In this document: positions 1-64,000 of the stretch, one piece after another
How the letters are laid out: each line of letters opens with the position of its first letter
Numbering within the stretch: position 1 is the stretch's first letter
NCBI RefSeq assembly: GCF_018350175.1
Contig: NC_058382.1
Span: forward strand, 50,656,001 to 50,720,000
Source of the DNA: Felis catus
Lineage: Eukaryota
Direction of reading: 5' to 3'
DNA: 64,000 bases
Position numbers and translations under genes: made by a program
Notes under the pieces: model-generated
Told to the model about the DNA's origin: nothing
Database searches by the model: none
The model's input: the letters and a program-made list of their open reading frames with translations, nothing else

Positions 1-1230
1 TTCCAGATTGCCCAGTTTGTTGGCATATAATTGCTTATGATATTCTCTTATAATTGTATTTCTGTGGTGTTGGTTGTGATCTCTCCTCTTTCATTCATGA
101 TTTTATTTATTTGGGTCCTTTCTCTTTTCTTTTTGATAAGTCTGGCTAGGGGGTTTATCAATTTTGTTAATTCTTTCAAAAAACCATCTCCGAGTTTTAT
201 TGTTTTTTTTTTTTTAATTTGTATATGCTTTATTTCTGGTGTAATCTTTATTATTTCTCTTCTTCTGCTGGCTTTGGGTTTTATTTGCTGTTCTTTTTCC
301 AGCTCCTTTAGGTGTAAGGTTAGTTTGTATATTTGAGACTTTTCTTGCTTCCTGATTGAGGAAGCTATCTACTTCCCTCTTCTTCCCTACTTCTCGCTAT
401 CTACTTCCCTCGTAAGACCACCTTTCCTGTATCCCAAAGGTTTTGGACTATTGTGTTTTCATTTTCATTTGCTTCCATGTATTTTTTCAATTTCTTCTCT
501 AATTTCCTGGTTAACCCATTCATTCATTGACAGGATGTTCTTTATTTTCCATATATTTGTAATCTTTCCCGATTTTTTCTTGTGGTTGACTTCAAGTTTC
601 AGTGTGGTCTGAAAATATGCAAAGAATGATCTCAGTCTTTTTGTACTGGTTGAAGCCTGATTTGTGACCCAGTGTGTGATCTCTTCTGGAAAATGTTCCA
701 CGTGCATTCTAAATGTGTCTTCTGCTGCTCTGGGATGAAATCCTCTGAATATATCTGTTAAGTCCATCTGGTCTGGTGTGTCATTCAAAGCCATTGTTTC
801 CCAGTTGATTTTGTGTCCATTGCTGTAAGTAGACTGTTGAAGTCTTCTACTATTACAGTATTGTTACCAATGAATTTCAGTAAGTGTGTTGTTTATTGAT
901 TTATATATTTGGCTTCTCCCAAGTTGAATGCAAAAATAGTTACTATTGTTAGACCTTGTTGGATAGACCTTTTTATTTTATTAGGCGATAGTGCCCTTCT
1001 TCATCTCTTTTTACAGTCTTTGGTTAAAAATCCAGTTTGTCTGATTTTGGCTCCAGTATGGCTATGCCAGCTTACTTTTGATGTCCCTTAGCATGACAAA
1101 TGGTTCTCCACCTCCTCACTTTAAAACTGGAGGTGTCTTTGGGTCTAAAATGGGTCTCTTTCAACCAGCATATTTATGGGTCTTGGTTTTTTATCCATTC
1201 TGATGCCCTGTGTCTCTTGATTGGGGAGCA
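1..1230 (-). mobile_element. LINE-1 fragment (ORF2 endonuclease region), decayed; runs off the window start
   Basis: Minus ORF 465..794 (ALNDTPDQMDLTDIFRGFHPRAAE) resembles the L1 ORF2 EN motif ALNDTLDQMDLTDIFRTFHP; T-rich + strand typical of antisense L1. Confidence 0.9.
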
Positions 1231-1507
1231 TTTAAGGACCCATGTTTTAAAAAAGGCTTAGGGAGAGGCAGGTCACTGGCTGTCAGAGAGCACATCAGGG
1301 TTTTCTTTTATCTCTATTTCTACCACATGAGTAGACCACGCTCTTAGGAACAGGGCCCAACCTAGTCATTAAAAAATGACACTTACAAGACGGAATATTA
1401 ACTTATCAATTTATAACATTACTAATAAACACATCAAGATATTTTTTTAATTTCTAGATTAACATACTTCAATGGGAGTTAAATCATAATTTAAAAAGTT
1501 ACAATGT

Positions 1508-1730
1508 GGGGCACCTGGTGGCTCAGTCGGTTGAGCGTCCGACTTCAGCTCAGGTCATGGTCTCATGGTTCACGGGTTCGAGCCGCGCATCAGGCTCTGT
1601 GCTGACAGCTCAGAGCCTGGAGCCTGCTTTGGATTCTGTGTCTCCCTCTCTCTCTCTGCCCCTCCCCTGCTTGTGCTCAGTCTCTCTCTGTCTCTCAAAA
1701 ATAAATAATTGTTAAAAAAATTTTTTTTAA
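1508..1730 (+). mobile_element. Can-SINE (SINEC_Fc-type)
   Basis: GGGGCACCTGGTGGCTCAGTCGGTTGAGCG head, (CT)n tract, AATAAA/A-rich tail; flanking AAGTTACAATG duplication. Confidence 0.95.
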
Positions 1731-1809
1731 GTTACAATGAATTAGTGCAAAGTGGGTGAAAAGCTAGTAAAAAATCAATAAAAATTAGAGCTAACTTAGT
1801 GTAGCGTTT

Positions 1810-2530
1810 ACTGAGACCAAAAACTAGCTCTCTGCATTCTTATAGTATATTTCAGTGGAAGAGACAAGAGGCAGCCAATAAAAGAGTAAATAGTAAGATA
1901 ATATAGTTATTATTTATAACATATGTTGTTAATACACATATACACACATGCATGTATGCACACATATATCTATGTGTGTGTGTATATATGTATATACAGA
2001 CACAATTTCAGATAATGATCAATTCTATAAAAAGTCAAGCAATAAATTATGTTAAGGGGCTTCTACTTTCACCAGGGTGGTCAGGAGAGTGCTCTCTGAG
2101 GACCTTACATTTGAACAGAGGCCAGAGGAAGCAGAAGAGGGAACGTGAACGTCTGGAGGGAGAGAATTCCCAGCAGAGGAACCATGGCTCAAAGCGAAGT
2201 GAAGGAGTCAGGGAGCAAGGAGGAAGCCATGGTAGCAGGACGGTAGAGTTGGTCTGAGGGAAAGCCTGTTGCAAATCATGGTCACTTTGACTGGGCCTTG
2301 AGACTGGACTGTGGTGAGGAATCTGGGTCTTATTCTGAGGCTCAGAGGAGCGCATGATCTAATGTACCTTTCCACATCTTCCTGACCACTGTGAAGAATG
2401 TGGATGGAGGGAACAGGGTAGAAGCAGGCTAGGGCAGTGGTCCCTGTGAGAGAGGATGTTGGTGTGGGCTGAAGCGGACATGGTGAAAAGCAGCGTTGGG
2501 CCGTACTTTAAGTGTATATACACACAACTT
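1810..2530 (-). mobile_element. Probable decayed L2 LINE fragment
   Basis: L2-like motifs such as CAGGGTGGTCAGGAGAGTGCTCTCTGAG...ACATTTGAACAGAGGCCAGAGG; boundaries approximate. Confidence 0.55.
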
Positions 2531-3294
2531 GTGGTGGATTTGTTGTTGCTGCTAGTGTGTGACTCCTTACTCCTGCTAATCTTCTCGGGGACAAGACACT
2601 TCTCTTAGGTCTCTGGGATTCTCACATCATTTCGCACTTTTCAATTTCAACTGAAGTTAGCTTTTCTTGTTTTCTTCCTTTATCCTAACCTGTAGGATGA
2701 TTCACGCCATTCCCTGACCCTTCAGTCTAGATTATATACTACAAACTCTATAAACCATACTCTTTCAGGCAGCAAAAGACTGGTGGTCCTTCTTCACACC
2801 CTGGAGAAAATACCTCCCCTCCTTCCTTTTCTTCAGTGAGATCCCACCCGCCCCATAATCACACTCTCCCCGGAAATCGGCCTTCTTTGTTCATATGTTC
2901 TGTGACAGTACATGTCAGATGTAGAAGGCACCTTCTCTTGGACACTGTTTCCCCACATACGAATACCTTCCAATATTCTAGAGCTAAGTGTGTTCCCAGA
3001 GTCATGACTCTGTGGGTGAGTAGGAGTCTCTCTTCTAATGCAACAGAATTGATCTTCTGGTTCACAATTTAAAAGGTAATTTCATTCCCCTTACTTATAA
3101 GTTCAAGAGTTTAATTTGTAGTTCACCCATCATTCTTAAAATTAATTATGGCTAATCAGTATTCTTAAGTGTGCATAATGACTATCATTTGTTTTGGGGT
3201 ATCAGTATATATTAATGAGATAAATGTAACTATAAAGAGTAAGTCTATAGTTCAGTATAATTTTTTTTCCTGAAAAATGTTTAAATCCAGACAG

Positions 3295-3332
<38 letters not shown>
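3295..3332. repeat. (TGA)n trinucleotide microsatellite, about 12 units
   Basis: Read directly from the sequence. Confidence 0.95.
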
Positions 3333-3364
3333 GTGATTTCAGTTACATAGAAACACGTCTTTTT

Positions 3365-3555
3365 TAAAAAAACTTTTTTTAATGTTTTATTTATTTTTGA
3401 GAGAGTGCAAGTGGGGGAGGGGCAGAGAGAGAGGGAGACAGAGGATCCAAACCAGGCTCTGCACTGACAGCAGTGAGCCTGATGTGGGGTTGAACTCACG
3501 GACGGCAAGATCATGACCTGAGCCAAAGTCAGACGCTCAGCCGACTGAGCCCTCC
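3365..3555 (-). mobile_element. Can-SINE, antisense, 5' end incomplete
   Basis: T-rich tail, (GA)n, AGATCATGACCTGAGCCAAAGTCAGACGCTCAGCCGACTGAGCC. Confidence 0.9.
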
Positions 3556-3577
3556 TCAACTGTAAGACTAAGCTAAT

Positions 3578-3815
3578 GGGGGCGCCTGGGTGGCGCAGTC
3601 GGTTAAGCGTCCGACTTCAGCCAGGTCACGATCTCGCGGTCTGTGAATTCGAGCCCCGCGTCAGGCTCTGGGCTGATGGCTCAGAGCCTGGAGCCTGTTT
3701 CCGATTCTGTGTCTCCCTCTCTCTCTGCCCCTCCCCCGTTCATGCTCTGTCTCTCTCTGTCCCAAAAATAAATAAAAAAACGTTGAAAAAAAAATTTTTT
3801 TTTAATTAAAAAAAA
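3578..3815 (+). mobile_element. Young SINEC_Fc with intact TSD
   Basis: CpG-rich body (CAGCCAGGTCACGATCTCGCGGTC); TSD AAGACTAAGCTAATG on both sides. Confidence 0.95.
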
Positions 3816-4268
3816 AGACTAAGCTAATGTTAGTCATTCTAAGATAGATTATGTTAGCATCCCAGCATTTAGTCGCTTTTGCCAGAAATGTACCTTCTTG
3901 CTTGTAAACAAATTTGGCAGAAAACATTAACACTATTGTGGAATATTTCAAATACCAAATAAAGTCCTTTTATAATACAACAAATATGAAACATTAGAAA
4001 ATTTGATAATGTAGAAATATATTTGTTTGAGATATATCTTTAACACTTTTACCTACAAGTAAAATGTGGATATCTGGATATATGTTAATTTTGATTCCAG
4101 TTATATTCTCCATCTCACTGTGCTACCACAGCCTGGTCAATGTTGATATGTCCACAATGTGGACATTACTTTTTTTTTTTTTTTTTGGGTGGTGTCTCAG
4201 AAATGACTAGTAGGATGGGATGTCATGGAAAACATCTAAGGTGTTTTCTCCATTACTGGCTTCAAACC

Positions 4269-4304
4269 TCCCTGATGGTCTAGTGGGTAGGATTCGGCAC
4301 TCTC
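4269..4304 (+). pseudogene. Retroposed 5' half of tRNA-Glu(CTC) (tailless retropseudogene)
   Basis: TCCCTGATGGTCTAGTGGGTAGGATTCGGCACTCTC matches nt 1-36 of mammalian tRNA-Glu-CTC at 33/36; flanked by an 18-bp direct repeat (4247-4264 / 4303-4320, 1 mismatch). Confidence 0.85.
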
Positions 4305-5924
4305 TCCATTGCTGGCTTCACTCTCTCCTCTAAAGACCAATCATGAAGTGTGTCCACATCTCAGAGTGTAACTCTGAGGCCAGACTAATGCTTCACCTTC
4401 TGAACAAAATCAGTGAAAATAAGTAGAAAGCAAGATAAAAACGTGATTCAGCTGGGCAACAATGATCTATGACATTGAAATGGAAATAAAGGAAATGGTC
4501 ATTTCAGAGATGGAACTGTTAGTCTACACCAAAGAATGATAGAACGGAAGGTTTTTAACAATACCTGCAGTTCCAAACATTAGAACAAGTATCTTCATCT
4601 AAACCAAACTATAGGATTCCATGCAAAGTGAAGGAGTAATAAAATAATGAACACAAAGCCTTGTATGAGACAGTGGAAACATTTAACGTGAATGTAATGT
4701 GATTAGAAACAGTGAACACCAATGCAGTGACAATCTCCTCTCCTTCCCCAAATATCCCAACTGTCAGATGGCTTCTCATAATAAAAATGGCACTTCACCC
4801 TTTAGTTCGAGCCTTCTAGTTCTTTCTCCATTCTTGTTCTTATTTATGGCACTGAGTCTTTACTGACCTTTTCACATTCTTTCACTTTGTCCTTTGTGTG
4901 TGTATGTGATTTATGATGTGTCTGAGTTAAAAAGTCCTATTCAGACATTCTATTTATTACCTTAAAAAATAAGTTTAGTGGCATGATGTTAATTGGTGTA
5001 TTAAACATATGTCCTTGACCTTGTTACAATGAAGTCTCAATGTCGAGAGTCATTGCTGTTATCATTCACCCGCAAACATTCCCCAACCACGGAAATGATG
5101 GAGAGAAAAGAATCAATCATTTTTTTAAGCTGAAATGTGACAGTGGTCATTTTCTATTTTGGTTTGTAAACTCAGCATTTTTCTTAGAAGCTTCTTAAAT
5201 TAGCCTTGAATTGATTTTCATTCAACTAGCTCTGCAATTTTTGTTTGCAGTCTAAATTCTTTTACTGACAGGTTTTTTTAAATGGGGCAAACTCCATCTC
5301 AATACTTTGTGACTAGGACCTGAAGGAGAAGTCAGAACTCCTGACATGGATGCATAAGTCATTTGCATTGTATTTGAATTGCATCAAATCCACAAATATT
5401 TATTGGGCTTCTAGAGCAAACAGTTTCTAAATGCCACACGTGAGGGTTAATGTTGAACTCTGAGCCTGTCGAAGGTCTGAAGTTTGGTTATCACCGTTAG
5501 TTACACATTAGTATCGCTCAGGGATAGTTTGGGAAACTGACATGACCGGTACAAAGGTAGATTTATTTACTGTGGATGGGCATTTGTGCCCTTGCAAAGT
5601 TGGATATCACAAATATATCCTTGTACTGGTCTCTTGGTGAACATATGCTTGTATTTCTGTTGGGTCTCTACCTAACAGTGGAATTACTGGGTCATAAGAT
5701 GTGCATATGTTAAGCCTTAAAAGACACTGCCAGATAGCTATTGACCATTTGGATATCCTCCTTTGTGACGTGGCTGTTCAAATCTGTTGCCCATTTTCTA
5801 CAGGGTTGTCTTCTTCTTTTTTTTTTAAAGGTTTATAAGAATTTTGGATTTATTTCAAGTAACGTTATTACAGATTTCTTCTCTCTTTCTGTGGATTGTA
5901 TTTTCATATACTTTTTTTTTAGTT

Positions 5925-6116
5925 TTTTTAAAAAAATCTTTTAATGTTTATTTATTTTTTGAGAAAGAGAGCATGAGCAGGGGAGGGGCAGAGAGGGAGA
6001 CACAGAATCCAAAATCAGGCTCCAGGCTCTGAGCTGGCAGCACAGAGCCCACGAACTGTGAGATCATGACCTGAGCTGAAGTTGAACACTTAACTGACTG
6101 AGCCACCCAGGCGCCC
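5925..6116 (-). mobile_element. Can-SINE inserted in an old antisense L1 fragment (about 5620-6200)
   Basis: SINE consensus reversed, ending CACCCAGGCGCCC; flanking TTGT(A/G)TTTTCATATACTT repeat. Confidence 0.9.
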
Positions 6117-8606
6117 TTGTGTTTTCATATACTTAATGGTGTCTTTTGATGAACAGAGTCATTAATCATAATATATTCTAGATTTTTTCTTTTTACTTTT
6201 AGTTTACTTTTGATAGGCTAAAATAGTTATGGGAAGAGAATGGCAATAGTTTTATGTTTGAGTAATTTTTCTTTCAGTCTGGTTTTCTTTTGTAGTAAGT
6301 ATGTTCCCACATTACCAAAGTGCAATGCAATGAAAGTCACATTTCTCTTTAATGTAATCCTATCACTTACTTCAATTGTGTTCTCTCTTCCTTGAGATGT
6401 CTTTTTCATGATCAGCTTAAGAGGCACTCAGTTTACTTTTGCCTGTTTAGCAAACAGATCTTGGTGACTGTTGACTGAAATCTGAATTCAGATGGGATCT
6501 CTTCAGAGCAGAGAATATGACTAATACCGCTAACAGTTCATTTCTTTAAAATGGGTCAGACCAGAGAGGTGCTGTGGCATTGGCATATAAGAAATCTAAA
6601 TAGACCCACATTTTTCTGCTGCCACTACCACGAGAGCATGTCCTCACCATTGACTTTGGTTCAGAGAATAGCGCCTGCATTTTCTGCACTATGATACTAT
6701 TGCTTCACAGCTTCCTATTTCAACCATACTAGTTCTTTGAACCTAGGGAAGAACTAGTTCTTCCTCCTCCTCCCAGTTCTCCTAGGGTTTTCCTCAATGA
6801 GGAACATTCCATGGCAAAGTTATTGCTGGGGTCCAGTCTCACGGGTCTGTACATTAATGCCTCATTTCTACGATGCTAAGCCTTCCCCCAGGATGGCTGA
6901 ATAGACCAGGACTAAAGATCCAATACATAATCTGTAGAAGACCGTGTTTTTCCTTTAATCCCCTCACTTGGTCCTGGGCCCTGCATGCATGTGCAACAAC
7001 CTTCCTGTTCCAAGCTGATCAGTGGTTAGAGCCTTAGCGGCCTTTCTCTGTCACGGTGCCATGGTCAGGGAGAGCCCCTGTACTCCGCCAGACAAGTTTC
7101 TATAACTTTAAATTTTGAAGAGGTTCTTCATTTCTTTTTTTCTAAGGCCCCTGGGCAAATATGCCGTTGTTCCCAATTAATCCTCAATAGTATTCAAGCA
7201 CAGCACATAAATAATTTGCCATTAAAAAATTAAAGGTCTTCCTGCTCAAAAAAAAAAAAAAAATTGGCATAGGAAAGAGCCGGCTCGTATTTTGTGACAA
7301 TAGCATCTGTCACTTAGACTCACTTCCTGAGAGTAATGAACATGATAAAAGGGTTGGACTCCATCTCTGTTCATCACCTAGCACACCTATTGGTGCAGAT
7401 CCCAGTATTGTTATGTAAGTGAACAGATTCGGGTTTTTATTCTTTCACATAGGAAGGTTAGGCATTAGTTTCACAAGATGCCTAGTGTTTGTGAAGTTCC
7501 AGAATTCATTATATCTGATATAGCATGGCAGGTAAATTGATAGGAAATTAATTGGAAGACAGTTCCAAACATAATAGCTCAGTGGAAACATCCAGAATCA
7601 ATTAATCAAACTGCAGCTCATTTTAATTGGACCTACTCTAACCCTGGACAGTTGTTGGAATCTTTAATTAAGCTTTCAAGCCCAATACTATTTACATTGG
7701 CCATGTTCTCCAGAATAGTTAATCTTAAAATAAGAAGTTATTAACTTGAAACCTAATGGTAATGTAAAAATCCTCCACACTTGTAAGACACATATGTTTA
7801 TGTTTAAGTAGACATTTTTTTTTTGATAATTTAAAAATGTAGTTTCAAACTATTTGGTTAGGTAAACATGAACTCTTTGCAAGTTCACAATTCAGATGTC
7901 CTGTTTACAGGGCTGGGTGTTGATTTTCTTCTCACTATTATAAATATATGTATCTCATACATGTATTTGAAGGGGGCTGTTTCCTGTTAATATCCCGGGA
8001 CCATCCTCTGACCTTCTTGTCCACCAGGTACCTATTTCTATCATTAACCTCATGTGGTAATCATGTGCTTCCCTGTCTGAATCTATTACTAGATCATGTG
8101 CTCTTTGAGGGCAAGGTCAGTTGCATATAATTCTGAACCTCCAAGGCCAGACTCGATGCCCAGCACAGAGCTACTAAGTAGAGCTTGTAGAACTGAAATG
8201 CCGTCCAAACCAAAAATGATCTAAGAAGTAGAAGACAATGAAAATGATCTTTTTTGACCATAGTTTGGTGTTAAAAGAAAGGGACTCCCTTACAATAAAA
8301 GGTCAATGGTAGATTCTTGCCATTTTCTGCCTCTAAGTGAATGTGTGTGTTTTAATATTTCCTCAGCTATGCCCCTGGGTTTCCCTGGAATTCTCTATGC
8401 CCCTTGGTCCTCATCATCTGGAACAAAACAAAATAGATAAGAATAAATAAGCTGGGGCAGATGGAAAGGAATTGTATTCAGTTGTTGGCCTCCCAAGTTA
8501 TTTAGTTTTTATGATGTCACTGGCAGAAGGAGATCAACTCCTAAATCAGGGAAATGATGTTACAGAGTGACAAATGCTTAACAGACCATGATTTAATGTG
8601 ACTGTA

Positions 8607-8609
<3 letters not shown>

Positions 8610-8666
<57 letters not shown>
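8610..8666. repeat. (TA)n microsatellite, about 28 units
   Basis: Read directly from the sequence. Confidence 0.97.
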
Positions 8667-8669
<3 letters not shown>

Positions 8670-11108
8670 ATGATTTAAAGTACTCTAATGTAAAGTAAAT
8701 TAAATATACCAGGAATCCACCTGTAATCCAGACTTCCCAGCACCTGACCCTCCTCCAAAGAGTTCCTGGGCCAAAGATAAAAGTAAGGCTGAAGCCTTCC
8801 TTACCCAGGAAAGAAAACTCCAGCAAAGATGCTAAGAGCATTTGGTCCAAGACTTAACTCTGAGCTCTCGACGTTCTGTTGAGATGAGTTAGTGTGAGAA
8901 TAGGGAGGTCTGAAGCGCAGGCGAACGGCAGCTTTAATGTGGAAGGAAAAGAAGAGGAGTCCTAAGATTAAGGGGAGGAGAGAGGCTTCAAGAATGGAAG
9001 GAGACAGTAGATGTAGGAGGAAGGGAACAAGAAGACTGGCCGTTGTTCTGAGACTCTGGGACGAGGTGAACTCCCTTCCCCTGCCATGCCCACGGAAACT
9101 GGAATCGGAATATGTCTGGCTGCGTAGCACACTGCATTTTGATTTATAAATAGCAAGTATGACCCACACCCTGAAGACTTGTATTTGCTTCATAGAAGAG
9201 GCACAAACAATGTTAAGTGAAACGACTTCGATACACCAATTTAAGTACAGTTGTTTGCATGGAGACCCTTATGTCTATGAATCTGAATTCTAAATACCAT
9301 CAGTGTCATGAGCCCCAAATTCTTAGGATTCCTTTCAGTTTCCCCTTCATGGTATTTCATTATCCAAAAATATAGAATTAATGTATTCAGAAATATTCCT
9401 TGGGTTTTATCCTCATTCTCAGTTTTGGGGACCGAAGCCACCTCATGGGGCCAGTGATGTTCCTCTCTCCAGCCTTTGAAGCACCCAACCCCCACTCCTA
9501 TGGCCTAATCCAGTTTAACAAGCCATTTCATTGACTGATTATTAATATCTAATTATTAAGGATCAGTTATTATTATTTTCAATTGCTGATCAATTAGGTA
9601 TGATTATAAATAATTATTGCACAGCTATTTTGCGTCAGGCACCGTCCTGTGTGCTGGGGTGCGGTGTGATTGAAGCGGCCTTCCCCAAAGTGTATCCAAT
9701 GGTGGGACTCTGATAATATACAAAAGTAAAGTGGTGAAATGTAACACCTGGTACACGGTGACAAAAGGCCGATTCATTTAGGGTCTTTCCAACTTTCGGT
9801 TCTGAAAGTTAAAACAACAACAACAACTTTAATTTCTGAAGATAAGGAGATGTTAAGTAATGAAGGCTAGATCAGGAGCTAGCTAAGTGTGGTGGTAGAG
9901 GAGGGAGGAAACATGTTCTAGAAAGAGACAGTATGTACGGAGTGGGTCTAACATTCTGGTGGTGAGACAGCCTCATCCATTCACTGACAAAGCTCCTTTG
10001 TAGAGGACCCGTGACCATCTAATAATGCCTCTGGGTAGAATCATCCAGACTACTTAGATTAGAGTACTGTTTTCCCACTAAGAGTTCGGAGCATTAATTT
10101 TGGGGGTTCCTGGGCACACAGGTGGGTGAAGATCCTCCTAGAGCTTGCATTCTTACTAGGATAGTGCCCAGAAAATGTGGTGGTCAGGTGACCACCTGAC
10201 TATGATGCACCTGGGAGGCTTGCTGATTGTTTCGATCCACAGCCCTATTTCCAGCCCACAGAATCAGCATTTCTTAGAGCGAGCCTGTATTTTTAAGAAG
10301 ACTTCCATGTGACATTTACATTCCTTCAAGTTGGAGAGCCTCTGGCGTAGAATGTCAGGGTCTGATTCCACTCAGACATCGTAAACCTCTTCAGGGTGAC
10401 TTGATAAGTGCATATATGGTCATGTGTTACCCAATAAATGCTACACCACCGTCTCTCCATTGACCCCTTTCCCCAGTTTGTTGAGAATCTTTCCAAGCTT
10501 AAAATGACCCACCCTGGACCAGTATTTAGAAAAAAATTCACTGGGACATATGCCAGACAAAAGCAGATAATCTCAGTTACCATGTTTTCGATGGAAGAAT
10601 AACCAAAAGACCCCATCGGTGCACAGTCAAGTTAGAAGAACTCAAGGTGTCTTTCATAGTTCTCAGTAAATTAAAACCAGACCAGCATCAGGATCAAGTT
10701 TCAATATGAAGAACGAGCCGCACTCACCCACAAATATATGCTGATTTAAAATTGCCAAAAACAAAGTTAGCTTCCACATACGAGTATCAATCCATCTCAT
10801 TGTTACTTTGCATGAAAGATACAGCCTCATTTTGTTCTCTGAAAGAAAGCAACTAAAAAAGAGAACCTCTCCGACTTGTATTTTAATAAATCAGTTTTAG
10901 AAAACCAACGTGTAACAAATTCAACTTTGTGAAAAAATGGAATTAATGTTTTATCTTCTTAAATCCTTTCAATATCCTGTCACAAATTTGCTTCCCAAAT
11001 TATATTGGCTCATCCAACGCTTGCCCTTCCCTGTAAGGCCACAGCTTTTGTCCTTCCCTGCGAAGCCTCAGTTTTGCTGGGTCTTTCAATCCTGAAGCAA
11101 ACGCCTAG

Positions 11109-11465
<357 letters not shown>

Positions 11466-11619
11466 TGAAACCCAATTATTTCCATTTCTGATTTTTTTTT
11501 TTTTTGCCAGTTAACTGTTTCATGCTAATCCTATTTCATTTCTTAGATATTGGCCTCAATTCTTAAAAAAAGAGAAACTATTCATGATAAATCCTCTAAA
11601 GTTGCCTCTTGATGTCTTT

Positions 11620-11830
11620 AAAAAAATTTTTTTAATGTTTATTTTTGAGAGAGAGAGAGAGAAAGAGCAGGGGATGGTCAGAGAGAGAGGGAGACCCAGA
11701 ATCCAAAGCAGGCTCCAGGCTCTGAGCTGTCAGCACAGAGCCGGATGCAGGGCTCGAACTCACAGACTGTGAGATCATGACCTGAGCCGAAGTCGGGCGC
11801 TTAACCAACCGCCTGAGCACCCAGGCGCCC
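11620..11830 (-). mobile_element. Can-SINE
   Basis: Reverse SINE consensus ending CCCAGGCGCCCC. Confidence 0.92.
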
Positions 11831-12065
11831 CTCCTCTCATTGTCTTAAAGTGTTAGCTGCTCAATCTGCTTTTATTTATCCCGTGTTGATGTGCTTAAGT
11901 AAATATGCTAACAACCTGTTCCACGGGGCAGTTCTCTATTTTAAAATCTTTAAAGGCATTATTGTTATTTTTGATGAAGATAGTCAATAATGCAAGGAAA
12001 TTTAGGAAGTATTGTTTTTCGGTTTTTTGCTAAACGTATTTTTTTCCAAGAATAAAAATAACTTT

Positions 12066-12275
12066 GGGGTGCTTAGGTGGCTCAGTCGGTTAGGCGACCG
12101 ACTCTTGATTTCCACCCAGGTCATGATCTCATGGTTTGTGAGTTTGAGCCCCACATTGGGCTCTGTGCTGGCACGGAGACTGGTTGGGATCCTCTCTCTC
12201 CCTCTCTCTCCCCCACTCCTCTCTCTCTCTGTATCTCAAAGATAAATAAACAAACATTGAAAAAGAATAAAAATT
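12066..12275 (+). mobile_element. Can-SINE (older subfamily)
   Basis: GGGGTGCTTAGGTGGCTCAGTCGG head; AAGAATAAAAAT TSD-like flanks. Confidence 0.9.
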
Positions 12276-13739
12276 ACTTTTCCATTAAATATGGATGTGT
12301 AACAAAATAAAGATTACTCTGGCATTTTGCTCTATGATGTGGCCAATGTCTGTGAAGTGGAATATTTTTCAGTCTGTCTTGTTCACAGACCTATGTCATG
12401 GAAGAAAGAAAGGACTGAGTATAGTATTAAGTGTTCTAGATGGACTTCTCTGAATACACAAACATTTGTTATGCTTTCATAGTTGCTCACAGAAAACTGC
12501 CATCCAGCTTAATTCAGTTGCTTTATTTGCGTGTGTCTGGGCTACTGAAGGCTAACAAAAATCGCCTCCAAATTGAAGCAGCCCCTGCTTTGCACAGAAA
12601 GCATTTGGGATTATTTCATGAAAAGTGGGTGAAAAGCCCTCCACTTTTGGCCAGAACTAAGTTACTATTTAAAATGCGCCTGTGATAAACAACTCACACC
12701 CTGCTGCTCTCATTCTAGAAGGTATTTCACATTTAGAGGTAGAGTGGAGACCACTTCTTCCCAAGAACTTGTCTTCCTTTTCTGAATCAAAATGATTTCT
12801 AGTTAAGCTCGCTAAGTGCAGTCAGGAATCCTACTCTGCATATCATATTGACTATAAAAAGGTCCATTATAATAACATAATAAAACAAGCAAACAAAATA
12901 GTCCTCCAGTGCCAAGGAACGGAGACGTTGCTATGTTACCCCGTGAGCATCATCTGCTACTCACATCCCACAACTGGTCTTTTATAGTAATGGAGAGAAG
13001 CAGGATTCAAGGCTCCAGTGCTGATTATTCCTCCAGATCCTCATTTTCATGCAAACATATATACATATGTACATAAATGTGTGTGTATGTAAGTGTATAT
13101 ATATAGACATGTATATGTGTGTGTGTGTGTGTGTGTGCACATGCATGTGTGTGTGAATTTGGGATATTAATCTCATATAAGTAAAGTACTATGATTTTGT
13201 AAAACTGAAAGAGGCTGGATAGGTCCTTATGTTGATCACTGCTACAAAGATGCCCACTGCCCTCTCCTATTAACGCAGGACTTGGCTTCTTCTCGTAGGG
13301 CACAATAAATAGGGGAAAGTGTTTAGGCAAAAAGGAACATTTCTGCCTGTTGATCCTGGAAGGTAAGAGGACCCGTCAAACTTCCTTCCTTCCTATTATA
13401 GGAAGACTAGTGCATTCTAGTTACAAAATAATAGATGGGACCAAAAATTTAAATAAGAAAATGGACAGTAAGGGAGACGAAAGTCAAGAAGCCTGGTTTA
13501 TGTCTGATGTCAGAGAGGAGAACGTTATGCTTGTAATTAGAAGGTGAACTAGTAAATTAATTACATATAATTCTAGTGTAAAGCCATTTCAAGGACCATC
13601 ATAAGAGCTCTGTTAATATTCTGTGTTACTTAATTCTGGTTTGGGGCGATTTGTTGTATCTATATAATTTGATATTTTTAATTAAAAATATATCAATATA
13701 GCTGAAATAAGATCCTTGTATTTAATTTTTTTAACATAA

Positions 13740-14033
<294 letters not shown>

Positions 14034-15352
14034 TAGAACATTAGATTAGTAATACTATGGATCGTTCTGATGTTCTTGCCTCTCAAACTGCAAACAGGAA
14101 GAAAAGCGTGCCTCTACTGTCCTATAAATTTAATCTAAAAGGATTATTTATAAAATTATTAAGATAGTTTTGTTATAATTTTGATGATTTCGCATTTTCA
14201 ATGTTAACTTGTTATTTATATAAAATACTTCCTGTATTTTATTATTGTTAGAAACTCTTTACTATCCCATATAATATCAGTATGAATTTTGTGGTTCATT
14301 TTGAAATGAGATGCCTATTTGCATATAATAAATATTTCCATCAATTAAAAGTAGAGACATTTGGGGGGAATGTTAACAACCTAGCATTATGTATAAGAAA
14401 ATGTCCACAAAGTAATCTGTCGGTTCTAATCATCAGCAACAAAATTGTCATGGGAAATGCTGGTACATTACTGCAGGGCAGTGGCTTCTGGGTTAGGATG
14501 TGTGTATGCTACAGAAACTTGGTCGCAGAAAACCACTTATGGATATTTTCCTCCTCCCTGTATCCACATTAAAGATAGGAATCCTGTAGATAAATTGTCT
14601 GAGTGAGGAAAATAAATTTATAAACCTGAATATATCATTGTAACTAAAATAAATATGGCCCAAGGGCACTGAACACTAAATATACTTTAATAAGTATATT
14701 TACCACCACTGTGTACCTTTTGAACTTGAAGCATATCTCTACATTAAGATATTTTCTTTGTTAAATTGGAGATACCCTGTGAAATAAAGTAATTGGCATC
14801 TCTGCAGGCAGCTAAGTGAGTAGCATTAAGTCTTACGGTAAGTTTGGCTCAAAACTGTTCATTTCATCCTAATTTCATTCCAAAATCCATGGCTGTGACC
14901 ACTTGGAAATATTTCTCATCTTTAGTAAAACTCCATTTGCTTATAAAAATTCCATTAACCAATTGCGTCATTGGAGTGGTAGATGTATTTTTAAAAAGAT
15001 TATAGAAACAACATTATTGTAATATTCCACAGTAGTTTGGCATTTCATAATGTAATAAGGTGTATTTTTTTTTTAAGGTAGAAGCTAGTTCAGAGATTTG
15101 CTTATGTTTGACTGCATATTTGACTTCTAGGGGAAAAATTCAAGATGTGCAGGAAAGGCTGCCTATTAGTAACATGCGTGGTCCTGATCTCAAAAATAGT
15201 GCAGTTTGACATAGGAGCTGACTTCTGGGAATTATGAGGACAGGAGGCATCCAAATAAGCCGTGAATTTTCCACCAGAAATTACTAACTAAAAAGAGTAC
15301 TCCTGAGTTTTTATAAGTAGCTCTTTAACTACAATTTTAACTAAAACTGTAA

Positions 15353-15538
<186 letters not shown>

Positions 15539-16244
15539 TAGTTAGGATTCCCCAGCATGAAGGACCGCCGGCAGAATCGTGATCATGAACAGACCGAAGG
15601 CATTCTTTCAGTGCTGCTCTCACACAGACCATGGACAGACCCTCAAATGTGGTCTCGTTTTTGAAAGGATCAAGGTTCTGTCCGAGATATTATTGATATT
15701 GGATACTGAAAAATGCTACACTTTCCTCATTTGTTTTACATTGCTCAGGAGGGAAACCCGACTAGCCTATCATATGTACCACTAGTGGGGCCATCGTAGC
15801 TCTAATGAAACCAGTGGAATTATTCACTGTACCAGCTGTGGAAGCAAAGCATGAAAATTTTGGCCCTCTACACAGAGGAAGACTTCTAAGCTGAATGACT
15901 CAGGTTAAAGGGCCAAGCTAAGTAAAAGTATTAAGGTGAAAATAACTCGTCTATATATTTTTTAGCTTTACCAATTTTGGATTTCTCATACAATGGAGAA
16001 AATTAAAGGGATATAAGGGGCCAGAAGGTGGGGTGCACTGTTAGGATAGAATGGAAAATTTAGAAAATATCATTCACCTTTGTGAATGGCTCTTTAAAAT
16101 TTGTTGTTCTCAGTCTTTGGGGCCACACTAAACTGCCTATTTTTTATCTTTTTTTTTTTTTTTTGTCTTCCTTTGCCCTCTGTCCTCTCCTCAACAAAAT
16201 GGCGTCCGTGCGGATGCTTGCATTCTCACGTAACAATTCTGTAG

Positions 16245-16332
16245 ATTGATGACAACGCAAGGAGACAAGTCCATCTGTCATCGGGTACAGAACTCAGCGC
16301 CATCAAGTCTCTTGTACTGGGCCGGATTTCAG
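16245..16332 (+). CDS. CNTNAP4: CNTNAP4 coding exon (IDDNARRQVHLSSGTELSAIKSLVLGRIS)
   Basis: ctgtAG acceptor, CAG|GTAAGG donor, 88 nt; keeps the frame. Confidence 0.93.
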
Positions 16333-18269
16333 GTAAGGAAAGGAACAGCCTTTCCCTAATTGTGACGCATAAAGATCAGAAGAGTCATACTGGAAACACG
16401 CGTGCACACGCATAGGCCACACACCAATTTATCATGCCGAAAGAAATCTTGTTTCGTTTTAATTATAAAGTCGGTGATAATGGAGGCAGAAACTCTACCT
16501 TCTCAGGTCTACTTTGTGTGACCCTGTGCAGGGACGTCTTGCTGAGCAAGCCCTGCCCTCTGATAGTAATGCCACTGTGCTCTCACGTAATGAAACGTGA
16601 TACAGTTCTCACACTTCAAAAATAGAAGGAAAGGTAGAAATAACAGCCTTTGTAACAATCAGCTGCCAAATATACAAGCTGTCATCTAATGATCAAACCA
16701 GGACTAGGCCTAAAAGAGAAGGTAGGGGAGAGCAATGGCTTTTGTTCTAATTAGTAAATGTGCTTTAGGTTCTGGCTTGGGGCCTGTTTGCTTTGTTGAG
16801 ATGTGGTGGTGGCCAGCCACTCTTGCCGAAACCCAGTGTCTGTGCCTTGTGATTATTAGTTATATCCAACAGTTACTTCTGACTATTCGCACTGAAGTAG
16901 AAACGTACTCTTGCCATCTTAATGTCAAAATATATATACATTTTCTTAAACTTGCCAACGGGGACTACGCGGAAAGAGGGGTGGTAAATTTTGAAAGGGT
17001 TTTCTTTCTACTTGCAAGTAAATTATAAAGAGGAGTGATATTTCACCTTATTTGGGAGGGTGAGGGGACTTCTTGTAGCCTGGTTCTTATTTCTTGTTGG
17101 ATATTTGACAGTAACCTGCAATATTTTGTCCCAGATAGTAAATGGAATCTTTCATTTTTTTGAACTTTGCAGCAGTTTGTACCTTGACTAATCATTCCTT
17201 ATGCTGCCTGTACATAATTCAGAATCTTGAGAATGTTTGATTAAACCCATGGGTGAATGATCAAAATATTGGCTCTTGAGTGAGTTAAGAGTTAAATTTA
17301 TAAATATTTATAGGCCCTCTAGGACCGTGATTAGCCCCCAAAATCGTGTGCTCTCATCCTGCAAACAGGGGAAATGTGAATTGCATTGTTCTCCCTCAGT
17401 ATGCTAGAGTGGACGTAAAAAATACGTGCAAAGTGCTACTTAGATATTTGGTAGCTTAACTGAAAAATTCCAAGTGAGTTTCATCATGTAAATTATGTTA
17501 ATTCAACTGTAGTAATAAAAAGAATCAAAGAAATATAACAAATCTTGATCTCAGGAGCTCCTTATCTAGCAGGGTCTGAGACGAGGCATTACATAAAAAT
17601 GTAAAACACAAGATAGAAAATTGTAATAGTTATGCCTAATGTTAATACAATCATAGTTTTAAGGAAATAAAATCTTCAAATTTAATGCCAGCATTGCTGA
17701 TGAAAATACTTTTTGTGAGTAGAAATATGTTAAATATATTATAAAACAATTGGGAAACTTATCTGCATTCTATTAGGAAGATTGTATTAATGACACAGTA
17801 GAATAATAACATTCGTTATATAAATATTTGTTTCCCTTTTTGTAAATGAGTAGGGAGATTAGTAGGGAATTAAAGATGTTAATGTTTTTACTCCAGAATA
17901 GCATATCATTAAAACGCATCTCACTCATACTGAAAAATAAGATTAAAGTCCAAATTGAGCAGTGAACTTTATAGTCTGAATCAACTCATTCTCCTAAAAG
18001 TATAGGTAAGAATTTATTTGCCATGTGCCTAAGGTGTGGATCTTGACCAAGGACTAATGGTCTGTTTGATCATTAATTCAAAGGAATTAATGTAATTCAA
18101 AGGAAAGTAATAATTTGTGGTCAAATTTGGTGTGGTATATGAATTTACAATAAAATATATGTAGTATATTATTATATTTTAATGTAGTATATTAATTTAT
18201 AGTAAAATAGACACTAAAATGGAACTATTAATTTTCCAGAGAGTTGCTCAATCTTGAAATTCCTTATTA

Positions 18270-18718
18270 TGTTAGTCCGGGTCCTCCAACAAGCAGTTGC
18301 CAAGACAAAATTAACCATGTGACGATTTTATTCAGGGAACACTTGTAAAGTAGGAGGTGGGGAGGGAGCTGGCCAAGAGCGGCAGAGCCATCAGATGGCC
18401 ACGCACGCACCTCTGCCTCCAATGAAGGAGAAAGGGAAGGAAACTCGGAAGTATCCTGGAAGTCTGTGCAATCTAAGAAGGGTTGAGGAGTCTTTGAGGA
18501 GCCCTTGGGTCAGCCAGCTATCAGAGGAGTCTCCTGTTTCCCAAGAATGAGCCTGCCTTAGGAATCCCTGCTCTGATCAGCCACCTCTGGGAGCCAGCCA
18601 CAGGAAGCATGGCCTTGGCCCAAGTATAGAGATGGGTTTCAGAGCCCAGCAGCAGGGGCCTTGGTCAGTTACCCTCCTCTAATTAGAGGTCTGCAAGACA
18701 CATTCTCACGGCCCCACG
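18270..18718 (-). mobile_element. Old ERVL/MaLR-class solo LTR (LTR16-like)
   Basis: TGTTAGTCCGGGTCCTCCAACAAGCAG...TTTATT start resembles LTR16-family ends; family not verified. Confidence 0.55.
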
Positions 18719-21700
18719 CTTATCAGGTATATTTTTCCTTTTTTGGAAGCCCCTTTGGCTCACTGATTCGTTTAGCACATACTCTGTGATCACGTGTTAT
18801 ATTCACGAAGAGTGCCATTCGGCAAGGTGGACATTACACCTGTCCTCACAGAGCTTATGGTTAGCGGACATACACGTAACCGTCACACAAAAGGTTCCTG
18901 TGTATCTGATTGAGTATAATGTATCCTATGTTGCTTTAGATAAAATAGTTCCAAATTACCCTCCAAATTAAAATGAGTTAAAATATTTCTATCATCTTAT
19001 GATTTCTGAATATTTCTTCTAAGGGGGCAGAATATAAACATTGATCAATTATATATATTTTTTGGAGTTGTGATTTGTCTACCTTTTCAAGCCAAGAGTT
19101 AAGGAGATGACCATTCACTGCCATATTAGATGGAAACCCAGAAAGAAGGACATCTCTTCCCTCTTTCAACTTTCTCCGTTATGCATTTCTTAAATTTTGG
19201 AAGAACTATGGAGATAATTTTGGATTGTCCTGTGAACCAAGGTTACTAGTAGATACTCAAAAAGAAGGTAAATTTTAGAAACAGTACCAAACTGTAGTAT
19301 GACAGCACAGAAGCCATCTCCAACTCCCTGTTACACTTAAAAGACTAAGGACTCAATAACTTTGACAATAATGCTCAGTAATAGTTGGGGGCTGTGGTGG
19401 GGAAGTCAAGGCTTTAGCCAAGCAGTTTAGTTCAGATCCTCCTACTATCAACAGAGTACATTAAATCTGCTTTTCATGTTCATAATTCACTATAAAATTA
19501 AGCTCTGACTTCTGTATCTCAGCACTTTTGTATGCTATAATAGTTTTATGATTTATTTTAGTAAAAGCTGGATGATTATTTTCACTTACTCTGAGTAGTA
19601 GCTTTTGCATATTAGAGGTCTAGATCAGTAGTGATTGTTCCTCTCTTCTGAGGATACAGAGCCAGGAGGTACCTCAGATTACTGCAGTGGAGATGAGGCC
19701 AGATGTAAATAATGTCTGTCATCAGCAAGGAAAGGACAGCCACTCAGTCTCTACCGAAGAGCTGTAAGAACAATTTCCTGTGTGTCAGGAATCCTTTATG
19801 TAAAACGTGCTTCGGTGCCTAGAGGTGAGGAAAAATCAGATGACCTGAGTCCTGTTTGTGTAACTATATTGTGAGATGACACTTGAGATAGTGGTTATTT
19901 CACAAGCAAGTTTTAAAAGAGAAGTACAGCTCAGAACAGGAGAAATCTTGTTCTAAGTAAGTCAGTAAGAAATCTTAAATTTTTTTTCTTCATCAGGTTG
20001 ATTTTTGAGTATTTTAACAGTTGGAATGTCATAGACTATCTTCAGTGCATACCGTGGCTTTAACCTTCTGGAGGCTTTGTTTCCAGAGAGTTAGCAGTAC
20101 CATTTTGAATTGGCCATACCTAGAAACTGGAAAACACCTTTCTCCTCGTCATAGTACGTGAGCATTGATCAAAGTGTCATGTCCCAAACCCAGAGAACAC
20201 TCCTGTTGCTGAAACATGTTCTCTGATTTTAATTATGGAGCAAATGGGAGGGTAGACATTGGGATTTTGTCAGAGGCTCATGTAGTCACGAGGATGTGCT
20301 CCAGGTGGGAAGGATGAATGTGATCCTTTGACAACAAGATCACCCTCGTTGCTCTCATCTGGTAGTCAAACATAACGAAGCAGAGCTCTGCTTACACTTC
20401 AAAAAAAAAAAGCAAAACAAAACCAAATGATAAAAGCGAAAGCCACAAATCCCAAATTATATATTTATCAGCTGCCAGATCTAGAAACCTTTGTACAGAG
20501 ACAAAACCAGAATAATTTCTAAAATAAAAAAGAGAAGGCAGTTGTTTATTCCTTTCATGACTAGCCTGCTTTAAAATGTGACTGCACCAGGAATAAGTAA
20601 ACAATAAAGCCATTATCAGGGACTTACACTACAGTGTGAATGACCTTATTAAAGAACAAGAATTGAAGGAAGAGAAAGAGAGGAGGAGGTTGGCAGGAGA
20701 GTGGCTGCACGAGTTTGGGGCACAAAGCAAACAGAGCAAACAGTTTCCGGCCCAGTGATGAGCTGTGGGAGCACTCAGAGTAAGAGCACTGGTTGTGAAT
20801 TCCGTTAGTGTCGTCTATTAAGTATAATAGAGGGTTCGAGATGGTTTCCATGTCATCATAGTACAATTTAATGTCATTACCTAAAAAATTACACTCCTTG
20901 CTTGATATCTGCTAGTGATGCTTGTTAATGATGATTGGAGTTAAAAATTTGTTCCTGCGGTCCATTTCCTTTGTAAAAATGAGCGCTGGAGGACAGAGAG
21001 GAAGCCGTTTTATTTCTTTCTGGTCTTCCTTCTAAAAAGGCAGACAGTCTGATGTCATCTCTCTGTCAAGTATGTTGTTCACAGGTTGTAAGTACGGACG
21101 CCGAAGTGAATGGTTCCTCAATCAGCTCCTTTAAGAGAACGATTAACTTGAACATTATCCAAAAAGAGATCTCTCCAAGATGTCATTAATCAAAGGAGAT
21201 ATGCAGGTGTAAAGTTGTTTTGCTAACTCATTGAGATTTCGTTGGGTCACGATTCCACACATGAAAAAAAAAATCCCAATTAAGACCATTACATGATCGT
21301 GAAATCGCATAAAACCTCTCACGGAAAAATGTGCTCACATCTTGAATGATATAATTTAACCTAGTGTAAAATGACTGCAGAGTCACTGTTCACAGGCTGA
21401 GTGAAGTTTACAGCTACTATCCATTACTTTGTTATGTCAGACATGTTATGGCGCGGGAACCGTGACAGCAGAAATTCGTCGTCCATCGTGGTATGGGAAG
21501 AACCAGTCTGCCTCGAGACAGACTTGGTCCACAGCCCTCCGTAATTAATAGGCTGCGTTACGTTTGTTTTTATATCCAAAGCTCATTGCCAAATCAAGTT
21601 CGGAGTTCTGTTTATGGATTGTTTTTATGTTAGAAGAGTTTTCTAAAAGCCCGAAGATGTTTTTCACTCATTCTGTGCTGAGCGGTAGCTTTGGTATATT

Positions 21701-23329
21701 TAGAGGCAATGACCCATCGGGATCATTGATCTCTTCTGACGCTGCAGAGCCAGGAAGTGGCTCAGATTTCTGCAGTGGAGATTTAGGCCAGATGTAAATA
21801 AAGTGTGTGGTCAGAGGGAAGAGGGTGTCTAGTCTAGCTCTTAGAAGAGCTAGAGGAACACACGTCAGTCTCGATGCTATTCTATGGAAAACCTGCTTCA
21901 AAGCCAAAGGGGTATGTAAGATAGTTTAATCAGATTATTTAAGGATCCTGTGATTTTGTAAATGTCTTATGGCACTTAAGACAAGTTATGTCGAAAGCGA
22001 AAGAGAAGTACAGGTCACCCAGAGATCTCTAACTATAAATAGCTTCTGTATTAATCAGATTTTCAAGGTGATATCTCAGAGCGGTAGGTTTGGTTGGCAA
22101 ATAAATACCTTTTATGAAAAACTGCTTCCGCATCCATGTGGTATATTTGCCGTCTGCTCCGCCATTTTACTTTCCCATGAACTCTTGTCTAGGATCCTGG
22201 CCGTAATGGTATATAACGGTAAAAATGCCAGGCTCCTCCTCTGATTTATTGCACCATGTTCGGCAGGCTTTTACTCTGATCTTCATAGATTAAAGATACT
22301 GAGATCCTTTTTAAATAAGGCCCCTCTTCATAGGTATGGCCAAACCATTTGGTTTTGTTTTCTGAGGTTTTCTGTTTGTTTGTTAAGGAGAGCCACAAGA
22401 AATTCCATGAAGCACTCTTTGCAATTATTCTTCCATTTACGTCACACCTTCTCCAGAAACAGTCCTCTTACTACGTATGGAAAGGCACTTCGTACACATT
22501 TTAATTCCTCGGTACCCTCTTTTTCTTGTAGACCTTTCGTTAAAAGGTTTCTTCTCTAACAAAGCAGGAGTCATTCTGTTTGTTGGAAAGTACAGTTGAG
22601 GCTGATTTTTTAATAGGCAAGATCACCCAAACATCTGAGTCAATAAGGATTTTTACGACCAGAAACATCCAAAACATGATTGTCTTCTCAGGGTTTGTGT
22701 AAAGCAGGAGACAGTGGTGTCGGCATCTCAGGAGTCAGGTAACAGGAAAGATAGAGATTTTTGCTTGTTGGCTTTGTTAGTGCAGTTGTCGATGTCTAGC
22801 AAAGATATCTAATGCTGTGTATTTCTAAGGCCAGCTTTGCTTATGAACAACATATTATAACTGTTAATTTTGCCTGGTCTCAGTTCTGGGGGGTAGGGGG
22901 TGGCTGCAAAGCCCCTGTGCTCTGCCTTCACTCCTAATTCCCACCCATTGACTCTCCTGCAAATAGGAGTTGCTGGTCCAGCCCAGCAGGCAGGGGGGAG
23001 CATTAGAGGTTGTCAGTGAAGAGAGCCTTGGGTGACCCCGTGCGCCCTGGTTGGAAGAGTCTGGACCAGCCTGCGAGAGTCTCTGGGGAACACCCTGAAT
23101 TGTGTAGATCCCTCCTCTCCACTTGGAAATGCTTGGCTTACAGAGATCTCTGGGACCCCCGTGGGAAAAGGTTAGCATTGAAAACGTCACTGTGCCCAAT
23201 CCCCCCCCTTTGCCAAAGAGGGAGTGACCTGAAACTTGAGGAGTTCCTGAGTCCTGCTGACGATGACCTGAGGTTTGAGTCCTCTCTGGCTGGAGGTTAG
23301 GGGTGCCTGGCCCGTACCCTCCCTGACGT

Positions 23330-23990
23330 GGGGCAGCTACATTGTCTACCTTCTCTAGATGTCAGCCGCCTAAGGAAACCAGTGACTGACAATCACCCGG
23401 CGGAGGAGAAAAACAGCTCTATTCTTAAGACTCACAACAATGAAACGGGAGAAGAAACAAAGCCACCGAATCACTCCCTATCACAATGGGCATATTCAGG
23501 GAGACGGACACCATCTGATGAGACTTAGTAAGAGCCCTTGCTTCCAACAAAGCAAAAAAAGACCTTGAGGAACTAAAAAGGTGTGACTGTTCCAGACTCA
23601 AAGTCAGTAGGAAAGAGTGATGTTTGTTGAAACGTGAACTCATCACCTAGAAGATCAAGTGATGAAGGCGTCGACTCACACAATATTAGGTCCTAAAGGA
23701 TAGAAATCAGGCTGGAAAAGTAAAACAGCTTAGAGAAAATGCAGAGAAGATGTGGTGTGAATAATCAGCAGACCAATAGGATAAAGAAGAGGAAGGAGAA
23801 GCAGGTTACGACACTTGGCAGGCTAACGAAAAACCTTGTGTCTCCAGATGAGAAGGGCCCACCATATTCTATGCAAAATTCCTAACACACAGGGAATCTT
23901 GCAAAATTTAAGAAAGAAGTGATGGAGGCAGAAGACGCTGGAATAATATCTCCAGACCACTAAGGGAACAGGGCTCTGAAGAATCAACCT
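23330..23990 (+). mobile_element. Probable ancient L1M ORF1-region fragment
   Basis: A-rich sequence with L1M ORF1-like motifs (CTCCAGATGAGAAGGGCCCACC; ATGGAGGCAGAAGACGCTGGAATAATATCTCC). Confidence 0.5.
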
Positions 23991-26172
23991 TAAAATAGAC
24001 GCGCAAAAATCACCTAATCCATCAAGATAAATTTCTGTTCCAGACGCACTCCATCACATTTTCTAATTGATTTATTCAGAGCATTACCACTCTTCAAAAT
24101 TTTCATTAGTTCCTGTTTCTATGTTTATTTTCTCTCTCTGCTGCTAGAATGTAACATGCTTGATATGCGCGGAATTTATTTCCTGTATCTCTAGCTCTTA
24201 AAACAAAAATTAATTGATTAACTGCCCACTTTACGTTTTAAGAGTTTAAAGTCTTTTATACCGTAACTTGTAATTTGAAAAATGTTTTTACTTAAAGGTG
24301 TAGTTTTTAAGATTCATCTCATGTCAGATTTGTACCAGAGAAGTGAATCGCATCTATTTACATTTTTCGGGGAGGGGGGAGTGTTCAAAAGATAAGATTT
24401 TTCAAAAGCCTATCGAAATTGTAATCAAGATTTTAACACTGTAGAATAAATGTGAAAAGCACTGTCCTGATTATGTTGTTTTTAATGTATATTTCTTGTT
24501 CCTTTCTTATTAAAGTAAAAAACCTCCAAAGCAAGAATGCTGCCTTTCTAAACATAAATATGCTTGAATGTATATCCATTCAAATGAGTGAATTCTGTGT
24601 GTTGGAACTAAGTTAGTTCTTGGTTTCCACACATGCACGACATGGCTTCTGTGGAACAACATAGTGCCGGGGGGTTGGGGGTCTCCCGTAGGTTCAAGGA
24701 GCCAGTCTGGGTGCAGTGAGGCAGGATGGCCTGGTAGTAAGAACATGACTTTCGGAGGTAGAGCCCCTGAGCCGGAATGCCATACATCCAGAGTAATCAG
24801 GTCAGGCTCATTCGGAGCTGACGCGCCAAGAGTCACTTCAAGAATAGTTGCTCTCCAGCCAAACAAACTAATAACAAAATACATCAGCAGCCCTGCAGAA
24901 GATATGAACAGAGTGAAGAAAACAATGTGCCAATCAGAAAGTGGTTCATAAATAGAAGAGTCTTGTGATTTGGAGCCCAACAGGCCTGACTCCCGAGCAG
25001 AATGCCGATGGCTGTGTGGCCTCAGGCCATCACTGCAGTTCTGAACCCACGCGTCTCGCCTGTGTGACTGACTGGGATGAGATACTGGCGGCTACTGGAA
25101 GCTGTCAACACAGACGTGCGAATCCCTTAGAACGGTGCCATTGTAAGCACCCAATAAATACTAAATATCTTTTTTTTTTAAGAGACAAGAGTGTCAAATT
25201 GTGTCTGTGTCCTTGTATATGCAGTGCAGGAGACATTAGTCCTCCTTTTTTATGGTCATATTGGGTGGGGAGGTGCTATATGGTCTGGTCACATTTGAAC
25301 TTTAAAACTATAGTTAGTTCCCCTGGTTTAGATTTCAGGCTCGCCACACACAAAATGTAAATATATTCTTCACTCTAAAATCATAAATTAGTATTCCGGC
25401 ATTCAAGCCAACCTCTGTTCCATCATAGTCCCAGAGAAACTCAACTCTGGTTAATGTGGGGGAGGGGTTTTCTGTCTAGAGGGGCCACACATGTTTCTGC
25501 CTGAGTGACAGCAGCCCTGAAACAGGGAGTGAGGTGTGGACGCTTTCACTGCCGTGCATGAGGAATTAGGGCGACTCTAGACACTTTGGGGTGTAGCCTT
25601 CCCACCTGATAACATCTTCCCCCTGCGTGTTTGGATGGGGCCAGAGAATACCAGACGGCTTTCAGCCAGACGGAGCTGTCTGCTTGGGCAGTTAACAGGG
25701 GAACTCTAGAAGCTCCATTTTCCCTCTAGCTCCTGTGATGGTCGTGACTTACGTCTCAAAGGCTGAGCTGAATTCATTTCCAAATCGAGAAGCACTTTAA
25801 TCTCTTGAACATTGACTGCAAGCCCTATCACAAATCACGTTAATCATCTATTTTTAAATGTAACATCTCACGAACCCTCATCAGTTCAAAACCTGGCTCA
25901 TCCGTCCGGAGGCTTCAATCATTTCCAGATCACCATACCATATTAAATTAGCCATACTTAAAAACTTGCTTTCGTTAACCTCAGGAGGCTCAGCGGTAGT
26001 CACGGAGAGACTTAACGGATCTGACTCTTTTAATAAAGACCCAAGAAAGGGGAGTTTAGTCCACTGCATGTCTGTTGTTACTGTATTATCAGACTCAGAA
26101 CATTCCATCTCTAGCCTTGCCTGTTTGCTCTTGCACGATTATTAATATTTTGGTGTTTCTTTGGATTTCCAG

Positions 26173-26391
26173 AGTACAATGACGTAGACCAGGAGACAGC
26201 CCTGGCCGGTGCACAGGGCTTCCTGGGCTGTCTGTCCGCGGTGCAGCTCAGCCACGTGGCCCCTCTGAAGGCCGCGCTGCAGCCTAGCCACCCGGCCCCT
26301 GTCACCGTCTCAGGACATGTGACAGAGTCCAGCTGTGTGTCCCAGGCTGGCACTGATGCCACATCAAGGGAGAGGACACACTCGTTTGCAG
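26173..26391 (+). CDS. CNTNAP4: CNTNAP4 coding exon (EYNDVDQETALAGAQGFLGCLSAVQLSHVAPLKAAL...RERTHSFA)
   Basis: ttccAG acceptor, CAG|GTAGGG donor, 219 nt. Confidence 0.95.
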
Positions 26392-26709
26392 GTAGGGGAA
26401 TGGCTCCTTCTTTGCGGTAACAAACGCACTTGTCCCCTGGGTGTTGAATCTTCTGATGCCGCTGTTGCAATGCGTTCTCAAGGTGGCCTCCCCAGATTGG
26501 TTTTAACTTCCAACCCATTTCTCTTCTAGATCCTCAGTGCCTTATCCATGTGAGCCACTGCGGTTGATGCTGCTGAGGTTAAAAAAAAAAATCGCAGAGA
26601 TCCCACACTGATTAAATGTTTTAAGATTTTTTTTTCCCCAAAATTTCTTCTTTTTACTTGGCTCTATTCCTCCCTCCCACTTTTTTTTTTTTTTATCCTT
26701 TTACTGCAG

Positions 26710-26781
26710 ATCATTCTGGAACAAGAGATGACAGAGAACCCCTAGCTAATGCAATCAGAAGTGACTCTGCAGTAATTGGAG
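26710..26781 (+). CDS. CNTNAP4: CNTNAP4 coding exon, juxtamembrane stalk (DHSGTRDDREPLANAIRSDSAVIG)
   Basis: Long polypyrimidine tract plus ctgcAG, G|GTAACA donor, 72 nt. Confidence 0.95.
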
Positions 26782-28004
26782 GTAACAGAAGGCGTGAATG
26801 AACTCTTCTTTGGTACTTCTCATCTCTAGGAGTGGGGAATAGTTAGCACTAGAGAAACGGTGGGGAATCCACACATATCCCCACTGAGGGACACTGGATC
26901 CTGAGGTCAATGGCGGGGGTGGTTTATTATTTATCCTGGGTTGTCTTTTAGAGTCTTCTTGAATTCATGAATTCCTTGAAGATTTTCAGTATACATAACT
27001 GATCATTTCCCTGAAGTGCCACACTCATACAGTTGCTACTCTGTGTAAAACTGAGCATCATTTAACTTGAAAATGGCCTTCTACAATCCCTAAGGAATTC
27101 TGAATATATTTGGGGAGGTACTATTTCTGTTGGCTTCTTGGATTTTGTCGTATTGTTTCCACAAGAGTTTATGTAAAAAGTAGGAAAAACCTGAGATTAA
27201 CACTGGGAACATACATTTTATGTTGTGTTAATACTCAATGAAATGGGTATTTCCGTGGTTTAGATGCTCACATCAGTGAATATAACACTTTTAGTTGCAT
27301 TTTTTTTTTATCAAATATTAGGCCAATGGAATGAAAGTGGTTTGTAGTTATTTTAAATTGCAGAATTAACACAAAAAAATGTTAAAGTATACCTTCCTGG
27401 CAATGAAACAGCATGTTCTCTGAGACACAATTTATTCAAAGCCAACCCCCAAAATATACCTTTTTCTTCCTGATGAATGATCTTCAGAAAGTAATTAATC
27501 AGATAATGGAAATGCTAAGTGACTCACCTTTTCTCCACACTTTGCATATGAGATGAACATAAAAAATAAACAGTTATTACATTGCCAGATAATGTGATTT
27601 CACTTTAACTTGGGCAGTTTATGTGGGCTTTATGTCTGGTCCGTTTTTGTTCTATTTTTTTACATCTTTACTCATTCAGACATCAACTTCCTTGAAGTCG
27701 TTAGGATTTTACTTAAACAGAGAATAGTACTAGTCATATCTTTGTGAGGATGTTAACATCCGCATTGCCATTTCAGTTGCTTTTCTTTTTATCAGATTAA
27801 TGGTGTATAAATTAAAGATACATAAGATGGAGTTCCCATTTAGTCATATGATAAGCAAAAAACAAACAGCAGTAAGTCCCTCCGAAAGGAGTAGTTAATA
27901 ACTGAGTGTCTAAAAGAAAATACATTAATATATTATTAAAAATACATTATGTGGTAAAAACTCATTTGAAGCTATAGCAATTAATGTGCTTAACATTTTA
28001 ACAT

Positions 28005-28217
28005 TTTTATTTTTTTAATGTTTTTATTTATTTTTGAGAGAGAGACAGAGTACTAGTGAGGGAGGGGCAGAGAGAGAAGGAGACACAGAATCCAAAGCAG
28101 GCTCCAGGCTCCGAGCTGTCAGCACAGAGCCCGACGCGGGGCTCAAACTCACAAACCGCGAGATCATGACTTGAGCCGAAGTCGGCTGCTCAACCGAATG
28201 AGCCGCCCAGGCGCCCC
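28005..28217 (-). mobile_element. Can-SINE
   Basis: Reverse consensus; flanking GTGCTTAACATTTTAA duplication. Confidence 0.93.
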
Positions 28218-29669
28218 AACGTGCTTAACATTTTAAATGACGATTCCTTGTCAAAGAAATTGTCTCAGTCTCCCAATGGTGCTTTTTCCATACATTTAAC
28301 TGGTATAGATATAGGGAGACACAGATTCACAGATATACATAATGACTGGACAGTCAAGCCAGTATTAGAGCACAATGCTGAATCTTTAGAATATTGTTGC
28401 TCTGGGCAAAGATCATTGTTAATATTTACAGAATATAGGAGGGGTATATTGATAAGTCATCCTCTGTTACTGTGGAATGGAAACATGTTATAGGTCATCT
28501 CTGAAATCTGTCTTGGCTCAAATACGTAGCGCAGAGAAAGACAGTGTGGAAGGTGTGTGCAGCTTGGGAACTGAGGGCCTTGAACACGTGGTGTCTGCTT
28601 TTGCTCATTGCTCAGACAAAGCTTCAGAAGCAGAGCAGTTGATCATGGCCGTTGAAGCTCAGAAGGCCTTGTCTTGGGACCACATGCAATTTATCTGCTA
28701 AATCACAGAATATCATCCTCCAGGGTGTTTCTCCATCTGGTAGCATCGCGGTATAATTCTTCGCCCGTTGTCTCGTTACTCGTAAATTGCGCCCACTGTG
28801 TAACAATAATTAATCCTTTTAAAATTTCTCCAAATTGGCTAATCGCCCTACATTCCACATTTTAGATCATCTTTTTCTTCACTTACAAACACTGAATAAT
28901 GTAAGATGGGAAAATTGTTCAATAAGACTTTTTTAACCGTGACCCAGATATTACAGAGGGTTTGTGGCCAGGCTACACAGATATGGATGGTGAGAATTAG
29001 ACAAAGAGAAAGCTACCTAATTTCCTCATGAAAACATTCACACAGAGCTTCAGATGGCAATGTCACAGAGCACAGTGGTTTGCCGTAGTTTATTTAGTGT
29101 ATCTTTTTTTTTTTTTTTGGTATAGCAGGTTAAATCAAGGTTTTTGTTGGATGTGACAAATCCTGACATGACACCTTCCCCAAATTAAAGGAGATAAATC
29201 ACATATATGAAACAAACTAGTTCCAGAGTCCCCCCATGATTATGACCATCTGGATGTCCTGTCTGGGCCACTGTAATATTGATATTTATTTTATAATTGC
29301 TGTAGCCTGGTCTCTACTATACCTCATCAGTTTTTCATATTGAAATAATTCAGAATATCTCTCTTGAAACAAGAGGCCTAAATTAAGAGGCCAGACAATA
29401 GAAATATTTATAGCGACTCAACTGATGAGAGGCAAAATATATAACAACAAATGATATTCTGATTAAAATTATTATTTATTAATATGACTAATAATAAAAC
29501 AACTGTATCCGTTAGTAAATTCTTCAGATTTCGAGTGCAGAATTTGGTTGCCACATTTATGTTAGACTTATAATATGAGCAAGGAATTACTGTCCTTCTC
29601 AGGTAAGCCCGACCCAACCTAACACTGGCTTAGCCATTGGCGATATGATATAATTTGCTGTAGTGAATT

Positions 29670-29886
29670 TATTTATTTTTTTTTCAACGTTTATTTATTT
29701 TTGGGACAGAGAGAGACAGAGCATGAACGGGGGAGGGGCAGAGAGAGAGGGAGACACAGAATCGGAAACAGGCTCCAGGCTCTGAGCCATCAGCCCAGAG
29801 CCTGACGCGGGGCTCGAACTCCCGGACCGCGAGATCGTGACCTGGCTGAGTCGGACGCTTAACCGACTGCGCCACCCAGGCGCCCC
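29670..29886 (-). mobile_element. Young SINEC_Fc
   Basis: Nearly identical (reverse complement) to the 3578-3815 copy; TSD AGTGAATTTA. Confidence 0.95.
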
Positions 29887-30049
29887 AGTGAATTTAATTG
29901 CCCATTAAATCATGTGCTCAGGAGTCCACTGTGATTGGTGAGAACCTTCAATGTGTTGGCTTGGCCGGTTTCCATTAGAGTTCTATGCCCCTGACTTAAA
30001 CTGGAATGAAGAATTCCTAGCTTTGCAATATGACAGCTGATCCACATTG

Positions 30050-30833
30050 CTGTTTTCATTGTGCCTATTTTTGTCTGAAAACAACTTCATCGGTTAACAC
30101 CTCCACCGTTTTCATCAGAAAAGTCTAAGTGTTAGGAAACTCTCAAACTCATGGTGACAGGCAATAGTTTTCCAAATTCTCTTTTTCATCTGAAAGCTTG
30201 ACTTTTATCACTGGCGACATATATTGTCAGTTGTTTTTCTTCAAGTGACAGACTCACTTCACACATTTTAGAGAAAATATCTGCCAAATATCCAAGTCAA
30301 AACAACCATAGTTTGTCAGTCATTCTTTCAAAGAAAAATGGTGTTCCATGAAGCGAAAAGTGAGTAGTTGAGCTCACAAGTCGGCTGTTCACACAGGCGC
30401 TCTTCCTGGAGACAGCCGTCGTACTTGGAGAGCCATCCGAAGTACTTTCTACCCCATTGCCCAAAATGTTAAAAAGGCTTATAGCCAAAAGGTCAGTATT
30501 TCATAAAATAAGTAATTTTTAGGGCTTCATTAAGGACACTCTTAAAATGAATCTGGCTCGCTGTTTTTTTTCTTTTTTGTGGGATTGCCTGGCAATCTAA
30601 CGCCTTCTGCCTTATGGATTCCACGACCGCTTTGACAGTTCGGTAGCCTTGCCTCAGTTCGTGCTAAGGTACCAGGAATTTTACCTAATCCTGTTTTACA
30701 TTAATAGTGGATATGTCAACACAATGAGAGAGGCATCGTAGAATTATTATGAAAATAGCTTTGACCCTGTGGATCTCCTCCAAGTGTCCTGAGGACCAAT
30801 AGGGATTCACAGAACACGCTTTGAAGAACTACT
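30050..30833. mobile_element. hAT-Charlie DNA transposon remnant (Charlie1-like)
   Basis: Charlie1-like internal sequence (AACAACCATAGTTTGTCAGTCATTCTTTCAAG) and a terminal CACGCTTTGAAGAACTACTAG. Confidence 0.6.
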
Positions 30834-31414
30834 AGCCCGATGTAACGCCAAGGTCGATAACCCTGTGTTGGCATAGCTAAGAATTGTGGTATTTAAATAT
30901 TTTATTTACAACCAGATGTTTCAAAATATCAATATTTCTCCTACAGAAATAATCGAAATAATCTATGTTATCTGTGTCAATATATTTCACTAGTCAGGAT
31001 TATTCATATACATATATCCTGTTCCTCCTATTCAACAGTATGACAGACTATTGAGAATCAACTGAATTACAGTGTTTAAATGTTGAAGTACAAAAACGCA
31101 TTTAATTATTTTACAACATTACTACTATCTGTAAATTTAAAATAATAACAATTTGTGTGTTAATATGCAGTGACCAACCACATGGTCTTAGAGACATGTC
31201 AGTAACATCTTGCGTTATATGTACATGCACTAAAAATTTGAAAAATAAGTGGAAACGCACTAAATAAATCCAATATCGTATGCATGCAGAATAAATGGAG
31301 GTGAACCCACAGGGCTGATAGAGGAACTCAGAGACAGACAGACTCGGGTATATTATGACACCGCCCGATCCAGAAATACCTGAGGTTTTGATATTTTTGA
31401 TTCATACCTACTAG

Positions 31415-31723
<309 letters not shown>

Positions 31724-33800
31724 TTGGCAGCTGTGTTTTAACTTACAATCCCGACAGTCTGCTTTAATAGCCGGGGGCTCTCAACGGACAAGAACATGTT
31801 CTTCCACTGAATGTACACGCAATTGATTTGCAGCACTGCCGTCTTGCCATATCCAGACTCGAGATGGCTCCAGGAGGCCTCATCCAGTGATGTATTTCCC
31901 ATAGCAGTCGTTCTACAGAACAAGGGATGAGACACCGCTCTTAATTTCCGACCGTTCTGATAGGATCTAAAACGGAAGTTTAACTCGCTTGATGACTACG
32001 GTTTTTAAATGTGAAGACCATATCCCTGGTCTCTCCACCGTGTGGTACGTAAGTTTTGTTAGAGGTAAAAATCAAAATTGGACAATACGGACCTTGCTTT
32101 ACTGGAGAACATGCTCGTGTTTGCTTTAGTGTCCCCATGGTGTTATTAATAGACCTGGAAATGCTTCTAAGATCCTGTTTGGCTGGTGTTTGCATCTTCA
32201 GTGGCCAAAAGTATATAAAACCCCTTTGCCTTTCTCTGTGTTACATTCAATACAGTTTATCAATAGTCTTGAAAGATGTTGTGTTGTCATTGGTTTGTTT
32301 TGATTGTTCTTTTTCTATTTGACTTCTCTTAATGATTTGGGATACCTTAGGTTTGGAGTGTCAGACTTCAGCTCTGAATGTAAAATTCATATGCAACCAG
32401 ACTCAGAAAGTGCTTTGGTTGTCAGCGTGCGATGTCTTGCCTTTTAAAATTTTCATTATCTGCTATCATTGTTCAGTAGTGGCGGGAGGTAAGACCCTGG
32501 ATAATGCCAATTTCCCAAAGAATGTGAAATGTTTGCAACTCTTCAACTTGTCAACATAAAAACCACAACTCTTAACAATGGACAAATTTTATTTACAACT
32601 GTAATATCTCATATGAAACACACCTTTGAGAATATTTTCCCCAAACCTTATGCCAGTTTTCTTTATAGGTTTGTTCTTCTGTTTTTCTAAAGTTTATCAC
32701 CAAATTTTCTTTGATCTCCCTTGACTGTATTCCGTGGGGAATGTTTCTTATGTACTAGAAAAAAAAAAAAAAAAAAGACAGCTGGAAGTAGAGAGCTCCA
32801 TTCCCCATCCTAAAACATATACTCCTTCAGGCATACATTTTTCTGTGCCCTGACCTCCGGGACAGACTTTGTAAAATATAAGCTGCAGCCACGCCCCCCT
32901 CCCCTACTTTCTCCAAAAGCAGTTGAGTGGCTACAGAGTGCTCACTCTATGGGGTGATGGCGTATTGCATGATTTATGCTTCGTCTGCCATTCTGTCATC
33001 TCTCATTTATGGTGATGGGGTAATTTCTCGAAAAGTACCAAAAATCAATATAACCTGCTAACTAGTGCATTCTGATTAGGGTGTATATACATACCAAGAG
33101 ATCATAGAATTATCAGTGACCTTATGAAACTTGTTGCAATAATTGATTTTGAGGCAAAGCAAACAAGGTGCATGCATGTAGTTCTCTTTTAAATTTCATA
33201 AGCCAGTTATATAATAAAGGCACTTTGCTGTTTATGATCACGCTGCCCGGGTGCCTGGCAAGGAGTGTTGGATCCCTTAGTTCGTCCACACCAGAACAAT
33301 TTGGGAATACATAAATTAATCATCTTATTTTCCTTCTCAACCTCCTCACAAAAGCTGCCTGTCTTTTCCATAGCTCTGTATCCATTTTGCTGTTTCTGTA
33401 AATGCCTGACTAAATCTTAGGATACGAATTAACATAGTAGTTTATGAAGGACCGATGTTGATGAGTGGCATACTTTCTTCTTTTTAATTGAAGGACTTGA
33501 AGAATCGAACACAGAAGTGCTAGTTTTTATTTGATGCAAAGCTGAATACAAGCATCCTAACGGCCCTGAATCTGTTAGAAGTGTTCATGTGATTTAGTAG
33601 CCGCATTAACCTGGTTGGGAGTGTAGACAGGTTTATAGATGGTGAAGCCTCATGGTACTGTGTGGTCCGCACCACTAGAAGCTGCAACGTGATGGCCTCA
33701 CAACGCATTGATTTGTCATTTGTCATGATTTTCAGTTCCGGGTTTGTAATCTATTCTTTCTTTTTTTCTTAATAAAATGCATTTTTGAAGTTAAAATGCA
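31724..33800 (+). other. CNTNAP4: CNTNAP4 3' UTR, extent uncertain; candidate poly(A) signals AATAAA at 33213-33218 and 33771-33776
   Basis: Repeat-poor AU-rich sequence after the stop codon; hexamers seen directly. Confidence 0.5.
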
Positions 33801-34511
33801 GGATATATTTTAAGAGACGTTGTATAAAGGTTTAAACTGAGGGAATGATACTGGATTTTCATTTTCTTAAAACAGTAAAAAGATGTGTAGATGTCCACCT
33901 CCTTTACTGGCGGTCTGTGTTTTTTAAGCCTTTTGGTACATCCCGTGATTATTATGAATTATTAACGAAAACTGCATTTATCATGTATTTTCCTTTGAAA
34001 TGGACACAAAAATGGCAGGAGAAAACAGAAAAAGGTTTACTGATTATAACAGGTGAGGGCAGTTGAACGACATTTAAAGTTTTGCCGGAGGCGAGCCTTT
34101 GTCAGCAACTGTTTGTTGAAACATTCTGTGTGTTTAAACGGGGCTCTATCCTTTTACTTCTCCGGAGAGCTTGGCCAGTGAGGCTACACTGACAGACCCG
34201 ATTATGTCGAAGGATACTGTGCACCCTTCTATAATATAAAAGTTTTTAAAAAGTCCCTCATCTGTGATTTCACAGGAACACAATATATAATTAACATTCT
34301 CTTTTTAAGAAGACGAACTTTCTAAATCTCATTAAATTCCAATGTGCTAATATGCAAATAGAGTGGAGTTAATGTGGCATTGAATACTCGCCTCTATGAA
34401 ATAGGGGTCATCTGTGGGAAATGACATCTTAATTTTGTGGAAGCCGTGCCACTTAAATGGCCCTTGACCACTCTAGCAAATAGCTTCCTTTTTAAAAAAT
34501 TCCGTTCCCAA

Positions 34512-34715
34512 GGGGGCTCCTGGGTGGCTCAGTTGGTTTAGCGTCCGGCTCCTCATTTTGGCCCAGGTCGTGATCTCATGGTTCCTCTGCTGACAGCACA
34601 GAACCTGCTTGGGATTCTCTCTCTCCCTCTCTGTCTCTCTGTCTCTCTCTCTGTGCCCCCCACCCCTTGTGCTTGATTTCTCTCTCTCTCTCAAAATAAA
34701 TATTAAAAAAAAATT
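34512..34715 (+). mobile_element. Can-SINE
   Basis: GGGGGCTCCTGGGTGGCTCAGTTGG head, (CT)n, A tail. Confidence 0.9.
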
Positions 34716-34820
34716 CTTTCTCAAGTGTCACTCTTTGAAACACATTTAATAAATTCTTTAGATGGCAAGGTAAACACCTGACGACCAAACAGAAGCCAGT
34801 TATTTAAAATTGTTTATGTT

Positions 34821-34986
34821 GGGGCGCCTAGGTGGCTCAGTCAGTTAAGCGTCCAACTTTGGCTCAAGTCATGATCTCACGATTCATGGGTTCGATCCCT
34901 GTGTTGGGCTCTGTGCTGACAGCTCAGAGCCCGGAGCCTGCTTTGGATTCTCTCTCTGTCTCTCTGCCCCTCCCCAGCTCATGCTG

Positions 34987-35022
<36 letters not shown>

Positions 35023-35060
35023 AATAAATAAACATTGAAAAAACTTTTTTAATTAAAAAA
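34821..35060 (+). mobile_element. Can-SINE
   Basis: SINE consensus; TSD AAAATTGT(TT/CA)ATGTT. Confidence 0.92.
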
Positions 35061-35069
35061 AATTGTCAA

Positions 35070-35543
35070 TGTTAAAAAATAAAACTGCCAGTTATTCTAC
35101 CAGCAAAAGTGGGTTTATTCGGGAACAGCAGAGACGCAATTCGGGATAAGCAAGCTATGGCAAAATGATAGGCAAGTTGCCTGGACAAAGGAGAGGAACG
35201 CTGTTTGTAGAGGAAAGGGGCAGGGAGGTTGGAAAGCCTGTTACCAACAAGTCCATTGGAATAAACTGGGAGTTCCAAGTGTAGGGGCTCCTCATTGGCT
35301 GAGCTGTGACTGTCTGTCATTGGCTGTGTTGCAGGAGGTGTGTAGGGGGAGGTGGGGTCAAGGAAGAGGAAATCGTTTTTTCCTCCTTCCTCCTATTCCT
35401 CCTGCTGGGAATAGTGAAGTAGTTTCCCACGCAAGGTGGTCTTTTCCTCTTGGGTCTGTAATTGAGGAGGGGTAGGGCATGAGCGTGCCCTGCTGGCCTC
35501 CTGCCTCCATTCTAAATGAGGTTCCCTTTTATAAATTTTCACA
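35070..35543 (-). mobile_element. Probable ERV1-class solo LTR
   Basis: TG...CA ends; minus-strand AATAAA and CCAAT boxes; minus-strand start TGTGAAAATTTATAAAAGGGAACCTCATTTAGAATGGAG. Confidence 0.6.
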
Positions 35544-36719
35544 AAATCCACTTTCATGAATTGGTACTATCTTTCATGTATAATGGAATCTGGGAATGGA
35601 GTCCATCAGGCAACTGGAGAGCACAGATGTGTTACTGAATGATACGTATTAGTGTGAACAGCTGAGTTTTACAGATGAAATGTCCAGGACTCAGGTATAT
35701 GAGGTGGTGTCCCCAAAAGGACATGTCAGCAATGTGGAAGTGATGAAACCGTGATGGGAATTTCCTTTTGTTCCCATGTGTTTCTGATCTTAGTACTTCC
35801 AAGACCTGGAGTTTTGGCAATTATTTAGTGGCATGGAAAAATTGAAGGATCTTGGTGTCCTCTTTGTCCAGAATGACCTATACTTGCAGATCTCTCCCAT
35901 ATCCTTTAAAAAGAACATAGATCTTTATCTGGTAGGTCATTGCCATTGATAGATTTGGTTTTCTTTGAAAAATATTTAGTAAGCTTATGGCCCTCGACAC
36001 CAGGAGAGACGATTATAACTGGAGCACTTTGTATAGTCATGAAATACACCATACGATCTCAACCCGATGGATCAAGGTGTCAAACATCTTCGTTATAACA
36101 GAAGAAAAGATGAAATAGACCCAACTCACGTCAACAACGTTCAGTCGATTGATTGGCTTTCTGGTCCTTGTGTTGACTATGAGATGGATCTACTAGATAT
36201 GTTCAGGATGTCCTGGTGGTCCTTTATTTTTCCCAAGTTTGAGTGATGGAGAGTGGTAACGGAAGAAAAAGAACAGAAGGAACGGAAGCCGACTGTCTAT
36301 GTGTTGGGGACATGTGTGAGTGAGCGTATGCATGTGTACAAGAAGGAATACCAAATGAGGAGAAAGCGAATATGAACTGTGAAACAGTCTGCATATAATT
36401 TCGCTAAGAGAGCTGGACTTTTGGTGTGGCAAGAGCTTCCCTGGGGACTGGTTTTGAAGATTTGCAAATGAAAATAAATGGGATGGAAAACAGTCTGACC
36501 CAGATTATCATGGCTTCTCCAGTGCAATAGCCTTTTAGTCTTTTCCCTATTTGTAACATTAAATTTTTTGTTAAAAAATACCTGAATATATTGAAAAAAA
36601 TGAAATAGCATAAGAAATCTTACAAGGAAACGTAGCTCTCTGTTACCATATCGCCTCCCCATCCGTCTCAGCTCTTTTAGATGCCTCTTGTGAGCTGCCC
36701 CCATCTCTTCATCACATGA

Positions 36720-39580
36720 TGTAGCAGGCCAGCTTCCTTGGGAAGCAAACTCCAAGACAGTGGTTATCACAAAGGACATTTATTGGGGAGAATTGTTGGG
36801 ATCGACATCTGCGGGGGAGGGGAGGAGGAAGGATGGGGCCCATCACCTAACCTGTGCTGCTGTCACAAGGGCTCAGCCAATCCTGATGTCCTGAGTGGGA
36901 GTGAGGGCATTTACACTCTCCTTTCAGCCAGGCACTGGCTGTTAACTGCCTGGGGAAGTGGGTAATGAACTTGGACAAACAGCTCTCTTCAGCCTCAGCA
37001 GTTCCTAAGGAAGGAGAACAAATGCTGCTCAGCATCTGGGGAAAAGAAATCGTTCAGTGCTGCCCCAGGGATCTGGGTGGCACAGCTCATCATCCCTGAG
37101 GGTTTGCCCCTGTGCTGCTCAGATCCATCATCATCTGTGTTCTGGGATCAGCTCCTTCAGGACTCTGGTGAGCCTCATTTCCTGGGAAACTTACATGAGG
37201 AAGGAGGGCAAAACGAACCACATATCCTGCCCCTGCAAGTGATCTCTTGACTGCCACTGGTACTCATTCTCTCCCTCCACTGCTGCCCGTGCAGGACTCC
37301 TGTACTAGCTAACAGCTCTGCAGAGAGTTTGAACCATTGCCTCCTATGACCTCCCCAGCTGTAGCTGCTGTTCTTTTGCACTTACCATTAAAATTGGTCA
37401 AAGGAGTATCTAGAGGCCAAACATATTCCTCCTTGTCCCCAAAGTGTAAAAGTAGCTCTCTCTCATCACTTATCAGGGACAATTACTCCTGACATAGCCT
37501 CCCACATAACACTGCCTCAGTCAAAGATCCACGTTACAGCAGAGATGCATGGGAATGAGCACATTTCCGTGAGACTGCTGGTCCTTTCATATCATACCTT
37601 CAGAAGGTCTCTGTAGATCCTCAACAGGTGGTGTTGGCTGATACCTTACAGGCTATAAAGACAACTCATCTCTGAAATAAGTAATGATTCCAATCAAAAG
37701 TAATCTCTGATCCTTTCAGGGTAGAAAAAATCTGATGTAGTCAACTTGCCACAAAATTGGTGTTTTTGTAGAGGGGAACCATTCTGGGGAATGGATACTG
37801 GTGTCTGTCGCTGAACACTCAACCATTCGGGAGTGGCAGTAGTTATATCAATCCTGACGAGTGGGAGCTCATGTTGCTTGATGATGCATAGCTTCCATTC
37901 GTGCCTCCATGGCTACTCTGTTCATACATCCATTGTACTAGCAGTTCCTTCAGTGGCCAGTGATTGAGGTTGGTTGATACTTAGTCATTCTGTCTGATTT
38001 GGTTGTTTAGTGATTATTTCAAGGCAGCATATGCTTTCTGGTGGGCAAACATCTTTACATTTCATGCCCATCCCATAGTTCCATCCATCTGCTTCTCTTT
38101 CAGACCTTCTTGTCTCTGATCTTCCCAATCTCCTTCTAGGTCCTTGACAAATTGGCCAAATTAGTGCCCATAAGTCCATATATATTATATCCTTGAGCCA
38201 TTTCTTTCACACAAAGTGGATAACTATGGTACCATCCAAAAGTTCTGCTCATGTGGAGGTTTCTCCTCACCACCATCTTTCTGTGGTCCTCTGACCGGAA
38301 TGGTAGTGGTGTTACTTTCCATTTTCAGCCTGCACTCATATTCTAAGCTTACCCATCCATTCACCCAGTTCACACTTTTCACTTCTCTAGCAGTTGGTAA
38401 TAGGGAACCATTCATGCAACTCTAAGCATATGCTGAGCGAACAATGCTGGGGAAGAGTAGTGGATAACTTAAGGATCTGGGCAGGTGGCTTGTGCAGCTT
38501 TTTAGTGCCTACTCATGCTTGATCCCACGTACACTGTTTCCAATTTATGTTGGCTTTCTGCTGAGCCCACATAACTTGTGACTTGGTGAGTCTGAGAGAA
38601 GCCAGTGATTTTGCCCACATTTACCATCCCAATGTGAGGAACTTCCTCTCTAGCAGAGCTCAGTAGAACATCAGGAGATTTTTTAGAGAGTTGTGTATTT
38701 CTCTGCTGCAGATGACGTGGCATGGCTCTCAAACCTTGCATTTCTTCAATGTGATGTTCCCATTGATGATGGCCAAGGAAACCTGCATAGCGTCTTTTTC
38801 CACCAATGATGCCACGTAGGGTCTGCAGGATTGTGTGGTCCAAGGGGCCGGACCTCATGTCTGTTGTTTAGACCCCACTGTAGAACCTGTTCTTATTCTG
38901 GGCCCCACTGAAAGCTGGCCAAAGCCTTACATGCTACCCAATATTTGGTCACAGCCCTATTCCCAAGTGTGGAAAATACCTCTTCCAGAACCCAAAGAAG
39001 CCTACTAGGCACTGTGCTATCTTTTTCATAGTGGGAAATGAGAGATGAAATACTTTGTTACTGACTGTGGAGAGAGGTCCCAGCATGCCCTTTTTCTGTA
39101 AAATGCCAGATAGTAAATGGGTTAAGCTTATGCCACAGATCCCTAACTCTGTCATTGTCATGTGAGAGCATCCATAGACAATGTGAAAAAAAAAGAGTAT
39201 AGCTGCATCCCAACAAAGCTATGTAAAACGTAAGAAGTAGGCTAGATTTGATGCATAGGCCATAGTTTTCTGACTTCTGCCTTAAAACACTAGATTCTTA
39301 ATCATTGTGTGATTGGGTGGCCAATATAATAGACTAGTATGTTCCACAGGATGTCCAAATGACACAGGTCTCTTTGGACTATACCATGGCAGGGAGAGGA
39401 AGTGTTCATATGGCTTTTGGGGCAAGACTGTTGTCCATTCCAGATGACTACAGAGTGCTTCTAAATCTCCATTCTGATAGGTTGGAAAAGAACACATTTT
39501 TCACATCAGCATCCACATACTCTATACCTGAGACGATGTTACTCTAGCAGAAATGCCAACATCTGGTACAACAGCTGCAA
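36720..39580 (-). mobile_element. Decayed ERVL element: LTR16-like LTR (about 36720-37100) plus pol remnants
   Basis: Minus-frame peptide KVFHLSFPTMKKIAQCLVGFFGFWKRYFPHLGI resembles ERVL pol (KLLHLAPPTTKKEAQCLVGLFGFWRQHIPHLGV); many stops and frameshifts. Confidence 0.75.
39092..39281 (+). mobile_element. MER58-like hAT MITE nested in the ERVL remnant
   Basis: TTTTCTGTAAAATGCCAGATAGTAAAT ... GGCCATAGTTTTCTGACTTCTG. Confidence 0.65.
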
Positions 39581-40603
39581 CTGGGACTCCTGCAATCTAC
39601 TTCCCCTCTGCCAGGGAAGGTAACATATTCACAGGTTGCAGAGGCTAGAATGTGGACAGCTTTGAGGGGGCCATTAGTGTGCCTGCAACACCCCCATTTT
39701 CTGTGGTTTTCTCCATCCAAGTGGCCTGATGTCGTTTATTCCAGATCCTTTTTGTTTGAACTTTTCTAGAAAGATATCTATAGTCAGGTGTCTCTTTATG
39801 GCTTTATGTGTGAAAGTCCTATGAAGTAACTACCTGTCCCCATAGTTCATGAGTCGGGTACGTAATGTCTCAGCCATTCCTTTACATAATTTGTTCTTAC
39901 TTTCCTTGTGTGGAAGAAATGCCAACAGCCAGTGAATCTAGCCAGAGTGGAACTCCTCCCGTGGCCCCAGCTTCCTTGCTTACCCTTCCCTCCTCCTGAG
40001 TAAAGTTTAACAGTGCTCATCACATGATTTGCTCCTGGCTTCATATTGCCTTTGACAGTTAGGGGCTCTAACAATTGTTGTTTGAAAAGTCAAGAAACCA
40101 ATAATATCTGTTTTATCATGCCATAAACTAGAAAGACCAGTCCTTATTATAATTCATTATGTCATGCCACACTAAATTGGGTTTGCTCTTGATAAAATAA
40201 TGTCTTTATTCCATGTGCTAGGTATGGTTTTAGACCCATTGAACTAACACATCTGCTTCCAAGCTGTTCATGGAAGAAACTTTCTGATAAATTATGTTGT
40301 TGTGAAGGAATTCATATTTTCATTGAAAACAAGTTGTTATAAATGATTCATGTTTCTCTGCATTTCAACAGGAACAAATTAATTTTTTAATTGAGCAGTG
40401 AAATGACCTGTTCTTCCACAACACATATTAAAAGAAGATGGTTACAAATGGTCATGGTGATTTAGACTCTTTGCAATAAGTTTTTTCATTTGCTTGCAAT
40501 ATTTGACAAACTTTTCTTAGTAGAAATCTATAGCACCAAATAAATTATCATAGAATGGCATCTTCTAGAGTAGGATTGTAGTTATATGAAAGAACATAAG
40601 CTA

Positions 40604-40820
40604 GGGGCGTCTGGGTGGCTCAGTCAGTGGGCGTCTGACTTCGGCTCAGGTCATGATCTCACAGTTCATGAGTTTGAGCCCCACATCGGGCTCTGCGCTG
40701 ACAGCTCAGAGACTGGAGCCTGTTTCAGATTCATTGTCTGCCTCTCTCTCTGCTCCTCCCCCACTCACACTCTGTCTCTCTCTCAAAAATAAATAAACAT
40801 TAAGAAAAAAATTTAAAAAG
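40604..40820 (+). mobile_element. Can-SINE
   Basis: TSD AAGAACATAAGCTA on both sides. Confidence 0.95.
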
Positions 40821-43800
40821 AACATAAGCTAAACATAAGCACCACATTTTATCATACAAACAATATTCAGAAATTAAAACAAATACTGACCAAACTCATT
40901 TCAACTTAGGTTGAATCTTTATATTATGAATTATAGTAGTGATAATGTTAATAATAGTTGCTGAGTGGTATCACATTTTCTGAATACACATTTATTTCCT
41001 ACCTGTAATTTGTATAAGAGATAGAAAATCTCTTCTCTTTCCTGATGACTTTCCTAGTGGAAATTTAGTACACTTCGGCCTTACCATAGTTGAAATTTCA
41101 CGATGTATGAAATTGATATGATGCTAAAGTGCCTCTAAAAACTTCTTTAAGCAATTTCTACTTTTCTATTGGCTTCTATCATGAAATTGAAGCTTAGCTA
41201 CAGAATTTAAACTGTAAAACATAATATAAACATAGAGTCAGTCTTATCCTTGAAATCTTTAATTTGAAGGGAAATATTTTCTGAGATATTAATATTGAAC
41301 AAGCAAAATTGCTACTAAATTGCCAAAACAAATCATACTTACCCATATACAGATGCAACTGCTTTTGTTTTTTTTTTTTTTTTTCCACGCGAATATTTTT
41401 CTACTGAAGAAGTAGGTCTGGGGAAAGGTATAGAATCTCCAGCTGACTCCCAGACAGCTCAGGGAAACCAAGGCAGACTTCAACCTAATTCCTTCAGCCT
41501 TCAGATACCATCCTTTCCCTTCATATCCAAATAAAAATAGTTTGAGCCCCTATCTTGAGACTGTAGGAAGTTGGATCTTTTAAGTGGATACCTCATCCCC
41601 CCCTCCCCAAGATTTTCTGGAGGCCCTGAAAGAATGATGTCATGTTTTACAAACCCATCTTGGTCATTAAAAGTTACTTCAGCCAGATGCCCACATTGGA
41701 TCATCAGTCTAGTGACCAAAAAATAATTTAAACTCAGTAGATGATTTCTGTTGTTCCTGACCAGCTTCTGTCTGGCTATAGTTTGGGTTTCCTTTAATTC
41801 ACCAAATACAGGGAAGACCAGACTATAGCATTTCAGAAAAAAAAAATATGGACATAATGGAAATAATATAAAGTGATTGTAATGCAGAACAAGTGAATTC
41901 AATTGGATATCAATTATCATGGTTCCTAGAGTCCCCCTATCATGCCATTCCAGTGACTTGTTCTACTTAGTCTTCTGCTCAGCTGTTCTCTCACCCAGGA
42001 TGGTATGATCTCCTTCCCACTCACCAAACATAACGACTACAGTCAAGTGAAGGGCAGTTCCTTGCCAACACCTGATTTCTTCCTGCCCCAGGGTGAACAC
42101 AATGTATATTACTTAGTGGAAACTTTTACCCAGACAGCATAGAGCCAGGCTTCCAAGTCGTTTCTGGGACAAAGTGCTTGACAGTTGATTTCCCAAAGTT
42201 GGGAACATCCATCCTTGTAGAAGACCAGGTGGAAGATTTTGACATACTCTCTCTGGTATATTCTATGGACTCACCATTGAGTTACCATGAAAATTCACCT
42301 CATTGTCCATGCTCTAAGCCTAAACCTCGTCCCGACACAGTGTCCACCTGTAGCTCCCTGCTGCTGGCCTCCTCCGCTGCTTCCTGCCTTGTGGAATTGC
42401 ATCATCATCCACCTTGTTGTCAGAAGCTGAAATCAAACCAGAAGGCCCCTTTCATCATAATCCCCATCCGATTGATCACCAAGCTATGTCTGCTCATCCC
42501 TTAAATGTATCAGAAACCCATCTTCTTCTCTCTTTTTCCACTCCTCCTGTCATTTGGATAGTCCACTGAAGTGACTTCCTAACTCATCTATCACACCAGG
42601 ACTGTGCCCTCCCAGCCTCCTGGCAATTCTCTGCTCTGTAGACCTCTCTGCTTCTGTCATCTCGTATACTCACTCTTTGCTCTGAGGATAGAGGATATGA
42701 TGACTGTCCAACCCATACGGGTTATGCTGATTGTCCCAGATTAATTACAAATGTAGCAGAGTTCACTATCGAGTGCATATTCCATTTTTGATGATAAATC
42801 ACATGGCTAACCTGAACCAAATCGCTCGTGTTTTTTTCCTAATATTCTTTCAGTTCAGTTTTATTTATTTTCCATTCATCCCCTGTCCCCATCACATAAA
42901 ATTTGAATTTGCTATTCCTTTGTAGTAAATCCCTTTCTCTTTGAACTAATTAGTTGATTCATTTCCATCATTTTGAGCATCATTTTATTTTCCAGCAAAA
43001 CTTTCCCTGGTCTCCATTTCAAGGTCAAATTCTCGTACTGAAAGCACAGCACTTGTGTGCCTTCTCCATGAGACAGAGCCCCATGAGATCAAGAGATGGG
43101 CTCTCTGTGTTTCCAGTTCAGTCCCATTACCAAGTGCAAGGCCAGCTGTTTAACAGCCACCCAATAGAGTTAACTGAATATGCATCCATTAAATACATAA
43201 TGACTTAGAACTGGTTGTTTTCTGTATACATGTGATTGAAGGGTCAGTTTCTGGTGACCCACCCCCCTGACAAAGGAAGACAGATGCCAGACATGAATAA
43301 CTATGCTTACCTCCCAAGCTGGATCCCTCATCACATTGAAACGCAAGTTCTGTTATTACAAAATAGATTTACCCATCCCCACGCCACTGTACTTATCAAG
43401 AAAGCTTTTTTAATCAGCGTCTCATGTAATACTCCGCCATTACTAAAATCAATCTTCTTTTACTATCTTGCAAGCTAACACAGAGCAAAACAAAAGGCAA
43501 ATGTGTGGGCATGGAAAACTTTGTTCTCTAGTCACAGTTCTTACATCGTCTAGCTCTGTATCTCTCATTTGCTCTTAATAAAATACATTAGCCTTCACCC
43601 CACTTTCCTGTATTTCATAAGCACAGGGCTGCCAAAGACATTTCCTTCGGTCCGTTCTATATTCTCCAGGCCATTATGTAGAATCGAAAGCTCCTCACTC
43701 AACAGTTATCTGATGCAACGCTCTCTCTCCTTGCGTCGATGTAAGAGGGATACAATATGTGGTCACAATTGCAAACACTGTCATGAGCATTTGGATTCAT

Positions 43801-44996
43801 TTAAAAGAAAAAGGGTACAGTTTGAGCATAATAGATTAGACCATGTGTTTGAAGTGGAAAAAAAAGTTGGAGGTCTTGTATTGCCATGACCTTCCACAAT
43901 TTGCAATTATGCAACTTACGTTTTCTAGTATAAAATTTGGGTGTGTTTTGAAATTGGAATATTTTTGTTTGGTTTGGAAATTATTTCACTTGAAATCCAC
44001 ATGGATTTCAACCGGGCCTCCGTGGAGGCAGAGAGAGAGAGAGAAGGAGGGAGGGAGAGAGAAAGCTCTTATTGGGCAGGATGCTTCCTGTTGCTTGGAT
44101 GTTTGGCTCTGGGGAGAAGCTGGAATCCAACAGCCCTGCTGTGGCTCACCCAGGAGTCAGCAGGGCCCCATTTGTGAGTGACTCTGGCGGGCAGGATGAT
44201 GGAGGGTGATTGCTTTCATTTACTTGATTAAAATTGGGAGAAAGGCAGACAGTCCTCCTGTCATTTCTTACGCAGCTTGCTGACTATTGTTCTTCTTTTT
44301 AAATGGACATTTACTCCCCATTTAGAACAATAAAATACCTCAACGCAAACATTAAGCAACACGTAGCTTATCTATCACACGCCCAACTTCTCTTGATAGT
44401 AATAACCCTGAATACAGCGTCCATTACAAGGCAAATTCTACATTTTTACAAGTTGCTTTATAGATTCATTTTGTGATCACTAATAAACCTATTTAGAAAG
44501 TATCCAATTAAGAAAAGCTTAATGAAAGCCAATTACTCAATGCCCTAAATTTTGTACATTTTATTTTTGAGGTACTGAAATGTGGTTTAAATGGGTCACA
44601 TTATATACGTTAGTGCTAAAAATGTAGCCCTCGTTCAATGCCAATTTACCCACAATAACACTTATGGGCAATTAACATGTCATTTTGCGTGCTATATTCA
44701 TCAGTAATTTTCTTTTACTTATTATAATGTTTGAAGAGTGTAACTACATTTATAATAAACGCATTTTATTAGTAATCAAGCTGGACTTTTCACTCATCCA
44801 CAGACCTGGCAGTTTACATGGGAGGATGTGTCCATTCATATACCAGCAGAACTTTCAGAAGCATAAACTCAAATGCATTTTCTAGGAGGGAAATTAATGT
44901 CCCCATTGTGTGCTAGGTTTAATCTGCAAATGGCACAAGAAAGGACAGCGCCACATGAAAATACTATGTCTCTTTTAAAAAATGTTTTTATTTAAA

Positions 44997-45060
44997 GGGG
45001 CGCATGGGTGGCTCATTGGTTCAGCGTCTGACTTCAGCTCAGGTCATGATCTCATGGTTC
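44997..45060 (+). mobile_element. 5' part of a Can-SINE split by the provirus (3' part at 48941-49110)
   Basis: SINE head stops at ...CTCATGGTTC; the SINE body resumes at 48941 GTTCATGAGTT...GAGCCTGGAGCC. Confidence 0.92.
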
Positions 45061-45496
45061 TGATATGCCCCAATTCGAGAGATACCCCGAAAACAAACCA
45101 CCAGAGTCCAGAGTCAAAGCCAAGGGGCAAGGGTCGTTTATTGCAGGTTCGAACCCCGTCCTCCGCGCACTCGTTGCTGGTGACGCTAAGAGGCCCTGAG
45201 CGAGGATCTTACAGCTTCTTTTATAGACAGGTACAAACAAGTTAGGGATTTTTTGTGGTTACAGAGCTGTTATTGGTTGACATTTAAATTTGAACACTCA
45301 GCAGAACTTGATTGGTTCCTGCCTTTTTTTCAAACCACTCAGCAGAACTTGATTGGTTCCCACCTTTAGGTCAGACCACAACCAGGCACGCCCTGGCTGG
45401 TTCCAGGAACAGCGCGGGGGGGGGGGGGGGGGGGGGGGGGCGGGTCTTTTCTTTGCAGTTGTAAGTACACCTGGTAATTTTTCTCTTAGTCTCTTA
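45061..45496 (-). promoter_or_regulatory. 3' LTR (436 bp) with minus-strand TATAAAA, AATAAA and CCAAT boxes
   Basis: Direct repeat of 48564-48940; adjacent PPT AAAGAGAGGGGGGAA at 45497-45511. Confidence 0.95.
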
Positions 45497-45537
45497 TTCC
45501 CCCCTCTCTTTGGTGCCTTAAGAGCCAATCTTGGATC

Positions 45538-45925
45538 TTATGTGTCTGACTCAAATGTTTCGGTAATGACGGGTTGATATTGGGTCCTAAGGCCCATCAG
45601 TTGGATTGTGTTAACTCGGTCTTTGATAAAGGCAACTAGTTTATTAATAATATAAGGCCCAAAGGTGAGGAGGAGAAGGAGGAGTATAAGGGGCCCAGCT
45701 AGAACAGAAAGCAGGGTAGCTAGCCACGGGGACTGATTGAACCAAGACTCAAACCAGCCTTGTTGTTGTTCTCGTTCACGCCTCCGTTTGGCCAGGCCTT
45801 CTCTAACTTTAGCCATGGACTCTCGGACTACTCCGGTCTGGTCAGCATAAAAACAACATTCTTCTCTTAAGGCTGCACATAAACCTCCCTGTTGGAGGAA
45901 GACAGGATCTAGGCCCCTTCGGTTC
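45538..45925 (-). pseudogene. env: env TM C-terminal part ([20 protein letters not shown]6[11 protein letters not shown], membrane anchor, cytoplasmic tail), out of frame with SU
   Basis: Gammaretroviral TM motifs; separated from SU by a 2-nt deletion near 45983 and a larger heptad-repeat deletion near 45925. Confidence 0.92.
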
Positions 45926-45947
45926 CTCATCAATGGCTGCCCTTAGG

Positions 45948-47270
45948 CTATTGAACCCCCGCTGCTGGATGACTAGTGATGAGACCTGTTCCTGCCCCTA
46001 TGGTACCGAGGCCAAATAAGGTGGCCAAGGTTATGGCCATAAAGGGTTCCCGTTTTGTTCTTATTGACTCTCTTGCTTCCGTCCCTTCTGTCCACAGATC
46101 ATACACAACATTTTCTTGGTGGTAAATAACCTTTGGAAATACTAATACCATGATACAATATTCGGGTGACGAATTAAAAACATCTCTGCTAACACATGGG
46201 GTGAGCCCTGTCTTAGAACAAATCCACCAACTGTCAGGAGCTGGAATTATCCATTTAGATTCATCTATAGAGTAATTAGTCGGGGCACAGAGCTGGATAT
46301 GGCTAGAGGGGACCTTTCCTATACAAGTCCCATTGCCAGTGACCGCTTGCAGTGTGAGGCCGGGGCCCTTTCGATTCCACTTGCAAGCTGCTGGCGACTC
46401 TTCTCCTGATTGTGAAAAAGGGGCAGCTAGACCTATGGCTTCGTGGAAGGGGGGTTTTATATCATAACATAGCCAGCAGGCCCTTGTTGCCTCAGGGTCC
46501 GACCGGTTTAAGGCCTCATACGCTGCTGTTAGCAATTTCCATAGGGAGTCTATGCCTTCTGGGTTCTGATTTTCTTGGACAGCTTGTGCTTTTACTCCTG
46601 GGGTAAGGAGGTGGGTCCTGCTGGAGGGAGTAGTGGGGATCTGCCTGGGGATAGGCTCGTCTCTTTTTTTATTTTTATTTTTTCCTAATATCTGATTTGG
46701 CCCCACCGGTTGTACAAGAGGGGAGACTTTTAATTTTATTTGAATGGCAGTCCCAAAGAGGGGACGTTGATATAAGTAGAGTCCCCAAGTGAGTCCTAAG
46801 ACCCATCGCCTGTCTTTTTTCCCTTCCTCTGTAAATCTTACACGAATAAGGTTACAGTTTTCATCATACCTGGTGCGGGTACATGGTCGGTCATAGGACA
46901 TTTCAATAAATTGGGGTTTTACTTCCCACTTCCATTCCCCATCATTGGAGGTGATGCAACTCCAGGCTGCACAATAGAGGGTTTCAAACCCTCCACATGT
47001 GCGCCTCATCGCCCCCGTCCTAAATCCCGGACATGCATAAAATCCATTTCTACTTATTGATACCCTCCTTTGCAGTTGCCTCCATTTACCTCCTTCCATT
47101 TCTTCTAATGGACTAACTTTTTCTAAATTAAAGTATAAATCTGGCCACCAGGTATTTAATGGGGCAGTTCCTAGGGTTTTGTTGTAGATTTCATGAGTCT
47201 CTAAGTTAGTAATTTCCCATGTCAAATTATAGGGGGTGTGGGGGTTTGGATTTACAGACAGCTTTCTTGC
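45948..47270 (-). pseudogene. env: env SU reading frame, open but lacking its start codon and signal peptide; RTKR furin site (46050-46061), fusion peptide, premature TAG
   Basis: NPHTPYNLTWEI (PHQ-like motif), APLNTWWPDLY, GFYACPG, WSCITSNDGEWKW, VGPN, CWLC. Confidence 0.92.
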
Positions 47271-47271
47271 T

Positions 47272-48137
47272 TGAACAGGATGCGGAGGAGCTGCTGGCAG
47301 TCGTCCCAGGTGGGCTGGTGGGTGAACATGACACTGTCTAAAAGAGCTATTAGGTCTTTAGGGTTATCAGAGAATCGAGCATTCTGTGTTTTCCAGTTGT
47401 AAAGGTCACTGGTGGAAAAGGGCCAATACTGGAGTCGGAGGTTGCCTGTTTCATCGGGGGGTCCTATTTCCCACAGGGGTAGGGCCACAGTGGAGTCGGG
47501 GAGGCGAGGGTTTGGCTCACGCTGGGTGCGCCCGTGGGTTCGGCCGGCTGGCCCCTTGCGGTTGGTTTTGTTTTCAATGGGGCCCGGCGCGGCTGCTGCC
47601 TCCCGTCCTCCTGGTTCCGGCGCAGCTGCCGCTTCCCCTCCTCCCGGTTCCCCTAGGGGGGCAACTAGCAGGGCGACTGGTGGGGCGGCTGCTGCGGGCA
47701 GTGCCTGGGGTACGAGGGGAGGGGGATGATAGGGTGGAGGGTCTAGGGATAATAGGTCCTGACTATCGGGCAATATGGGATACAAGGGTGTGGCTGGCGT
47801 CCTTGATGTTGGGGGATCTGCAGGCCGCATGGCAAGGACCTTACATGTTCCCAAGGATAGGAAGGGGGCCAACCAAGGGGGTGGATTTTCCACTAAATTC
47901 CACCATACAAGAATGTAGGGAATCGGTAGAAAAATCTTTGATTTCACCTTAGCAATTATAGGGAGGCAGAAAGTTCCTTCGGTTGGCCATCCAGCGCCGA
48001 AGGTTGGCCATTCGGAGCAGCAGAGGGTTATTAATTTTCCCCGCCGGATGTCTAAACTCAAATTCTGTCCTCTGGTTCTAACATCCCTGAAGTTAGCAAC
48101 AAGGAGAGAAAAGAGGAGTGCTTTGAGATTGGCCCAT
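47272..48137 (-). pseudogene. gag: gag (MA, p12 with PPPY, N-terminal CA), frameshifted near codon 9 and truncated in CA
   Basis: ATG GGC CAA (MGQ myristoylation start) at 48137; extra T near 48110; CSEWPTF, PPPY, YWPFSTSDLYNWK, THQPTWDDCQQLL. Confidence 0.95.
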
Positions 48138-48485
48138 CTGTGTCCTGGTAGTGGAGGAAAGGATTAAAAGGAGAAACAGTAAAGTTATGAGGATTTCTGG
48201 CTGGGCCAGGCCAGGTCACCTGTGAAAGGGAAGGAGTTTAACACTTAAAGGTTATAGAATAGAGAACACAACACTTAGATCGCTAGCGCGTTTCAGGTGT
48301 CTGCCACCCAAACAGAAAAATTCTGAAGGGCCCAAAAAGGTGCCCCAGACGGGTGCCAGTGGACATTTCCTACAGGACCGGACCGACTGCCCTATAGCGC
48401 GTCTGCCAGGGCTGTGTCAGTCACCGATACAGACCCCACGCGGGAGAGCCAGAAACGAACAGACAAACAGAAACAGAGCCGGCTC

Positions 48486-48491
48486 ACTTAC
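48486..48491 (-). promoter_or_regulatory. Probable retroviral major splice donor CG|GTAAGT
   Basis: Consensus donor about 50 nt downstream of the PBS. Confidence 0.75.
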
Positions 48492-48543
48492 CGATCGGTC
48501 TCAGGGACGACCCATTGATTTGGGGTCTGGTGGGTTTGGGTGG

Positions 48544-48561
48544 ATCCCGGACGAGCCCCCA
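48544..48561 (-). promoter_or_regulatory. Primer-binding site for tRNA-Pro (TGGGGGCTCGTCCGGGAT)
   Basis: 18/18 match to the MLV/FeLV-type PBS-Pro, 2 nt after the 5' LTR. Confidence 0.97.
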
Positions 48562-48563
48562 AA

Positions 48564-48940
48564 TGATATGCCCCGATTCGAGAGACCCCCCGAAAACAAA
48601 CCACCAGAGTCCAGAGTCAAAGCCAAGCGGCAAGGGTTGTTTATTGCAGGTTCGAACCCCGTCCTCCATGCACTCGTTGCTGGTGACGCTAAGAAGCCCT
48701 GAGCGAGGATCTTACAGCTTCTTTTATAGACAGGCACAAACAAGTTAGGGATTTTTTGTGGTTACAGAGCTGTTATTGGTTGACATTTAAATTTGAACAC
48801 TCAGCAGAACTTGATTGGTTCCCACCTTTAGGTCAGACCACAACCGGGCACACCCTGACTGGTTGTGGTAATGGCGGGGGGGGGGGGGTCTTTTCTTTGC
48901 AGTTGTGAGTACACCTGGTAATTTTTCTCTTAGTCTCTCA
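48564..48940 (-). promoter_or_regulatory. 5' LTR (377 bp)
   Basis: TG...CA termini; TATA box near 48725; followed by the PBS. Confidence 0.95.
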
Positions 48941-49109
48941 GTTCATGAGTTTGTGAGTTGGAGCTCCGTGTCGGGCTGTGCGGACAGCTCAGAGCCTGGA
49001 GCCTGTTTCAGATTCTGTGTCTCCCCCTCTCTCTGCCCTTCCCCCACTGGCACTCACTCGCTTTCTCTCTTTCTCTCTCTCAAGAATAAACATTAAAAAA
49101 TTGTAAAAA

Positions 49110-50160
49110 AAATTTTTATTTGAAATAATTTTAGGCTTACAGAAAAGTTGCAAAATTGGTACAGGATCCACATTTACCCTTCACTCAGATTCCCTAATGT
49201 TAACAACCATTGGGAGAACCAGGAAATTATGGTTGGATACTAACCCACAGATTTTATAGAAATTTCTCCAGTATGCCCCCTAATATACTATTTTTGTTCC
49301 AGGACGCGGCCCAGGATCCCTGATTGCATATAGCAACTGAGGTCTTTAATGACCTTCCATCTATGATAGTTCCTTAGTCTACCCTTGTCTTTCAGGACCT
49401 TGACTCGTTTGATTTTTTTTTAAATAACTGATCATTCTGTAGACTGTCACTCAATCTTGGCTTGCCACATATTTTCTCATTATTAAATCGAGCTTATGCA
49501 TTTTTTGGCCAGAATACCACAGAAGAGATGTTATGTCTTCAGTTCATAACAGCCTGGGGTACATGATGTCAATATGTCTTGTTACTTGCAATATGGGCCT
49601 CAAATTCTTGGTTAACATGGTGTCTGTCATGACTGGGTTTCTCCTTGATGAGGTTACTTTTAGCCTAGGTTGATGTCCTGTTTCTCCTTAAATTTTCACC
49701 CACTGATTTTAGCATCCCTTAGGGGATCCTGCCCACTACCGTTATTACTGAGGTATATTCCTTATGATGATCATACATTTCCCTCATTGCTTCCACATTT
49801 ATTAATTTGAATTTTTCTTTAAAGAAGAACTATCTTTCAGGGCCACCTGGGTGGCTCAGTCAGTTGAGGGTCGGAACATCGACTCAGGTCATGATCTCCC
49901 AGTTCGTGAGTTCAAACCCCACATCGGGATCACTGCTGTCAGCCCAGAGCCTGCATGGAATCCTCTGTCCTCCTCTCTCTGCCCGTCCCCAACTTGTGCG
50001 CTCTCTCTCTCTCTCTCTCTCTCTCAAAAATTAACATTTAAAGAAGAACCACCTTTCTCTACCTTTTAACTATTTAATGAATGTGAGTATGGACACATGC
50101 GTATTTGTTTCACTGGATGAGTTCTAATCCAGTACCCTATTTACGTTGTTACTCAGATTG
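49110..50160 (-). mobile_element. Old L1M (L1MC-like) 3' fragment, interrupted by a Can-SINE (about 49840-50040, +)
   Basis: TTTATTTGAAATAATTTTAGGCTTACAGAAAAGTTGCAAAA resembles an L1MC 3' end; SINE TSD TTTAAAGAAGAAC. Confidence 0.7.
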
Positions 50161-50435
50161 TCCCAGAATCAGCCTCCTTGGCGATGGCCCCCAGGCAAAG
50201 CTTGTGGTTGGGCACTGAGTTTCATATGCTCAAATCCGCTGGGGTTTTGTTAAAGAAATTATTGATACTGATATTTAATTACAAATACTTAACCTCTGTG
50301 CATTTCTGGGAGAAAAACACCTAATGGAGAGAGAATAAATATGGTATTTTTCCATGTGCAACATCTTTCTCTGTATACCTCTGCGGTCCTAATCACACCT
50401 CAGTTTAAGTCTGTTTCTCCTTCCCTTCTCTTCTA

Positions 50436-50491
50436 TTTTTTTTTTTTTTTAATTTGAGAGAGAGAGAGAGTGCGTTCATAGGAGGGGCAGC

Positions 50492-50524
<33 letters not shown>

Positions 50525-50645
50525 CCAGGAAGACTCCACATTCTGCTTGGAGCCCAACTCAGGGCTCGATCCCATGACCCTGAGATCATGACTTGAGCTG
50601 AAATCAAGAGTTGGATACTCAGCAACTGAGCCCCCCAGGTACCCT
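50436..50645 (-). mobile_element. Can-SINE
   Basis: T tail, (GA)n, reverse SINE head; TSD CTCTTCTATTTT. Confidence 0.88.
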
Positions 50646-50715
50646 TCCCCCCACCTCTTCTATTTTAAGGGGAAACCTGGGACTTCTCCTTCAACTTGGC
50701 TGTCCATACTGCTAT

Positions 50716-51194
50716 TGTCAAAGACAAAGCCACACCCTAGTTAAAGTGGGAAGGATGGATTTTAATCAGAAATAACTACTGCCGTGGGGGAACGGGTCCA
50801 GTGTGAACCGAACCTGATTTGGGTTTGCACCGAGGTGCCAGGGTGTTGAAAGGGAGACGAGGGAGTATGGGGGCGGGGGCTCCATAGCCAGAGACGGGAC
50901 ACATCACAAAGGGCTAGTCCGTGCAAGTGCAGTTGGGGCAGGTGTGTCCGTTTCCTGGCAATGATCGAAGTTAACCTGCTCCCCTGCCATCCTCAGGTGT
51001 TGGCTGTAACAAGCAGTACGTCATATGGGCAGCCCTAAGTTTTTCCAGGCATGCACTTTATGGGGTGGGGGCTAGGCCATCTTAGGAATGTTAGAAACCC
51101 TGTGAGTTCAGTTCAGCTGTTTATGGGACAAGGTGAGGCCTCATCAAGAAAAGGGAGCGTGGCGAGAATTTGGTCTAGAGGACAATGTTTGTTA
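50716..51194. mobile_element. Probable old solo LTR (MER21-like)
   Basis: TGTCAAAGACAAAGCCACACCCTAGTTAAAG...GATTTTAATCAG start resembles MER21-type LTRs. Confidence 0.5.
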
Positions 51195-51521
51195 CCTTAT
51201 CCTTCTTTGTGTCCTTTTATGGGTGCTAATTGTTTTGCTCTGACACAAGACCATTATGATTTTATTCTGCAGACGCTAGATCTCTGAAGTTTCTGAGTCT
51301 GTTTTAAGAACATCTTCTTTTTTTTTTTTTTTTTGTTTGGCACAAGGGTTTTTATCTCATCTGCCCACAGTCGGGCTCTGACCTGTAAGCGTGTGTCCAC
51401 CGCAAAGCGAGGACTCCAGTCATGCCCTCCGCCTACTTTCCCCGACAGCAGCTGCGGTTAACCAGAGATGATTTACATTTTCACAGCGTTTCAGAGGATA
51501 TGATATATTTTGTGAACCTGA

Positions 51522-51731
51522 TTTTTAAAAAAATTTTTTAACATTTATTCATTTTTGAGAGTGAGAGAGACAGAGCATGAGCGGGGGAGGGGCAGAGAGA
51601 GGGAGACACAGAATCTGAAGCAGGCTCCAGGCTCCGAGCCGTCAGCACAGAGAGGGGCTCGAACTCACGGACTGTGAGACCATGACCCGAGCTGAAGTTA
51701 GACACTTAACCGACTGTCACCCAGGCGCCCC
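51522..51731 (-). mobile_element. Can-SINE
   Basis: TSD TGTGAACCTGA. Confidence 0.93.
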
Positions 51732-52244
51732 TGTGAACCTGAATTTTGAAGGAACCCAAATGGTCCTCTGGATATTTTAAAACATATTTGTATGAGACAC
51801 CAAATATATGCATCATATAGCATAATATATATATTCAGTGTTATATATACATATATAGATCCCTCTATATATATACATATATATTTATGTCTATGTATAT
51901 AGTTATTTAAATGTGTATATATATGCTTGTGTAGTTATGTACTAAGCATCTTGTATGATTTCTTTTATAGTCAGCTGTCTGAATTACAAAAGACGTTTCT
52001 CAAAGCTACTTTGCTAGAGGTTCATAATGGCAGTTAGATTATTTTCCAAGAGAGATGAGTTAGAGGCTACCCTGGAAAAATCTGGGTACATGTGTAGACT
52101 CATTTGGCCTGCGAAGTTTTGAAAGGGGCTTTCTCTCCTGAGGTAGCTTTCTTTAACAGCACATATGCCAAAGCCTTCTCGTTACAGCCTCCTGGAAGAA
52201 ACATCTTATAAACCCTAACACTGCAACTAACTTTCGCTCTTACC

Positions 52245-52900
52245 TGTGCGAAGGCACTCATTCAGGCGTGGCCCAGCCACATCAGGGGAGTCCCTGTGTG
52301 AGCTTGTAGTAAGTGCTGTGTAACTTTCATACTGATTGACTAGGTAGTCAGCGAGACAGGAGCTGGAGGCAAAGGCGGTGATAAATAGATGACACATTAG
52401 AAGCCCGAGGGTATAACATCCTGGCTTTGTGGCTCTTAACGTCCTGGCCTTGCCGCTTCCAACACCCCGAGGCTGGCAGACCAGGAGCCACAGGTGTAGA
52501 GAGTAGGTGCTCTCCGCTTCAACCTCTGCCCCGGGGTAACCTGTAGGTTCATCAGATATATTTGCATTGAGGTTTTGACCCCCCAGCCCCATGGGGGAAG
52601 ACGGCCGTGACAGCTCCCGTAGAAACCCTGTAGGGTCAAAAACTCTTGCTCCCAGACCTGTGGGAGGGGTCCCCCACATAATTGGAAGCAGCCTTATTTA
52701 GAGACCACCCTGTCCATGGCCCACAACCCCTTCTTGACTGTCCTTTCTTGAGAGTGTACGATCCTGAATAAACTGCTTTGTGCCGGCTACTTTCCTCCTG
52801 GCTGTCTTGACTTGAGCGCGGATCCTCACGTAAATCTTTCACGAGGAATCCGGGAACGGAGACCTTCATTCACACAACGCAGACTCTCCTACTGGGAACA
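52245..52900 (+). mobile_element. Probable solo LTR (656 bp)
   Basis: TGT...ACA termini, flanks TTACC/ATACC, AATAAA at 52767-52772 followed by a U5-like segment, CpG-rich. Confidence 0.6.
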
Positions 52901-53136
52901 ATACCTATTGTGCATTTCATCTCACTCCAAACAACTGACTCATGGGTAATGTATAGGTAATAATAATTTCCCCACATTATTTAATATAAATAGGAGAACA
53001 TTGGTTGTTTCACTATAATCAAAGCATGAACTCCAAGAATCTTTTCCAAAGCAATTTCTTGGCAAGACAGGACAGGGACGTGGGCAAGTGCTAGAGATGT
53101 CTGTGACTTTGATCCATATTATTTATGTGTTCGATG

Positions 53137-53480
53137 CAGTGGTTCTCAAAACTTAGTGAAAATAAGTCATCTCAGCTGTGCATGCCCAGACCCCAAATCA
53201 AGTGATTCTGGTTCACTGTGAGCAACGGGAATTTCCATGTTTTCTGACGGTGGGCAGGGGCAGAGAGAGGGAGAGAGAGAATCCCAAGCAGGATCCATGC
53301 CGTCAGCACAGAGCCCCACGGGGGGCGGGGGGGTCCGTCTCATGAACCGCGAGATCAAACCCTGAGCTGAAATCAAGAGTCAGATGCTTAGCAGATGAGC
53401 CACCAGGCACCCCAGGAATTTCCATTTTTAATCAACCTCTCCAAGCCGGGAGAAGGCTGAGGCAGAGCTGTGGTTTGGGC
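53137..53480. mobile_element. MER5-like hAT remnant interrupted by an antisense Can-SINE (about 53250-53413)
   Basis: CAGTGGTTCTCAAAACTTAG start; SINE flanked by GGAATTTCCAT repeats. Confidence 0.65.
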
Positions 53481-55044
53481 GCTATCCCTGGGGTTTGCTC
53501 CTGGCCTGGAGGGGCGTGGTGGGGAGGGCTGCCGGAAGGGGATTTGGGCTTATTAGCAGCAACCAGCCCTGGCGAGGGACGGCTTCCAGGACGTGAAACC
53601 GCAAAATCAAGCAGGACGCTCCTGCGTTCTCAGTAAGACAGAAACACTCAACCTCTGCATTTGACCTTCTCTGATTCAGGGTTGCATTTATTGGCAGGTA
53701 AGTCATCTCAGCATTGATTTCAGGAAAAGGAATAAACTGTAAATGTGCTTTTTCAAAATGAGTCCCCACCCTGCAACAGTCACCCCTCACCTAAGAAAAA
53801 GCGAAGACATGAACGTCTAATTTTTTTTTTTAATCAGTGGCAATTTTCAACTTAATTTTCTAGTTCTAAGAGACTTGTTTATTCCTGGCTTGTGATGTGG
53901 CCAGAGATCATGGGTTCACATGATTTGTGTATGATCTAAATAACTTTTTTGCAAACCGTTTTTGTTTTTGTTTCACTCTCTGGTTCCTATTTATTTTCAA
54001 ACTTGCATAAAAGAGTTAATATTGCATTCAGCTTTCCCTATAAGCATAGTGTAACTCCTTTGGTATGTGAGCTAATGCCTGGTGTGCGGACTAGGCTGAT
54101 GTTCAATCCAGGTGAGTATCATCTGAGCTGTAAAATGTATCAGGATTCCCTCGTCCCTGGGAATTAAATACAAGTAGCAATAATGTGAATATAAACAAAG
54201 ATTTTCACCAGGGGATATGAACATGCTCTGGAAGTGGTATAGTAGCAAAATATTTTCTTGTCGTAATTAAGAGGTTAAGGTGCAATTCCAGCTATGCTTT
54301 CCAAAGTTTTGGGGAAAATTGGTATCTTCCGTAACCTAAATTAAAATTTATAAGGCTTCTGACTTTGAATTCAGTGGTAAGCCTATATATTTGTTAGGCT
54401 GCTAATGTAAGATTCCCAACCTCATCACCACCACCCCCCCACCCCCCCACCGCCAGAAAAACCTCCCCCAAATTCAGTATTTAAAACATCATTGCAAAGA
54501 ACTATATTAAGATGTGTAAATACACATTGAGGCTAGTGATAACTAATTTGACAAAGTTGGGTGCCTATTTGAAAAGGAGGGAAGCAATCGTGAATATACT
54601 CTGAGACTATCGAAGTGGTCTGGTCATTAGAATCACGTGCGAATCTCTTGTTAAAATTTTATCACTTGTAATGGTAAAAGCGAAGCCTCTTAAAGGCAGA
54701 AGATAGATTTTAGACCAATCGGGTTTTAATTGCTATAGGTCTATCACGAAGAAACTATGCAATAAGCATGTCTTAAATGTTAAACTGGATATTGAGAGTG
54801 GTGAGCAGAGACTAAGAAGGCAGATAATTTGCACCAGCATTATGGTGAAGGACACAGGAGAGTGTGAGATAACCAGAATAAAACAGAAATAGAACAGCTG
54901 GGAAATCGTTTGTTTGCCTTGCCTATTGTGAATTTTTTCCTCAAATCATGGGTTTTGAAGTAGGATAGAGAAATGAACACAAAAACTTTAAATACATGAG
55001 ATGCAAACACTAAGTATCCAGAGAGATCTGAAGGGCAAGCTATC

Positions 55045-55210
55045 TAGAGCTGTGATGGTCTATTTTAACCTGCACAGAAATCACCAGGGATCTCGTTAAA
55101 GCTGTTTCTGATTCAGATGGTCTGGAGTTGACCCGGGGAGTCTGCATCTCTAACAAGTTTCCAGGGATGCCCACGTTGCTGATCCACGGACCACATTTTG
55201 AATAGTGAGG
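55045..55210. mobile_element. MER5A-like hAT MITE
   Basis: ATCACCAGGGATCTCGTTAAA...TCTGCATCTCTAACAAG...GACCACATTTTGAATAG. Confidence 0.75.
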
Positions 55211-58200
55211 TGTTAAACTGAGTGCGTACACGCCCATGAGTGGCTGCATTTTGCATGACCAGTCAGGGAGGGAACGCAAATATCAGAATTCTATTAACCC
55301 TCCTTGGATACAGAGAGTTGTATTGAAACAAGTCCTTTGTAAGACTCCACATCCTTTGTCCTGTGAGGAGAGCAGAGCCCCAATTAACATCCAGCTCTTG
55401 AAATCACGCAGTCCTGAAATCCAGCTGGTGCTGCCCAGTGGAGAAGCAGGTGTGTGACTTAGAGTCGATTGGGTAGAATCTGGGGGGGAAGGAAGATGAG
55501 ATGTGTTGAAATCTATGAAGGACTAAAAATCCTTGGGATTTTTAGATTTTGGAGATTTCCGGGCGGAATGAGTTTGGGGGTGGGCACATATCATTTCACC
55601 TGATGGGATATTTCTGCTGGAGCCTTATTTATTTGCTCATGACATCTATTTTCTCAGCTTTGGAGGCAGAATGCAGTGAGTTTCCTCAGCAAATAGCATG
55701 CTATAGTATAAGCAGTGTCAAAGTCTTGACATTTTCAGACACTTGAACACTCATTAAAAAAAAATGTTTAAAAGGATTTTTTTTTTTTCAAAACTAAACC
55801 CGGGTCTCGATTATAGAGCTGCACCCCCCCCCCCCCCCGATTGTGGTCACAAGGTCATGTGGATCCTTACTGGACATCTTTACAAATGTTCCTTTTCTTA
55901 GGTGAAAGGTTTGAAACCTAAAAATTCCTAGGTAAAAATACAGATTTTAAAGAAGCCTTTTTCTAGAGTGAAACAACCAGCACTGTGTCTTAACTTGAAG
56001 TGACTTTTGTCCCTGTGGTCTGCACTGTGGCAGAAATCCCTGCCATTTGTATAATTTTTCTCGTCTGGGTGTGACTGGTGTAAGAGTCCTCAAATGGATT
56101 TCGTTTTGTGACCTTCCAGAGGTTGGCTGCATGGAAGACTCTAGTATATTTGGCTTAACATATTTAAAAGAATTATTTAAGACTTTATAAGTGAACAGGT
56201 CATTAGCTAAGACTATTGACGTTAGTAATTGATGATGGGTGATAGGTGCATATATTTGCTGATGAGCCTCGGTAATTGGGTTTATACTCGTCAAGTCTGA
56301 TGAACAGGTGACCCTGTGTTCCTGCCAGTGAGGAAGGAGTTCTGTTCTACCAGCACCTTTCACTGTGGTCCTTTCTTACATCTTTGCTCATTCCTGGGCA
56401 AGTCCTGTCCTGGTCCTTAACTCTTGGCCACAGGTCCTCTGTACTTTCTCCAAGCTTGACCATCGCTCTGTGTGGCATTATTCCCTTGTTTTGAAAGTCC
56501 TCTGACTCCTGTACAGCTGATTCTTTACCAACTGTATATTCTTGTGCCTCAGTTTTCCACGTAAATTTGATGTCCTGGGGTGCCTGAAGTGTGCTGTGTT
56601 TTGTGTTTGTTTTCAGGATCTTTTTTGGCCAACTGCCCCTACTACTGGGTCTTGAATTCTTTTATCGTCTATGGCAGTGATTCTCAAATTTTGAGGGGTT
56701 TTAAAAAATTCCAAAGATGAGACTGGATTCCAGACATCAGAATCCTTAGGGTTGGACCTACGCATTTTTTTAACTCCCTATGAGATTCCTGTATACAGCC
56801 AAGTGTGAGATCCCGTGTTCTAAGGGGCTCTTCCCCATTATATGCACATGGCACCGGTGTTGTCATCAGCCACATACGCTGTCCCCTGTGGAGGCCTATG
56901 GATGACAGACTAGGCTGACCACACTGGCTTTATTGCATGGAGTCAGTCTGAGCACTGAGACTACAAGCCAGTTGGACTCCACAGCGGCCATCACAATTCC
57001 TGACAGCTCTTGACCTCTCCTGACTGATCTGCCTCCTGTCATATTCTTCTTCAAAGTCATTAACCTAACCCCAGAGAGAAGCTCCAGGTTTTCAGTTGAA
57101 ATAATTGTGCTTCAGGGACATTCGGAAAGCTGTTCTCCTAAGACAATAAAAGAAAAGAAAATATATCTGGTCTCTCTAGTCTTCCCCGTTTCCTTCCCAA
57201 TTTTTTTCTTTTGCCAAAAACAATCTGCCAAGTTTCTAGCTATATTTCGCAACCAAAGGTGGCAGGAACATCCCAGAGAGAAATAAACTAACTCATTCTC
57301 TTCCCATCAGAGTAAATTAAAACAGGACCATTTTGTGAGGCTTTTATTTAAATTTACTTTTTTTTATTTGTGTTTGTAAGAGAGGGAAAAATGGCCAATT
57401 CATTTTTTCCATATGTAGATCTTAGTTCAAATCACTTCTTTGGAAGTTTTGCTACCCTTTCTTTTATTGCTTGATGGAAATACACCTGCTGCACTGAAAG
57501 AGGACTGACTCTGTTGTAATCTCCTGTGTCTGACTTGTCTTCCATCTTCAGTGGTTAGCCTCATCGGAAAATCTCAATAAATGGTCCTCACAAGGATTTC
57601 TGCTAATCCTAAATTTGGTTAGAGATTTGCCTCTCCATCCCAATTTATTGCAGTAATTACTTAGTGAATATCATGAGCTGGACACTTGGTGGCTTAGCAA
57701 GTCAGACTTCTGCATTCCTGGCTATGTTGCTGGGCACCATCAATTAGGCATCCAGCAATAACGACACAAAAGGTAGGAGCGATACCGCGATGCCACCTGT
57801 GGCTGCAATTTCCACTAGATCCTGAAGGGCGGATGGGATTTTGACAGAAAGAATGTGATGGAAAGGAAGAGAGAGCATCACCGGCGAATGTGGAGGGGCC
57901 GTGGGCCGGGGTGGGGTGTTGAGTCAATTCCCCTTTCGTTCCGTGCAGATGTAGAGAAATTGGATAAATGAAAAGGGAGATTAAAATTGTACAATCTCAG
58001 TCAGTTTCTCAGCAGGCATCTCTGAAGGTTGGTTCTGTAGCTGCTGGCAGGTGGCCAACTTGCTAAGTCCTCTTAAATTGACAGAGAAGCCAGATAAATA
58101 TCCACTCCTGGCAGCCCTTCCCTGACAGATGGTCTGGCATTGATGGTGTAATCCCAGACAACAATGGCGGGGCTAAAAGCTCTGTAGCCTGGCGTCTCCT

Positions 58201-60012
58201 AGTTACCACATGTGGTATGTAACTAGGATTTCAATGTGTTCGCGGGCACCATGCTGGAAGCAGGGAAGATGAAGCCATATATAAAAGCCAAGAAATTGCA
58301 TCCACATCTGAGAGGGTGGGGGTTTTGAAGGAAGGGGCCGCATAAAAAGCTGCCTTTTGGGCTTAAAGTGCAAAAATAGAAGAAAGTGAGCATCATCGTT
58401 GCTTTTCTCAAAATGCACACCAGCAACACACTTAGGACCCCCAAAGGAAATGGAAAATAAATGAGCTTCTAAGACCTTTGATTCAGTGGCTTTTCAAGTC
58501 TTTTGGTCCGCAAGTTGCATTTTAGTACCAAGAAAAATGTCCAACAACTTGTAAGTGTCCTTGATGGCTGTAATTATTTGTACCGCTATTTCCTGACACT
58601 GGTCATGCTGTTCACAAGGATAAAGGATGGTGTGGTCATGGCCGCATGATCCAAGGAAGTAGAAGGCTGCGGAAGACGGAAGATCATCACTTAAACTGGG
58701 TCCTTGGGCGGGTCACTACCTCTCTGGTTTAGTTGCTGTTTCTCTTGACAAAATGTCTCCTTTGCCAGTCTAACTTTTATTTTGGAGAAATTACTGTGTT
58801 TTACCAAAAGCCACATATTTCTTTTTCCTATAGAATGACTTAGCTACTTGGGACAGAGACCATCTTAGGAGAACGTCAGCTCGAATTACATGGATATGGA
58901 TAGGATGTAGATAAATGCCTATAACAATGAAGATATTAAGGAAGGTCTCTGAAGCAGTGAGATTGATGCCTAAATTAAGTGGAAAGTATGGGCCTCGATG
59001 AGAGATACTGAGGAAAAAGAATGATGGGTGCTTCCAACCTGTTTCGAGTCTTGAAGCCATCTATTAGCACAGTGGCTAATCTTGAAAGTAGAAAAAAATT
59101 TGCAGCTGTAGAATAGTGACAGTCTTGAAGCTCTTGTTTGCAAGAAGGCCATGCTCAGTGGTGGGATCCCATGACTTTATTTGACTTGGGGCTGGAAGTT
59201 GATTATACCTGATTTCCCCCCCAGATCTAATTAGCTTCTAAAAAAATGGTGCTTTAAATTGATATCTTTGTCTCTATTTCATCTATTAACGAGAGGTTAG
59301 GCTAAAGAAAGAAATGTCGGTTCATCCTTTGGTAGATTCATACTTAAGAAGAAAGTCCATCCTTGGTTTTAAGTTAAATAATGTGAAGTCACTTAGGAAG
59401 GGGCCTTATCCAAAAGAGACAAAGTGTCCTCCAGGGAGGCCCTCCAGACTCTCTTTGCTCCTGATTGTGTTAGCGGGGGAGGAATACTTCATTCATTGGC
59501 TGAACAAAAAGGTATTGATCTCTGAACCCATGCCAGTCCTGTTTGAGGAAGCAGAGATGTGGTAGTGAACACATACAGCAGAAGGTCCTTTCCCTCCAGC
59601 TTCTCTGCTTCAAGGTTGCTCATAAGGCTGCTGTCAAGATGCCAACCAGAGGTGAGGTCTCACTTGATGGCTCAACTGGGGAAGGATCTCCTTCCTAGCT
59701 CATTTTCCCAACTCTTGACAGAATTCCTCTCTTTAAAGACTGTTGGGCAGAGGGCTTCACTTCCTCAGTGTTGGCTGCAGATCACTGGCCATTACTTGCC
59801 CTGTGGCTTTTCTTTCATTGAGCATCAAGGCTTGCAAGAGGCAGAGTTTGCTAGAAAAACCTAAGTCTTTGTACCCAGTCACAGAAGTGGCACACTGTCA
59901 AAGTTGAGGTATTCTATTCATTAGAAGCAAGGGGGTCGTGTCAGGGGATTCCAAGAGGTTTTGAGTAGAAGAAGATGGGATTTTTGGGGATCATTTTAGA
60001 AGCTCCTATCAG

Positions 60013-60016
<4 letters not shown>

Positions 60017-60058
<42 letters not shown>

Positions 60059-60067
60059 TGTGTGTGT
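60017..60067. repeat. (TG)n microsatellite
   Basis: Read directly from the sequence. Confidence 0.95.
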
Positions 60068-61039
60068 CTGTCTGTCTTAGTGTGTGCATCTAGTATTTCC
60101 AGAAGGCCAAAATATAGTTGCTTGAGTGACAGAAGAGAAGTGTATGTCTGTTCATTCAAGTTTCTTTTTTGTTCCCTTTGGATATGCAAAGCCAGGGTTG
60201 GAGATGCCAGCTGGACCTCCAGTTTGGAAATATCAATGAGTGAGTTTAAGGATCTCTGAATCTGGAGTTGAGAGAGAATCTGGAGCTACATAGAAGATTT
60301 GTTGTCCTGAATTAGGGGATGGTACTTGAAGTCATGATCCTGGATGACCCAGGAATTAGGGTCAATAGGAAAGAGAAGAGGTCTGAGGTTTGAGTCTGGG
60401 GTGTTTTCTTCTGTTCATTTTAAGGACACAGCTGCCTGATAAGAGTTTCTTATAAATGTTTAAAAACATAAAATTAAAAATGGAAAAATCATTTTTGACT
60501 CTAAAATTGCATTGCATCGAGGGCAATTGTGCTGTGATTGCTTGGAGTTTGGCTTGCCACCTACAGGATCAAATATTATCCAGACTAACAATTTAGGGTG
60601 AGAAGTCAAGATTCAAGAGTTCAAAAAAAAAAATAGGGAAGGCAGAGAAATGCAAGGAATTAGAGTCAAAAGAGCTGATATGCTTGATTTAATTCTCAAC
60701 CTTGAAAACCCCACGGAGCCCTATTTATCCACAGCCCATGGCTATGTCTCCCATGCAGCATGACCCTATCAGAGCTTAGGTTTATTCAGCTCCTGTTTCT
60801 TCCACTTGTTCCCAGGGCAGGTTATGTTCCAGTTTTTTCTCTGGGATACAGTTATTTTTATTCCCACGAAGGCACAGTTGTCAGTGGTTCCTGACCAAGA
60901 CCATGCAGTTAGAACATAAGTATCGACTGTGTCTGGGGAACAAAGTAAAACCTCCCTGAACTTCATCTATTCGACTGCCCATCTGAAGAGCAGAAGTCAA
61001 TTACCTTCACAGTCACCCTCACCTTGAGGATTCCATGGT

Positions 61040-61235
61040 TTTAATTTTTTTTTAATGTTTATTTTGAGAGAGAGAGGGAGGGAGAGAGGGAGGGGCAGAG
61101 AGAAGGAGACACAGAACTCGAGCAGGCTCCAGGCTCTGAGTATCTGCCCACAACAGACAGCAGAACACACAAACTGGGAGATCATGTCCTGAGCCTACGT
61201 GGACGCTTAACCAAGTTGAGCCAACCAGGCGCCTC
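61040..61235 (-). mobile_element. Can-SINE
   Basis: Reverse SINE consensus. Confidence 0.88.
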
Positions 61236-63725
61236 TAGGATTTCATCGTTTTAAACAGAAGAAGGGCTATTAGTGCTGGTGCTAAAACAAGGGACGTGAA
61301 TTAAGGGTGAGGGGCCACGTGAGCCCCAGATGAGCCTCTGAAGCTGTTGAAGCTCTTAAGAACTCCCCCTGCGTCCCAGTCTCTCCCCTGACAGCCGCCT
61401 CTGCATTTATGCCTGGAATCTGTCTCCACGGGAATTGACTAATCGCTGCTGAGGCTAGGCGAGCCCTGAATCCCAGCACCCACCTGTACCCGCATCCAAA
61501 CAAAGCATGTCCCTGTTCAGGACTCCCACCTTCCCCCTGTGTCCGTCCATGTTCCCAAATCCTTGTACTCCTCACAGTCTCCCCACACCTTATGTTCCCA
61601 GTCTGCATACACATGTCCCTCCTGAGTCCCCAAATCTTCACCCACATTCCTCACAGGTCCCTTTTGGAACACCCTTCCCACATGCCTCCGTGTCCCCTAC
61701 AAGTGCCTCCCCGTGCTCACAGAAACACATCTACTCACACGTGTATTCATTAGTTGACCAACATCTGCACTCAGTTAAACCCCAGCCTGCACATCTAGAC
61801 TCCACATGGGCGCTCCCGTGCACACACACACGAGCACACGTCTGAATATGAGCACCGCACACACGTGCACATGATCTTTAAGATTTAACAGGCTGCTTAT
61901 GAAAGCTTGTTTTACTCAACTGTGTATTTCATGGAATTAAAAGAATTATGAATAATCATGAGCTTCCAGAACATCTAGAACTCTCTCTTTGCTTTTACTT
62001 GGTTCTGATGTTAGGCTGAAGGGGATGTGCTGTGTGTCCCACGCGTTCAATAAAACTAAGCTTCTCCGGTATGCATTTAAATCAGATTTTCAGTTTCCCA
62101 TTAAAAAATCTGTGAAACTACCTTGTCAGCCATGGTTTTATAGGATCCCCTGTCCACGCGGAAGTTAAAGTTAATGCTCCCTGAGTTGACATACGGAGCC
62201 AATTTGATGAATGTGTGTTCAAACGAAATACAGCTCAATGATTCAAAGCTGGGTAACACTGATGAACTCGCTTGCACTGCCTGGTTATTTTTTTTGATTA
62301 AATTATTTTTATGATATAAGTACTTAGGGAAAACTAGAAAATTGGGACTGTAAAGATAATGTTGATTTTAAAAGACAACTAGCACTGTCCATTCGACTTG
62401 CACTAAAACTTACAAGATAATAGGTACACCTATAATTGAGTGGTTACACCTACATTAATATGGAAGGATATATTGATTTTTGTGGTCAAAGCATTGCATT
62501 TCTGAAAATGCTCCACGAATGGTATTTATCCCGTCCTCTCGTGCCATGTGGACTACAGTCTGCATAAACAGAAGGCATTTTATCATACGCATTCTTCCTC
62601 AGGACTTCGCCACTTGAGATCGGGACTTTTTGAACATGCACACGCGGACATAGGGGAGATGGAAGGTCTTTTATTCTTCAGAAAATGTGGTGGAAAGGCC
62701 CTTCGTTTCAGGGGACTGTTGATGGAGCTCTCGCAGTGTATGGATGGATATGATGAAGAAAACTGGATCGGAACTGACTTCATGGACATCACATAGCCTT
62801 TCCATTAGTTCGGGTTGTTGACAACTAACTATAGCAGTGTTAATAGTACCTGTGATTCGCGCCAATCGAGATCAGATATTTTCATGTCACATTATGGTGT
62901 CATACAGCTCTCAAAATAGTTTTTATTCATGACTAGAAATTACAGTAGTTATTAGACTGCCATAAAACTTGTTATTTAATGCAGTAAACATACATGTAGA
63001 TCAAATACTGGGATACCTCTCTATCAGTATTCTGAAACGAAGCCCGCAGACTTCCCCAGACTGCCAAAATTTAAACTAAATGTGGTTAAAAACCCACTTT
63101 GGATGAATTTGCTGGGAGGCTTTGTCATTCAGTTGTTTTCAATGACAACAAGCTTGATTAAAATATAGAAATACAAGTTTTTAAACCATTGTGGGAGGGT
63201 CATCAGGATTGGAAAATCTCATCGCAGAGAACAGAAAATGGAAGGGGCTGAAAATATCCTGCATGTATAAGCCACCAATGAAGATTTATACTAATTAAAT
63301 ATAAGTAAGGCTTAAAAGCATACCTCTGAGAGAAGACCCAGATATTTCCATTAACTAAATTGTCCCAAATTAGTCCTTAAGTCATTATCATACAAGGGTG
63401 GCAAAAGTCAGACCAAGAGCTATTTGAAAATCAGTTGAGGCAAAAAAGAGCTTAGATAACAGAGTGGCACCTTAATACCACATGTCGTGGGCATTACTTG
63501 TTTTAGCCTCATTGGCATGTAGTTGCCATGTAGAAAACACAAATGTAATCTTTGGGGACATATTTAACTCCCATAGTGTTAGATTGGTATGTGATGTTTC
63601 TCTATTGACATTAGTTGGTTTTGTAAAAAGGGAAATTACCTCTTAACTAACCCCGAGAAAGCATGTCCCTTGATGAGTTACCCTTATTAAGCACAGTCAA
63701 GATTCCTGATTTACATTTATAGGGG

Positions 63726-63730
<5 letters not shown>

Positions 63731-63766
<36 letters not shown>
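63731..63766. repeat. (GT)n microsatellite
   Basis: Read directly from the sequence. Confidence 0.95.
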
Positions 63767-63770
<4 letters not shown>

Positions 63771-63820
63771 TCATTCTGTAAAACTGAAGCCTACAACATT
63801 TAGTATTCAAAATGATTTTA

Positions 63821-63948
63821 GGGGCACCTGGGTGGCTCAGTCAGTTAAGCATCCAACTCTGGATCTCAGCTCGGGTCATGATCCGGGGGGTCATGAGTTC
63901 AAGCCCCACCTCCACATCACAGAGCCTATTCTAAAAAAAAAAAAAAAA
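63821..63948 (+). mobile_element. Short Can-SINE with poly(A) tail
   Basis: GGGGCACCTGGGTGGCTCAGTCAG head, A tail. Confidence 0.88.
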
Positions 63949-64000
63949 GAGAGAGATTTTAAAGTGTTACAGTTGTTTTCATAATATATACATGTCTTTC

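Follow-up and report, generated by a model that had tools for sequence, protein, structure and literature searches.

The provirus on the minus strand of the window (the whole stretch of 64,000 nt of cat DNA analysed here) has lost pro-pol while signals for replication in cis are still recognizable, which raises the question of whether it is the product of a single deletion or a member of a deletion-derivative family spread in trans by a helper virus. The element spans 48940-45061 (3,880 nt) and has the structure of a gammaretroviral (class I) ERV, with two LTRs, a short target duplication, a primer-binding site (PBS) and a polypurine tract (PPT). The proteins are also of gamma type, i.e., Gag (MA and p30) and Env (TLV_coat, with a gp70-like receptor-binding domain); the Pfam matches are to Gag_MA, to the first 49 of the 201 positions of Gag_p30 and to TLV_coat, the last as two pieces. 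Relative to 8 long sister copies, approximately 4.3-4.4 kb of internal sequence is missing. The target duplication, the LTR pair, the Pfam matches and the size of the missing segment all bear out the description of the locus in a first-pass annotation as a pol-less gammaretroviral provirus with two LTRs, and the PBS, the splice-donor motif, both palindromes that it named, the GACG and the PPT are present where it had placed them (Table 1). The PBS is presumably of the tRNA-Pro type, and the 41-nt U3 repeat of the 5' LTR occurs twice in the 3' LTR. The insertion split a SINE-like repeat. Elsewhere in the window, at 465-863 on the minus strand, lies an ORF that presumably resembles a LINE-1 ORF2 endonuclease fragment.

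Table 1. Features of the provirus and its insertion site, in window positions.
Feature	Position	Strand	Remark
Target-site duplication, upstream copy	48941..48944	-	4 nt
5' LTR	48564..48940	-	377 nt; single copy of 41-nt U3 repeat
Primer-binding site (PBS)	48544..48561	-	
Short leader	48138..48543	-	without X-region; 427 nt between LTR end and gag start
Leader splice-donor motif	48492	-	
Leader palindromes	48490-48499, 48476-48485, 48281-48288	-	
Leader GACG	48403	-	
gag remnant: MA, p12, N-terminal CA	47272..48137	-	ATG at 48137
gag island	47259..47271	-	10-13 nt, between the 31-nt and ~4.34-kb deletions
env SU and TM start	45948..47261	-	open frame lacking both start codon and signal peptide
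TM remnant	45538..45947	-	different frame; 74-nt deletion at 45925
Polypurine tract (PPT)	45497..45511	-	
3' LTR	45061..45496	-	436 nt; mutated terminal dinucleotide at U3 start
Target-site duplication, downstream copy	45057..45060	-	4 nt

The boundary between gag and env is not the direct join of CA to SU-proximal sequence at 47272 that was originally proposed. It consists of two jumps, one of 31 nt at 47272 and a second of about 4.34 kb at 47261-47259, which flank a retained island of gag. The shorter deletion shows a 1-nt microhomology in all 14 copies scored, and the longer one a 3-nt microhomology in all 10 copies scored. The 10-nt filler at the junction is itself gag, with an exact match in 15 of 20 fetched loci, which rules out host or untemplated sequence as its source. 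Two further lesions that were absent from the first description, a 24-nt deletion in MA at 47924 and the deletion in TM listed in Table 1, are equally private. The MA deletion is missing from all 15 further copies in which it was measured, that of TM from all 16, and no intermediate copy shows one or more of the four deletions.

A subfamily spread in trans should lack its own pol, keep all its cis signals intact and show its junction at two or more independent loci. Own pol is indeed absent here, but the cis signals are not all intact, as described below, and the junction occurs once. We searched the window's own genome (G000, 2.43 Gb, a single assembly in which match counts are lower bounds): a 66-nt junction query in a DNA search and a 35-nt junction pattern allowing up to 3 mismatches each returned only the locus itself, and for a 141-nt junction query the window locus alone spans both sides among the 40 of 110 candidates that were scored. 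A search for the junction at other loci had been named beforehand as the refuting test, and the junction is unique within this genome, so that the proposed deletion-derivative family receives no support. The test is able to detect spread, since it found a pol junction shared by two copies on different contigs, L046 and L050. The window copy lies outside both groups of copies that share a deletion (the L046/L050 pol junction and an env deletion at six loci), it has no supported sister clade in any of four trees, and its terminal branch is of ordinary length (0.009-0.026). The single-copy junction and the unshared private deletions support the other option that the first-pass annotation had offered, a one-off event, and we consider it very probable that this is an isolated defective provirus from an old gammaretroviral family of felids, a dead end that was deleted once and did not spread further in this genome.

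The family was delimited with a U5-PBS pattern that gave 82 matches, 18 of them of the window family type; all 17 of these besides the window fall within 20 fetched regions. Adding L047, L048 and one unfetched locus gives approximately 21 proviral loci, to which come 97 LTR-motif matches; the 5' part of L048, the locus at C1:88.73 Mb and the 3' part of L050 were seen incompletely. Sister copies of the deleted form could be unfixed, lost or present as solo LTRs among the 97 LTR-motif matches. The alignment from PBS to PPT contains 16 copies, with L037 left out as a duplicate and L047-L050 because they lack one end or are divergent. Specifically, L036 and L037 (G000:C47:51.98 and 52.07 Mb) form an inverted segmental duplication whose two copies are 99.97% identical across 9.9 kb, flanks included, and they are therefore counted as one insertion. 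Six loci (L036, L037, L038, L044, L045 and L048), and probably also G000:C1:88.73 Mb, have in common an 87-nt deletion in the proline-rich region of SU (window 46648-46563), and these six form a moderately supported group in each of the two SU trees (81/84 and 87/90). We rejected this deletion as proof of defective spread, since it is in frame. In L043:6970-8530 (G000:C27:7.72 Mb) the env region of a family copy does not align to the window SU, which suggests an env swap. Neither the family nor the locus is described in the literature we found, and the tables and supplements of Kawasaki 2017 and the Song FcERV catalogue may already name either. FcERV-gamma6 is also a felid gammaretroviral ERV with defective copies, but by its description it has lost env and has 832 copies in cat (PMC4643047), whereas the window family mostly keeps env and is far from that number, and on this description we set the two apart.

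The cis signals deserve a closer look, since they were the original argument for mobility. The LTRs, PBS, leader and PPT are present, as claimed; the 3' LTR has a mutated terminal dinucleotide at the start of U3, so that the claim of full retention holds only in part. Taken alone, the leader motifs do not exceed what chance would give. Of 2,000 shuffles, 31% contain one or more 10-nt palindromes, the leader fold has z = -0.19, so that by folding the packaging signal does not exceed chance, and an Rfam search of 44500-49500 gave no matches at E up to 1. The motifs are nonetheless well conserved among sister copies, and the diverged relative L049 also has two of the three, as fits viral signals passed on by descent; we regard them as inherited features of the family.

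The mutated end of U3 is seen in only 2 of the 19 copies having a PPT match. Reverse transcription copies the 3' U3 into both LTRs of the progeny. In lentiviral vectors, which belong to another genus, attachment-site mutations are described as reducing integration by up to 3-4 logs (PMC5423482). With the mutated 3' U3 end copied into both progeny LTRs, onward integration, and with it any spread today, would be hindered.

We can also compare the locus with sequences that are known to enter FeLV. XR-FeLV is reported to carry the X-region of FcERV-gamma4, which means that FeLV acquires ERV leader sequence (PMC10878261; bioRxiv 10.1101/2025.07.21.665799). The X-region and the site of the XR-FeLV detection primer would have to lie in the leader of such a donor. 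The primer does not match the window; it matches one of 50 loci (L049) and has 14 exact sites in the genome. By eye, the X-region of L049 matches the published gamma4-X2 one, and it has no counterpart in the window provirus. L049 aligns to the window family over LTR, gag, pol and env, but is only ~75% identical in gag-pol, 70% in env and 82-87% over ~150 nt of the LTR, has another PBS and a leader ~700 nt longer; the sister copy L033 is 73-75% identical to it in gag-pol. This divergence, the other PBS, the longer leader and the absence of the X-region here argue that the window family, compared through L049 as a proxy for the gamma4 reference sequences, would be a sister of FcERV-gamma4 rather than the X-region donor. 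The suggestion of the first-pass annotation that the provirus could donate leader, gag or SU sequence to FeLV leans on FcERV-gamma4, the known donor and the sister family. In G000, L049 and 13 further exact primer sites mark X-region-bearing FcERV-gamma4-like loci, i.e., the known XR-FeLV donor family.

These comparisons also bear on the possibility that the locus represents a non-autonomous family, in the style of ETn/MusD, recKoRV or the bovine D-type elements, that spread in trans, can be packaged by FeLV and serves as a donor to it. The presence of PBS, leader and PPT is what such a family would show, and defective XR-FeLV genomes with the FcERV-gamma4 leader exist and are thought to be replicated by a helper (PMC10878261). 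ETn/MusD, IAP I-delta-1, recKoRV/KoRV and the cattle ERVK[2-1-LTR] D-type, as described in the sources cited, have likewise lost coding sequence while keeping LTRs, PBS, leader and PPT; however, these pairs are defined by many copies of one structure, which in cattle makes up 85% of elements, whereas the window junction is single-copy (PMC10924933; PMC6112702). With a unique junction, no X-region, a mutated U3 attachment site and no young copies of the deleted form, we consider such a family very unlikely.

The reading frames show that neither Gag nor Pol nor a secretable Env is encoded by the window copy. The gag frame stops 14 codons after its ATG. The SU frame runs through 469 codons from stop to stop, but its first Met is codon 87 (position 47099), inside SU, and ~34 N-terminal residues are missing compared with a primate Env homologue (P0007), confirming the earlier statement that the env start and signal peptide had been removed. 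From the usual gammaretroviral layout, the env splice-acceptor region would also fall within the deleted part. A locus co-opted to make a truncated, antiviral SU protein, similar to FeLIX and Refrex-1, which we take to be analogues of this kind, would draw on the long open frame. However, a secreted truncated Env needs a start codon and signal peptide before SU, and both are lacking here, as are the N-terminal residues and probably the splice acceptor; by a rough estimate an open frame of this length is also not unusual after 1-2% divergence. Such a function is extremely improbable. The junction-type peptide occurs in none of 166 homologous proteins. The primate protein, a presumably HERV-T-like, MLV-related proviral Env from gorilla, is 50% identical to the Env of the provirus across 429 aligned residues and comes from another host lineage. 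The closest Gag homologues, at 77-87% identity, are those of cat, lynx, jaguar and leopard cat, in line with a felid host; Gag relatives from Old World monkeys reach 56-64%. Four annotated felid proteins (P0053, P0057, P0082 and P0107) have Gag p30 fused to the integrase C-terminal domain, the type of product expected from a CA-to-integrase deletion like that of L040.

To place the deletions in time we used the LTR pair, which differs at 17 of 373 sites, or at 7 of 322 when CpG sites and a poly-C tract are removed. At the felid substitution rate of 1.8e-9 per year given in PMC4643047, the latter corresponds to an age of ~6 My (2.4-12.4). The LTR divergence over 270 nt, 0.054, lies in the upper part of the family range of 0.015-0.062, and the window copy is thus at the older end of the family and not part of a late wave. 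APOBEC-type hypermutation was rejected, as G-to-A changes make up only 6 of 34 private substitutions, with no excess. Template switching is known to yield deletions and deletions with insertions (PMC3187697), and we somewhat favour template jumps by reverse transcriptase in the last round before germline entry over post-integration repair, because of the two successive jumps, their 1-3-nt microhomologies and a break in L047 at a near-identical env site. Identical traces can result from post-integration repair, and indels did arise after integration, as seen in the LTR pair. In L047 (G000:C16:84.21 Mb) ~55 nt of U3 are joined to env at most ~2 nt from the window env breakpoint, and the 4-nt target duplication of this copy is intact; the common breakpoint is possibly a landing site of choice for template jumps. 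The target duplication and the LTR pair show that the window copy integrated normally, at the age given by the LTRs; it lost ~4.34 kb in a microhomology-guided deletion and has no daughter copies in this genome. Endogenous FeLV is reported in the genus Felis only (PMC10536682), which makes the element's own parent virus, and not FeLV, the more likely helper at that time.

The number of deletions fits less easily with a single event. The window copy has 3 small deletions in 3.1 kb, compared with 10 in 84.9 kb for 13 siblings (L043 and L046 were excluded because of misalignment), an excess for which the Poisson probability is 0.006, or 0.05 when the 31-nt deletion is merged with the large jump, uncorrected for 16 copies. 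A defective genome passaged for several rounds could account for it. The copy might then be the sole germline survivor of a helper-dependent lineage that went through several cycles with the parent virus, gathered four deletions and integrated once, an account that is also consistent with the largely retained cis signals and with the occurrence in the family of at least one pol-defective junction common to two loci. However, none of the copies is an intermediate with some of the four deletions, the terminal branch is of usual length, and the excess becomes marginal once the adjacent jumps are merged, and we find this account unlikely. A broader version, in which the copy is the lone germline trace of a multi-cycle helper-dependent genome, the FcERV-gamma4 sister family also made a recKoRV-like lineage represented by L046 and L050, and co-packaging by present-day feline gammaretroviruses is possible if the locus is transcribed, seems to us unlikely. 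Sampled-word shares were 0.51-0.54 in 14 genome-scale or unlabelled runs (11 studies) and 0.07-0.38 in 6 RNA runs (3 studies), but paralogues share these words and the locus is not separable from them, so that the shares are no evidence of fixation or expression.

The preferred reading, a single dead-end copy, is of little importance as such: single-copy proviruses with internal deletions are commonplace, and among the 16 aligned copies of this family 7 have a private internal deletion of more than 500 nt. What is useful is the clean negative result, at this locus, on the spread of a deletion family, and the separation of the family from the true XR-FeLV donor. A more promising lead is offered by the pol-replacement junction that L046 and L050 have in common. 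In these copies (L046:5750-5915, G000:C18:91.92 Mb; L050:5349-5503, G000:C1:83.456 Mb) a GC-rich piece of ~152 nt stands in place of ~1.55 kb of pol; it comes, inverted and rearranged, from the gag region of a different gammaretroviral ERV that is present at 8 other places. The two would be better candidates than the window copy for a trans-complemented, recKoRV-like lineage, where gene conversion is also possible. If the junctions prove common to other felids, they would provide a cat example of non-autonomous ERV spread.

Follow-up and report, generated by a model that had tools for sequence, protein, structure and literature searches.

The window analysed here, a 64,000-nucleotide stretch of the cat genome (contig NC_058382.1), contains a 3.9-kb internally deleted class I endogenous retrovirus (ERV) that lies on the minus strand from 48940 down to 45061, inserted in the middle of a SINE with a 4-bp target duplication. 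The features of this provirus, from its 5′ to its 3′ end, are as follows.

48564..48940, minus strand: 5′ LTR of a class I (gammaretrovirus-like) ERV
48544..48561, minus strand: primer binding site, read from the sequence, which we take to be of the tRNA-Pro type
48486..48493, minus strand: major splice donor CG/GTAAGT with its GT at 48491-48490; two RNA reads and retrocopy L031 show it in use
48355..48415, minus strand: two GACG-loop hairpins inside the leader intron, presumably packaging-signal-like, placed by folding and copy comparison
48221-48220, minus strand: AG of acceptor 1, kept in 16 of 17 copies, with a counterpart in a sister family and no junction seen
48138..48209, minus strand: 24-codon CUG frame running into gag, read from the sequence and present in 17 of 17 copies
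48146-48145, minus strand: AG of acceptor 2, 7 nt before the gag ATG, used in a fossil mRNA (L031)
48088-48087, minus strand: acceptor 3, inside gag MA, used in two RNA-seq reads from a paralogous copy
47272..48137, minus strand: gag remnant (MA, p12 region, start of CA) with a frameshift near 48110 and a stop at 48095
45538..47260, minus strand: env remnant in two frames, without a start and without a signal peptide of its own
45061..45496, minus strand: 3′ LTR

Most of CA through pol and the start of env were lost by internal deletion, and a large deletion near 47272 cuts the gag remnant; Gag_MA, Gag_p30 and TLV_coat domains are recognisable in what remains. The two LTRs differ at 13 of 345 non-CpG sites, which corresponds to an age of about 10 My at 1.8e-9, a rate taken from the available text of PMC4643047. 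The 3′ LTR also carries a 41-nt duplication-insertion and a longer G run. Because three upstream ATGs precede gag, a frameshift lies near 48110 and most of gag-pol has been lost, the window copy is non-functional on any reading. The poly(A) site of this family was located at 48617-18 within the LTR from the ends of poly(A) reads. In RNA-seq run X24, 133 reads carry poly(A) at this position and 116 reads come into the LTR at 48689 from foreign sequence; a host transcript probably ends in some LTR of the family.

At least 17 close family copies (L001-L017) are present in the genome at 85-100% identity, 16 of them distinct. On C47, copies L012 and L013 face opposite ways with about 90 kb between them and are identical over the 900 nt compared; they are likely a segmental duplication. 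Further groups comprise a five-copy sister family and 16 gamma4-like copies, and one follow-up genome search returned mostly solo LTRs. The nearest database Gags are those of a dolphin (68%) and of Old World monkeys (about 60%); their annotated proteins begin MG and are uninformative on a CUG start. Scans of viral and metagenome contigs gave distant relatives only, with at most 55% identity over long matches.

The initial annotation had placed a splice donor at 48491, an acceptor AG at 48221-48220 and a CTG at 48209 that opens 24 codons to the gag ATG at 48137, and each of these coordinates proved exact. The CTG stands in a strong context (G at -3, G at +4), whereas the gag AUG has C at -3, and the strong-context CTG with its 24-codon frame is kept in all 17 family copies, so that neither the loss of the CUG nor the frame-breaking indels named in the initial annotation as refuting signs occur within the family; the acceptor AG is kept in 16 of 17. 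An in-frame TGA upstream of the CTG, also reported for the window copy, is there at 48218, and is shared by 13 of the 17 copies, not by all. Five codons separate the CTG from a 12-residue hydrophobic core encoded at 48194-48159, and lysine and arginine are absent before this core in 16 of 16 copies. By eye, the extension has the layout of a signal peptide with a 12-residue h-region and a Ser/Thr-rich c-region but no positive n-region. In the window copy, the product of the frame stops at a TAA at 48095, past the frameshift, which is the truncation that had been described. Upstream ATGs, three of which occur in the window copy, are absent in 5 of 16 copies, and none is common to all, contrary to the idea that splicing is needed to expose the CUG.

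The segment that encodes the CUG frame doubles as the branch point and pyrimidine tract of acceptor 2, a site at 48146-45 that the initial annotation had overlooked, so that what was described as a hydrophobic leader is also the 3′ end of an intron. Acceptor 2 has an AG-free zone of at least 50 nt and, in a 40-nt stretch, a pyrimidine content of 80-82%; all 17 copies have yUnAy branch points for it. Acceptor 1, which had been called strong, is pyrimidine-rich as claimed (70-85% in 20 nt), but its AG-free zone is just 21-23 nt and a yUnAy branch point is missing in 13 of the 17 copies. A GT directly follows its AG in most copies of the window and sister families (AG/GT; 48219-48214 in the window), and because of this GT, acceptor 1 could, from its letters, function as a weak donor or in recursive splicing instead of as a plain acceptor.

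The leader intron bounded by these sites is about 350 nt long and contains the two GACG-loop hairpins. Both hairpins form in copy L002, at a z of -1.33 that is not significant alone; the packaging region of the window copy folded no better than shuffles (z -0.09). The second GACG loop, which is decayed in the window copy, overlaps with GDV codons that belong to the region where glyco-gag canonically starts.

Use of acceptor 2 is recorded in retrocopy L031 (G000:C1:83451500-83460500, minus strand), in which the donor is joined directly to this acceptor. L031 starts in R without U3 and has an A-tail inside env. It sits at a TT/AAAA site within an L1 element, between the two copies of a 15-bp target duplication that differ by 1 mismatch. 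It also contains a second, in-frame GT-AG junction that joins gag MA (window 47947) to CA (about 47315). L031 is a processed copy, made by L1, of an mRNA of the window ERV family that had been spliced more than once, and was the sole match in a genome search with the donor-to-ATG pattern. Splicing from the donor to acceptor 2 thus removes the hairpins together with the CUG frame and leaves the gag ATG 7 nt behind the junction. The proposal that a leader splice removes the packaging region is therefore borne out by L031, with the difference that the splice runs to acceptor 2 and not to 48220.

RNA-seq was followed in four of the 24 listed runs, with 1-2% of the two raw-read runs covered. No leader joint appeared at the three-read listing threshold in these four runs. 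Two reads of run X24 connect 48494 to 48087 with one letter between, and are read as a junction from the donor to acceptor 3 in a paralog with a variant donor. The X24 reads over the leader and gag start carry alleles that fit L009 (G000:C27:7709120-7712777) or its subgroup and not the window copy, and related families may be the source of five molecule ends at 48127 in this run. In X5, two contigs that match the window exactly run unspliced across acceptors 1 and 2, at a depth of 4 and possibly from DNA. The evidence for leader splicing thus consists of two reads and one retrocopy, the second junction of which looks cryptic, and both observed leader junctions, at 48145 in the fossil and at 48087 in the reads, drop the CUG, contrary to the mRNA spliced to 48220 that was originally envisaged.

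Such a dedicated mRNA, joining 48491 to acceptor 1, would put the CUG 10 nt past the junction, and the choice of acceptor would switch between signal-peptide-Gag (acceptor 1) and Gag (acceptor 2). The AG of acceptor 1 in 16 of 17 copies, its counterpart 64 nt before the ATG in all five sister copies, and the TGA which, in 13 of 17 copies, shuts the upstream frame immediately behind the AG are what this model would lead one to expect. No donor-to-acceptor-1 reads occurred in the four runs, where the leader depth of about 3-6 in the best raw-read run gives little power and makes their absence weak evidence. The corresponding junction pattern had one match in the genome (L082), which looks unlike the junction. 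With the weak branch-point features of acceptor 1, and with a sister family that retains the site without a CUG frame, we consider a dedicated acceptor-1 mRNA improbable.

The pre-ATG acceptor extends beyond the window family. It was found in 17/17 family copies, 5/5 sister copies and all three of the 16 gamma4-like copies examined. All five sister copies have their CAG at 3 nt from the ATG, their branch point near -27 and the acceptor-1 counterpart at -64; the gamma4-like copies have a fully pyrimidine tract and a CAG at -9. An open frame with a strong-context CTG, GTG, ACG or ATG was found in none of these eight copies (five sister and three gamma4-like); because all eight keep the acceptor without the frame, the acceptor is common to the families but the CUG frame is not. 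In two gamma4-like copies, L026 and L027, a stop codon interrupts the frame 16 codons ahead of the ATG, and none of the 16 gamma4-like copies begins at the acceptor as a spliced copy would. Four of the five sister copies (L020, L022, L023 and L024) have 80-86 open codons in frame with gag, and in the fifth, the stop-broken L019, the gag frame extends back to GDV codons. This long frame, which by eye has no hydrophobic anchor and no strong-context start, is possibly a decayed glyco-gag frame.

The distribution of the acceptor bears on a separate and overlapping question, namely whether the leader splices, that to env excepted, arose cryptically when decayed proviruses were transcribed and had no role in the life cycle of the virus. 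The internal gag junction of L031 has weak-looking sites, the RNA reads use an acceptor that deletes the gag ATG, and splicing after endogenisation was raised by the authors of the ERV-W study in the available part of PMC6995185. Against cryptic splicing, three families whose leaders otherwise diverge each have a pyrimidine tract plus a CAG 3-9 nt upstream of the ATG, in most cases along with a branch point, whereas just 3 of 13 other gammaretroviral sequences have a YAG, and a weak one, in the 20 nt next to the ATG, a comparison set from which a fourteenth, non-retroviral row was dropped. We regard cryptic splicing as an unlikely account of these junctions.

Whether the CUG frame itself looks coding was assessed from its hydropathy and its pattern of change. 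The 12-residue core has a Kyte-Doolittle mean of 3.52, in a window length picked after the sequence was seen, and at most 1 in 10,000 within-block shuffles matched it. Codon position 2 of the core is T in 11 of 12 codons, compared with 3/12 and 4/12 at positions 1 and 3. Among 93 acceptor-like host tracts in 165 kb, a KD12 of at least 3.5 in any open frame was reached by one, a simple repeat, the next best being 3.45, and a KD12 of at least 3.0 by six. By these counts the hydrophobicity exceeds chance; the initial annotation had named a pyrimidine-rich leader as its possible source. Read in the gag frame, the 16 distinct copies differ by 10 synonymous and 9 non-synonymous changes (expected fraction 0.32, p 0.05); the counts for the other two frames of the same segment were 10:28 (Fisher p 0.049 versus the gag frame). 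The shared and likely pre-integration changes were 5:4 (p 0.13), a ratio that resembles the 18:16 (p 0.002) of a gag control. Among the 16 copies, no gap events were found in 82 nt, compared with 11 in 300 nt of gag, an indel test that is marginal with about 3 indels expected in the 82 nt. The substitution counts are small. From these comparisons, the CUG frame shows weak signs of coding constraint, and a CUG-started signal peptide on Gag is plausible.

The same observations have to be weighed against a simpler possibility, that the 72 nt before gag serve the leader intron alone, as its 3′ end, with the hydrophobic frame a product of T/C richness or an untranslated vestige of the ancestral glyco-gag anchor and the CTG incidental. 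Discarding the segment by splicing is the sole use of it that has been shown, the clade as a whole has the acceptor but not the CUG frame, and 6 of 93 host tracts reach a KD12 of 3.0. Furthermore, a Phe-to-Ser change in the core of L011 and L015, with a Leu-to-Ser change in one of them, lowers the core hydropathy to 3.16 and 2.77 and keeps the pyrimidines, so that what these changes preserve is the pyrimidine tract and not the hydrophobicity. A purely splicing role does not readily account for the codon-position periodicity, for a hydrophobicity matched by at most 1 in 10,000 within-block shuffles, or for the combination of the correct frame, a strong CTG five codons before the core, a synonymous excess limited to the gag frame and the lack of indels. 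We give an intron end without a coding role an appreciable chance, somewhat below even.

The reading that we prefer, and that we place only slightly short of an even chance, is that these 72 nt are dual-coded, specifying a signal-peptide-Gag from the CUG on unspliced RNA and becoming the discarded end of an intron when a Gag-only mRNA is made by splicing. The pre-ATG acceptor with its use in L031, a strong CTG that all 17 copies keep, the T at codon position 2, the rarity of such hydrophobicity in host tracts (1 of 93), the synonymous excess, the absence of gaps and the open hydrophobic frame directly ahead of gag in 13 of 13 other gammaretroviral sequences point to dual coding; the absence of the frame in 8 of 8 related copies, the serines in two cores, the shared changes of just 5:4 (p 0.13) and the precedent of KoRV, which has a fuller glyco-gag frame and yet no expression in human cells (PMC4528783, available text), point away from it. 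In this reading, the leader is an intron in which a single donor (48491) serves tandem 3′ splice sites. Splicing to acceptor 2, as recorded in L031, gives a Gag-only mRNA that lacks the hairpins and presumably could not be packaged. On unspliced (or acceptor-1-spliced) RNA, scanning ribosomes would reach the strong CUG first and some would initiate there. Because the CUG can be reached without splicing and the gag AUG has C at -3, leaky scanning past the CUG to the gag AUG could give both products, as in MLV. The CUG product would be Gag with a 24-residue cleavable signal peptide, composed of a short n-region, a 12-residue h-region and a small polar c-region, which would route Gag to the ER for glycosylation and secretion. 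Such a product would be a minimal form of glycoGag that has no cytosolic domain. The window copy itself yields neither product.

The likeness to glycoGag that had been proposed for this locus is partial. The family shares with MLV and FeLV glycoGag, as described in the available text of PMC5120145 and PMC4528783, a putative CUG start and an in-frame hydrophobic N-terminal extension directly before the gag ATG, and the GDV codons of the canonical start region persist upstream in the felid leader. The extension has 24 residues, compared with 88 in glycoGag. LGDVP is the N-terminal motif of glyco-gag (PMC4528783, available text); in the felid family, the GDV codons are found about 165 nt before the CTG, in another frame and in a region that has no CTG of its own. 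A long cytosolic N-terminus with YxxL, present in 4 of 5 exogenous comparison rows, is replaced by five residues before the core, with no Tyr among them. An open hydrophobic frame directly before gag occurs in 13 of 13 other gammaretroviral sequences, in each case with an Arg cluster ahead, whereas the felid core has no K/R before it, and its best 19-residue hydropathy is 1.86-2.31, compared with 2.45-2.77 in the MLV/FeLV rows. Lacking the LGDVP start, the cytosolic YxxL domain and the basic-flanked anchor, the putative felid product falls outside the MLV-type glycoGags. A cleavable signal peptide is a closer likeness for the extension than is a type II anchor, and unlike that of glycoGag, the extension overlies a used 3′ splice site. 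In MLV, SERINC5 antagonism requires the N-terminal 66 residues with YxxL (PMC5120145, available text); because the felid extension has no cytosolic YxxL domain, it is unlikely to antagonise SERINC5 in the same manner.

The second known system that the locus resembles is the pre-gag intron of ERV-W (also HERV9 and HERV30), a GT...AG leader intron exposed by L1-made processed pseudogenes (PMC6995185, available text). The felid family has the same type of GT...AG intron between LTR and gag, with a branch point and pyrimidine tract, and its precise loss in an L1-made pseudogene, in one retrocopy (L031). The ERV-W intron is up to about 2 kb long, compared with about 350 nt here, and the felid intron differs from that of ERV-W in its tandem acceptors and in a 3′ end that carries a CUG frame continuous with gag. 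The arrangement thus combines two known things, a glycoGag-like extension and a pre-gag intron, and is real and conserved within the family. Mouse IAP belongs to a different retroviral class. Its Gag has an N-terminal hydrophobic ER-targeting signal (Ribet et al., as cited in the available text of PMC4643047), which is part of Gag proper, whereas the felid signal would be an optional CUG extension.

Among the felid viruses, the closest comparison is FcERV-gamma4. The gamma4-like copies share the donor motif and the pre-ATG acceptor with the window family, at 68-75% nucleotide identity over the gag start. The FcERV-gamma4 leader is different and longer, as compared by eye with Fig S6 of PMC10878261. 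Identity of the window family with FcERV-gamma4 was rejected, as by eye it has a short common motif alone with the X-region of that figure, which L026 and L027 match instead; by sequence, the window family is a relative of FcERV-gamma4 and not a member. In the same figure, again by eye, the X-region in XR-FeLV clone 10 ends 2 nt past the AG of the gamma4 pre-gag acceptor, and the captured piece therefore includes the full 3′ splice site. Open-access literature listings gave no account of the leader of this family, nor of a CUG signal peptide overlapping a pre-gag acceptor.

Taken at its widest, the interpretation is that an extinct felid gammaretrovirus made the smallest known glycoGag-like product, from a 24-residue CUG signal peptide set in the pyrimidine tract of an acceptor, that leader splicing toggled between genome RNA making secreted Gag and a packaging-free mRNA making virion Gag alone, and that the pre-ATG acceptor is regular in a clade including FcERV-gamma4, whose leader piece recombines into FeLV. 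We put this full picture forward as speculative, and doubtful as a whole.

In the textbook view, simple retroviruses translate Gag from unspliced RNA. The fossil mRNA and the acceptor in three felid families show leader splicing that uncouples the translation of Gag from the packaging region, and thereby extend the unexplained pre-gag intron of ERV-W to another clade. The splicing is the observed part; by it, the old virus may have chosen between ordinary Gag and signal-peptide Gag. If the CUG frame was translated, the family would provide a natural glycoGag without a cytosolic domain, which would part the secreted-Gag role from SERINC5 antagonism. The shared acceptor also offers an idea for the X-region of XR-FeLV, the function of which is called unknown by its authors in the available text of PMC10878261.
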